Shown here: one piece after another, positions 1-64,000 of the stretch
Numbering within the stretch: position 1 is the first letter of the stretch
Layout: each line of letters starts with the position of its first letter
Assembly (NCBI RefSeq): GCF_037042905.1
Contig: NC_087248.1
Coordinates: 22,940,001 to 23,004,000, forward strand
Length of the DNA: 64,000 bases
Direction: 5' to 3'
Source of the DNA: Lytechinus pictus
Lineage: Eukaryota
Translations under genes and position numbers: made by a program
Notes under the pieces: generated by a model
Told to the model about the DNA's origin: nothing
The model's input: only the letters and a program-made list of their open reading frames with translations
Databases searched by the model: none

Positions 1-361
1 GTTCGGATATTCCGAAGGTTCGTATTTCCAAAGGTTCGTAATTCCGAAGGTTCGTTAATCCGAAAACGAAATGAGGTTCGTAATTCCGAAGGTTCGTAAG
101 TCCGAAAACGAAATGATTAACGAATCTTATTTCGTTTTCGGACTAACGAACCTTCGGAACAATGAACCTTATTTCGTTTTCGGATTAACGAACCTTCGGA
201 ACATCGAACCTTATTTCGTTTTCGGATTATCGAATCTTCGGAATAACGCCACAAATGTTCGGATTAAAGAACCCTTTTACGTTTTCGGATTAAGGAACAT
301 CGAGGTATAGGCAATTTACGTGTTTCGGAATTACGAACCTTCGTAATTACGAAGTGTAACC
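1..361. repeat. Foldback-like array of short CCGAA/GGTTCG subrepeats (truncated by window start)
   Basis: Units such as ccgaaggttcgtaat flip to the reverse complement near 120-130. The array ends in gtgtaacc and abuts the right part of a MITE like that at 38826-39052. Confidence 0.8.
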
Positions 362-431
362 GTTTAAACTGTTTAAACAATTACTGTAAGGTTCATATAG
401 TAAACAGCGTTGTATTTTTTTTACTGTGTAC
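362..431. mobile_element. Right end of TACAC-type MITE
   Basis: Nearly identical to 38980-39052 (tttaaactgtttaaacaattactgtaaggttcatatagtaaacagcgttg...tttactgtgta). Confidence 0.75.
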
Positions 432-1877
432 AAACCAAATGTACATAACAAACCGACTTGGCAATACGTGTTTATCTTCGTCATGGTAGTTAACTCATTC
501 ATTCATTAATTATTTCTTTCATTCATTTTTCCCATTTATTTTCCTTCATTCGATCATGCTTTTTTTAATCCTTCTCACTGTCATCCATTCATTCTTCCAT
601 GCAGTCCTTCATTCATTCAGTCATACTTCCATTCCTTCCTTCCTTCATTTCATTCTTCCATTCTTTCCTTCATTCCTGGGTACCTTCCGCCTTTCCTTAC
701 TTTAACCATGCATTCAACAAAAAACAAATAATAAAAAAGAGCATCATTGTTTTTCTTCACTTATTTCAGTAACTTTCGTTTCCACCCGCATGATATTGAA
801 AGCTTACCGGGAATTCGACACACGACGATCGAGTGCCGAGTGCAGCCGATGTTTGCCGATGACAAAAATTGTCTCTTCGGGACAAGTCGGAAGACAGCGT
901 CATCGATATTTTGAACAGCATTCTCACAAGTCGGAGCTTCCCATAAATGGCTGGTTTGAACACAGCTACATTGGCAACCTGTAAATCAATTGACCATGAT
1001 TAGAATAACGTGGCATTGAAAACACTGGCGTACAGATGGGGGGCTGTGGGTTCTTGCCCCCCCCCCCAAAAAAAAAAAAAAAATCACGAACAGGAAGAAA
1101 AAAGAGAATAGGAAAGGAAAGATAACGGATAAGGGTGAAATAAGAGATTATTTTCTGAAAATTATGTCAAAATCTATCACAAACTTGGATTTTTGTATGA
1201 ATAAAAATGTCAAAATTTGTGCTCTTCGCTTTCACGCGAAACATTTTAAGAGATTTTACCCGATACGCCAAATCGAGCCCCCTCTAATCTTTCCGCTCAT
1301 TATGCCACTAATTGGAACCAACACAATCATATCTTAAAAGAGGACTGAAAATTAATGTGCATTGTCTCTCGTTGACTCTGTGTTGTAAATAGTTAGTCTT
1401 GAAATATACCTTTTGAAATAGCTATTATAAATCCAGAGAGTAAATAAGCATTAAATTAGGCGGGGAACCTAAAACGTCTTGAAAGGGTATATGCTTTGCT
1501 ACTTGGTAACATAATCACTGCGGTATGAATGTACAGAGTAGTAAGTTAAAATGTTATTATTCAAGTGAGCCTATATTCCAAGACTACCATACCCAGAATG
1601 TTGAATCATGGGTTAAGAATCTGACCAGATTAAAGGCTGCAGGTTCGCATTTACTCATAATTCATATTCTGGTTTTTTTTCGGAGAAACGGTGCATGATA
1701 CAATAACTTGACAATGCTATATTTCTTCTATACGAATGATTACATTTTATTTGTGCGTTATTACGTAGATCTGTAAAATTATAATTGAAAAGTATGGTTA
1801 AATAAAAGGACCTGGATATGACTGATATTTACTCTAGGCAATTTACATACATATTTATGCGATTGTAACAAAGCTGA

Positions 1878-2042
1878 TGGGTGTTTCATAAAGCGTATTT
1901 AAGAGCGACTGGTGAAGCTTTCTTACGCGCAAAAAAATCGCCAATGAACATTAGTGGTGAATATCATTTACCACAAGAGAGGATCACCAGTCGTTCTTAA
2001 AGTCGCTGTTAACTTACGAACAGCTTTATGAAACGGCGCCCA
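1878..2042. mobile_element. Short hairpin MITE family A (Harbinger-like)
   Basis: Ends tttcataaagc / gctttatgaaac. Further copies at 3642-3812, 27882-28057, 28057-28238 and 53695-53875. Confidence 0.75.
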
Positions 2043-2773
2043 GTTCTGCTTTAAATACTCGCATACAGTGATAAAGGTAAACAAACTTGCCAAATCCAGG
2101 TGGAAAGGTGTAGGCCTATACTTTTCTACCAATCGTAAAAAAATGATTATTTCATGCATTATTCAGGGGTATAGGGGAAATCAGGACACAATATTAAGGG
2201 TACTCTGAGACAGGGCCCTAGGGACGATTTATTTACAGGGTGCTAGCGTAAATTTGACAAGCAAAGAAAAAAAGGTTTCACTCCAAAATGAAGCTCATTT
2301 TAGTTCCCCAGCACCCCCGCTTCCCATGGTTATACTCTGAGATCGAATGATGATTAGGAACGCACCATTAGATATCCAGGGGGGGGGGGGGGGCTAGAAG
2401 GTTTTTCCAAAAAAATTACTTGCTATATGAGCAAAAAACAAAAAACTTGACTCATCATCAGAGTAAAAAAAATAATGGTCCACTGTCATATCATCTCAAA
2501 GGGGCCAAAAAAACCTTTTCTTAATGGAAGAAGGAAAAAAAACTTTACTCAAAGAAAAAAGGAAAACAAATATTTGCATCAACCCAAACTTTCAGCCCCC
2601 CCCCCCCGGGTATCTAATGGTGCGTCCCTTAGAGGGACCTGTCATAATACTCACATATAACTGCACATCCAACAAATATAAACCCGGAAATCAGACGATG
2701 TCTCACATTGTCCAGAAAATTCTCCATAAATGAAAAAGAGGGAGTAAAAAAAGGTTAAATATATAAATAAATA

Positions 2774-2805
<32 letters not shown>

Positions 2806-3436
2806 TGTACACATTAACATAAACGCACATTATAAATGATTGAAAATTCGAGCGCCGAGCGCTTATTAGCGTAACTCTAGCATTACAAAACGAGAATAAA
2901 CAGCGGGAAAGAAAAAGGCGATTAAATATTATCAATATAACATGTACAATTACATCGTCTTTTTAATAGTTGACCATTTTTTCTCTAGATGTATAAATGA
3001 TTTTTATTCGATAATCTTCTTTTTAAATACAAACACCTTGTTATTCATACAACTTTTTTAACACAAAAAAATGAAATAGGCCTTTTAAAATTGCAATATA
3101 GTTAATTGATTGATAAATAAACGAAGATATTAACAGATCATACTTACCATTTTCTACTAAACCTTTTCGTCTCCCTCTCTCTTTCTTTCGCTGGGGAAAA
3201 CTCCCAATAAACAGTGATATATCCCTTTCACTCCTAGTGTCCAAGCGCGCCCGATTTCGTGAGCATACTGACGGCCAATCAAATGAGGTTTGCCAATCTA
3301 ATGGAGCAAGGAGCTTGTATCATCACCAAACTATAGATTTATTAAACCACTTATGTGTCACTCTGGCACATGGATGCCAATCCAGAGGCGGTGATCTTGG
3401 TTTGAAGAATAGGAAGATGTTGATATAAAAATTTAT

Positions 3437-3606
3437 ATACACTCTAAAAACACGTTTACCCAATATTGGGTAAAATGAGAACATGCATGTTGGTTGGGTA
3501 ACGCATTTTGCCCAATATGGAGTAAAAACAAAAAATACCCAGCAAAAATGCATGTTGCCTTTTTACCCAATATTGGGTAAAATTTTACTCAGTGTTTTTA
3601 GAGTGT
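3437..3606. mobile_element. TA-flanked MITE (tacactctaaaaacac...gtgtttttagagtgta)
   Basis: Terminal inverted repeats plus internal palindrome tttacccaatattgggtaaa. Confidence 0.75.
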
Positions 3607-4264
3607 ATAATGCTTGCGGAATTAGTGATCAGCTTTTTCTGGTGGGTGTTTCATAAAGCTGTTCGTAAGATAAGAGCAATTTTAAGAACGACTGGTGATC
3701 CTTTCTTTTGGTAAATGGTATAATAAATTGGCGATGGCCGCGTAAAAAAGGATCACCAGTCGTTCTTAAAGTCGCTCTTAAGTTACGAACATCTTTATGA
3801 AACAGCACCCTGGTGGTTCATCCATTTGCAATGTGGAAGATATAAAGATGTAGGGTTGTTTGTGGAGTGCGAAATATTTATCATAAACAAAGTTATACAC
3901 ACAAGGGGAAAAACACTGCACTGTACAAACTTTAGTTTTAAAAGTAACACCAGTTGGCGTCCTTAGAGGACCACACCCTGAGGTGTTAAAGATTAGACCC
4001 TAGAGATTGAACATAACACCAAAGAGTGTAGAAGTACCAACCCGGTGTTGTGATAACACCCATAGATGTTGAACCGACATAAAAAAAAATTACACTGGAG
4101 TAAAATAATTGGTGCGGTCCTCTATGTTCACTAGTTTAACACAAACGTTTTTTTTTTTGCAGTGTGGCGGCACCGTTTGCTGTACAATCCATTTTTTTTC
4201 CTGTTTGCACTCGAAAATACACATTCGCACCCTTTAATGTACAACTTGCAACATTTGTCAATGG

Positions 4265-4328
4265 ATCAACCAACCAACCAATCAATCAATGAATCAATCG
4301 ATCGATCGATCAATCAATCGATCGATCG

Positions 4329-4362
<34 letters not shown>
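4265..4362. repeat. (TCAA/TCGA)n microsatellite
   Basis: Seen directly in sequence. Confidence 0.95.
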
Positions 4363-4364
<2 letters not shown>

Positions 4365-4804
4365 TATATTTAGTCTGTTCTTGCTTCACATTTGCAAAAT
4401 GAAAAATTGAAAAAAAAAGATTTATGCGCCCGCGTGTAAGTTTGAATGACGTATAGGGCCTACCTACTTCTGGGGACATTTTACCCATCAACCGAGGACG
4501 TCATACAACTAGGGATGTCTTGGTCCAGATAATCATGATAATCAATTCCTCATTTCATTTCTAACTGTTTCATACAGTTAAAGGTTCCCGGTGGGCCAAT
4601 TAAACTCAAGTTGTGTGTGTGTGTGTGTGGAGCAGATAGGAACCGTCCCCGGTTAGCGAATATGCGCACGTATGTCCGAAATTAGCCCAGCTTGATAAGT
4701 CGATTAAAATCATTTTTTTTTTGCTAAGGCCCACTCTAAGACCTTAAACACACGTCCTCGCTTTGGCGATTAACTGTAAGTCACCAATTGCCAGATTACA
4801 ATAG

Positions 4805-4940
4805 GGTGTGTGTGTTTGTGGGTGAGGGTGTGTGTGTGGGTGGGTGGGTGGGTGAGTGTGGGGTGTGTTAGAGTGGGTGTGTGGGAAGTGTTTGTGTGTG
4901 GGGGTGTGTGTGTGTGGATGTGGGTGAGTGTGGGGGTGTA
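4805..4940. repeat. GT-rich simple repeat
   Basis: Seen directly in sequence. Confidence 0.9.
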
Positions 4941-5397
4941 CAGTGATTCACTACCCCCCCCCCCCCTCGAGACATTTAAAGTAATATTGACATAACAATA
5001 TTCAACAATCGACTGAACTGGATTAGAGCACAATGACGATGTAAACACAGCCTTAAAATCGGCATACTTGGTATATTTCATCTATGTAACCCTAGAAACA
5101 ACGCCTGCGATTCGGCTTGGACATACAAAGCATTGTTAAAATTACATTTGTATTTGACATGAAAATCATAATCTCGTACAGCTAATGGATAGGAGGCTGG
5201 TAATACCGGAATATAATGAATGGTCGAACTGTCTCGTGAACTGGATTTCAACCATCAAAACTCACATCAGGTAGGTAATTTGAAATTAATTTGGCTGTCA
5301 ATATCTAGATCATTTTCTTTTCAATCTGACTCATTAATTTTCCATCCTATCTCGTGGATTTGAAAAGGTTATGTAAAGAATTATCAAATCATATAGC

Positions 5398-5575
5398 CGC
5401 AGCAGGAATATAGTACAGAAAACTGACTGATTTTCTTCATAAAAGCGTTAAAATAATCGAATTCGTAAGTCTTCGTAGCGAATAGACGCAGCAGGAATAT
5501 AGTATAGAAAACTGACTGATTTTCTTCATAAAAGCGTTAAAATAATAGAGTTCGTAAGTCTTGGTAGCGAATAGA
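5398..5575. repeat. 89-bp tandem duplication (2 copies)
   Basis: cgcagcaggaatatagta...tagcgaataga starts at 5398 and again at 5487, with a few substitutions. Confidence 0.9.
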
Positions 5576-6063
5576 AGTGTCACATTTCTTCAATCATAAA
5601 TTGTTAATATTTTGATCCTTTTTTTTGCAAACTAACTCGACAAATTGTCCACGCTATCGCTGATTGAGAAATGTTAGAAAAATGTTATGCACAGAACGCT
5701 TAGATCAAAAGACTTTATAGTTGACGACATGTTACATTTTTTTTATAAGATTGAAATACTGTTATGAAAAGTCTAAATAACGAATAGAAAAACTAGTTAT
5801 TATCGAAAAAAAACACGTTGGGGGGGGGGGGGGGGGGGACTTAGGCCTATAAAATCAAACAGGTTCTATGAATTAATGGTCATATTCAGACTGAAATAAC
5901 CATAACTCGAAGTGATTTGGAAAATATAAAGGAATCATTGTGTGAATCCGCCAATCAATCAATCCGTCGATCTTTACCTCTAGGACGTTACCGTCTGATT
6001 CACAGGGAATTTCAGAAAGTCTGACTAGATGAATATCTTAATATGTTATCAATACCTCTCAGA

Positions 6064-6105
<42 letters not shown>

Positions 6106-6593
6106 GGTGTGTGTGTATATATGTGTGTTTGAATATCTTTTTCAAGATTACATTTTTCTCAATAAGGAATTATCATTTACAACGTTTTTCTTTCTCATAC
6201 CATAAACCAAGTATAAAATAAATAAGCCTATAAATTGATTATGGAACTTACATTTTATAAAATTCAGTGCACATGCTGATAGATTATTAAAATTATTTCG
6301 CAAAGCTGGTCAATTTTTTTTCCTTGAATATGCTTTAGATGTCTGAATTAATTTGGAAATGAAGTCTATCTATATCTATAACTATTAAATAGTTGTAAAT
6401 TCCATGGAATGTTCTATTTCATTTTGACCCATCCAGCTGGCCATAAGCGACACTCGTGTCGGTGATGCAGTAATATTTGTGATCATGGGAAATGAAAACA
6501 TATCCGAGGGAAAAGATAAATAGGAATCACCGAACTGTTACATAGCAAGCAAGACTTTGTGTTGGTTCAGGAATAACAATCCAACAAAAAGCG

Positions 6594-6607
6594 GTTGCCT
6601 TGGTAAC
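6594..6607. promoter_or_regulatory. RFX X-box-like motif GTTGCCTTGGTAAC
   Basis: Close match to the X-box palindrome GTTGCCATGGCAAC, ending 3 nt before the ATG at 6611. Confidence 0.45.
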
Positions 6608-6610
6608 ATC

Positions 6611-7669
6611 ATGGCTGCTCGCCTGCAAAAGTCAACCGAGGCCGAGAAATTTCGCTTCTTGAACATCGCCCTGGAGAAGAAATACACTTCCCAGATTGAC
6701 ATTCTTACTCGGCAGCAGAAGGTTGCCCTGAGTCAGATCTATCGCGAGAGAAGGAAGATCGAAGTTGAACTGGAGCATCAGCGAAACGCGAGACTCACAG
6801 ACCCAATCCCATTTCATCTGCGCGGAGGAGGAAACAGGATTGGCGCTCCGATTTCGTCAAATATTAGGAGGAACTCGGCATCGCCGGAAAGTCAACCGGG
6901 CATGCGCAGAAGCGTAAGTGAAGGTGACTTGTTGGGGTTGCCGTCCGGGATTTCGCGCGCGCAGACTCTGATTCCGCCAGTTGGAAACACTTCGAGTCGG
7001 TCGCCCGGGGTGTCTTCTAAAAGAAGGGTGCGTTTCAAAGATGACCCCATGGAGAAAGAGAAAGAAGAAACCACTCAACAGCGACCAAACCCGATGGATT
7101 CGTCGGGACATCGAATGGCAGACGTCATCCTTTCTCCCGAGCGGCTTTTCGACTCCACAAGGGCGTTGGCGGTCTACAGGCGTCTTCAGAGGAAAGTCCA
7201 AGACTCCCTTGAGCACGGAAACAATTCGAGGAACCCCGAAGCTGCAGTCGAATCCACGATGAAGCTCATGAAGAGGAGACAGCAACGAAAAATGCGAGAG
7301 GAGCAAGCCGAGGCAGCAAAGAATGGCGGGAAACGACCTAATTCTGGGCCCGAGCAAAACGCAGCTGGCCCTGATCGCAAGGTAACCGGGTCATCAACGA
7401 AAAAACGATCACGAGGATGGAGAAAGCCTGATCGAAGAGAGCATGGCGGTGGTCGTTCTACGAGCAGAGAGGCATACCGTTTACCATCATTCACAATGGA
7501 CGATGGATCGCTTCATTTACATACAAAGACTGATGATGATTTTAAGAAACTGGAAGGCCGGAAGGTGATGGAAAGAGAAACTGATAAGGTATATTTTGGT
7601 AAGATCAAACAGGCGGAGGAGAATAAAAGGGTGACGAAAAAGATTGATGACTACCTCGCCAAATACTGA
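6611..7669 (+). CDS. Uncharacterised ~352-aa protein, single coding exon; N-terminal coiled coil, basic disordered middle, RVxF motif
   Basis: A GC-elevated open frame over 1 kb in AT-rich DNA, with start context aacatcATGG. N-terminus EAEKFRFLNIALEKKYTSQIDILTRQQK...ERRKIEVELEHQR is heptad-like; KRRVRF is present. The ORF-track start at 6557 is a TTG, not used here. Confidence 0.8.
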   Translation: MAARLQKSTEAEKFRFLNIALEKKYTSQIDILTRQQKVALSQIYRERRKIEVELEHQRNARLTDPIPFHLRGGGNRIGAPISSNIRRNSASPESQPGMRRSVSEGDLLGLPSGISRAQTLIPPVGNTSSRSPGVSSKRRVRFKDDPMEKEKEETTQQRPNPMDSSGHRMADVILSPERLFDSTRALAVYRRLQRKVQDSLEHGNNSRNPEAAVESTMKLMKRRQQRKMREEQAEAAKNGGKRPNSGPEQNAAGPDRKVTGSSTKKRSRGWRKPDRREHGGGRSTSREAYRLPSFTMDDGSLHLHTKTDDDFKKLEGRKVMERETDKVYFGKIKQAEENKRVTKKIDDYLAKY

Positions 7670-7705
7670 CTCGGGAGTCTTTCTTATAACAAGAGAATAT
7701 TGCGC

Positions 7706-8356
7706 CCCGGACGGGCCACTTCCATTGACGGGTGGATACCATGCGCGACCAAGGGGTCTTGAAAAGCACCCTAAACACGTATTTTCCATATTCTTAAAAT
7801 GCACCCCTTAACAAGTATTGGCGTGTGAAACCCTACCCTTAACAAGTATTGGCAAGTATTCCCAGAATTGAGCCCCTAAACAAGTACAGCGATGTATTTT
7901 CAATATTCTGAAAATGCACCCCTTAACAAGTATTGGAAACAAAACGATACTCTTGGCCAGTATTTCCTGAAATGAACCCCTAAACAAGTACAGCGATATT
8001 TTATTGTTATGTCACGGGTCCGTCCGATCGTTGGTTTTACGTTACACACCATTATTTTGGTTTAGTAAGGCCCGACCTTCCACACCTCGCGCAAATCGGA
8101 CTCTAAACACGTAGTGTTGGGGCAAAAAGGACATCCTTTATGAAACATTTTGATTTTGTTTTATCATCCCCGCATATTTGACCCTAAACACGTATATTTT
8201 CCGAGCGAAATAGATACCCTTTTTTCAATATTTTTGTGTTTTTGACACCCTTATCACGTTACGTACGTAACGTGCCCTATCTTGAAAAAGACATCCTTTT
8301 TACGTGTTTTTTTGGTCGCGCATGGTATCCACTCGTCAATGTAAGTGGCCCCCCGG
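7706..8356. mobile_element. Non-autonomous DNA transposon with CCCGG ends and 8-bp TSD
   Basis: TIR gggccacttccattgacg.gtggataccatgcgcg / cgcgcatggtatccactcgtcaatgtaagtggccc. TSD tattgcgc on both sides. Second copy at 43873-44664. Confidence 0.9.
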
Positions 8357-9141
8357 TATTGCGCTAAAGTATCGAGTGATATATTTCCCTTAATCAGAAT
8401 TGGGCCTAGTAGGTAAATACTAGTACGAGAATGAGGGTAACTCAACAGGTTAACAGCCTCATTGTTATATTCAAGAACTGAATTGTATTTTTTTCATATC
8501 AAGCTTTCATCACCAAAATTTGCTACATATCAATTTTATATTGGTATTCAAAATAATGGCAAAAACTTGTGGGTGTGTGTTTCTGTGTGTATAATAGATA
8601 ATACCCAAGTAGCTAATTTAAAGAAATCTCTAATAAAAATTCGGCATACGACAAAGGAGGTAAACTCATTTTTTTTTTTTCTTTTTCAAATTGATCACGA
8701 ACACGTCAAGTTCATGTTTTCCCCGAAAGAGAAGAAAGAAAAATATTTACGACTGGGAAATTTACCCTTGGTTTACCATCATAACTTAGTCCTGATATCT
8801 TCAATATTTGAAAGAAGAAATCAAGTTAAACGATGATGCCCAATGATGAGTTAACATTGTTTCCACTGAATTTTAACACCAACAAAAACACAAAAGCACA
8901 AACCCATCCAGCTTCCTATCCCCCCCCCCCCCCGAAAAAAAAATCCACTAAGGATCACATTTCACAGACCAATATTTAACAAATCATTTCATCCTTCATT
9001 GTGGGGGGCGGTGGGTTTTTGCAGGGGGCATTGAAAATAGTACAGAAAAAAAGTATCAAAAACAGGCCTGGGTTGTGTAACTCTACTACCCTTGTAATTT
9101 AAATTATAAAAAAAGAGATGTCACTTATTGAACCCCCCACC

Positions 9142-9256
9142 CAGAAGAGGCAGAACGTCAGGCTCATAAAATGAAAGTGGAGGGGCACCTATTGTTTGGC
9201 AGACAAAAGGTGCCCCTCCACTTTCTTTGTCCGAGCCTGATGTTCCGCCGCCTCTG
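9142..9256. mobile_element. ~115-bp hairpin MITE
   Basis: Long imperfect inverted repeat (gaaagtggaggggcacct / aggtgcccctccactttc), flanked by ccccacc on both sides. Confidence 0.65.
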
Positions 9257-10791
9257 CCCCCACCTCAAATACTCTGTTAACAAACACCCTTGTTCATTGC
9301 AACAAACATTTCTAAGTACTCTGTAAATGGAATTTCTATTAAAATCATAACAAAGGCACCATGTTAACTCTTCTTTGTTTATACTTCTATACTTTATTAT
9401 GACAATTTATGTATGTCTTGCTGTACAAAGAACTATTTACACATGCAAGTTTTCCATACATTGTGCATGATTTAGAATATTTACTTTAGAGTCATTGAAA
9501 TCAACAATTATTTCCACATTCAAAATCCCACAAGTAAGCTGTATGGGCCTTATCGACATTTAAATTGAAAGAGTGTCGCATTTATCTCAATAAGGACAGT
9601 CCAGAGGCCTGTTTCATAAAGGGACTTACAACTATGGTAACTTTGCCAGTATGGGGACTACCATGGTAACAGGGCTCAGGAGCCAATCAGAATCGAGATT
9701 TCAGTGGAATTACACAAAGTTAGCATAATTGATTATAAGTCTTCATGAAACAGGGCCCTGGTTTACAATATGCAATTTAAGATTCAATGTTTTAATATAT
9801 CTCATACATTTAACCCCCCTCTAAGAATTAAAAAATCGAGATTGATTGTGTTTATCTCCTGTGACACAGTGTGGATCCATGGGCATCAGCGCAGAGGACT
9901 ATCTTTTGTTTTTATGGGGACGCAACAATAGATGTTCCCCACTCCCACCCCCCAAAAAAAAACATTGAAAATGAATTTAGTATAAAATCCTCTGCACTTT
10001 GCACATGTCTGGATCCATTACATAAAACTTCACCTTCATTTTGATTGGCTGCTGACCAAGATATCCATGGTAATAACAATTGATACCAAAGTTGCTATTA
10101 ATGTTATTTTTCATGCAATTTGCCCTTGTTTTGAATCCTTAGAAAATGAATTTACTCCTATTTGAAATCAAAACCAAAATAACATTAATTCTACAAATTG
10201 CATATGTCTTGGGCAATGAGTGGATGTCAAAACAGTTTATTTTTAGTTACAAAGACCATACTATTAATAGAAGAGTGTGAGTATTTATGTCCTAGATACG
10301 ACCAAACACATTTCTATTCAGATAGGAATATTCGCTTGAAAACCAGTAAGGCACTTTTAATAGCGACAAGTATGTCTTTAATAGATATATAACCAAGCTT
10401 AATTGACATCTGTACGAGTTGTATACTAAATTTATATATATATATATGCTATGAAAATTGATTCAAATTTGGAACATTTTGATTTAGAAACTTTCTTCAG
10501 AAAAGATTTCAAAAAAATGCATGAGAGGGATGCAAGATTCTATTGCTGTACTTCATTTCCGACATGCAATTGCTAGGCAGCCAATGATCAAATGTAAAAG
10601 ATCATACACACACAAATATTATAAAGAGAAAACTAGATAAAAACAATAAAACTATGTTTCAAATGCAATAGTACAGGATTGAAGGCTGCCAAGCAGATAA
10701 ACAGCCTAGTGAAATTAAACAGAACAAAACTTTAGGTTTTTTGGTATCATTCTACACTACAATGTGTATTGGACCCAGTACTTACAAAATC

Positions 10792-11008
10792 AGGTGGTAT
10801 TTCACAAAGATTTAAGTATAACTCAGAGTCGCAATTAAATGCCGACATGTAGATGATATGCAACACACAATCTTATTAATCAATACGCAGTAGTGCGCAT
10901 CCTCTTGGCATGATGTGACCAATGTGGTCATGCCTTTTATACTGCACGCAACTAGGCATTTAAGTGGGACTCTAAGTCATTCTTAAATCCTTGTTAAACA
11001 CCCCCCAG
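10792..11008. mobile_element. MITE family (tttcacaaagatttaagta...cttaaatc)
   Basis: Inverted ends. Homologous to 53135-53470, with relatives at 30338-30668. Confidence 0.7.
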
Positions 11009-12916
11009 GTCAACTTATTTCTTCTTTTGACCAAGTACTTGGGTAATGTACCCAAAATATAAGTGTAAACTTAAACAATGCCGTGCAATTGAAAAAATAC
11101 AAATTACTGCATTGCAAAAATAACAATTCAAATTTAAACTTTCAATATATACATATTATAATACAAACATAACAGTGTCTCATTCAACCATCCTATTTCT
11201 TGGAAGTGAATTATTAATATGAAGTTTGAAAAAAGTTAGCAAACTTTCTTCTTTTCATGACATGATCTTCGAAATAAAGCTTAATTCACGGTAAACAGAT
11301 AAATACATGACTATGTATAAAGTATACAATCCGTCTGCAGCGATTTGAAAGTGGCCTGAATTCTAAAGTCCAGTTTAAATCATCCACACACGGTCTAACT
11401 CTATGCTAAAGTTAAGGTAAGCTGTATATATCTTGATTTGATTACATTGTATGTATTTTATGTTTACTGTGCTTTTTCCTCCTGCTTTAATGATGAAGAA
11501 AACTATTGACTTGAGTCAACAACCACAACAAGAGACCAGTGTTTGAATTTAGAATACGGATCAATGAGTTTAGAGCATATATTAATTCTATATATATCAA
11601 GAACTGATTATCATGTCTACTTCATTTCATGAAAACAGGTAAAGCATATTACTCTACCAACATGGTAAAGTGTAGATGTGCCCATTCACCTCAAATCCTT
11701 CAATAAATAAGGTGCTTTGAAATAAAATCAGAGCCCATATAATTACCTTATCTAAATTGTTTGTGCTTCAAAGAATACATATATAATTATGTATACATGT
11801 ATATGATTAGTCAATATGGAATATATATCTTATCAATTAGAGTTATACATTATGTCAAAGTTTAGGTTCTGCTTGCCTAAGTTACATCAATATTTTAACA
11901 TTCATTTTTACTCTATGTTTATTGGGTTTTGAGGTGAATGGTCACATATATTCTACAGAATATTGGTAATAAAAATAAAAATTGGCAAGGTTTAAAGCCC
12001 CTATAGGCCTTACGAATGGTGTATCTACAGCATGACCTTTGGAACAGTCATTAACACCTAATAATAAATAAGGATAACTTTACCCCAGGTAGTTACTTCA
12101 GTGCCACAAACTGTTCTCCCAGCTGGCCCTGCTTAGCATGATAATGATATTATGTTACATCATACAATCATTACACTTTTTCCATCATAAAGTCAGGTAT
12201 GTATTAGTATAGTTATATGATATATATCTAATCATACTAATCATAAAGAGTGTAGAGTGGAACCCAACATATGGACTTGAGGGGGGGGGGGGGGCATGAG
12301 ACGACCCTCTCTAATGGGCAACTGTACAAAATGTAAATTCCTAGGGGGAAATTTTCCCCATCCCCCCACCTTCCTCCCCCCGGGACTGCAGCCCATGAAT
12401 AAAGGTATGTATATATATATATATATAAAATTTTATGATGTATTTTTGAGTTGCATCAATACCATAATATTACCATTTACTGGCTGAGGAGTATATGAAC
12501 GCAGGTTTCTCAATATGCAGTAATCTACACTGCCAATTCTTGTCATCTTCCTGAACAGAGCATAATTTGTCTACCGGTATGTCACAAATGAAATGATGTA
12601 TAACAATACAATGATGCAGATAAAGTGAGCATTTATTGACTATTCCTCCCAAACTGCACTGTTTGAACATGCCCATCATTTCCAGTTCTCAGGGGATTTC
12701 GAGAAGCTTGGTGTGTTCACATTCTGCTATCAATATACGTTACTCCATCTGCCTCTGTAGTGTGAACATGCCCAAAACATCCACTCTCAGGGGAACAAAA
12801 GAAGCCTGCTGCATTCACGTTCCATCAGTATACATGTACATTGCAGCCTCTGCATCTACAGTATGAACACGCCCACCATATCCAGTTTTCAGGTGATTTA
12901 GAGAAGCCTGGTGCAT

Positions 12917-13009
12917 TCAGATTCTTCTACCACTGTGTTGCCTCTGCATCTGAAGTCTGAACATGTCCAACTGTGACCGTCGACGTTTGTGAAGCTCAAT
13001 AAGGCTCTC
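12917..13009 (-). CDS. MAP3K7: TAK1 terminal coding exon 16 ([30 protein letters not shown])
   Basis: Phase-0 acceptor tacag; coiled-coil continuation; TGA at 12919-12917. Confidence 0.87.
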   Translation of the reverse strand, partial: ESLIELHKRRRSQLDMFRLQMQRQHSGRRI

Positions 13010-16000
13010 CTGTATCACAAGGGAAAAAAAATTGACAAATTCAAACTTAAATGCCAGTTTTGGTAACGATTTAAAGGTCAAGTCCACCACAGGAAAATGT
13101 TGATTTGAATAAATAGAGAAAAATTAAACTAGCATAACACTGAAAATTTCATCAAAATCGGATGTAAAATAAGAAAGTTATGACATTTTAAAGTTTCGCT
13201 TATTTTTCAAAAAACGGTGATATGCACAACTCAGTGACAGGCGAATGAGACAGTTGATGATGTCCCTCACTCACTATTTCTTTTGATTTTTTATTGTTTG
13301 AATTATACAATATTCATTTTTTACAAATTTGACAATATGGACCAGCTTGAATGAACCATATAGTATTAAACAATGCTAATTCCATATGTTCAGGGAGGAA
13401 TTATCATTGTTTCACTTGACAATGAGGAGAAAATTAGAATATTTCATATAATAAAATACAAAAGAAATAGTGAGTGGATGACATCATCAGTCTCCTCATT
13501 TGCATACCGACCAGGATGTGCATATATCTGTTTTGTGAAATTAAGTGAAACTTTAAAATGTCATAACTTTCTTATCTTACATCCGAATTTTGATGAAATT
13601 TTCAGTCAAATGTATTGCTGTACACATGCATGACCAAATTATATCCAAACACCCCCTAAACAAGTTTTTTGTGGGCTTCATTTACACATTTTGGCCCCTA
13701 AACAAATTGTCTTGGGTAAAAAGCTTGGAGAAAAAACATATCTTAAAGGGACCCTAAACACGTTTGGCTAGTCTTAAAAAAAGCTTTGGAAAAAAAACAT
13801 ACCCTAAATACATTTGACCCAACCCTTTATGAGTGCACGCACTGCCTGCATCCAAAACTGAAAAAACACCCCTTGAAACATGTTTTTTGGTCACGCATGT
13901 GTACAGCAATATATTTGACTGGCCTCCCCAGGAGCAAGGGGTCATCTTTTTCAAAAGCAATAATAATAATACAATGTCCCACATGTGCTCAACTCTGTTG
14001 GTGATTTTCTGTGTGATCATTTTTCAGCCTAGATTTCATGATTTCAGTAAGGCTGATGTAAAACATGTTTATAACAACTAGTCATTATTACAAATGAACA
14101 ATGTTTATAACAAGCTTACAATCGGCCAATCAAATCAAAAGATTTCAGTAGCTTTTAACTGTTACTACAAAGTTGTTATTGTAACAAGTTTTATGAAACA
14201 GGCCCCTGGTGTTACCTTTTCTCCTTGAAGAGTGTTGTATTCCTCTATTAACTTGAAACTGGCCTGCTTGTCCTTCCAGTCCTGGTCAAGGGCTTCGGCT
14301 AGCTCCCTCCTGTGTGACAGAGAGAGAGGGGGAGCAAGAGAGAGAGAGAGAGGGGGGGAGAGAAGGGGAAAGAGGGGGAGAGAAGGGGAAAGAGGGGGAA
14401 GAGGGAAATGGCGAAGAAGGGAGAAGACAGTGAGAAGATAAGGAAGAGAAGGTGGATAGAGAAGGGTGGAATTGTTTTTTTTTTTCAAAGCAGAAAGAAG
14501 GAGATAGGTTGCAAGGGAGTATGGGGAAGAGGAAGAGAGAGGAAGAAGATGAAGAATGGAACGAGAGATGGGGAAAGGGGGAGAGGGAAAGAGAAAGAGA
14601 AAGGAGTAAAGAGGGAAAGAGACAGAGAAGGGAGTACAGGGGAAGGAAATGGGGTGCAACAGAGAGAGTAGAAGTAGTATAGTATAGTAGAAGTATAAAG
14701 AGAGAGAAGACAGAAAAGGAGGGTGGGGAGATAAAGGAGTGATGTAAGTCCTGTTTTATCCAACAGTTACCATGGCAACAGTTCTTCACCGAAAATCAAA
14801 ATCAAGGAAAGTTGTCAGATCTGACAACTTGTCGGACACAAATGTTGATGAAACACCCCCCAGTACGTGGAAACATGCCTTATGTAATGTTAGGAGTAGA
14901 CCATAGATATCCTAAAGCTACATGTAGATAAAATTTCAATGGTTTATTTCAATAATTTAATAATTGTGGAGTTTCTATTTTTACTTTGTATATTTACTCT
15001 CTATCTTCGATGCCCCAACCCCTCCTCACCTGTGGGTTCCAGAGGGGCAATACCAGGGGTACGTCTTACAAAGAGTTGCGATAGTACTGCAACTGATCTT
15101 AAAGTCTTATCTCTTGATTACACAAATTTAGATCTTCCGCAATTTGAGTTCGATTAGAATATATTGTAACTTCTTTGCGATATGGGCCCCAGGGTTGCGT
15201 TTCACAAAACTGTTGGTGAATGCAGATATACAATGAATTTGTGACTTACTTTCTTGTATGAAGCAGAGCCAACTCGGTTTGAACCCGAAGGAATTCCTGG
15301 GCCATCTAGATTGATGCAACAAAGAAAATTAGAATAAAATAATACTAAAATACACGTAACAAACTGTCAACAAAACATTCCTGTACTACAGAAATATCAA
15401 ATTGAATGCGGTCCCCAAAGAAATAGCAAAGCCGAAAAACTACTCTCTTATGGCTGCTGGACCTTGATTGTGAAATAAGCTCTTACAATTTGCCCCTCTA
15501 TTATCTTCATTGAAGAGAACATTTACTGAAAAGTTATAGTGATAAATCTTATTGACATTATGCACTGAAAACGGGTCCCAATATTCAGTACACTTTAATT
15601 TTATTTTCATATCATATTCCATATGTGATGGCTAGCATTAAGGATAAAGAACTCCAAAGTACCTCCATAAAATTTATAATTGATTGTAATGTTTGGTGTA
15701 ACAGGATACGATTCTTACCCTCATGTGTTCATCAAATATTTCCTGTGAATCCCTGGAGTTGGGGTTTGGAGGAAGAGGCTGCATTCAAATCGAAAACAAA
15801 TTAAAAATATATAAGAAAGATGATGATGCACAGCATTTGTATGGCACCATATATCTTTCAAAGACATTCAAAGGCGTATCTTTGGAGGAGCCAGCCAATC
15901 TGGGTCGCCTAGAAGGGCGCGCACACAGAACTGTGACCCCCAGGTCTCTCCTCCCGAGATAACTGGTTGGGGGAATGCAGGTGGACCACTACACCGGGGT

Positions 16001-19000
16001 TTCCCCCTACTCTTATTCGAATAGTGCAGTGGGTTCTTAACGTGCAAAGGTGGTGACTCTCCTCTACACTTCCCAGGGAGTGGAGATGGTGCACTATGTG
16101 TGTGAAACAGTGATGGATCCATTAAAAATAATAATAATAACAGTCTTTATGTCGTGCATATCACTTAATATAGCTATTTTTCCATGCACTTCAAAATATA
16201 AAGAAAATAAACAGATGCACTACTAAGCTTACGTTGTTGAATTGACATACATATTGAATAAGTAAGTTTTAAGAGCTATTTTGAATTTGTCTACTGTATC
16301 AATTGTTTTCAGGAAATTTGAAAGTCCTGTAAAACAGGGGATGCATGGGCAAATGAACGTTCACCATATGTTTTTGTTGATACTGGAGGATCGATTAATA
16401 AATTCTTATTGTCAATCCCATTGACATGTAAAGAGCTTGGAAATGCAAGTATTACATGTTTTATAAACTATTATTACTATGTTAATAATCATAATTTTTA
16501 TTATCATCATAATTACCTGAAGATGAGGTTCTAGAGTACTATAAGCCATTGAGACATCTGAGTCATCACCTAAGCACACACAAAAATATTTAAAAAGACA
16601 TTATTTACATGGACGAAGTCAAATTTATAACTTGTTTTAACAGTCTCTGATGGAAAATACATGTATACTATTTAAACCTATTTAATATGTAAATACAGAG
16701 ATCTGCACATATTACCCACTTTGGCGAGTAAACAAAAAAAGGTTATATTTGCCGAAGGTTGACTTGTAAAATAATCAATATGATTATTTTAATATCTTCA
16801 CAAAAAATATCTTAAAAAAAACATAATTTTTGAAAGTGAAAGTGAATAATTAATTAATTAATGCGTTAACAAAAATAATCACAGGCATACATGAAGTGGA
16901 TATGGGTTACTCAAAATTAGTAGCTGCCATTCTAACCATAGCAATATAGAAATATTCATAGACTACAGGCTACAGCCACTTGCCAGCTCCATTAGAGGAC
17001 AAGTCCACCTCAGAAAAATGTTGATTTAAATCAATAGAGAAAAATCAGACAAGCATAATACAGAAAATTTCATCAGAATCGGATGTAAAATAAGAAAGTT
17101 ATGACATTTTAAAAGTTTCGCTTATTTTCCACAAAATAGTTATATGCACAATTTAGCCACATGCAAAAGAGAGAATCAATGATGTCCCTCACTCACTATT
17201 TCTTTTGTTTTTTATTGTTTGAATAATACAATATTTCAATTTTTACAGATTTGACAGTAATGACCAATTTGACTGAAACATAAAATGTTTAAAAAATGGT
17301 TATTCCACATGTTCAGGGAGAAATACAACTTTGTTTCACAGGACAATAAGAAAAATAAAATATTTCATATTTCACATAATAACATACAAAAGAAATAGAG
17401 AGTGAGTGATGTCATGCACCGGGATGTGCATATAACTATTTTGTGAAATTACGCAAAACTTAAAAATGTCAATAACTTTCTTATTTTACATCCGATTTTG
17501 ATTAAATTTTTAGTGTAATGCTTGTGGGATTTTTCTCTTTTTATTCAAATCAACTTTTTGTTGAAGTGGACTTGTCCTTTAATCAACTTGGTTGCCTTAT
17601 CCAACATAAACTTGAATGTGTTTATAGAGTGTATATAGCACTATGCAGATTAGTGAAAATGGAAAACAAGCATTGAACTAATTTGAATGCCAAATTGCAG
17701 CATGTTTACTATCTAGTACAGTATAAAAAAAATGACAACCTTATTTCAATGTACAGTAGAATCTGCTTGAGTCACAACTCTTGGAATCACAGAAATCTAT
17801 TTGACTTGGGTAAAATCAATAGAGGCCCATATTCTGAAATCGGGTTCAATTCAGACCATGGTCTCACTCTTTGCTTAAATTATGGGAAGCCAAAAATGTG
17901 TTTATATTGTACATGCATGTTACTAATATTTACAGTGCTCTTTCATTATGCTATAATGGTGAAGAAAAATAAATCGTTATTCCCAGTATAAATGATCAGA
18001 ATGATAGATGAGCTGATAAATTGAACCTCTACTGTTCAAGATGTGTTTTACAATTAGTTTTCCCTAGTTAAACCACAACTTAAGACCAGAGTTTAGATTA
18101 AAAACCCGGAATCAGAATACGAGTCATAGGATTTATTGATTTGCATATTTGTGTCCAAAGAAATTCTCCAACTTGGGAAACAGTTTGAATATGGAAAGCC
18201 GACTTTTGCAGAATCTACTGTGTAATCACTTTGTTGGACCTGGGGCCCGTCTTACAATGAGTTGTGATTGATCTGATCAATCGCAACAATGGACGGCCAG
18301 CAACATCAACATCTATTATGCATGTTTGTTCAAAATATTTTCTAGATCTGAATGTATATCCATAAATTCATTGATTTCTTGACAATTTGGTGTGTTCTTT
18401 GTTTACAAAGGTCATTTTGTAAATTTCCTGTAGAAAAAATTATGACACTGATGGATTTCCATAGAGTTACGATTGATTGGATCAATCGTAACTCTTTGTA
18501 AGACGGGCCCCTGAAAGAAAGACAGTATAAATGCCCTTTGGAAACCACATCCTCATTTGGAGCTTTTCAAGCATCGACTTTCATGGGGGATTCTACACTA
18601 TTGAGATCAAACTGATTAGGAATCAAAGTATAGTATCGATACCAGGGGCCCGTTGCAGAAAGAGTTGCAATCGATCGCAAATCTTATAGTCATGAGCAAC
18701 TTTATTTTCAACCAATCAACAGCGCGCATTTGGGACTTGCGATTGATTTTTTTTACTTGCGTTTAAACGCAACTCTTTCTGCAACGGGCCCCTTATCAGC
18801 TTAACATGGGCCTTGTCTTACAAAGAGTTACGGTTGATCCAATCAATTGTTACTCTATGGAAATCCATCAGTGTCATAATTTTTTCTACAGGAAATTTGC
18901 ACAATGTCCTTTGTAAACAAAGAGAAGCACAGTGAATTTTCAAGAAAACAATGAATGCATGAATATACATCATAGTTAGAAAATATTTTGAACAAACATG

Positions 19001-22000
19001 CATAATAGATGTTGATGTTGCTGGCCGTCCATAGTTGTGATTGATTGGATCAATCGTAACACTTTGTAAGACAGGGCCCCGTCTTACAAAAAGTTGCAAA
19101 TGATCCATTCAATCACAACTATGGAAAACCATCAACGTCAACATCTATTATGCATGATTGTTCAAAATATTTCATAGATATAATGTATATTCCTACATCT
19201 ATCGTTTTCTTGAAAATTCAGACTGCTTATCTTTGTTTACACAGGACAGGGTGCAAATTTTCTGTCAAAAAAATTATGACAATAATAGATTTCCATATAG
19301 TTGAGGGTGATCGGATCAGTTGTAACTCTTTGAAAGACAAAGCCCGCGGTACCGACTGCACAGAAACGTTGTTAGCGGTAACAATTCACCCGCGAAGGCC
19401 CTGTTACAACCTGTAATGTCGCAGCGATGCCTTGATGTCACAGCAGCGCATTATTTACATCTTGGATCAACGTTTGACATCACAATCCGAAAGAAGTGAT
19501 TGAGCCTACTATAAGTGCTCTTTTAGCGCCAACGTCTCTCTGCGGACAGTACAGGTTTGGTTTGATAGGCGGTGTGCACCTACCACATAAACTGGTCGTG
19601 CCCTCCGCATTTGGTACATTATACTTTAGGGCATTCCAGATGCTTTTCACCAAGTCTGGTGTTTAATAGCCAATGATAATCCTTCCCCCATGAAAGCTGA
19701 AGATCGAGACCCTTTAACCCATTGCATACTGTGACCAGTGGCCCCTGTATATTGTCTATGGGAATTACAGAATTCAGTAGCCAACAGGTTAACCCATTGC
19801 CTACCAGAACCAAGTAAAAATAGTACAAATTCTATGAGTGTTACAGAATTCAGTAGCCAACACGTTAACCCCTTGCCTACTGGAAACAGGTAAACATTGC
19901 GTAAAGCCTATAGATGGGAATTATAGAATTCAGTTAGTCAACAAGTTAACCCCTTGTCTATGGAAACCGAGAGATCCTTATTCAAGGTCAATGGGAATAA
20001 GAGAATTATGTACTTGATTGGTTGAGGGAAAACACCATGTTGTCAATGCAGAGGTCGATGTACCATATAATCATAACTTTAACACAAAATTAATTGGGTT
20101 TAGGATCAGCGTACTTTTCATTCGGCTTGATGATACTCTCTGTTCTAGTGACTGACTCCGGTCGAAGCGCCCCTGTCCTGACGTACCCCCGACGCTGGAA
20201 CCAGTGGACTCCCTGGTCCCCATGCGACTCTCCAACACTGTAGTGGGTGGATGAGAAGGATATTGGGGGAGGGGCGTAATGTCCTGCCGCAGCTCGATGG
20301 AGCTATGGCGGTGGGGTTGGGCGGTGGACGTCGGGGCGTTGTAAGGGGAGCTGTGGTAGGATTTGGGTCTCTGTCGGGGGTGGTCCAGCTCGGACAGGTC
20401 ACTGGGGACGGAGATGGAGTGGTGAGGGGGCGGCATGGGGGGCACGTTGGGGTAAGTTTGCTGGGGGTGCATGGGCGTGGTGGTATGGGGTGGGGTGGGT
20501 GTGGTGGTATGGGGTGGGGTAGGTATGGTGGTTTGGGGTGGGGTGGGAGTGGGGGACAAGACGGGGGGAGGTGGGGATTTGAACAGGGGTTTGGGGGTGA
20601 CAGGTGGCGGCGGGGTCGAGACGGGGGGCTTGGTTGGGAGGGGAGAAAAGTATTTGGGGATGTCCTGGTCAAGGATTCGCCCATGGGAGTTACTACGACG
20701 ATGGGTCTGAACAGAGGACTCTGTAAGAGTTTATGCACAACCACAAACACGACAAACAAACAAACAAACAAACATGAAGGGAAGAAAACAAAAGAAACAA
20801 AAATACATTGTCTTAGCATGCAGCACAGCAAATGAACATTAGCCATTCTACACAGTATGCCATTGTGCACATAACTACTCACTCATAAAAAGAAAATCTT
20901 GGTAACTGATTTCGAACAGCACCTCAATCTAACGGCATATTATCATGCCATCTTTTACACAAATTACAGGATCATTTTTTTGCCAATCATCTATCATGCA
21001 AAATTTATCAAAATTGACATACTTATAAAATGCAGTCAAACTTGCAGGAAAATTAAATTCACTCCGATAACGATATCAATTACAATAATTACAATAATAA
21101 TGATATTCATAAAAATGATAATAATAATAATGATAATAATAAGTAACAATAATAAAACATTTTAAAAAGGGATAACAGAAGAATCATAAAAATAATTATT
21201 GTTATTTTCGTGACCTCATCAATGACAAGAGAAGCAACTTATAATTTTCAGCAAAATCTGACTAAAACTGTTATCATCCCTTTCAATCTTATCAAGAACA
21301 TCAAAAGCAAGCAATTTAACCAAAAGTTATGGATAAGTGAATACTTTCTGAGGAATATATTCTAATTAACTTAACAACCACAAAAAAGGGAAATACTGCC
21401 ATGTCTAGGATAATCGTAAAACCTGATGATGGTAACCATGCATCAAACAAAGACAAAGGTTGACCTTTTTTTGTCAAGTCAAGCACAATGGGTGATTTCA
21501 GGTTCAGTGTTGACCTTTTGGTGTTGGTGTGAGGTCAATTTTTACACGATTATTACACCAAACATAAAATGAAGATGGTCCCGAAAAGTCGCTCACTAAT
21601 TGTTGAGATGTCAATATGTGATATGGATCAGTTTTACAAACTCTGAGTAAGTTTTGGAGCAAGGGGGAAGCAATCAAGATTTCAACACCAACACCAAGGC
21701 CAACACCTGACTTGAAATCACCCATTGTAACGTGGGTAAGCCAGCACATCAATGATATATCAAGTTATTACCATCCACAAAATGTGTTTAATTTTTCAAC
21801 AATACATATCTGCATAACACATACTGTGTGTGTGTGTATGTGTTTATGTATAGGTTTGGGGAACATACATGTACCATGCACACTGTATTGCAGTTGTAGC
21901 CTTTAACAAAGCTTATTCTTTAAGTACTATTATTCAATCGATAAACACTAAATATGCAATAAATACTACGCTATCATGGATATTGGAAATAAATCTTGAT

Positions 22001-25000
22001 AAATATCGTAATACTTTGAAGATGACCACTTTTCTAGTCTTTAGTCTGTCATTTATTTTCTTTCCTCCTACAGATTATTTTTTTTCCTTTGCCCCTTTCC
22101 TTCTCTGCATTCTTTTCCTAATTTTTCAAATCTCCAATTTAACAAGAAAAACATAATCTAGGGGTAATATTATGGACCATGTCTTGTTTTAGCTTAATTA
22201 TTATATTTATCTTTAATTTCCTCATAATACTAACAAATCCATAACTCCACTCTTACACTTCATAATTCTTGGGAACCTTCGAAGAAGAATAAGTCCTTGG
22301 ACGCGTCGTGGAAGAAAGATAACAAGTTAATTCTTTTCAAGTGACAAACTTCAACAATGTGGGACAAAAATTGTGATTTTATCAAAAACAAGAAAAATAC
22401 TTCTAATAAACCTTTTCAGATCCGGGAATATTCACCAACATGAAAATTAATCTGCATACCCTTGCATATAAGCAAACTTTCATCTTTATGCTAACATACC
22501 AAAACAAGAATGTCTTTAATCTGGGAATATCAACTATTACAAAATCTATTTTGACGTACTCCTACAGGCAAATTTTCATCCCTATGCTATCGTTTTAATC
22601 AGGAAAATAATGATAAAGAGTCAATCATTTTACTTCACTTGAAAAGATGAAGTAACTTCATTGTATTTCAGCATGAACAGAAGAACTTTTGCAGTACATG
22701 TAATCCTAAATGTTCTCCTACTTTATATATTTTTTTTAATCATGTTGAATTTCAAAAATTATTTTTTATTATATTAGTTCCATGCAATGGAGTGAGTATG
22801 GGTTATCTGGAATAACAAAGATGTGAATGATATTGGATCAAATCTTAGTAAAAAAAAAATAGAACAGTACATAACAAATACCAAAAGATTTTCCATATAA
22901 TATTCTGAAGATTTCAGAACATTTCTAAAAGTCAGGGTTTTTTTTATCATTCGTAGTTATACATCCTCTTGATAATTTATCATTGACATTATTACATGTT
23001 TCCTATTCTTCCCAAGAACAAGTTTTTACTAATTTTTCAATTCAATAAAAAGATAAATATATCTTGAATCTTGAGTTCAGTGAAGGCCAATTATCAATCA
23101 ATTTATGAACAAATTAATTTGACAGGATATATTGGTCATCAGCAAAGGACCTTTCACTCTTTTATTATTAATAGTCTTCCTACCATCTAGGTATTAGTTG
23201 AACCTTCTTTCCCACCTTTATTGCACACTCAAAAGAGATTTCAGACAAAGTTTGTAACATATTTTCGCAGTGTTTTAGCTTCATTTTAAAGAGTGGAACA
23301 GCCTATATCACCAAGATATGAAGGCATATAAAATACAGGAATCCAGACTCACTTGAATTTAATACACTCTTGCACACATAGGATATGTGGACACATCTAA
23401 TATTTTTTCCCCTTTTTTAGGATTTTAAATTTCACTTGAAATGATTGTTTTAGCCTATCACCAAATTATATTAAATACAAAAATCTAGACTCACTTGCAA
23501 AACATTATTGCATATCTATAAAAGATTTGGACACAACTTGCAATCTTCTTTAAACTTTTTTTAAAGAATTTTTAGACTCACTTTGAAAACATTCTTGCTT
23601 ATTTATAAAAGACACAGCTTGCAATCTGTTTAAACTGTTTTTTAAAAGAATTTTAGGCTTCATCTGAAATGAATGATGGCCAAGATTGAGAATCAAATAG
23701 CACCGGATCTTGACTACCTACACAAAAATAAGTATATGGGACTACAAAACCATAAAGCCTGAAAATGTGATTCACGCATTTCTTATCACCAAGTAATGAA
23801 GGTATATAAAATATAATAGGACTCTAGACTCGCCTCAATAACACTATTGCGTACTTGGAAGATTTTGGGCTCACCTCGCATTTTTTTTGCGCTGTTAATT
23901 GTGATTTTTAGCTTCATTTAAGGGATTTTTGTCAGACTGTCACCAAGAAATAAAGAGATACCGGTATACTAATCTGGACTTACTTGCAGTGTTGTCTTCA
24001 TCAACTCTCAGGTCTAGGAGGTCCATGGAATGGCGTTTCTTCTGATCCTTAGAGCTCGGATGGACGGGAGGAAGGTCACTGAATGGAGCATGAGGGTCAA
24101 TCTAACAAAACAGACCAACAAAGATACAACAGGGGGTGTTTCACAAAGATTTATCTGCCACTGAAAGTCACGCTCATGGGGCCAGTTGCATGGGATATAT
24201 ATAGAAGATGGATCAAAACAATAATCAGGGGCCCTTTTCATAAAGAGTTACAACTGTTGTAACTCTGCCATTATGGCCAATACCATGGTAACCTTAATTT
24301 TGATTGGCTGCTGTTGCCATGGTAGCTGCCATTATGGCAAGATTACAACAGTTGTAACTCTTTATGAAACGGGCCCCAGATCGTGCAAACCCGTGGATAT
24401 GCAGCTCAAAGTCCCTGGCTGTGACTCGTGCATAGAAATGCTCTCTTCTTTAAATTTGTTGTTGATGTGCTAGTTTTCTGTGAGTACCCACTTGTAGATC
24501 AAAGTTTCAGTCAGGGTCTGTGCCTGCAGACTAGATCATGCTAAGGGGATGCATACTATACTATGTATAATCAATGAGATTGTGCATTTAATATTAGGAA
24601 GGTTTTACTTTAACATCAGATGTAAAAAATGTTTTAAATATCTGCCCTGAAAACTTGCTTTGAATCAAATAATTATTGTACTTGTGGAAGTATGACTTAT
24701 GCACACTTAATTTATATTCATTTTTCTGGCTGCATACAAAATGCCAAGGCGATAAATAAAGATCTCTCTTACCTTCTGTGGGTCTTGTGGGCCGTTACTA
24801 TGGCTACTCGTTGAATGTATGACCGTGTCGCTTATAGTGCTCCCTCTCGAGTCCATGGAGCGATTACTTGCGAGACTCATATCGGCGGTCTGCTCCGCCA
24901 GTCGATCTGCCATTCCATCACCAGCGTTTCTCTCTGCGTTTAGTAAAAAAAAGTTCAATAATAAATCTAGCAACACTCTTTTTTTACATTCATTTTTAGA

Positions 25001-28000
25001 TTTTATTGTTCCATATTCAAAACATAGAAATTTGCCCACCATTGTCAGTTCATACACAAGAATTATAAAGTATATAAATAAACACTAAAGACATGTTAAT
25101 TTGCTACACATTGAATATTTATATGTCTTCTGTATTTACTTATATTTTTATTGGATTTTGCTTTCATTCTCATTATTTTCAATGCACTCGTTTTATTTCA
25201 AATTTTTTTGCAAGAAAAATTCATGTTTTCCCTGGAAATCCATGTTCTTCTAGAATTATAGGATTTATCTTTATTTGATTCTCATGATTTTCATTGCATT
25301 TTTTGCATTTCAAATTGTGGAATTCCATATTCTTCCTGAATTTCACACGACTTATTTTGCTTTGATTCTCATTATTTTCACTGTAGTTTTCGAAATTCAT
25401 TGTTTTGCATGAAATATTGCTGTTTTCCCTGGAATTCTATATTTTTACCAAATTCTTGATACATGATTCTTACCTTCTTCTGTCACCTGTGGATACACCA
25501 ATGGTTGATCTGCTCCTTTAAAAAACTGAAGAAAAAGAAAATAAAAAATTTACACGTATCTAACATTCTATATTCATATTTCTTCCGCTCAGATTTGTGG
25601 TGAAATCAATACTTTTCATGTGCATAGTAGAATTCCAATGCTACAAACTAAATGTAAGGGATATAATAAAAATGATTTCTTTTGAAAACCAAATGTCACT
25701 CATTAGCACAAAATGCATTCCCTGGTTAAGCTAGTCTAGCGATTCTGGTGCTCATGGCTTTTAGAGGAATTACTTCCTGCCGCTACCCATTTACCTCACC
25801 TGGGTTGAGTTCAGCACATTGTGGATCAATATCTTGCTGAAAGACGTACACTCCATATCATTATTATCCCATTAGGCACAAAGCACTTACAATAAATTCA
25901 ATTAAAGTGTGTGCAATGATATGATCTTTTAAAACTTCAAACTACATAAGAAATGGGTTTTAATGTGCTTTCCATGATATACAAAGAATGAATGCTTATG
26001 GTGCAAATCGGTGAAAGATGAAATGAGTGATCATCTCATCTTCCACCTCATGAAGTATTTCTGTCCACTGCATTGAATGAAATGAACATTAATTATTTGC
26101 TTTATATGACACCTAAAAAATAGATCCTTGTCATTTGGCATTTATAACTTTGAATGCAAAAGTGCATTCAGTGTAAATTGTCGCATAGATACAACAAGTG
26201 GAATGCCTCTGGCCGTCTCACCTGCATCACGCGATTCAATATAGCAGCAGTGCTGATTTTGAAAACTACTATAACTCGCACAAGATGTTCAGTGATACTT
26301 GGTTACTCTTATTTCCACGTTTTATGAACTAGACCAATACACTTATAGAGATATGATGGCAATTCAACAAATACCCCCAACGTGGCCAAAGTTCTTTGAC
26401 CTTACATGACCTTTGACCTTGATCATGTGACCTGAAACTCGCACAGGATGTTCAGTGATACTTGATTACTATTATGTCCAAGTTTTATGAACTAGACCAA
26501 CACACATTCAAATTTATGGCTGTAATTCAACAAATACCCCAATTTGGCCAAAGTTCATTGACCCTAAATGACCTTTGACCTTGATCATGTGACCTGAAAC
26601 TTGCACAGGATGTTCAGTAATACTTGATTACTATTATGTCCAAGTTTCATGAATCAGATCCATAAACTTTCAAAGTTATGATGGTAATTCAACAGATACC
26701 CCCAATTCGGCCAAAGTTCATTGACCCTAAATGACCTTTGACCTTGGTCATGTGACGTGAAACTCATGCAGGATGTTCAGTGATACTTGATTAACCTTAT
26801 GTATAAGTTTCATGAACTAGGTCCATATATTTTCTAAGTTATGATGACATTTCAAAAACTTAACCTTAGGTTAAGATTTTGATGTTGATTCCCCCAACAT
26901 GGTCTAAGTTCATTGACCCTAAATGACCTTTGACCTTGGTCATGTGACATGAAACTCAGGCAGGATGTTCAGTAATACTTGATTAACCTTATGGCCAAGT
27001 TTCATGAACTAGGTCCATATACTTTCTAAGTTATGCTGTCATTTCAAAAACTTAACCTCAGGTTAAGATTTGGTGTTGACGCCGCCGTCGCCGCCGCCGC
27101 CGCCGCCGCCGTCGCCGTCGGAAAAGCGGCGCCTATAGTCTCACTCTGCTATGCAGGTGAGACAAAAACGCGCACTGTAAACATGAGTGTGTTCTTACGG
27201 GTACTACCCATGGTCTTGGCGTGCATGCAATGGACAAAATCGTATGGATCCAAAATTGCACAATGAATGGATCCAAAATTGCATGGTTGATGACGTCATT
27301 GTAAGATGGGCTGAATGATGGACGTCAAACAACCAATCAAATGGCAAGGATCTATCTAGGTGTCACATATATTAAGTTAATCTTCACAGCACCTGAAAGG
27401 CATAAAGAAGAACTTACCACCACAAGGTTTGACATGATGCTTACTACCTCATGCATTGAAGGCCTCATTTTAGCTTCGGAAGACCAACACCTGAAATAAC
27501 CAACAAATACAATATATAAGGCCCGTTTTTCAAACTTTGCTCATTCTCCTGAAGACGACAAGAACACACTTGTCGAAACGTCGAGTTTGGGTGGTCCTTT
27601 TTAGGACCAACATTTGCCCAAGAGAGATACATGGTGTCCCTTGAAACCTACTTCACTAACCAACAAATAGTCTATGATAATGCACTGTGATTGGTCAGAT
27701 TGGCATCATGTGACCTGCAATAGTTTCTTATACAAGATGAGAACCTATCCTAGAACTAACAATGATATGGTACCTCACTTGGTTAGGTAAGTACTTGGCA
27801 TGCAATAGTACACAAATAATACACATTTATGAGTGAGTTGTGGCGATGTCCATTAACATGTCCATTTATATTTATATGACTAGGGGGCCGTTTCATTAAG
27901 CTGTTCGTAAGTTAAGAGTGACTTTAAGAACGACTGGTGAACCTTTCTTCCGCGCTAAATCATCCCCAATGAATATACTGTTTACCACAAGAAAGGATCA

Positions 28001-31000
28001 CCAGTCGTTCTTAAAGTCGCTCTTAACTTACAAACAACTGTATGAAACACCCAGCAGGGGGCCATTTCATTAAGCTGTTCATAAATTAAGAGTGACTTTC
28101 ACAACGACTGGAGATCCTTTCTTGTGGTAAATGATATTTACCATTAAATGTTCATTGATTATTTAGTATGTGAGAAAGGTTCACCAGTCGTCTTAAAGTT
28201 GCTCGTAACTTACAAACAGCTTTATCATACACCCACCAGAAATAACCTTTGAGCTTGGCCCACTTAACTGGAACATGCTCAAAGTTAATTTCAATACTCA
28301 ATTGACCTGTGACACTGATTAAGTATGTGACCTCAAACTCATGACAAATGATCAGTGATACTTGATTACTCTTAAGTCCAAAATTAAAGAAATACAATCT
28401 AATAGGCCTACTTTCTAAGTTATGGTGACATTGATTTCCAAAAGTTTATCTTGGTTAAGATTTGGTGTCGACGATGCAGCCCCCGCCGTCGGAAAAAAAA
28501 AACGGCGCCTATGTCTCCCTTCTGTTATGCAGGTGAGACAAAATTAACCTTAGGTTAAAATTGCTGGCTGATGGATCCATGTTACATTTGTTTCCCCAAA
28601 TTAATTGTTGCCAGTTTCAGTTGTATACTTTAATTCATATGTTTCTTTTTATATTCTTATACTGACCTGGATGGAGGTAAAGGGGTGTGGGAAGGAAGAC
28701 CTGTGGGTCATGGTAATTTAGTTAACCTTTTCCAAACCCAGGCAGCCCCTTCATCTCTATTCCAGGTCCTTTGTATTATGTCACATATATATCCTATTAA
28801 TATGTAATTTGTATTGTACTATAATTCATGTATTTTGAAATTCCGAATAAATAATAATAATAAAATTTTGATGACACCATTGGTTGTGCCACTGCTGCAG
28901 CCACCATCGGGGAAGTGGCACCTACATGTATGCCTTTCTTTTGCTATGCAGCGAGACAAAAATCGTACTAATTGAAATCATATACTCACCTAGTCATTAA
29001 TTTTTCTAAAGGTTTTGGTATATTTCGTATTAACGGTGGTCTACGACCTGAAAAGGGAAAAGGAAACATTGATAAAATATCATTATATTTACTTATATTG
29101 AGGATATTACAGTAAACGCAAGTTGACTCATTTGCATCAGATATTGGACATTCATTCAAATTTGTATATTTGAAGATCTTGACCAAAGTTTGGACAGAGA
29201 AATAATAATAATCAAGGTAAATTCTCTAAAATATTTTGCAAAATTACCATGCATAAAACTTCTACACCCTGATCATATTTCACAATTATGTTTATTGTTT
29301 TTAACAGACGTGCATCAATCACATATGATTATTCTCTCTGGGGGCCAAACTTCAACACCACCTTCCAAATGACACGACTCAGGATTTGTGTCATCACGGC
29401 GAGTTACGTTGTCTTGCCAAGTCGACTAATAAAAAGTTGTATGTAAAACGGTGAGATATATGGTCAATGTAAGACTTCCGTACTTTAATACGGCCTACAT
29501 GATACAGAATGATGGCCCTCCTGGATCATTAAATGGTTTAGGTAAAACGGTTTATGTAAATGGCAAGATATGTGGTCGACGTAAAGCTTCCGTACTTACC
29601 ATTATGTACGGCCCACATTATACGGAACGCCGGCCCTCCTATATCATCGAATGGTTTACGTCTCGATATAACCTCCCATAAGATCACGCCCCAGCTGAAG
29701 ATATCACACTTCTCACTGTAAGCGCTTCCTGCAAAAAAAAAAAAATCGAAATATACTATCAGGATCATGTATATCTTAGTAAAATTTTTGTACATTTCAC
29801 AATCCTTGTGCACAAGTTGTGCCCTTATTATGGCGTAACTCCTTCACATTATTCCTGATGTGGAGAGCGTTTCATCTTGATTTTCGCTGAATAATTTGTT
29901 TCCAGCCGATCACCTGTGAGAATTTCAGTAGCTTATAACGGCAAATTGCTTCCTGGTTGACTACAGTGTACTGATCAACCTGCATCGATCACTGTGTTCT
30001 TCTTCGATTCCAAGTGATTACAACCCAACGTAAGCAGTACAATTTTCCTACGATTTCACTGCTAGTCCTTATTAATCCCCATTCATCCCTGTGTTTTGAG
30101 ATTAATAGCTCAGTTTAATATTTCTTTTATTTATAATTCTCAATCCAACTGGCGTAAATCTTTGCGTCACACCCAGTGTTCCATCCCTTCCACTTGAATA
30201 GCATGACGTCACAGATTTACGCCCGTGCTCAATCCTAATGTGTTATGGGGACCAGGATAATACATGTCATTATGGTGTTGGAGTCAGTAAATGGAAGGAA
30301 TTAGGTATATTTCAAAAATTGTTAATATTCATGAGGGGGGGGGGGGGGGTTCACAAAGAATTGAGTGTGAGTTAGAGTCATGCTTAAATTCTGTTGCGCA
30401 CAGTAAGTAACATGGAATTTGATTCATTAATCTGCAGGAGCGTGCGTCCCCTTCGCATGATATGACCAATGCCATGGTGCCGTTTATACCGCTGAAATCA
30501 CATCTATTGGCACAGTCACATTTCGCCTCAGATAGCCGTACAACGAGTAAAAAACAGTCAATTTTATCATTCTTGTACCAGCTTCCCGTATGTGGTTCGT
30601 ATAGAAATCTGTATGGACACCGTAGGGGAAATGTGACTGCAGCATAATCTTTGTGAAACACCCCCCATGGTCCACAAGCAGCTGGTCCAATTCTCAGATA
30701 GTCTAATACCACATGGGCTAAACTCATTTGTTCCACTATCAGTTTGGTCTAATTGCCATTTGGTCTAAATTTCCACTTAGTCTAAATACTTAATATTCTA
30801 TATTTATTTCCAAGTAGAAATCTGACAGAAATTAACAGCCCATCTGACCATATTGACTGAATGGTGTGAGACCAAGTTGATATTAGATGAAACAGACAGA
30901 TATAGCTTGACGTGAATCGGACCAAATGATGAATGGGCTAAACAGCAATCAGACAAGTTTTACCATCAGCCTATCGGATATAAGGATTTCAGTAGCTTTT

Positions 31001-34000
31001 AACTGTTATTGCAAATTTGTTATCACAACAAGTTTTATGAAACGGGCCCCAGGTGTAGACCAATCAGCAATTCACTGCAAATATTGACCATAATACTTGC
31101 TCCAGCAGACAAACTCCAACACTGGCCTTCTCCATGAACTACAGTACAAAAAATATGGTACATAATATTTTTTACAAGGTCAAAACTGTTGTCAGCATGA
31201 TTTCAACTTCATTTCAATTTGATTTCATTTATCTCATTTGAAATGAATATGAGATGCTGTTGAAACCATGCTGAAAACATGCTTCAGTTTTGCCTATAAC
31301 TATAAACAAAGAGAAATATTTGCCCTTTGAACTTTGACCTGACCTTCAAAAACTTCAGGTGCCATCCATGCTGCGCTGCCTTTGTTATTCGTCATGTAGG
31401 TATGGAAATCGCATGCTGTTCCAAAATCACAGATCTTCAGCACCGTCCCGCCAGACATCAACAGCAAACTAGATAGAGAGGATATAAAGAATTAATGGTA
31501 ATGATTAACGTTGATTTGAATTTAAAACATATTAGCTGTAAGGTCTAAACTGTTACCTGTTTCTGTGATAAGCCCTGAAAAAAACTGAATCTGAAAAATA
31601 ATCATTATTTATCAGACTATCATCAGACCATGGTGTAAATTAAACCAGAGTTTAGAATATGGGCCAAAGTGTCTAGTTGACGACTGGTTGAACAACTCAA
31701 GGGACATGGTGGCTCGGTGGTAGAGCGCCCACCTCATGAACAGGAGGTCGTGAGTTCGATCCCTGGCCTACATTTAGTCTTGCCAAAGACTTTAAAAATG
31801 GGACCTTATGCCTTCTTGTCAGGCGCTCGACGTATGAGAATGGAGAAGGGTAATAATAACAATAATTATGCAGGGCCAGCTGGAAGAACAGCTTACAACT
31901 GAGAGTGGCTACCCTGGGTAAATTATTATCATTATTATTATTATTGACACTTTACTTACTTTGCTGGTTTTAAATCCCTGTGTATTAACTTCTTTGGCGT
32001 CATACAGTGAAGGTAGTCGACCCCCTTGGCACACTGCAAGGCCCAGCTCATGGCGTGGGCAGCCTTGTAGATGGGCTGCGGCTGGCTGCTGTGAAGGACA
32101 TTGTACAGCGACCCGCCCTCGGCATACTCCATCACCAGGCAGACGGGGCGGGTGGTGCACGCCCCGTAGAGCTTGACGATGTTTGGATGGTCCACTCGGG
32201 AAAGCTGCCTGACCTGAAATTTAGATTTTTTTTCAGTGAGATGTGCATCATCATTATTGCCATTATTCGGCATCAACATTATAAATATTGTCTTCTTCAT
32301 CCTAAAATCGTATGTTCTCAACTTTTTTTTTTGCATCAGCAGCAGCATTATCATCATCATCAACATCACCGTTATCATCACCACCATCACAACCATCATC
32401 ATCATCCTTATCACCATCATCAGCATCATCATCATCATCATAACCATTAGTCAATTACCATTTTCATCATCATCATTACCATCATCATCACCATCATCAT
32501 CACCATTATCATCATCATCACCACCACCATCATAAAAAACAGTGGCATATTGAGCCAAATATTTTAAGGTGGCAGAAAATTTGTTTAATAAGTTGCAAGT
32601 GAGGAACAAAAAAAATTACAGCATTTTTAATACGAGTAGCTAATTTTGTTAGACTTTGACAATATATTTCACCTATTTCCTGTCCTTTTTTCCCTAGTTT
32701 ATATCTTGGTCATGGAACTGTTTTGGGGGCCTTCAAAAAGTAAAAAGATATACGACTTACCTCGACTCTGAAGGCTTTGATCTCCTCTTCTGATTCGATC
32801 ATCTTGACAGCCACATTCATAGATCGCCATTTTGCTTTACTTACTACTCCAAACGCTCCTTTGCCTACGACCTACATGTACAAAACAAAGTCCAATTATA
32901 TATAATGAATGCTCGACCTAACAAATTTCATTTAGAGACAGTGATATGGAAATGAGAAAGACAATGATGTTCCCACTCACTATTTCTTTTGTATTTTTTA
33001 TTGTCTGAATTATTCCATATTTCATTTTTTACAGGTTCGACAATAAGTACCAACTTCACTGACCCATAAAACCTTAAAACAATGGTAAATTCACATGTTC
33101 AAGGATGAATAAAACTTTCTTTCACAGGACAATGGGGAGAAAATTAGAATAGGGGTCTAGAAAAATATACCATATTTCATTATAATAAAATACAAAAGAA
33201 ATAGCGAGTGGATGATGACATCAGTCTCCTCATTTGCATACCGTCCAGGATGTGCCTATAATAAACTGTTTTGTGAAATTAAAGTGATCATTTCACTTTG
33301 TTCCGATTTGAAAAATTATCCTTTTGGTTCCTGAAAATGGGCTAGACATGAGGCTTATAGTGTAAAAATACTAACCCAAAAGTTTCAAAGTATTATATTT
33401 ACAGGATCAATTTTAAAACCTTGGAGATGTAAACCAAAGTTTGAAATAATTGGGAGTTGGTTTCAATGACTATGTGTATACAGGGAATCTGTGCACAACA
33501 CATTAATTCTAGATGAACACAGCATGACCTACATACAGTGTGTACAAGGTATACACTGAATGTACAGTGCAGCTAATAGTGTGTGTATAGGAGATACACA
33601 CAACAGAAGGCAGTCAAAATAGCCAACGGACTTTTTGAATTGGAGAAAACTGGTCATAAGCTGAACCCGTCTACTAGACGGTTCTCAAAATCAGGCTAAT
33701 AAATTGCTACTTGTATCTAAATTAGAGTTTTTCATCCTATATTGTGGTCTGTTTCAGGGTTTTTGAGGACAAATAATGGCACTCATACGCACGTTTCAAC
33801 TCAGTTTGAGAATTTTTTAAATCAGCTGCTCACAAAGTTAAACGATCCCTTTAAGCGAAACTTTAAAATGTCATAACTTTCTTATTTTACATCCAATTTT
33901 GATGAAATTCTCAGTGTTATGTCTTATGCTTGCACTTGTTCATTATTTAAGTTGTATGTTTGAATTTTCTCTTTTAATTTTATCAAAATAATCTGTTGGG

Positions 34001-34852
34001 GTGGACTTGTCTTATATAACAATACAAACTGTTACCCCCAACATTTCTTGAACCCATCCAGGACCATTATTTAACTTTAATAGCTGGGAGCTCAGCATTA
34101 AAAAACTTTGAGTAATAGCCTAATAGGCAATATCTATTCCCTGCTTCTGCATCATATAGTGAGTGATTGTATTACCGACCGGCCTTGTATTACCGAACGC
34201 GCGCATCATATGCGTCAGAAAATAATCAAATACGCTCAAACCTTTACAACATCCTTCAAAAGGGAACTTGAATAGAAAAATGATGGAAAATGATCAAAAA
34301 CACAATTTCGAAGTCTTTATATCCTCAAAACAATAATATATGGTCAAAATAGCTCATCAGTGACTTTGTTGTTTTCCCAACTTTTCCCATAGAAAACACA
34401 CGTTCGGTAATACGATACCTTTTTCAAGTGACCAAAATATTTCACTTGCGGAGCCGGAGAGAGGTCCGATTGGAAGCTGATGTCGTAAAAATGAAAAACA
34501 ATTTCGGCAAAATTTCTGCATATTTATATCTTGTAGGTATTTGTGTATTTATGGTGAAAGTTTGGTGAATTTTATTGGAATAATGTGTTTGATATGATCA
34601 AATTCATGAAGTGTTCGGTAATACGATCCACTACCATACATGTACACCGCACAAATACACAACACAGCACAAATAAAAACGTACCGGACTACATGTAAAC
34701 TTTACAATGCACTCCACTGCAATGCAGTCTGTCTGGTGTCCCCACCCAACACACAAAAAAAACAATTAATGCAAAGGTCTTACCCTCTCAAATTCTAAAT
34801 CGTTGAAATCAACTTCCTCCTTGAAGCTCATCTGGGATTCCAGGCGCGCCAT
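12917..34852 (-). CDS. MAP3K7: MAP3K7/TAK1, TGF-beta-activated kinase 1; whole gene, 16 coding exons, ~703 aa
   Basis: Spliced exons give [64 protein letters not shown] and the C-terminal TAB2/3-binding coiled coil ([15 protein letters not shown]). All introns are GT-AG and phase-consistent; total 2112 nt. Confidence 0.95.
13071..13607. mobile_element. Kolobok-like non-autonomous element (ttaaaggtcaagtccacc...), 3' truncated
   Basis: TTAA followed by an AGG terminus. Family copies at 16992-17582, 32930-34012, 36553-36705 and 51736-52210. Confidence 0.75.
14216..14309 (-). CDS. MAP3K7: TAK1 exon 15 ([31 protein letters not shown])
   Basis: Resembles QELVAELDQDEKDQQ; cag/gtaaca. Confidence 0.9.
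14320..14735. repeat. Polypurine (GA-rich) low-complexity tract
   Basis: Seen directly; forms a ~400-nt pyrimidine tract before TAK1 exon 15 on the minus strand. Confidence 0.9.
15250..15305 (-). CDS. MAP3K7: TAK1 exon 14 ([18 protein letters not shown])
   Basis: Resembles MAQEYMKVQTEIALLLQRK; tag/gtaagt. Confidence 0.93.
15719..15778 (-). CDS. MAP3K7: TAK1 exon 13 ([20 protein letters not shown])
   Basis: Resembles [20 protein letters not shown]; cag/gtaaga. Confidence 0.92.
15866..16062 (-). mobile_element. SINE fragment with Nin/Deu-like domain
   Basis: ccctactcttattcgaatagtgcagtgggttcttaacgtgca resembles the conserved Nin/DeuSINE central domain (recognised by eye). Confidence 0.55.
16127..16440 (-). 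mobile_element. L2-like LINE 3' remnant
   Basis: Minus strand encodes degenerate [13 protein letters not shown]...[16 protein letters not shown], followed by a (TTA)n tail. Confidence 0.7.
16517..16569 (-). CDS. MAP3K7: TAK1 exon 12 ([17 protein letters not shown])
   Basis: Resembles vertebrate MAYLTLDHQLQ; tag/gtaatt. Confidence 0.9.
16992..17582. mobile_element. Kolobok-like non-autonomous element, full length
   Basis: Long TIRs aggacaagtccac...gtggacttgtcctttaa. Confidence 0.8.
18242..19346. mobile_element. Cluster of Harbinger-like GGGCCC-ended MITEs
   Basis: Copies of ggggcccgtcttaca...tgtaagacgggcccc at 18242-18511, 18813-19081 and 19075-19346, plus related 18644-18792. Further copies at 47343-47603 and 55267-55548. 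Confidence 0.8.
19714..20020. repeat. Tandem array of ~75-81-bp TTAA-bounded piggyBac-like mini-elements
   Basis: Units ttaaccc.ttgcctac...cagtagccaaca.gttaa share TTAA at 19714, 19789, 19865 and 19946. Confidence 0.65.
20115..20720 (-). CDS. MAP3K7: TAK1 exon 11, 606-nt Pro/Thr/His-rich exon
   Basis: Acceptor cttacag. Reads [17 protein letters not shown]...PTPPHTTT...[15 protein letters not shown] in the frame of ORF 20071-20559. The donor gtacgc is weak, so that boundary is less certain. Confidence 0.75.
23984..24101 (-). CDS. MAP3K7: TAK1 exon 10 ([39 protein letters not shown])
   Basis: tag/gtaagt; phases 0/1. KRHSMD resembles vertebrate KRMSAD. Confidence 0.8.
24226..24378. mobile_element. 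Hairpin MITE carrying CCAAT and X-box-like motifs
   Basis: ggggccc.tttcataaagagttacaac / gttgtaactctttatgaaacgggcccc. Relative at 9603-9760. Confidence 0.75.
24773..24933 (-). CDS. MAP3K7: TAK1 exon 9 (Ser-rich linker [11 protein letters not shown]...QDPQK)
   Basis: GC-elevated open frame; phases 1/0 fit neighbouring exons; cag/gtaaga. Confidence 0.8.
25474..25525 (-). CDS. MAP3K7: TAK1 exon 8 ([17 protein letters not shown])
   Basis: Resembles vertebrate YFPGADEPLQYP; cag/gtaaga. Confidence 0.9.
26194..27168 (+). mobile_element. Helentron/DINE-1-like non-autonomous element with internal ~162-190-bp tandem repeats
   Basis: Subterminal IRs gtctcacctgcat / atgcaggtgagac, about 5 tandem units containing gacctttgaccttg, a (GCC)n microsatellite, a 3' hairpin and an A-run. 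Confidence 0.75.
27418..27490 (-). CDS. MAP3K7: TAK1 exon 7 ([24 protein letters not shown])
   Basis: Subdomain XI CW....RPSM; cag/gtaagt. Confidence 0.93.
27510..27656 (+). mobile_element. 147-bp Penelope-like retroelement fragment with 13-bp TSD
   Basis: Flanked by taaccaacaaata at 27497-27509 and 27657-27669; contains a hammerhead motif. Confidence 0.7.
27546..27585 (+). ncRNA. Minimal type I hammerhead ribozyme motif
   Basis: CTC-CTGAAGA-C-GACAAG-aacaca-CTTGTC-GAAA-C-GTC-GAG: core boxes, a 6-bp stem II, a palindromic ACGT stem III, a GUC cleavage triplet and stem I CTC/GAG. Confidence 0.7.
28990..29047 (-). CDS. MAP3K7: TAK1 exon 6 ([18 protein letters not shown])
   Basis: RPPLI.N.PKP.E.LMT motif; cag/gtgagt. 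Confidence 0.93.
29600..29728 (-). CDS. MAP3K7: TAK1 exon 5 ([42 protein letters not shown])
   Basis: Subdomains IX-X; cag/gtaagt. Confidence 0.96.
31344..31468 (-). CDS. MAP3K7: TAK1 exon 4 ([41 protein letters not shown])
   Basis: TAK1-diagnostic activation loop. Confidence 0.97.
31702..31945 (+). mobile_element. tRNA-derived SINE
   Basis: A box tggctcggtggtagagcg, B box gagttcgatccc and an (ATT)n tail. Confidence 0.8.
31960..32213 (-). CDS. MAP3K7: TAK1 exon 3 ([19 protein letters not shown]...HRDLKPA)
   Basis: Kinase subdomains III-VIb; cag/gtaagt. Confidence 0.96.
32340..32533. repeat. (CAT/CAC)n microsatellite
   Basis: Seen directly; source of the spurious poly-M/poly-H ORFs. Confidence 0.95.
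32761..32871 (-). CDS. MAP3K7: TAK1 exon 2 ([37 protein letters not shown])
   Basis: Gly-rich loop and catalytic Lys; tag/gtaagt boundaries. Confidence 0.95.
33279..33854. mobile_element. TTAA-flanked element nested in a Kolobok-like element
   Basis: ttaaagtgatca...cgatccctttaa interrupts the host motif gtgaaattaag(c/t)gaaactttaaaatg, which is intact near 13535. Confidence 0.75.
34158..34634. mobile_element. Non-autonomous DNA element in TAK1 intron 1
   Basis: Inverted ends gattgtattaccga / tcggtaatacgatc. Confidence 0.55.
34784..34852 (-). CDS. MAP3K7: TAK1 exon 1 ([23 protein letters not shown])
   Basis: aaaATGG start and gtaaga donor. Resembles the F(K)EE(I/V)D(Y/F) segment preceding the TAK1 kinase domain. 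Confidence 0.88.
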
Positions 34853-34940
34853 TTTTGTTAAATGCTACTTTATTCTGGAGAAATAAAAGGTTTCATCCCG
34901 ATACGACATCTGTTTCGCCGCACCGAGATAATTCACAAAA

Positions 34941-34951
34941 GGGAATTCCCC
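34941..34951. promoter_or_regulatory. NF-kB (kappaB) site GGGAATTCCC(C)
   Basis: Perfect palindromic match to GGGRNWYYCC, ~90 bp upstream of the TAK1 ATG. Confidence 0.55.
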
Positions 34952-35650
34952 ATTTGAAGGGCGCTGGTGCGCTGGCGATCAATCGACAATCAATGTCAAT
35001 GATTTACAATAATGTTACGGATCAGTTTGATCTAAAATACAACTTAAAAAGCCAAAAATATTTGCAACATTTTACCTTCCTTTGAGACCCCCCCCCCCCA
35101 AATAAAAAAAAATGAATTGAAAATGCATCACAAAACTCTATTCTATTGATTTCTTTTTAATTACGAACTACAAATTTGTTTGAATTTTTTTTCACTCAGA
35201 CCCCCCGCCCCTTCCTCCCCGGCTTCCTCCAAAGTCCAAACAAACACCAAATATTCTCGTTAACACAACGCAAGACAAAAAAGACCAATCTTCTCGGGCT
35301 TCAGTGGAACAAAACACGAAACAATCAAACAAATAACTAGACAAAAAAATGCAATCTGTCAAATTATTTTCGGTGCAAAATACGGATCTCTGAGTTCTCT
35401 CTCTTTAAATAGTGCGTAATAATAACATTAAAAAAGTAGTTTCAGTAGTTTCAGTAGAGAAATCTTATCCATACAGCCCTAACCTCGAATCTCCAACGTA
35501 CGTTTCTACCAATCAGCAGGCTCCTCCTCCTCTCTCCAGCCCACCCCCCCCCCCCCCTCGGCCCCTCTCCCACTCCTCTTTTTTTCCTCTTCAGTTCTCC
35601 CCCTCCCACCTTCTCTTCGATCTTCGCTTTCCATGATTCGGGCTTCCTGT

Positions 35651-35806
35651 NNNNNNNNNNNNNNNNNNNNNNNNNNNNNNNNNNNNNNNNNNNNNNNNNN
35701 NNNNNNNNNNNNNNNNNNNNNNNNNNNNNNNNNNNNNNNNNNNNNNNNNNNNNNNNNNNNNNNNNNNNNNNNNNNNNNNNNNNNNNNNNNNNNNNNNNNN
35801 NNNNNN
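35651..35806. other. Assembly gap
   Basis: Run of N. Confidence 1.
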
Positions 35807-36800
35807 NCCGGTTATGTACGTGATTTTTTTTTTTTTTTTCATTTTTCATACACTTTCCCAAAAGGGGTATGATTGTTTAAAATTTCAATGGTGTATAGGC
35901 ATAAATAAAGAGTTTGACCCGAGTCGTATTATTGAAACTTATCAATTTGCAACACTGAATAAAATTTATATCTCGATGTCGAGTTATTTATTGCATAAAC
36001 AAGCTGTTCTTTCGAAAGCATTCCTTTTTGTGTGTAATTTCTGTATTATATTTTTAGACGATCTAGGGGATCTTCAAACTTCCACCTACCCAAAATATCA
36101 CCTCTTTAGCAAAGAATTGTATGTTTTACAAAGGACCAATATTATCTGGAACAAAATACCACTTTATGTTAAATCTATCATTAAATGTTTTTAAAAGGAG
36201 ATCAAAACCCAACTTCTCAGTAAATATTCTAATAATGTTTGACCAAATTTTCTTTTCTCTTTCGCCTTTCGTTTTTTGGAGTAATTATCTTTGTGTCATT
36301 GTGTTAAAATGTGTATTTCCCCCTTTTATGCTCAATCTGGTATTCAGTATTCATGACATCATGATTATACTCCACAATATCATATATTCAGTTTCCAGTT
36401 TTTGTGAAGGTGGCAGCACCAATAATTGCATTTGTAATTGCCTCCGCACTCATTCATAAATTATGAATAGGGCCTACTTTTTTTTCAATTGTTTTCCAGA
36501 TTTTATAATTGCATTATCATCACGATTATACGATTTTTCCATGTAAAGTATGTTAAAGGTCAAGTCCACCCCAGAAAAATGTTGATTTGAAATAATAGAG
36601 AAAAATCAAACAAGCATAATATTGAAAATTTCATCAAAATTGGATGAAAAATAAGAAAGTTATGACATTTTAAATTTTCGTTTATTTTCCACAAAACAGT
36701 TAACAGGACAACAATATGATTGCATAAAATGCCATAAAAACAAATTGCATCATGCATGGTCCGGTCCGGTGTGACCTACTTTCACCATTATTATGCAGGT

Positions 36801-36993
36801 ACAGGTGCGCCTTCACCATTCAGTTGGTTATACCGCGCCCTGATTGGATAAAAGTTTTATTCCGCGCAGGTGCCATTGTGATGTCACACTTAACGAACTT
36901 TTAGATTGTGACGTCACAATGGCACCGACGAGGAGTAAAAACTTTTATCCAATCAGAGCGCGGTAACCAATGGGACGGTGACGACGCACCTGT
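36801..36993. repeat. ~190-bp inverted-repeat element with CCAAT boxes and a CRE
   Basis: acaggtgcg / cgcacctgt ends; ctgattggataaaagtttta / taaaacttttatccaatcag arms; TGACGTCA at 36909-36916. Confidence 0.75.
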
Positions 36994-37466
36994 TTGTTAT
37001 AGGCCTACTTTAAAACCTTGTAATGCGGATATGTTTCATTTTCATGGCTGCGTTTGCAAAGAAATAAAAATTATCACAGAGGCTGCTTCAATTCCTTATT
37101 CCGATCTGAAAGAGAAATACAATCACATCACATTAGGATAGTACGGATGAATAGGATTTCTCCATGGCCCTGGGAAGCGGGGGTGCTGATTTCTGCACCC
37201 GGACCGCGATTTTCCTTGGGGGTGCTGCGTATATTACAGGCGCTAGGCAGCACCCCTTGGAGTTCTGGTAGGTGTTAAAAAATTGACAAATGTAACCAAA
37301 ATTACTTATATTTTGTAGTGGAACCTTTTTTCTTTTATCTTCTTTTTTTCTTGTCAAACTTCTCGGGATCAAAATGGCCTTCAATTTGTTGTGAACCCCT
37401 CCCTCTTTTATTTTTGCTTGTCAAATTTACATCAGCGACCCTACTACAAAATCGTGCCCAGGGCCC

Positions 37467-38305
37467 TACACTGTAAAAAAAAAACATTGAATCAGTAGTT
37501 AACACTTAATGTATTTAAGTAGAATTTACAATTTGTAATTATTTTTCGTTGTTTTTAAGTAGTTTCAACTTGTCTTTTAATTTACTTGATTTACTTGATT
37601 TATTTGGGTTCAATATACATTTAAGAAAATTCGCGTATTGATAGCTTGCTTTGATTGAGTAAATCTAACTCAATTAGGCAAAGATGATTATTACTTATAA
37701 AATAATGTTGAATGTACTTATATTTTCAATTAACGCCATATTTAAATAATGCATGAATATTCATTAGAGCAAGTAAATGTTTTTTTTTTAATAACTGTCA
37801 TTTCTATTTGTGTTTGAAATTGTTTTGGATAAGGGTGTGCTAACTATTGTATTCTTTTGTTGAATCAAAGAAAAGGCAACATTAAATAGTCATTTAGCAG
37901 AAAATTATTCTCACTGTTTTATTTGTAAGAATGAAACGATCGCGTATAAATATCAATGTCAGTACCTATACATGTACAGGTAAGTGACAATTCACAAAGT
38001 TTAATATTTGGATAAAACATGTATAAAATGAAAATGATGCCACCAAAAGTGGGACGATGGGGGAGCGGACTTTCGAATCACGAAAGTCCATCCACTCCCC
38101 CATTTGATATTTTCAAATATTTTAGTGATTGTTTTACTTAATTGAATTAAGTTATTGTAACTTAATTTTCTTGAGTAAAATGGAAGCAAAGAAAATAAGT
38201 AAATTTTACTTAAAACTGCCAAAGTCATAAATACTTGAAAAAATTAAGGCAATTTTTTGCCACAATTTTATTAAGTAATTTCTACTAATTTTTTTTTACA
38301 GTGTA
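37467..38305. mobile_element. TA-flanked TACAC-type MITE
   Basis: tacactgtaaaaaaa...ttttttacagtgta. Confidence 0.7.
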
Positions 38306-38345
38306 GATTTCTCCTTTAACGTTTGATATCGATGTTGATTGCTAC

Positions 38346-38584
38346 TATACTCTAAAATCAATTAAGGATTTTAAATAAATCCAGATCGGCTGTGAATAGT
38401 GACCAGCCGAATATTAGATTTAGTTTCAAACCTTGTACACTGAAATATAAATCTAAAATATTTGAATTTAAATCCTTTGAGATTAGTAAGTTAATCCTAA
38501 AGATTCAAAATAAATCCAACATTCGGCTGGTCACTATCCACAGCCGATCTGGATTTATTTTAAATCCTTGATTTTTAGAATGTA
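38346..38584. mobile_element. Hairpin MITE
   Basis: aaatccagatcggctgtg.atagtgaccagccgaat and its reverse complement. Confidence 0.75.
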
Positions 38585-38599
38585 TCCTTCTATGGCTAA

Positions 38600-39620
38600 T
38601 TTAAACTTGACTGTGCATCTTGAATTAGTGGTATTTAAATAACCCATTCCATCAAATTCGTCAATCCGATTTTTTAAACATTTAAAAATCACTTTGCCTC
38701 TACAATTTCTCGAGGTAGATTGCTCCAATCTCTTACAACTCATGGAGTAAAACATTACTCCTAACATCCAGTCTTGATCTTTTTCATGAAGAGTTTTGAT
38801 TGTGTCCTCTGGTTACTCTGCACTGTACACAGTAAAAACGCTGTTTAAGATTTTATGCAACGCTGTTTACTATATGAACCTTATATACAGTATTTGTTTA
38901 ACCGTTTAAACAATCATGTTTAATTTATTGAAAATAAGATATTGAAAATTAAACTTTGTTGCTTAAAATTTAAACAGTTGTTTAAACTGTTTAAACAATT
39001 ACTGTAAGGTTCATATAGTAAACAGCGTTGTATAATCTTTTTTTTACTGTGTAAAAAAATATTTCCGGCAGAATTTCAAGTCGACCCGTCAGAATTTTGA
39101 AGACTGCAGTCATATCACCTCTTTTGTAGATTGAGTGCTTTCAAACGTTCTTCATAATTTAGCTCTCGATCGTAGAACTCAGTGAAGCTTTTTGTTGCTC
39201 TTCGTGTTGCACCCCTGGTTGCACCTTTTCTACTTTATCTTAGTCCAATTTATGAATGCCACAGTTCAATGTTATCATATTCAAGATGAGGTCGTACAAG
39301 TATGGTGGACAAAATGGGAAGCATATCCTTTGATATTTTCCGAAATGTTCTCTTTATCATTCCTTCAATTTCATTTGCTTGAATCTGGATTTGCCACATT
39401 CTGGTGGAAATCTATTTCCTTATCAATAATTACTCCGAAGGTCTTTGGCCTGTCCGACTCCATTCATTGTGTGGTTCTTCTTGAAGTTCTTTCCCATATA
39501 TATGAACCACCTTACATTTAAATTTCCAACATTTCCATCTTTTGGACCACTTAGTTGATTTGGATAGAAATACTGGTATCAAAGATTTGTGTATCATCTG
39601 CAAATATGTATACCTGATAC
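38600..39620 (-). mobile_element. Degenerate CR1-like LINE ORF2 3' remnant, interrupted by a MITE at 38826-39052
   Basis: Minus-strand fragments FGVIIDK, LVRPHLEY, YEERLKALNL, RGHN..RLDVR and KNRIDEF, with stops and frameshifts. Confidence 0.7.
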
Positions 39621-39634
39621 TCAAACAGGTATTC

Positions 39635-39818
39635 AGGGGCCGCGGAACGGTTCAATAAAGTGGAAGAGGGGGGGGGGGCGGCTGACCATGCAAAAAATCA
39701 CAATCATATCATGGTAATTTTTACGTTTTTTGTACACGGTTTTGGGAAAAAGTGAGAGAAGGGGGGGGGGGGCTTCAGCCCCCCCCCCTTTTCCCCTCCT
39801 CTTGATCTGCGGGCCTTG
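39635..39818. mobile_element. GC-rich MITE (caggggccgcggaac...) with 5-bp TSD
   Basis: TSD gtatt here; copies at 46947-47133 (ctata), 60038-60216 (atact) and a partial copy at 41055-41180. Confidence 0.8.
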
Positions 39819-40504
39819 GTATTTGTGGTATGATTACAGAAATTGGAAAAACGAACTCTTTTGTTACTATCTACATAATTCCCGGCCGAATTTCGACAGG
39901 CATGCATGTTCAAATGTTAATTTATTGGTAACCGAAACATGGTTCTCTGATACACTCTTCACACATGCCCCCATCACCCCTTTTATCATATAGCCCCAGC
40001 ATCCAGTACGTAGCCTTTTGGACATGATATGTTTTTATTTTGGATTTTTATGAAAGGATAGGTCTATATAGTTAATAGGTCCATGTTATTAGAATCTTTT
40101 CTCAGCTCAGAGAGCCTATTATAATCAAAATACATCTCTATCAGACCCTGTCTTTTCTCAAAAATTTTGTTTTGAATAAAAATGGTGCCACTACGTCTAC
40201 AGGCCTCCCAATTTTTTTTAAATTTCCGTTCCCCATGCATTTATTTGAAAATTAAAGATGATCTAGCCATAATTGTAACAATTAGGCCAGTTATATTCAT
40301 TTAGAGCAGCATCTTTACCCCAGCTCTAACAAAAAACATATTATAACTCCTGTGGGAAGTCTAAAACGATACAGTAACAAAAGGCGTGCCATATCTATTC
40401 ACAGCCCGGTGCAATGTAAACAAACGCGAACAAAGTGAGCCACGAATTTGCGCCTTTTAAATGGCAATTATATTTGCGGCCTGAAGTACACAGTCAACTC
40501 CAAC

Positions 40505-40929
40505 ATGGCGGCCAGTGGCATGGCAAGGATGAGGTATTTTGAGAACAAAATGCCGGACTGTGGCTACGATCAGGAGGTCCAAATTCCAGTCGACCAGATC
40601 CGTGCTCGAATCGTAGCGGTAATCGAAGCTCTTCGGCAGAACGTGGTGCCGAACCAACAGGCCTGCGAGGGTGGCGTGTATGTTGGGATCGCTGGAATCG
40701 CCTATGCGCTGCTGTACGTGGCTCAATCAAAACAGATCCCAGAGAAAGAGAGTGAATATTTAGAACTCGCTGAGCAGTATATAGCTCAAGCATTGGACTA
40801 TGAAGAGAAAAAACGATCGCCAGAAACTCGATCAGCATTTCTTCTCGGATCAGCAGGAGTTTATGCAGTGGCATCTCTCTTGTACAGAGCGCTGGGAAAA
40901 GAAGAAAAGGTGCAAGAATATATCGGGAA
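40505..40929 (+). CDS. LANCL3: LANCL3 exon 1
   Basis: aacATGG start; MAASGMARMRYFEN...EYIG; gtaagt donor. Confidence 0.92.
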
Positions 40930-43900
40930 GTAAGTATGAATGATTGAGAGGGGGGGGGGGGGCTTAATTTCACCTAAAGCTACACACTTTGGTTTACAAG
41001 CTATAACAATTCTCACAATTTTTATATGTGAACAGATTAACTTACAAGGAGTAAGCAGGGGGGGGGGGCAGCCCCCCACTTTTTTCCAAAACCATTTACA
41101 AAAACGTAAAAATGACCATATGATTGTGATTTTTTGCATTGGTCAGCCCCCCCACTTTGAAAACCGTTCCGCAGCCCCTGGTAAGGGTCATTAACCAAGC
41201 AAAAAAAACTGAAAAAATCACAAAACTAGTAGTAGATCTACATATAAAAAATCCTGAGCTGTGACCTGTGTTTTCCTAACACCTCTTGATATGCTGCCAG
41301 AATTGGAAGGGTCCTAGAAAAGAAATGGTATTTCTTCTTTTCTTGTTTCTTGACTTCTTAAATGTTAACCCAGAAGGTAACCATAGCCTTATAATTATAT
41401 TATAGGCTGCCAAAGGTAACAAATACTAACATAGGCACCTTCGAGGTTGGGGTACCAAAAACGCCCATAATTAAAGAAAAAAAAAGAAATCATGCACCCA
41501 CCTCAATTCTAATGGCTGAAGGTCTAAGTACCGACAGCAGAATCCTGACATCGAGGAGTAGCCAGACCCTCAAAAAGGGGGAAAAGGGCCACGTTCGTTC
41601 ACTCACTTTCAAAATTGAAAACAAAAATTGGCCGATCATGTATGGGATGGCGCATATGTATGCAAAGAAAACAAATTTTCAAGCAATTTAAATAGGCCTA
41701 CATGTAGACTCAGTCAAATTCGCGCATGCGCCCTCGGTATATCGATTGGCCAGTTCCGTATTATATAGCCTACAGTACATGTACATGTATTTGGCACTTT
41801 ATTGATACACGTACTGCCTTGACCGAACTGTGCAAAGTCTGTGTTTAGAGATAGGCCAGGCCGTAAACACTACTTCTTGGGGGTGCATAAATTGCCCTAA
41901 TTAGGTTTATTATGACATGACTTACAATACCATTACCAGTCACAATTCTTTGACTCGCTATTACCTGTTAAAACCAGAGAACAATGGATTCGGTCCACTG
42001 AATCTGTTGTTCTCTGGGGTTTTTTAACAGATAATAGTGATTCAAAGGATTGTGACTGGTAGTGTAACAAAATAAATCGCTGTAACTTGTTTATAAAATT
42101 GGCTGATGTCCCATAAGGATAACGGAGCAGCTTCTCTTTATGTTAACATATATTTGTAAAGATTATCTCTGACCAAAAAGTGACAATAATTTTCTCTGAC
42201 TCTGTGCTCCTTCCCTCGATCTACATGTACTCTCGAGGTCACGTTCTGGTGTCTGAGCGATGCGTTGATTAGGCCTACTGGCTGCGCCCATTTTGTGTGT
42301 ACATGTTTATTGCATAGAGATGCAGGGTTGGGCTCAATTAATTTCTTCAATTACAATTCCGTAATCGAAGAAATGTTCAATTACAATTACAATTCCGTAA
42401 TCGAAGAAATGTTCAATTACAATTACTTTTCAATTGAATTACATTTTTTTGCAATTACAATTACCAATTACTTTTGTCAATTAGAATTACAATTTCGATT
42501 ACTGTCTATAAAGTCATAATTGATATCAATTTAAGTTTTGTATGTAGTGTCACCCATTTCAACATATATTTCTAAGTTTGAGAAAAACTGACAAAATGAA
42601 GGTTTATTACATGTAGTTTAGACTTTAGAGAGCATTGATCCTGCCTATCTCTCCCTTTAATGCTATAAAAGTCAATTGACATTCTCAATTATATGAAGAT
42701 CTGCATGCTTTAGTTTCTTCATTTGTAGAAATCATGATACTGTACAAGCTGTTATTTTCGTGTACAGAAAAATCGGGGGTCCCCGCGGTTGTTAAATTGG
42801 AAAATGTACGAAATACTTCCACAGCATTTCAAAGAAGCAAAACTACTGCAAATTATGTGCAATACTATGCTCCTCATAGTTCCTCTGCTGATGTGTCTTT
42901 TGTACATAAATATGTCCCTGTAAAACCATTTACAAAATGTGGAAAAAGTAGCTTAAATTTCACTTTTTTGTACTTTTAGATCTGAAAATTCATCATGTCA
43001 CAGTTTGATCTGTAAGAGTAATCTTATGAAGTGGTGTTTTGTTAGATTCACTTTTTAAAAAGATGGTTTCAGTGCAAAAATGTTCAATTTTGTGAACACA
43101 ATCTTACACCTCCAAAAGCTCCGGTCATGTGACTTATGAATATTAATGAGTATGCAAATAGCTGCTAATACGTGTGTATATAGTGAATCAGATGACAATG
43201 AAATCAAATTATTTTATGGAAAATACATATTATTACAGTGAGTGAATAAATATCGATAGAATTATGTGAGAAAATAGTTTAGGCTCTGATTTTGTTTGAG
43301 AAATAAAAAAAATCAAATTCTAGCTAACTTTTTGAATCACTAACTGTACTTTCTAAAACTTATTTTTTGTACATATAGAGGTGCATATCTCTTCTTTTAT
43401 TATAGAGGATGTCTTCAAGAGCTTTAATAGCTGTGCTGTTGGGGATATTGGCACCAGTTGACTAATAAAAGTGTCAATATTTTCGTGTGTTGTTAAATTC
43501 GCGGCCGATGGGCAATCTGCGAAAATAACAGCTCATACAGTATACAACATGTAAACTTGAATTGTAAGACGTGACCTCGTTCATCAATGGCAGATCCAGC
43601 TTTCAACTATAGGGAAGGGGGGGGGGGGCAGGAAAAAACATTTTCATCCACTAAAAGCCCACTTTTGAGACAAAGATGATTTAACATGAAAATTGACAGA
43701 GCTAAACATTAATAAATCAAGATGAATTTGAAACGTATGAAAAGCTTACACATTACATCCTTGTCTGGGAATGAGGATTTCCAAATCTAACGCAAAGCGT
43801 GCTGCTGCCAAATTGAACATTGGTATACTAAAAGACAATCGAGCACAGTGCGACCGATCAATGGATATTGAGCCCGGGGGGGGGGGGGGGGGGCCACTTC

Positions 43901-46900
43901 CATTGACGAGTGGATACCATGCGCGACCACGGGGTCTTGAAAAACACCCTAAACACGTATTTTCCATATTCTGAAAATGCACGCCTTAACAAGTATTGGC
44001 GTGTGAACTGTGAAACCCTACCCTTAACAAGTACTGGAAACAAATTCTATTGGCAAGTATTCCCAGAATTGAGCCCCTAAACAAGTACAGCAATGTATTT
44101 TCCATATTCTGAAAATGCACCCTTTAAGTATTGAAAACAAAACCAAAAAAATTGGCAAGTATTCCCAGAAATGAACCCCTAAACGAGTACAGTGATGTAT
44201 TTTCCATATTCTGAAAATGCACCCTTTAACAAGTATTGAAAACAAAACGATACTCTTGGCAAGTATTCCCAGAAATGAACCCCTAAACGAGTCGGGAAAC
44301 AAGTACAGCGATATTTCATTGTTATGTCACGGGTCCGTTGGTCGTCGGTTGTACCTTTGACACCATTATTTTGGTTTAGTACGACCACACCTCGCGCAAA
44401 TCGGACTCTAAACACGTAATGTTGGGCAAAAAGGACATCCTTTATAAAACATTTTGATTTTGTTTTATCATCCCCGCATATTTGACCCTAAACACGTATA
44501 TTTTTCCGAGCGAAATGGATACCCTTTTTTCAATATTTTTGTGTTTTTGACACCCTTATCACGTTACGTACGTAACGTGCCCTATCTTGAAAAAGACATC
44601 CTTTTTACGTGTTTTTTTGGCCGCGCATGGTATCCACTCGTCAATGTAAGTGGCCCCCCCCGGGATATTGAGCAATGTGCATGATATGTACAAAAAAGTT
44701 AATTGGATTGTAAGTAATAGATTGAGACAATTCACTCCTTTCCTTTTCTTTCTTTTCTCAATTTTATCTTGGTGTTTTGATTTTTTTTTGGGGGGGGGGC
44801 AGGCATGGCCCCAATGCTCCCTCTTTAATACATGATATCAAATCAGTGGAAAAAGAAAGAGAGAGAGAATGAAAGAGATACACACACAATAGTGAAAGAG
44901 AGATGGGGTGCAACAGATGGCTAATTGGGCAGAATATATTATGTAAAAATCAGTTAATAATTATAGGTTGATAGAGAATAGGCCTACATCTCTTCTTATT
45001 TTGTATATTTTGTTTTGAGTGTATTGTCTCAGATTGACAAGACAAAACAATGTTTGCTTGTTTTTGTGAAAATGGTTTGACAGTGAACTTTATTTACTAT
45101 GGTTTCAAGGAAGAACAGTGAAATATTTGAAGAAAGAGAGACTTTATGATGTATACATGCTTGCAAACAGTTTTCTTTGTAATTTCATGATCACATGCAT
45201 AACCATAGGTGTTGATCCTGGGGGAATAATCCCCTTTTCCGGGGGGGGGGGGGCTGTATTATCATACATTATCATACAACCAATAATCTATGGTAGAACA
45301 TTATAATAATTATGATAGGCCTATGTATGATGATAAAGAGAGTCGAAGATGACATGATAATGGTATTGATGATTATTGTACATGTATATACATATATGCA
45401 TGGCCATCGGTTTTATTATTCTCGGATTTCTCGCAATTTTCTTTTTATTGTTATTGAATATAACCATTCCTTTCAGAAACTGTTAGAAACAGATGGATGG
45501 AGACTGAAAAAATCCCATGATGATGACATGATCATAAAATGTTCAAAGAGAAGTGAGAACTGAAATTTTAATAAAAGAGGGTACACGTATAAAAGGGAAA
45601 GGACCATGAAAAGTGACAAAATTCCTTAAAATAGCAAATTTTCAGGCACTAATAAAATTTTTAGCTCTTGTATTATGGATTTCATCCTTGGGAAAATTTG
45701 TAAAAATTAAAGCTGACATGGACTTAAAACTACAGTCTTAAGGACTACACCCCCCCCCCCGAAAAAGTTTCCTGATCAAGAAAAGGAAAGAAATATATAG
45801 AAAACAAAAGGGGAAAGGGTGAAACATTTTGTTTTCAAAATCTATCACAAAATTGGACTTTTGCATTAAAAAGGTCAAAATTGGCTCACTCGTTTTACTC
45901 GCAGCATTTTGAAAATAAATTTCTGTGAATTCAAAATGAATATCACTCTGGGTTCATTCAATCATTCGCCTTTTATCCATATTTTGTATTTGCCTTCTGT
46001 TTATTATTACCCTATTTTAATTGTATATCGTAAAATTGAAATGCCTTGGCTTTGAGGTTTTCAAGCCTTGACCTTAGGTTTCCAAGCCTTGGCCTTGGGT
46101 ACAGAAGCCTTGGCCTCGACCTTGAGGGTTTGGGCTTAACTACAACACTGGTACATTGAAAGTCGTGTGTATCATTAAAGTTGAGCTAAATGTCATATTG
46201 ATATTGTTTTGCAGATATGCAGGTCTAGCAGGGATATGTTGTCAGCCCGGAGATTATCTTGGCTGTGGATCAGATGAAGTACTGGTAGGAAGAGCGGGGT
46301 ATTTATGTGGAGCGGAAATGCTCACCAAGAAACTCGGTCAACAGGTCAGTATACTGAATTCATTTTAAAGGACAAATCCAGTCCACCCTCATCTACAGGT
46401 TCAGTAAAAGGGGATTTCTTTGCTGAATCATAAGTAGCAACAGACGGGCAATTCCTTAAAATAATCAACCTTTTTGTACATCCGACCCCCATTTTTCTCA
46501 AGTTTTACTTCACTACATAAACTGACCAAGTCATGATCATTTGAGAGCATTACAGACTGTCAAAAGAACCTGAAATCAGAGACAGGAAATTTCATGAAGG
46601 TTCCACAAACATGGGGTCGGACGTACATATTCTATGGAATTGCCCAGACTTCATAAAACTCTCGAGCCTGTGTTCAATGGGGGTGGTTTAGTGGTGTTAT
46701 GACTCTCATCTTTCAGTCTGAGGGACGTGGGTTTGATTCCAAGCCATGGCGTGTTTTCCTTCAACAAGAAATTCATCCACACTATGCTACACTCGATCCA
46801 GGTATAAAGGTGATTGGGTACCTGGTAGGAATTTATTCCTTGAAATGCAGAGCGCTTAACATCTGCTGTGCTAAATCCAGGATAATTATGCTGCATTTCT

Positions 46901-49900
46901 TTAGAGCACTTAAAAACTTTTGTTAAAGCAAGTGTTAAGTGCTATACAGGGGCCGCGGAACGGTTTTCCAAGTGGGGGGGCTGAGCCAAAAGTGGGGGGG
47001 CTGAAAATCATGCAGAAAATCACAATCGTATGGTCATTTTTGCATTTTTGTACACGGTTTTGGAAAAAAGTGGGGGGGGGCTGAAGCCCCCCCAGCCCCC
47101 CCCCCCCCCCCCCCCCCGGTTCCGCGGCCCCTGCTATATAAGCAAGTATTATTATATTCAGAGCCTGGGATGTGATTTAAAGCACTCGCAGTATGCAACC
47201 ACCTTGTGTTGTAACACAACATAACATCCAAAAATCTTTCAAATACATCGTAACCCGTAACCCCCCCCAAAAAAAAACCAACCCACCATCTAATCAAATG
47301 AATGATACATACATGTCTTTTCAGGTGAGGTGAATGGGCACCAGGGCCCTGTCTTACAAAGAGTTCCGATCAATCTTAACTATGGGCGGCCAGCAGCGTC
47401 ATCTATTATGCATGTTTGTTCAAAATATTTTCTAGCTATGATGTATATTTATGCATTCATTGTTTTCTTGAAAATTCACTGCACTTCTCTTTGCAAACAG
47501 AGGACATTGCGCAAGTTTTTCGTAGAAAAAAATTATGACACTGATGGATTTCCATAATTACGATTGATCGGATCAATCGTAACTCTTTGTAAGACGGGCC
47601 CTGGTAGGAGGTCACTTTCAAAATCTGTCAGTGTCAAGTCACATTGGATCAGTTGTGATGAATCTTATTTTTTTTTTTTTCTTTTGAGTTTTTAAGTGAG
47701 ATGGACTGCTTATGATCAATCTCATTTTCTTATATCGTTAGGTTAGCATAACGGTGACTTTGGCGTGAAGTGAACTCTTACTGCTTGTGATTAATCTTAT
47801 TTTATTGTGTTACCAGTACTTTTGGGGTTTTAATGAAATGGACTGTCTGTGATTAGTCTTGTTTTCTTGTTTAGGTTTTGAGTGATGAGGTGGCTTTCAC
47901 TTGTCTGTTGAGAGATAAAGAACTGCTTGTAATTAATCTTACTTTCTTGTGTCCTTAGGTTCTGAGTGATGAAGTGACTTTCATGATCTGTCGAGCCATA
48001 GTAGATTCTGGGCGGAGCTATTCACAAAGGCATAAATCACAATCACCGCTAATGTATGCATATTACCAGACAGAATATTTAGGTAGGTTTGTAAAATGGT
48101 GGTATAGTANNNNNNNNNNNNNNNNNNNNNNNNNNNNNNNNNNNNNNNNNNNNNNNNNNNNNNNNNNNNNNNNNNNNNNNNNNNNNNNNNNNNNNNNNNN
48201 NNNNNNNNNNNNNNNNNNNNNNNNNNNNNNNNNNNNNNNNNNNNNNNNNNNNNNNNNNNNNNNNNNNNNNNNNNNNNNNNNNNNNNNNNNNNNNNNNNNN
48301 NNNNNNNNNNNNNNNNNNNNNNNNNNNNNNNNNNNNNNNNNNNNNNNNNNNNNNNNNNNNNNNNNNNNNNNNNNNNNNNNNNNNNNNNNNNNNNNNNNNN
48401 AAGTTGAAGAGAAAGAAGGAGATAAAGAAGAAGGAGGAGGAGAGGGAAGAGGAGAAGAAGAGGTGGGGGAGGGAGGAGAAGAAGAGAAAAATAGAAAGAA
48501 GGAGAAGAAGAAGAAGAAAAGAAAGAAGGAGGAAGAGGAGAAGGGGGAGGGGAAGAAGGAGGAGGAAAAAAAGGAGGAGGTCATATTTTACCCAGGGTAG
48601 CCTCTTCACTTCTGTACATTTTATACAGGTATCTGAAAAAATCTCCAAATCCTCCCTGTATGAGAGTGAAAAACTGTGCCAATCATTAGAAAAATTGTTT
48701 AGATACAAAGTAGTACCCCTTTTCCCAGTACAGCACAATTACACTGCACATATTCATGTAGTTGTTATCTTTAAAATGCCCTTCAAGTTCAAGTTCAATT
48801 TATTCAAAAAACCAGACACATTATGAGTACAAATCAATGATCAGATGGTACAAAAGAATACATGTTACAATATAAACGGTTTTCTAGGACCCCTTGGCTA
48901 TGCCTTGGGCATTTTAGAATTGTTCTTAATGAATAATTCTTACTCTTGCGCTCATTGATGTGTATTATTTGTGTACTGATCCATGATGACACGTTGATTT
49001 GAATTAGGTGCTGCACACGGCCTTTCTGGAATCGTCCAGATGCTGCTCAACTATCCAACCTTTGTCAAGTCCGACCCGTCTATCGAGGCCGACGTCAAGA
49101 ACACAGTGGATTATCTAATCTCGTGTAGATCACCGGATTACAACATCCCGCCTACTGTAGCCGAGTGTATCCAGCAACGTCCTCCCGAGCATCAACTCGT
49201 CCATTGGTGTCATGGTGCACCAGGTAAATATCTGTTGTTATTTACTACCTGTATCAGACATCTTAGAGCGTTGTGGCCCAGTGGATTAGTCTCCGGACTT
49301 TGAAACAGAGGGTCGTTGGTTCAAATCCCAGCCATGGCGTAGTTTCCTTCAGCAAGAAATTATATCCACATTGTGCTGCACTCAACCCAGGTGAGGTTAG
49401 TGGGTACCTAGCAGGAATTATTCCTTGAAATGCCGAGCGCGTGAAAGCTGCTTGAGCTACAGCGGGGGTAATAATATCCAAGTCCTTTGGAAGCGCATAG
49501 ATACGTTATTCATAATGTGTTCTGCGCTGTACAAGAACTGACTCTTATTATTATTATCTTAGGTGGTCAATTTATTATAACCTAGAGTTATTGCCCGAGA
49601 TGTCATAAATATTTGTAATGAGTAAGGTATATTACGAGGCATTGTCGTAATAGTAGTTAGAAAAGAGATACTGTTTCTTTCTTATTCCCTCTTCTATTTT
49701 TCTCCGCCCCCTTTTTTATGGGAGGGGTGAAAATTTATTTTTCCTCTCCACCATTTTTTTTATGGGGACGGGGGGGGGGGGGGGGGGGGGGGCTACTCCC
49801 CCAGCCTCCCAGCTTCCGGTGCCCATGGTATAAGATAGCAATATTGTTGTTTGTTTCAGGTGTTATCTACCTGTTTGCCAAGGCTTTCCTGCTCTGGAAG

Positions 49901-50521
49901 GACCCCATGCACCTCATCGCGAGCAGAAAATGTGCCGACCTGTCGTAATAGTAGTTAGAAAAGAGATACTGTTTCTTTCTTATTCCCTCTTCTATTTTTC
50001 TCCGCCCCCTTTTTTATGGGAGGGGTGAAAATTTATTTTTCCTCTCCACCATTTTTTTTATGGGGACGGGGGGGGGGGGGGTTGGGGGGCTATTCCCCCA
50101 GCCTCCCAGCTTCCGGTGCCCATGGTATAAGATAGCAATATTGTTGTTTGTTTCAGGTGTTATCTACCTGTTTGCCAAGGCTTTCCTGCTCTGGAAGGAC
50201 CCCATGCACCTCATCGCGAGCAGAAAATGTGCCGACCTGACGTGGCAGAAAGGGCTCCTCAGGAAAGGCCCCGGTATCTGCCACGGCATCACCGGCAACG
50301 GCTACGTCTTCCTACTCACCTACCGCCTGACCGGGGATTGCAAGTTCATCCACAGAGCCCTGCAGTTCTCCGAGTTCATGCAGACGGAGGAGTTTGTGAA
50401 GGGGGCGAGGTGTCCGGACGCTCCGTTAAGTTTGTTCGAGGGCTGGGCTGGTGCAGTTTGCTTTCTCACTGATCTTCTTCAGCCGCATAATGCAGAGTTT
50501 CCCTTCTTTGATGTGTTCTAA
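40505..50521 (+). CDS. LANCL3: LanC-like protein 3; whole gene, 5 coding exons, ~419 aa
   Basis: Motifs RYFEN, GGVYVGIAG, SDEVLVGRAGYL, PLMYAYYQTEYLGAAHG, LVHWCHGAPG, KGPGICHG, SLFEG and AEFPFF. Exons sum to 1260 nt in frame. Confidence 0.92.
41932..42063. mobile_element. ~130-bp hairpin element
   Basis: Imperfect palindrome; same family as 63290-63417 in the opposite orientation. Confidence 0.7.
42322..42535. repeat. (CAATTA)n-rich element end with a 33-bp tandem duplication
   Basis: cagggttgggctcaatta start followed by repeated caattacaatt. Confidence 0.7.
42748..43542. mobile_element. TA-flanked non-autonomous DNA element
   Basis: tactgtacaagctgttattttcg / cgaaaataacagctcatacagta. Confidence 0.6.
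43873..44664. mobile_element. Second copy of the CCCGGG-ended element, 8-bp TSD atattgag
   Basis: High similarity to 7706-8356, with an extra internal subrepeat. Confidence 0.9.
46215..46344 (+). CDS. LANCL3: LANCL3 exon 2 (YAGLAGICCQPGDYLGCGSDEVLVGRAGYLCG...)
   Basis: gcag/gtcagt; phases 2/0. Confidence 0.93.
46672..46945 (+). mobile_element. tRNA-derived SINE (degenerate)
   Basis: A/B-box-like head; body homologous to 49265-49558. Confidence 0.7.
47959..48082 (+). CDS. LANCL3: LANCL3 exon 3 (VLSDEVTFMICRAIVDSG...YQTEYL)
   Basis: ttag/gtaggt; phases 0/1. Confidence 0.92.
48110..48400. other. Assembly gap, followed by a GAA/GGA purine repeat to ~48580
   Basis: Run of N in LANCL3 intron 3. 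Confidence 1.
49008..49223 (+). CDS. LANCL3: LANCL3 exon 4 (AAHGLSGIVQML...LVHWCHGAP)
   Basis: GAAHG and WCHG motifs; ttag/gtaaat. Confidence 0.94.
49265..49558 (+). mobile_element. tRNA-derived SINE, full length
   Basis: A box tggcccagtgg, B box ggttcaaatccc, central cagcaagaaatt...ctcaacccaggtg...tgggtacc and an (ATT)n tail. Fragments at ~25720-25850 and ~53060-53135 on the minus strand. Confidence 0.85.
49860..49948 (+). pseudogene. Truncated duplicate of the start of LANCL3 exon 5
   Basis: Part of a ~298-bp tandem duplication (49643-49940 / 49941-50238); reads VIYLFAK...CADLS then TAA. Confidence 0.75.
50157..50521 (+). CDS. LANCL3: LANCL3 terminal exon 5 (VIYLFAKA...GICHG...FPFFDVF*)
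   Basis: tttcag acceptor; CHG zinc motif; TAA stop. Confidence 0.94.
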
Positions 50522-50759
50522 TGATCTCTAATAACCATGAAAAGTGTCAGTATACGGAGGTCCTTAACCTGTTGGAGAGTGGGTGTATATGAAATATGTG
50601 TATTATTGCATTATTATCTGGTCTCCAGGTCTCCAATGGGTTAATAATCTTGAATGACAAGTCAGCCAAAACAACTTGATTTTAATGAATCATGTCAAAT
50701 CAAACAAGCATAGCATTATTCATAAAGAGAATTTCATTAAAATCAGATGTAGTTTGTAA

Positions 50760-51316
50760 CAGTAATCAGGTATTACTGAACATCCTGCATGAGTTTCAGG
50801 TCACATGACCAAGGTCAAAGGTCATTTTGGGTCAATGAACTTAGACCATTTCGGGGGAATAAACATTGATATCTTAACATACGGTTAATTTTTTTGGGGA
50901 ATGTCATCATAAGTATTTGGACCTAGTTCATGAAACTTAGACATAAGGGTATTGAAGTATCAGTGAAATTCCTGCATGAGTTTCTGGTCACATGATCAAG
51001 GTCAAAGGTCATTTAAGGTTAATGAACTTTGGCCAGATTGGGGGTATTCATTGAATTGCCATCATAACTTTAAAAGCTTATGGATATAGTTCTTGAAATG
51101 TTGACATAGGGGTAATGAAGTATCACTGATCATCTTGCACAAGTCTTAGGTCACATGATTAAGGTCAAATGTCATTTAGGGTCGATGAACAGAGTATTTT
51201 ATTATATGAATGGTGTTTTTTGTGAATTATTATTCTATAGTCGCTTCCAAAGTCAGCACTGCTGCTATATTGAATCGCGCAATGCAGGCGAGACTGCTAG
51301 AGGCGCTCCACTTGTT
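50760..51316 (-). mobile_element. Helentron/DINE-1-like element, reverse copy of the 26194 family
   Basis: caaggtcaaaggtc units; terminus atgcaggcgagactgctagaggcgctccacttgt. Confidence 0.8.
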
Positions 51317-52421
51317 TTAATAGGGGGTGCTGGCTTGGAAGAAAAATTTGACATGCCAAAAAAAAAAAAGGTTTTCACAACAAAATGAAGGTGATTTTGG
51401 TTATATTTCTCCTTTTTAGCATACCACCCTGAATTCCAGGGGGTGCTACCTATGGTGTATGGCCTATGTGTAACATCCGCAGTACCCCCAAACAAATCTT
51501 TGGGGAGGGGAGGGGGGAGGGGCTGAATCAACCAAACCACCCCTGCTTCCCAGGGGGGGGGGGGGCTGTCACAAATGGACAACTTAGTCAGAGTGTGCCG
51601 ATGTACATATGTACTGTATGAGTTGCCAGCCGTTTTTGTCTTCTTATCCCATTTCTTTAATATCAAGCACAAATTATCAAACATAATATATATCAAGAAT
51701 TCAAATTATTTATGTTGTTAACAAAAGGCAATTCTTTAAAGGACAAGTCCACCCTAACGAAAAGTTGATTTGAATAAAAAGAAAAATCCTATGAAAGCCC
51801 CTCTAGTGTTATGCTTAAAACAAGTCTGAAATATTCTAATTTTCTCATCATTGTCATGTGAAACACAGTTTAATTCTTCCCTGACCATGTGGTATTGCCA
51901 TTCAATGTTTAAACATTTTATGGTGAAGTCAAGTCGGTCCTTATTGTAAAATCTGGAAAAATTTGAAATATTGTATAATTCAAACAATAAAAACAAAAGA
52001 AATAGTGAGTGATGGACATCATGGACTCTCTCATTTACAGGTCACTGAGTTGTGCATTTAACTGTTTTGTGCAATTAACTGTTTTGTGCAAAAGTAAGAT
52101 AATTTTTAACATGTCATAACTTTCTTGTTTTACATCCGATTTTGATGAAAATGTCCGCATTATGCTTGTTTGATTTCTCTCTATTGATTCAAATGAACAT
52201 TTTTATGGAATGGATAATATGTTGGTATATGCTGGCAAAAATGTTCAGGTGTGAAAGCCCCTATAGTGTTATGCTTGTCTGAATTTTTTATTTTCCATTC
52301 AAGTCAACTGGTTCATCTCGATGTACAGTTTTGGCTTGTCATTTATGAGCTAGTATGGGGACTATCATCTTGTTATACAAGTTCTCCGTATACTGATTTT
52401 CTTTATAAATGTACGTGACAA

Positions 52422-52792
52422 GTAGGGGCGACAATTTCTCAAGAAAAGTAAAATAGAAAATTGACGGAAATGGAACAAATTGCCATTTTAACCAAGTCTT
52501 TTGAAAAAAAATACCATTTTATAAATAGAAATAAACCCAAATCAACCATCCTGTTATATTTTCAAGCTGTTGAAAAAAAAAGAACCTATGGTTGACCCAA
52601 TTATTTCAGTCTTCATTCTAGCTAACGTATGTGTAAATCACATGTCAATTCAATTTTTCCACTAGCATTTGCAGAAAGAATTTGGTAAAACACAAATTTT
52701 AGGTTTTTCTTGTGAAAATAGATTTTAAACTAATGCTTTTCTGGAATGTTTGAAAAGATGACATTCTTTTGATTGGATAATTGTCACCCCTA
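52422..52792. mobile_element. MITE (taggggcgacaatt...aattgtcaccccta)
   Basis: Terminal inverted repeats with TA flanks. Confidence 0.6.
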
Positions 52793-53316
52793 TAAATGTA
52801 GATATAATTGTTGGTTTTTCTTATTTAACTAGCTAGCAAGTTGATGATCATCAGTACAAATTCACAACTCTGAAAGATGTCCTTGGAGATTACTGAAAGT
52901 CAGGATTCTTGATTGATTTTTCTCTCCATAATTAAAATTATTTTTCAAGCTGTTTGTAAGCTTGTATTTATGATAATGACAATAATAATATGCAACATTT
53001 ATATAGTGATTACTACAAATGTTTCTAAGCACTTGATATTGTTACCCTTACCCTAACTTTAGCTTGGCTACCCTGACCAGACGCCTGAGGAATCTAGGAA
53101 TTCCTTCCTACCAGGTACCCCTTCACTACACCAGGTTTATTTTTTTACAAAGATTTAAGTATGAATAGGAGTCGCACTTAAATGCCTAGTTGTGCTGTAC
53201 AAAAAGCATGACCGCATTGGTCAGATCATGCCAATCGGACATGCACAAATAAGTATTGATCAATAAGATTACGCGTTTCATACATGTACGCGTCTTCCTT
53301 TAAGTAGGACTCTAAG

Positions 53317-53430
53317 CAGTAGCGTACCGTGAGCCGGAGGAGACAAAGCATTGGGGGGGCACTGCATTGTCTGTGAACAATGCAGTGCCCCCTCAATGCT
53401 TTGTCTCCTCCGGCTCACGGTACGCTACTG
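53317..53430. mobile_element. 114-bp hAT-like hairpin MITE with 8-bp TSD actctaag
   Basis: Near-perfect palindrome cagtagcgtac...gtacgctactg; TSD at 53309-53316 and 53431-53438. Confidence 0.9.
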
Positions 53431-53997
53431 ACTCTAAGTCATACTTAAATCTTTGTGAAACACCCCCCTGGTTGGAGAGTGGCAAATGTATAAAAACTCC
53501 TAGCCGAAATTAACTTTGTAACAATCAAAGATATCGTGTCCATGTCTGATGTCGCCATTGTGTAGTGCTAAGCAAAATGGCGTTTGTAGTGCCATTGCGG
53601 GGGTGTGAAGCGTTCTATTTCAAATTTAATGACATTACCAACTCACCAATCAAACCAATAATCCCGCCAATGCCAGCATTATTTTTCTCACCAGGTGGGT
53701 GTTTCATATAGCTGTTCGTAAGTTAAGAGTTACTTTAAGGACTGGTGATCCTTTCTTACACGCTAAATAATCACCAATTGTGATGTAATGGTGAATATCA
53801 TTTACCACAAGAAAAGGATTACCAGTCGTTCTTAAAGTCACTCTTAATTTACGAACAGCTTTATGAAAGAGGCCTCAGAACAGAAGTAGTTTCTCACAAT
53901 ATATGCAGGGGTGGGCCGGTGGCACCATAGGGGACGTCTTGGCCATGTTGCTCTATAATTGAGAAAAAATGTGACCGTACCTTTAGGATTGTCTCCC

Positions 53998-54209
53998 GGT
54001 TCCATGACATTTGCTCTGGCGACAATTTCTCCGCTGCAAATTCCACACGTTAATGGAATGACCAACTTCAACCCTGGATTTAACACTATAATACCGTATC
54101 CTAAACCGAACATAAAACCCTATTTCAACCTTAACGGTAACCCTATCCCTATATCTTAGACGAAATAAAGTCTGAAGCAATTGTCGCCAGAGCAGACGTT
54201 GTGTCACCT
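53998..54209. mobile_element. MITE with internal cctaaacc-type repeats
   Basis: tgctctggcgacaatt / aattgtcgccagagca. Confidence 0.7.
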
Positions 54210-56062
54210 GTCTCCCATCCCCCCCCCCCCCTTTATCAAAATAACCAGGCATGGCCCCTGAATATATATTGTGGATATATATTGTGGTCATTTAGAGTAT
54301 TAAAGTGAATCAAACAATGCTAGCTAGTATGATATTACATATTTGATGTGAATAAGTGCAACCAGGTCCATAGCAACATGTTGCTGGAATTTAGGTTTAT
54401 CAGCTTTACAGTAGACAATTGAATTGCAAATTGTTGGGTTTACGATTATTTATTCTATTTACTACCGTAGCTATTTTGAATACTAGTATCATTAGGTTCA
54501 GTTTATGTTTGTTTGAAATTTCCACGGTATTCAAATTATATCATATCTTTTGGTGAAATCCTTTGATTTGTGCCATATCCAAGCTGTCCGTGACATAGCA
54601 TTAAGGTACTATGATGCATTGTGTTGTACAAGACAATCCTTTTCCTTTTGAAAGTGGCAAAATTTACACAATCAACTCATAATTCTGAATATTTTTTTCT
54701 CATCGACTGTCTTTTTGGCTATTCCTGCTTATCATATTTATGTGTAAATAATACTAAAACAATAGGTATGTTGCATTTCAAAACTATATCAGTTATTTTT
54801 CTGACCATGTAAATTAAAAGATATTTCCAGACTTCCAGTACTCTTCAACCATTGAAGTAATGAACTTCTGTCATTTTAAACAACCAAAAGAACTGAATTC
54901 TTGAAGTGAATATATAATGATGCAAATATTTAATGAAATAAAGCTGGAATGTTGCATATTGTGTACAGTGAAAATGTATTTAAAAGATGACTTTGAAACT
55001 TTCAAAGTTACATGTTAATGGTAATTTTGATATAGGGTTTCATAAATAGAGTTTAAAGACGTAGGATTAGAAATGTATAATATTAGTTGATCTTTCATGA
55101 TCTAATTCTATAAAAGTTAAACATTGAATCATATAGTTACATGTACATTTATTTGAGATACAGGTAACTATCAACATATTCCTTTCCATTTACATTTGGA
55201 AAAATATGTAATCATAACTTTTTTCAAGAGGGGTATCATCTTATATATCTTTTATGAGCTGGAGTTCAGGGCCCCTTCATACAAAGAGTTGTGATTAATC
55301 CAATCAATCACAAATTTCAAAAGCCAGCAATGGCCACATCTAAAGTGCATGTTTTTTTGTTCAAAATATTTTCTAGATATAATGTATTCTCATACATTCA
55401 CCATTGTCTTGAGAATTCAGTGTGCTTCAAATGTTTGTTTATGTCATTGCACTTCAGGCAAATTATTGGTTTTTAAAAAGTATGACAATGATGGATTTCC
55501 GTATAGTTGGGGTCGATCGAATCAATCGCAACTCTTTGTAAGACCCCTGGTCTGTGTATTCTTTTGTATTTGTATATTGTAAAAATTATAGATATACTTG
55601 GTGCTCATTTTTTCTGAGGAATGCCCTTTATGTCTTCTCAATTTGTATTTGTAGTACTTAATTTCCTTAATTGTTACACACGGGCGTCGGAGCAGAGGAT
55701 GATCTTTTGTATTGGGGGGGAGGGATGTAACAATAGATGTCCCCCGGCTCCCATGAACATAGGTTAATCCTTTGTACCGATGCCGATGGCTACACAAATT
55801 GTCAAAGGTCATCCATGTAGCGCAATACAACAGTACAAAACCCAATATACCATAAAAGGAATGGTCTGAATTTGAACAAATTTCTTGCGGTATTTTTAGG
55901 TCTTTTCACTCTCTTTTTTTCTAATCAACTTTTTGTTTGGATGGACTTGGCCTTTAAAAAATCTTGAAAGTATTCTCCTGAAAGGTATTTAAAGAGCGCT
56001 TCCATACTTGCCAGGGTGGAATTGATTGAGTATGGTAAACACTTGAGACGTCTTGAAGCATT

Positions 56063-56470
56063 TAGGCCTTAATTTACAAAGGTGGTTTCTACAACGATCG
56101 GTTGAACCCATGGTTTATGCAGAATTCCTGTATAAATAACGCTTAATTTACCGCGTATACTTAAAAGTGTCAAATACTGATGGGCGACTTTTTCACATTG
56201 CGCCTAATTGATGTCTGTTGCCATGGTTAAGTACGCCATTTTATTCATGAGTCCACTTTTTAAAGAGTGAAAAGCAGTGGACTCATGAATGAATTAGCAT
56301 ACGTAACCATGGCAAAAGGCATCAATTTTGAGCAATGTGACAAGAGCGCGCATCAGTATTGGACACTTTTCAGTATACGCGGTAAATAGGCGTAATGTAT
56401 ACAGGAAATCTACATAAATCACGAGTTCAACCAATGGATTTAAAAACCACCTTTGTGACTTCGGACCTTA
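56063..56470. mobile_element. Long-hairpin Harbinger-like MITE
   Basis: ~200-bp arms (acaaaggtggttt / aaaccacctttgt; tttaccgcgtatac / gtatacgcggtaaa). Confidence 0.75.
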
Positions 56471-56479
56471 GTGTTTCAT

Positions 56480-56935
56480 ATGTGACCTGCCACCCCAAAC
56501 CAACAATAAGTCGCCCAAAGGTAATTTTGAGATCTTAATTCTGTAGCTTTACAATGATATATAACTTGTCAGAGTTGATGAACAATTACCCACTCAAGTA
56601 CTTGATTGAATGCAGAATAAATTCAGTGAAAGCTCAAAAAAATAGGGAGAAAAGAGGGTTTGAAGTTTGGGGTTCACCAAAGCATGAGAGGCGCCATTGT
56701 GCAATCTCAGTGAAACTTCCAAGTAGTCAACAAAAAATGGTGTAAAAAAAATTTTGTATCTTGTCTTTTATTCAAATTAACATCTTCAAACTTTGACAGT
56801 ATGAAGAAGAGGAATTACTTTTTTAGATGAGATTAGATTTTTTTATTTATTCAAAAAAAAAAAATTATTACTACTTTGGCCATTTACAGAGAACCTTCCT
56901 GGGCGACTTATTGCATTTGAGATGTCTAGTCACAT
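56480..56935. mobile_element. MITE
   Basis: atgtgac...caataagtcgccca / tgggcgacttattg...gtcacat. Confidence 0.6.
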
Positions 56936-58298
56936 GTTTTTTAGACTGAACGTGCCCACCAATATGCATTATTATGTGTGTAACGTTAATATCTGTTCAT
57001 TCACATTGCCCTCTTTTGTTTCCTGAAAGTGTTACAGTATAAAGTGTGCACAATAATTTATACCGAGACTAAACATGGTTTGTTTCCTGAATAAGAACCG
57101 TGTTTTTGGCAGTTAGATTTAAATAAGTATTAATGTTCATACAAAGAACGATTTGAACTTTTCTCTCCTTATTTCAAACGTTGCTATTAACTGAAAATTA
57201 TTAATGATAAATAATTTATTCATTCACCTTTTTGAAATAGTTAATAGTAGTGTTCCAATAAGGAGAGAATTGTAATTATGATCTGTATTTGTATGCAAAA
57301 TCTTTATATACAGTAAAAATATAGCACATTGTTTAAGCCTGTCACTCTAAGAATAAGTTGTTTAAACTCTTAACAACTTGTTTAAAAAAATTAAACAATA
57401 GTTGTTAAGGTGATGGGCTTAAGCAACATGCTTAAAATTTACACAACATTTTTTACAGTGTATTTGATGTGTAGTTTTGTTGATAATCATGATTATTATT
57501 AAGCACATTTTTTGTTAAAGAAATATTTTTTGTCGTATTCTTGTTTCTTTTGATTTTATTGTTGAATTTAAATGAGTTTTTTTTTACTAGTATAATGTTT
57601 TTTCATCTCAATTGTCATATTATTAGCTATTTTCATTTCTGTACAACTTTAGTGATCTCTTTGTATATTTTTGATTGTTTTCATAGTTGCCTGTGACATC
57701 ATATATTTTGATGTGGTGAAATAAACTGTTTTGCCAAAGGATAACTCTTATGCCATCCTGTTTGTTTTGTTAATGAGTAAAAAGTAAAGTCACACAATAT
57801 TTCAACAGGTCCTTACAAATAAAATTAAATAATAAAGTTAGATTACACTATAAAGTAAAGTATATATATTTAGTAATATTTTTTCTTACTCTCTTCCTTT
57901 TTTTTTTCTTTCTTTCTCCTTTCTTTCTTTTTTCTTTCTTTCCTTCTTTCTTTCTTACTTTCTTTTTATCTGTCATCTCATACTTTCCTTGTTCTCTCTG
58001 TTTCTTTAATTTCTTTATTTTATATCTCTCTTTCTTCCTTCCTTCATACCTTCCTTTTTTTTATTTTCTACTTTCTTAATTAGCAAACATATCGTGCAGA
58101 AGATTTGTAAACTAGAAGGAAAATGACTTAATGTATATATGCTCAATTATATATCATTCAGAGCTAGGACAAATCTGTTAGTCATAAATAGGCTCCTAAT
58201 TAAGTAGGAGGAACAGTTACTAGGGAAGAAAAGAGGTGCGAGGATATGCAATGAAAATGCAAAATTATTGAAGGAGTATTCCCGGCAGAAATCATATA

Positions 58299-59650
58299 CA
58301 GTGCGTATAAAAAAAACGGGACAGTTTTGAAAAGTCTATAAAAAAATTGTTTAAAAATATATCTATATTTTTATGTTAATAGATGCTCTGAGATCTTATT
58401 TTTGAAATGCCATTTTCAAAAATAAATTTTGTTCATGCTTGAGCGAACACGGGACGTTTTTGTCGGGGGTTCAAAAAGAGGCTTGCGCCAAAATGGCAGA
58501 AATGAGAAATTTGATGATTAGACTTTTGGCTAATAATCAGCAGACTTCCTCTTAATCTTTTCATTATCTTTGCCATAATTTTCGAATTATGCTGTCAATT
58601 TTCATTTACAAATTTATTTATTTACCTGAATTAGTTTGCTTTTCATTTAAACTTCTTTTTCCTTCATAAGTAAGAAAAGAAGACTTTTTGTCAACCCAAG
58701 TAAGAAAATTTTCATTATTAATTGGGAGAATTTGTAATTATTCAAATCCTTTTATTATGTGAAACAAATTATGTTATGGTACCTATAAAAGACAGGAATC
58801 CTATTTTCAAGGGGTTATTGAATCCTTCACCAAGTTTAATTATGTGCTTGACAGGACAAACAGGAAAGGATTCATGTCTTTCAATGGCAATGGTGTATTG
58901 AGTCAATTTTGAAGGAGCAAGATATGGCAGCTCGGGTAAAATGTATTAAAAAGTTGTGAAGCGAGCAAGCAAAAATTTCAACTTTTTTATTAAAATATCA
59001 AATGTTGTGATTTTGACATAATATTCTGAAAATCATATCATGTTTCACTTTCTATGTTTTCTGTTATTTTCCTTTCCACTTTTTTTTCTTGGTCATGATT
59101 TTTTTTTATTTGGGGGGGGGGGGAGCACCCCGAGCCCCCACCCATCAGTATGCAACTGTTCAAAGGCACCAAAACCTTTGTAGCACACAATGAAAGGATT
59201 TGAAAAAAGAAAACACGCTCTCCCATACTTCGGTTTAAACAAAAATTGTTCTTGCCTAAAGAAGGAATATTCAAAGCTAAAAGAGAACATATTAAAAAGG
59301 AACAGCAACAGAAATATTCAAGCAAATAAGTAGATTTGGAATTGAATTTTGACCGCATAATTCGGAAATTATGGCAACGATAATGAAAAGGTTAAGAGGA
59401 AGTCTGCTGATTAGCAAGAAGTCCGACCATCATATTTATCATTTTATGCCATTTTGGCGCAAGCCTCCTTCTTAACCCCGGACAAAAACATTCCGTGTTC
59501 GCTCAAGAATGAAAGAAACTAAATTATTTTAATGGCATTTGAAGGATAAGACTTCAGAGCACCTATTGACACCAAAATATAGAGATCATAATTTGAAACA
59601 AAAATTTTATAGACTTTTCAAATCTGTCCCATTTTTTTTTATACGCACTG
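58299..59650. mobile_element. Tc1/mariner-type non-autonomous element with ~290-bp TIRs and TA TSD
   Basis: ta|cagtgcgtataaaaaaaa.gggacag ... ctgtcccatttttttttatacgcactg|ta; no transposase ORF. Confidence 0.85.
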
Positions 59651-60392
59651 TATTAATAAATAGAGTAAAACACACAGCGCAAATTGCTGACATTTTATCA
59701 ACATCTAATATAGGCTTATAAGAAACTTATTGGATTTGGAAGTTTATTAATATTTTTGTGAAAACCGATGCCCTCATGAATATTCACAAGGCTAAAGTTG
59801 GCTGATGGTCATTTCCCCACTTCGCATTTTTCTTATTTATTACATGAAACAATTCTTTCATATTTTCATACATTGTGTGTACGATGTCTCCCTTCAAGCA
59901 AAATAATTATCTTATACATGTTTAATAATTTTTTAATCCATTTTTTGTTTACTCTTGGCGGAAAAAATTGAATAAATGTAATTCCATCTGAAATCACCGC
60001 TCATTGCACATTCATGAAGAAATATAACTTTCATACTCAGGGGCCGCGGAAGCGGGGGAGGGGGCTGGGGGGGCTCCCCCCCCCCCCCACTTTTTTCCAA
60101 AACCGTGTACAAAAAAAACGTAAAAATGACCATATGATTGTGATTTTTTGCATGGTCAGCCCCCCTCCCCTACTTTTGGCTCAGCCCCCACTTTGAAAAC
60201 CATTCCGCGGCCCCTGATACTATTAACTTTAATTGGTATTCATTGCCCGATTTTGAGGAAATTTTCTGTGTTTTGTTTGTCTACTTATTTTACTTTACCT
60301 GCATGCCCAAATCACTGATCTCTCCACTAACTCCACTAATAGGGGAGAGATCAGTGGTTCAAATATGTTCTGCCAAGATTACTTTTAGGCAA

Positions 60393-60915
60393 TTAAAAGT
60401 TTGAGAAAAATCGGACAAAAAATTAGAAAGTTAGGAGCATTTGAATATTGCAATCACTAATGCCATGGAGATCCTCCCATTGGCAATGCGACAAGGATGT
60501 GTGATGTCACATGTGAACAACTTTCTCTTTGATGGACTATGAAATACCCTCAAAATGTCTCTTTTTGTTTTTTCTTATGGTGATGCAAACTCTTATCCAT
60601 GACGTATTCTTTAAAAATCTGTATTACATGCCCTCCTATAGAAAGAACACATGATCTACTGATAGATGTGATAAAAGAGGCAATTTAAGTGAAATATATA
60701 CTAAAGTAATGGGGAGAGTTGTTCACAGGTGACATCACACATCTTTGTCGCATTGCCAATTTTGAGGATCTCCATACCATTAGTGATCGCAATATTCAAA
60801 TGCTCATAACTTTCTCATTATTTGTCCGATTTTTCTCAAATTTTTGTAGATCTGTTTCTTTGATTTTTCTGTTTTCACACAAGCTATTTTGTTCCAAATG
60901 TTTCATTCTCCTTTA
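60393..60915. mobile_element. Long-hairpin TTAA-ended element (Kolobok-like)
   Basis: Arms gagaaaaatcggacaaa...ttggcaatgcgacaa and their reverse complement; ends ctcctttaa. Confidence 0.7.
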
Positions 60916-63289
60916 AGACCAGTGGAATTGGAGGCTACGTGCATACATGCACCCCCCCCCTCTCCCCTCTCAGCTCCCCGAAACTTGATAGGGGTACGTC
61001 ATATTTTTCACTAACTTTACTTGAATATCCGAACATTTTGACAGTTTTACATCAATGGAAGTGCCCAAAACGAGGATTTGTTTTGTTTTGTTTTTCGACT
61101 TGTTGTGGCTCCAGCGATGATTATCAATGGTTTCGCCCTAGTTTTAACATATGACCTCTTTTTAATAATCTCCATCCATTCATTATTTGTCTTCCTGAGA
61201 TAGTCGATGTTTTATTATTCGCAACTTCAAGTATTTTCAAATTAATTATATTCATTGTACTCTTGTGTTAGTCGGCGTTTATCTGCGATGGGACATGGAA
61301 CACTTTTTTCTTATTAAGGATATTTTGATCTAAATTATAATTGAATGAAATTGAAATCTTAGCTGAAACAGAGACTAGATTCACCCGATGGCGCGACTGC
61401 TTTTGCACACGGTTCTATTTCTTTGTACCATATTTGGGCAACCCCATCAATGACTTATTCGACGTCATAGAATACTACGTTCTTACACACACGATCGAAT
61501 CACATGCACTTTCGTTTTGCGTGTACTGTATTGTATTGCAAGTTTTTTGTGTGTGTAACGGCGAGGCGCGCCGCCGCGTATACCAAACCGTGCCGGTACG
61601 ATACGGTATGTAAACATAATAAACGTGTACAAAATACATGTAGCTATACACACACGAACGAACTGGCCATCAGGGAAAAAAGACCGAAGCGGTATACTAT
61701 TTTCATTTCTGAAGTTAATAACTGCAAAGGAGGAATAAGAAAATGATCAAGAATCGATTCAGGAAAGGAAAACACAGAAGTAAGTCATGTCATTTTCAAA
61801 ATGTAGCATGTTCATGTGATAGATTTTACGATAAACAAACTCAAACAGCCGACCCGGCAGAAAACGATCAGTGCATCAGACATGCCACTTTTGTACAATT
61901 GTAGTGAATGGAGCAGGATTTCTCTGAGTCTGAGCTGACTCAAGTCGTCTAGAAAGATGAGACTCGCAAGCAATATTGTTGCAAATTGATGATTGAAAAT
62001 TGACCATGAAGTATATCAGAAGTGTAACTAAATCGAAATGTAACCAGACCAGTCTAGATCTAGCTTTTTCTTCTTCATGTTCATGAAATTAACTGTGACT
62101 AAAGTAGTTTCAAATCCAAGCCGGCCCGGAAGGATTTTGACAAGACACTTAACAACAGTGCAGTGAAACAAGTGACCACTCCCCGCCCCTTCCCGGCTCT
62201 CGACTCGAGTCTAAACACGTTTAATAATGCTGTGAATGTACAAGAGTTGTATCACTTTTATGCCAATGAAGGTGGATCTATGCATTTTTATTTTCATAAT
62301 AGCCTTAGATCTACGTTATACCCAGTTGTTGTGTGTCCGGACAGGTTGTGTGTCCGGACGATCAATTTTAGAAAGTCATTTGGAAAAATTTACAAGGAAA
62401 GTTTTATCAATTTTTAGGCCTAGTACAAAATGTCAGGAAATATTATAGGGAACAAAATAGAAGATGATTACAACTATTGATTTCGTATTTGTAGTGTAAT
62501 CCAATGACAAAAAAGAAGGCTTCAAAAATATAAAGTGTCCGGACACCCGATCCCCCATCCTACATGTTTTTGTAGGGTATGTTTCCTCTGAAAATGATTT
62601 AGGCACTATTTCTAACTTGTTGCCTTTAAGTTTTGCTTTGCTTTCCTTTGCCTGGCTTTTGATCTGCATGTATTGTAGAGTCGAGAAGTAAAAAAGTTAG
62701 AGATCTAGATTGAATTCTAGCTTGTTTTATTGTCTAGAATCTATTTTTGTTAATGTTGGATAGAACTTACAGTTACATGTAACTTAAGACTAAGTCTTGA
62801 TCTAGATCTAACTAAGAATGTCGAGTTGACTAAAGTGTTAAAGTGAACTCCTTGGCTGAATTATCTGTAATCTTTTTAACGTTAATTGCCAAACTCTTCC
62901 ATATTTCATCATGTATGAATTTTACATTTTGCCTAAGAATGTCTTGTCTTTCCGTTAATGCCCACAATCATTATATTGATTAGTATGGCATATGAACGTC
63001 AAGATTGCATGTGAAGAATGCATGTTCTTCCTTTATTTTGATAGTCTAAATAGAATGAAATGCAATAAAATTAAGAACAAATAACTAACTCCCATTGTCT
63101 TTCTCACTATGGACCATGGGATTCTTCTCAGCAACAGGGATAAAGATAGCCATTTTATTTTGTTATAATATAAATAAATTAAACCTGTATTATTTTCTAT
63201 TGACTGACATACATGTACATGTAATATTTATGCCTGCATTTTTATTCCTCAAATTCTTCTTGAAATCCTCATCCCACAGGCAACAATAC

Positions 63290-63417
63290 AGTACCAGTTA
63301 ACATTCTTTGACTACCTGTTTACCTGTTTCACCAGAGAACAATAGATTCAGTGGACCAAATCTATTGTTCTCTGGTGAAACAGGTAAACAGGTAGTCAAA
63401 GAATGGTTACTGGTACT
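63290..63417. mobile_element. Near-perfect ~128-bp hairpin element
   Basis: cattctttgactacctgtttacctgtttcaccagagaacaatagatt with an exact reverse complement after a short loop. Confidence 0.8.
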
Positions 63418-64000
63418 CCTTCCTTTATGAAACACTAATACATGTATGTCAAAGACCATTGATTTTGAATAATTTAAATTTTAATGTTTATTTTGATATG
63501 TAAAACATTTAATTGTTCAATATCAAGCTTGTTGTTTAGGTTCAGTATTGGTGATTGCAATTTTGATGTCATGCTAAATGATACATTTTGATCGATATCT
63601 TGTTTTCTTTATTTGTCTAAACATGAACTTGTAAGGAAAAATGTTGTAAATTTTAGATCAAAAAAGGAAAATTTTTGTTAATTTTAGATCAAAAAAGGAA
63701 AAATGTTGTCAATTTTAGATTGATAGAATAATTAGGCCTATTCCATTCAAAATGATAAAAAACAGAACATTGTAACATACATGTACATTCAAAGTTAACC
63801 TACATTAAATGGAACATTGATAAAAAAGAAAACAATATCAATGAATAAATATTTTATGGGGGGGAGAGTAGGCCAAAGTACTGTATGAATAAATGAGGAG
63901 TACTAACACCTTAACAAAACTGGAAACTGAAAAATATGAAATCATGACTGTAATGTAATTAAATATACCAGACTGTCCAGATTGACATTGAGCATAGAAA

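Follow-up and report, generated by a model that had tools for sequence, protein, structure and literature searches.

Minimal hammerhead ribozymes (min-HHRs) of truncated Penelope-like elements (PLEs) are found in thousands of copies in many animal genomes. They have CUGANGA and GAAA boxes, a nucleotide between A9 and G10.1 that stays unpaired, and a G10.1-C11.1 pair; they have no helix III of their own, and a palindrome at positions 15.2-16.2 lets two copies build one (PMC4209133). PLEs are frequently 5'-truncated and have target-site duplications (TSDs) of variable length, and their reverse transcription begins at an internal, AC-rich site that lies ~90 nt 3' of where the hammerhead cuts (PMC8557442, PMC11167929).

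The locus compared with these elements here is a 147-bp insert in the window, the whole 64-kb stretch of sea-urchin DNA that was analysed. By far the most probable explanation, with a probability of roughly 0.8, is that it is a retrotransposition product of a very abundant sea-urchin PLE family, either a severely 5'-truncated junction between the pLTR and the start of the ORF or a short non-autonomous derivative. The features of the insert and its surroundings are as follows, with the basis for each in brackets.

27497..27509, no strand: left TSD copy, TAACCAACAAATA (sequence, exact repeat)
27657..27669, no strand: right TSD copy (sequence, exact repeat)
27510..27656, plus: the 147-bp insert, a probable PLE-type end module and member of a high-copy family (read depth)
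27513..27521, plus: TATA-like box TATATAAGG, with TATATAA at 27513-27519 (sequence)
27542-27546, plus: CATTC cap-like motif, its A 30 nt downstream of the TATA-like box (sequence)
27539..27592, plus: predicted minimal type I hammerhead (descriptor search, folds, criteria of PMC4209133)
27546-27548 and 27583-27585, plus: inner part of stem I, CTC:GAG (sequence)
27549-27555, plus: core CUGAAGA (sequence)
27556, plus: bulged, unpaired C (sequence, descriptor)
27557-27574, plus: helix II, GACAAG/CUUGUC, 6 bp, with loop AACACA (sequence, fold)
27575-27578, plus: GAAA box (sequence)
27575-27582, plus: GAAAC-GTC (sequence)
27578-27581, plus: palindromic ACGU in place of helix III (sequence)
27582, plus: C17, with the predicted cut directly after it (sequence)
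27593..27608, plus: histone-type 3' stem-loop, GGUCCU-UUUU-AGGACC (weak Rfam Histone3 match, descriptor)
27619..27627, plus: purine-rich box CAAGAGAGA, 10 nt past the stem-loop (sequence, descriptor)
27631..27656, plus: sole ATG in the insert, in the context ACAUGG, opening MVSLETYF, then an AC-rich 3' end (sequence)
27418..27490, minus: TAK1 (MAP3K7) exon of 73 nt, encoding 24 residues (sequence, translation, RNA depth)
27496-27491, minus: TAK1 acceptor UUUCAG, with its AG at 27492-27491 (sequence)
27417-27412, minus: TAK1 donor GUAAGU (sequence)

The preliminary description of this region had proposed an insert bracketed by a 13-bp direct repeat, which is borne out by two exact copies. It had also taken the duplicated target to be the pyrimidine-rich tract of the TAK1 acceptor; on the TAK1 strand the left copy indeed lies within that tract, immediately before UUUCAG. 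The plus-strand motifs listed there (tatataa, CTGAAGA, a 6-bp hairpin, GAAAC-GTC, CTC:GAG, and a second hairpin) were all found again. By itself the repeat is weak evidence, because ~0.7 exact 13-nt repeats with a spacing of 30-500 nt are expected by chance in a shuffled 64-kb window. Its edges coincide with those of the high-copy segment in the read-depth data. A Pol III SINE is ruled out by the lack of A and B boxes, a MITE or DNA transposon by the lack of terminal inverted repeats and the 13-bp length of the duplication, and a histone orphon or retrocopy by the fact that no frame encodes a histone.

The insert is a high-copy repeat flanked by single-copy sequence. In public runs, the summed contig word depth is 27,000-247,000 within 27516-27643, compared to 20-90 in the exon and in 27676-27803, and the same pattern of high depth between low-depth flanks is found in two species. 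A copy of the family from another locus aligns across 27531-27658. Within the 64-kb window there is no second copy (BLASTN of the insert against the window), and exact scans of viral, metagenome, and prokaryote-genome collections with two different core patterns gave 0 matches. Raw RNA-read depth is ~90 at 27516-47, ~360 at 27548-611, and ~255 at 27612-43, with the 5' quarter of the insert 4 times below the core, a profile that fits 3'-anchored, 5'-truncated copies. The block kept between the families of both species, from ~27539-27550 to 27620, is exactly the hammerhead plus the stem-loop.

A search for the empty site in other individuals or species had been suggested, and gave results of both kinds. 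Two individuals of one related species carry the insert at the orthologous locus, with contigs spanning 27566-27903 in run X2 and 27345-27560 in run X4. In the more distant relative referred to as organism C, a contig of depth 64.1 aligns to 27409-27504, ending inside the duplication, and the same depth resumes from ~27662 to ~27725, as would be expected of a precise empty site. The insert is probably absent there, judging from the matching depths, with no joint among those listed.

The sequence of the insert agrees with every published sequence criterion for a PLE min-HHR. The predicted cleavage site has the U16.1-H17 form, with U at 27581 and C17 at 27582; C 27556 is unpaired and G 27557 pairs with C 27574; and there is neither a helix III nor a loop 3, the ACGU at 27578-81 being self-complementary. 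A descriptor built for this analysis on the criteria of PMC4209133 matched once in the window and not at all in 200 shuffles, with an analytic chance expectation of ~1e-5 per window. An Infernal check with the Rfam hammerhead models had been recommended, but no model scores the insert: cmscan reported no hammerhead family in segments of 601 nt and 101 nt at E<=10, or in the whole window at gathering scores. This blindness is expected because the motif has no helix III, and the insert is a clean illustration of how Rfam models miss the min-HHR class.

Two supposed defects of the hammerhead, put forward in the preliminary description as reasons to doubt its activity, do not hold up. PLE min-HHRs conserve the extra C following CUGAAGA as a hallmark (PMC4209133), and a base in this position is diagnostic of the class, not damaging. 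Stem I is not short either: in the folds it runs from GCUCA/UGGGU through a UU/UU internal loop to CUC/GAG. None of the read-table rows listed has a variant inside the hammerhead helices. There is no excess of read ends at 27582/27583 in the RNA run, which is weak negative evidence against cleavage in vivo.

The second hairpin, ggtcct-tttt-aggacc, is present as described, but it should be identified as a histone-type stem-loop, followed by a box resembling the histone downstream element. A descriptor for the canonical 16-nt form (GGYYYU-UYUN-ARRRCC) has its sole match in the window at 27593-27608. The Rfam Histone3 model aligns at all 17 positions, but its 14.9 bits fall short of the gathering score of 34. 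According to the reads, this copy departs from its family at two positions where the consensus has the canonical form, with a UUUC loop (27602 T>C) and the box CAAGAAAGA (27624 G>A) in place of CAAGAGAGA. We take CAAGAAAGA to be the classical sea-urchin spacer motif. The box includes AAAGA, complementary to the conserved UCUUU box of U7 snRNA (PMC5054213), and is a candidate downstream element. The joint chance of the stem-loop and CAAGARAGA is ~0.004 per 2 Gb. The flanks are not of the histone type, with UUUGGGU and not an A-rich sequence on the 5' side and AACA and not ACCCA/ACCA on the 3' side, and in the RNA run the depth is maintained past the stem-loop. A hammerhead followed by a signal resembling a histone mRNA end is the only unusual feature of the insert, and no description of a histone stem-loop with a CAAGAAAGA-type box in retrotransposons was found in the papers examined. 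If the signal is used, a retrotransposon would be tapping the histone pathway, which is coupled to the cell cycle and needs no poly(A), for the production or stabilisation of its RNA.

Toward the ends of the insert, functions can be suggested by analogy. The CATTC at 27542-27546 resembles sea-urchin histone cap sites. In view of this resemblance and of the PLE literature (PMC11167929), the TATA-like box is a possible pLTR promoter. If the anole PLE is a guide (PMC11167929), the ATG and AC-rich region may mark where the element ORF and reverse transcription begin.

Consequences for TAK1 appear slight. The gene is on the minus strand and the insert motifs are on the plus strand, confirming the antisense arrangement proposed earlier, and 19 bases separate the insert from the exon; with the acceptor AG at 27492-27491, the insert therefore starts at intron position -20. 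Its placement beside the acceptor was correctly described, except that the end adjoining the splice site is the TATA end and not the hairpin end. RNA depth is limited to the TAK1 exon and falls at 27490, as expected under normal acceptor use (9.4 in the exon; 2.5 in the bin that includes 7 bases of it, where 2.05 was predicted). The normal acceptor appears to be still in use despite the insert. The old branch-point region would have been displaced by 160 nt, and the reversed TATA end (CUUAU, with the branch A at -27) probably supplies a new one. In reverse complement, the hammerhead core also gives rise to a cryptic site, UCUUCAG|G, 58 nt upstream. The insertion as such is routine, and TAK1 splicing is seemingly undisturbed.

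The preliminary description had called the insert a mobile, Penelope- or retrozyme-like unit. Mobility and the likeness to PLEs are supported by the high copy number, the TSD, the probable empty site at the orthologous locus, and the min-HHR features. As in other PLE insertions, there is a TSD of variable length (13 bp here), a loss of depth toward the 5' end, and a 3' end a short way (74 nt) past the cut. No PLE ORF, reverse transcriptase, or GIY-YIG domain was found in the window by a Pfam search of the ten largest ORFs, which brought up nothing beyond the TAK1 kinase and a LANCL-like gene. For a PLE product, the endonuclease of the element would have opened the T-rich strand, TAK1-sense, with a nick at GGUUA^UUUCAG; reverse transcription, begun within the element RNA ~74 nt past the point of hammerhead cleavage, would have halted after 147 nt, and a staggered second nick would have left the 13-bp duplication. 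The insert is best read as a 5'-truncated copy, dead on arrival, whose source was a PLE end or else a short non-autonomous derivative. A min-HHR without helix III would be active only by pairing of its ACGU with that of a second copy, or with the help of a protein, and a lone antisense intronic fragment is most likely inert.

A different and unlikely possibility is that the family is a self-standing short non-autonomous retroelement made up of TATA box, cap site, hammerhead, stem-loop, and box, giving a non-polyadenylated Pol II transcript of ~67-70 nt that is copied back into DNA by PLE enzymes; read-through of this unit would account for the 147-bp copy. The 30-nt spacing between TATATAAGG and the cap-like motif, the low joint chance of stem-loop and box, and the canonical loop and CAAGAAAGA restored in the family consensus all favor it. 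The core at 27548-27611 has 2-9 times the depth of either flank, which also points this way, but contig depth does not equal copy number. The copy at this locus, however, reaches 34 nt 5' and 45 nt 3' beyond the proposed transcript, which therefore was not the template of the insert. Moreover, the stem-loop lacks the A-rich 5' context usual for histone mRNAs, and the ratio of RNA to DNA depth is steady past 27611, a pile-up of read ends not being reported. It is similarly doubtful that this urchin family has taken over the 3'-end machinery of histone mRNAs outright, its pLTR serving as a mini-gene (TATA box, cap site, hammerhead, stem-loop, U7-binding box) with an SLBP-bound, non-polyadenylated transcript of ~67-70 nt that is reverse-transcribed into the genome. 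If so, this would explain why the core of hammerhead and stem-loop far exceeds its flanks in abundance and differs less than they do between species.

Less probable still is a monomer of an animal non-LTR retrozyme, i.e., a unit of a tandem family forming circular RNA via hammerhead self-cleavage, and not a PLE fragment. The small size (147 bp), the hammerhead, and a duplication of >4 bp are all as in metazoan retrozymes (PMC7229834), and a preprint of 2026 traces animal retrozymes back to PLE pLTRs (10.64898/2026.07.22.740005). The insert nevertheless stands alone, BLASTN giving no tandem partner for it in the window, and no head-to-tail 147-bp joint is among those listed from the reads. Its hammerhead is of the minimal PLE type, not a canonical type I with loop-loop contacts (PMC7229834, PMC4209133), so that the retrozyme combination of tandem units and canonical type I hammerheads, with helix III and contacts between loops 1 and 2, is not seen. 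A self-standing retrozyme is no more likely than a PLE end truncated on its 5' side. Finally, a chance repeat with accidental hammerhead- and histone-like motifs in old intronic repeat DNA, with no discrete insertion, would suit the ~0.7 repeats expected per window and the lack of an Rfam hammerhead match, but is very improbable given that the repeat edges are those of the high-copy segment, that organism C probably has an empty site, that the hammerhead descriptor is so rarely matched by chance, and that the stem-loop and box are so rarely expected together.

Among known systems, the histone mRNA 3' signal (SLBP/U7 snRNP) shares with the insert a 6-bp stem with a GG base and U-A top, an A after the stem, a 4-nt UUUC loop (in the family consensus), and an AAAGA-bearing purine-rich box 10 nt downstream. 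The insert differs in having no histone coding sequence, A-rich 5' flank, or ACCCA/ACCA 3' flank. Metazoan non-LTR retrozymes are likewise small non-coding hammerhead units with TSDs of >4 bp, and they rely on the enzymes of retroelements, probably PLEs (Cervera & de la Pena 2020, PMC7229834). They are tandem and multi-copy, with canonical type I hammerheads and circular RNAs, whereas the urchin insert is single and has the minimal variant.

The anole Poseidon PLE PAc (Frangieh et al. 2024, PMC11167929) also has a hammerhead at the pLTR/ORF junction, target nicks at AT-rich sites, and 5'-truncated products. Its reverse transcription starts internally, so that insertions stop at a set, short interval 3' of the hammerhead, within AC-rich sequence (PMC11167929). 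This start is 85-92 nt past the cut, and the urchin copy ends 74 nt past it; the PAc ORF begins inside helix II, and the only ATG of the urchin insert is 49 nt past the cut. The PLE min-HHRs (Cervera & De la Pena 2014, PMC4209133) and the urchin motif have in common CUGANGA and GAAA boxes, a nucleotide left unpaired between A9 and G10.1, a G10.1-C11.1 pair, a long (6 bp) helix II, no helix III, and a palindromic 15.2-16.2 (ACGU), and in both cases the copies are mainly solo, dispersed, and very numerous. The urchin motif differs from them in its stem I, which is a fairly long interrupted helix (3 + 5 bp), and in having a histone-type stem-loop 10 nt past the cut, together with a CAAGAAAGA-type box.

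An exact 13-bp repeat, TAACCAACAAATA (27497-27509 and 27657-27669, from sequence reading and a repeat search), brackets a segment of 147 bp. Taken alone this is weak evidence of insertion, since exact repeats of at least 13 nt at 30-500 nt spacing occur about 0.7 times per shuffled window. Contigs from three DNA-type runs and raw reads from one RNA run were considered as aligned to 27100-28050. Summed word depth is 20-90 across the adjoining TAK1 exon and 27676-27803, against 27,000-247,000 across 27516-27643 in two individuals of organism B (X2, X4) and 16,000-285,000 across 27516-27611 in organism C (X7), a more distant relative. With exact repeat copies and high-copy depth between low-depth flanks, the segment is a genuine insertion of a high-copy repeat bracketed by a target-site duplication, as first proposed. 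An ordinary-depth 947-nt contig from a different locus aligns only over 27531-27658, so the right edge of the family lies no more than 2 nt from the insert end.

The insert is found at the TAK1 locus in both organism B individuals, on bridging contigs aligned to 27566-27903 (X2) and 27345-27560 (X4). Their flanks differ by about 8% from the window, which makes organism B either a close relative or a divergent haplotype. One organism C contig, of depth 64.1, covers 27409-27504 and ends eight bases inside the left repeat copy; coverage of exactly 64.1 returns at about 27662 and continues to about 27725. The preliminary description had called for an empty site to be sought; this pattern is as expected from a precise one, judging by matching depths and not by a joint, of which there is none among the rows listed. 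Raw RNA reads, which are free of assembly effects, have depths of about 90 at 27516-27547, 360 over the core (27548-27611), 255 at 27612-27643, and 190 (scaled) over the last 13 nt, a profile of the 3'-anchored, 5'-truncated type.

The minimal hammerhead within the insert, read from the sequence, has the following parts:

27539-27543, +, stem I, outer 5' strand GCUCA
27544-27545, +, stem I internal loop UU
27546-27548, +, stem I, inner 5' strand CUC
27549-27555, +, hammerhead core CUGAAGA
27556, +, unpaired base C
27557-27562, +, helix II, 5' strand GACAAG
27563-27568, +, loop 2 AACACA
27569-27574, +, helix II, 3' strand CUUGUC
27575-27578, +, hammerhead core GAAA
27579-27582, +, positions 15.2, 16.2, 16.1, and 17 (C-G-U-C)
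27583-27585, +, stem I, inner 3' strand GAG
27586-27587, +, stem I internal loop UU
27588-27592, +, stem I, outer 3' strand UGGGU

Stems I and II both appear in the minimum-free-energy fold. Minimal hammerheads of Penelope-like elements (PLEs) are without helix III or loop 3, have a palindromic 15.2-16.2 so that helix III is built jointly by two copies, and have a long helix II with a conserved G10.1-C11.1 pair and an unpaired nucleotide between A9 and G10.1 (Cervera and De la Pena, PMC4209133). By sequence comparison the motif has every one of these traits, so C 27556, which had been taken as a flaw casting doubt on activity, is instead a hallmark of the class. A descriptor built from the PMC4209133 constraints matched once on both strands of the 64-kb window, at 27546-27585, and in 0 of 200 dinucleotide shuffles (rough analytic expectation, ~1e-5 per window). 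The suggested Infernal search was negative: no Rfam hammerhead model matched a 101-nt slice, even at E ≤ 10. A motif lacking helix III would be expected to escape these models, and the original authors likewise required a structure descriptor to detect PLE minimal hammerheads (PMC4209133).

The second hairpin noted earlier is present at 27593-27608, and its likely identity is more specific. The only relevant Rfam match is the histone 3' stem-loop at 27593-27609, compatible at all 17 aligned positions and scoring 14.9 bits, below the gathering score of 34. Ten nt past it is a purine-rich box:

27619-27627, +, box CAAGAGAGA

According to the reads, the window copy differs from the family consensus at exactly two key positions, 27602 and 27624. 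At 27602, C accounts for 224,796 of 230,491 depth units in X2 (169,466 of 170,469 in organism C), giving a UUUC loop; at 27624, A accounts for 80,733 of 82,570 (X2), so that the family box is CAAGAAAGA, the classical sea-urchin histone spacer element. Its AAAGA is complementary to UCUUU, a box that U7 snRNA conserves universally in its histone-binding region (PMC5054213). A strict stem-loop descriptor has a single match in the window, and the joint chance of a stem-loop with CAAGARAGA 5-20 nt away is about 0.004 per 2 Gb. Depth and loose ends indicate at least 85% identity between the organism B and C families from ~27539-27550 to 27620, that is, over the hammerhead and stem-loop, with both flanks diverged, which suggests selection on the two as one block.

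Several observations count against a working histone signal: the stem-loop lacks an A-rich 5' flank, it is followed by AACA on its 3' side, and in the one RNA run the RNA/DNA depth ratio does not drop past the stem-loop and no read-end pile-up is reported, although a 70-nt RNA would be lost from a standard RNA-seq library. A full-text literature search for histone stem-loops in retrotransposons returned nothing relevant. In the family consensus the ribozyme is joined to a histone-type stem-loop and a downstream box, and this putative signal is what raises the insert above routine.

The host gene was identified from a kinase-domain ORF at 31956-32213 (E = 3.6e-40 against TAK1 structures) and from the exon adjoining the insert, whose best match is TAK1 residues 239-262. 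By direct reading:

27418-27490, -, TAK1/MAP3K7 coding exon, 73 nt
27417-27412, -, exon donor GUAAGU
27496-27491, -, exon acceptor UUUCAG

With the acceptor so placed, the left repeat copy spans -7 to -19 of the intron and the insert runs from -20, its + strand 5' (TATA) end being closest to the splice site. The element is antisense to TAK1 (motif on +, gene on -), so the ribozyme is absent from TAK1 pre-mRNA, as originally argued. The reconstructed empty intron has one consensus branch site, CUGAC (A at -45), which the insertion displaced to about -205; read in reverse complement, the TATA box now provides a candidate branch site, CUUAU (A at -27). On the minus strand, the hammerhead core and helix II (27549-27570) read UGUGUUCUUGUCGUCUUCAG|G, predicted to be a good cryptic 3' splice site, which would lie upstream of the genuine acceptor by 58 nt. 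Its use would frameshift TAK1, and such cryptic acceptors may be general in introns with antisense PLE hammerheads. RNA reads cover the exon at a depth of 9.4 and the bin with seven exon bases at 2.5, where 2.05 would be expected if coverage ends at 27490, so the normal acceptor appears to be in use in this run, whose animal may or may not carry the insert.

Other repeats lie nearby. Copies of one extremely abundant repeat (27100-27168 and 27883-28050), whose summed depth reaches the millions and RNA depth the thousands, flank the TAK1 exon on either side, with sharp loose ends at 27168 and 27882/27883 and some contigs linking 27168 straight to 27883. Numerous "opposite strand" joints near 27914/28012 and 27981/27989 suggest a fold-back or MITE-like family. 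A third family (27228-27387, depth ~100,000) stops some 30 nt short of the exon donor, this copy differing from consensus at 27305, 27323, and 27324. The same intron has a tandem or segmental block at 26284-27040 (spacings ~163, 192, and 355 bp; exact matches up to 43 nt). A LanC-like (LANCL) gene is encoded downstream of TAK1 on the other strand (+, 40448-40933 and 50060-50521, the latter ORF with a Pfam LANC_like match). A very recent duplication at 49643-50240 (298-bp spacing; 139- and 146-nt exact repeats), adjoining a masked N run, takes in the beginning of a LANCL-like exon and a TTTCAG that resembles a splice acceptor. The N runs of the window, at 35651-35807 and 48110-48400, stayed masked throughout.

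The initial reading of a mobile Penelope-like unit is supported, with these corrections, by the high-copy family, target-site duplication, and minimal hammerhead traits. The 64-kb window has neither a second copy nor an ORF for the PLE enzyme domains (RT/GIY-YIG), and exact-pattern scans of public viral, metagenome, and prokaryote-genome collections gave no match to the insert's core. Its sole ATG (27631, ACAUGG context) opens MVSLETYF, reading through to the insert end, and may start the element's ORF. The insert is best read as a solo, probably dead-on-arrival Penelope-type end with a minimal hammerhead, a class already well known. PLE insertions typically show strong 5' truncation, target-site duplications of variable length, and a hammerhead in the pLTR (PMC8557442). 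The anole PLE initiates at a nick in AT-rich DNA without target homology; protein is required for its hammerhead to cleave, and insertion in vitro can do without that ribozyme (PMC11167929). Here the first nick would have cut the TAK1-sense strand at GGTTA^TTTCAG. Reverse transcription of the anole element has an internal start, within AC-rich sequence 85-92 nt past the hammerhead cut (PMC11167929), whereas the urchin copy ends in AAACCUACUUCAC, 74 nt past the predicted cut at 27582.
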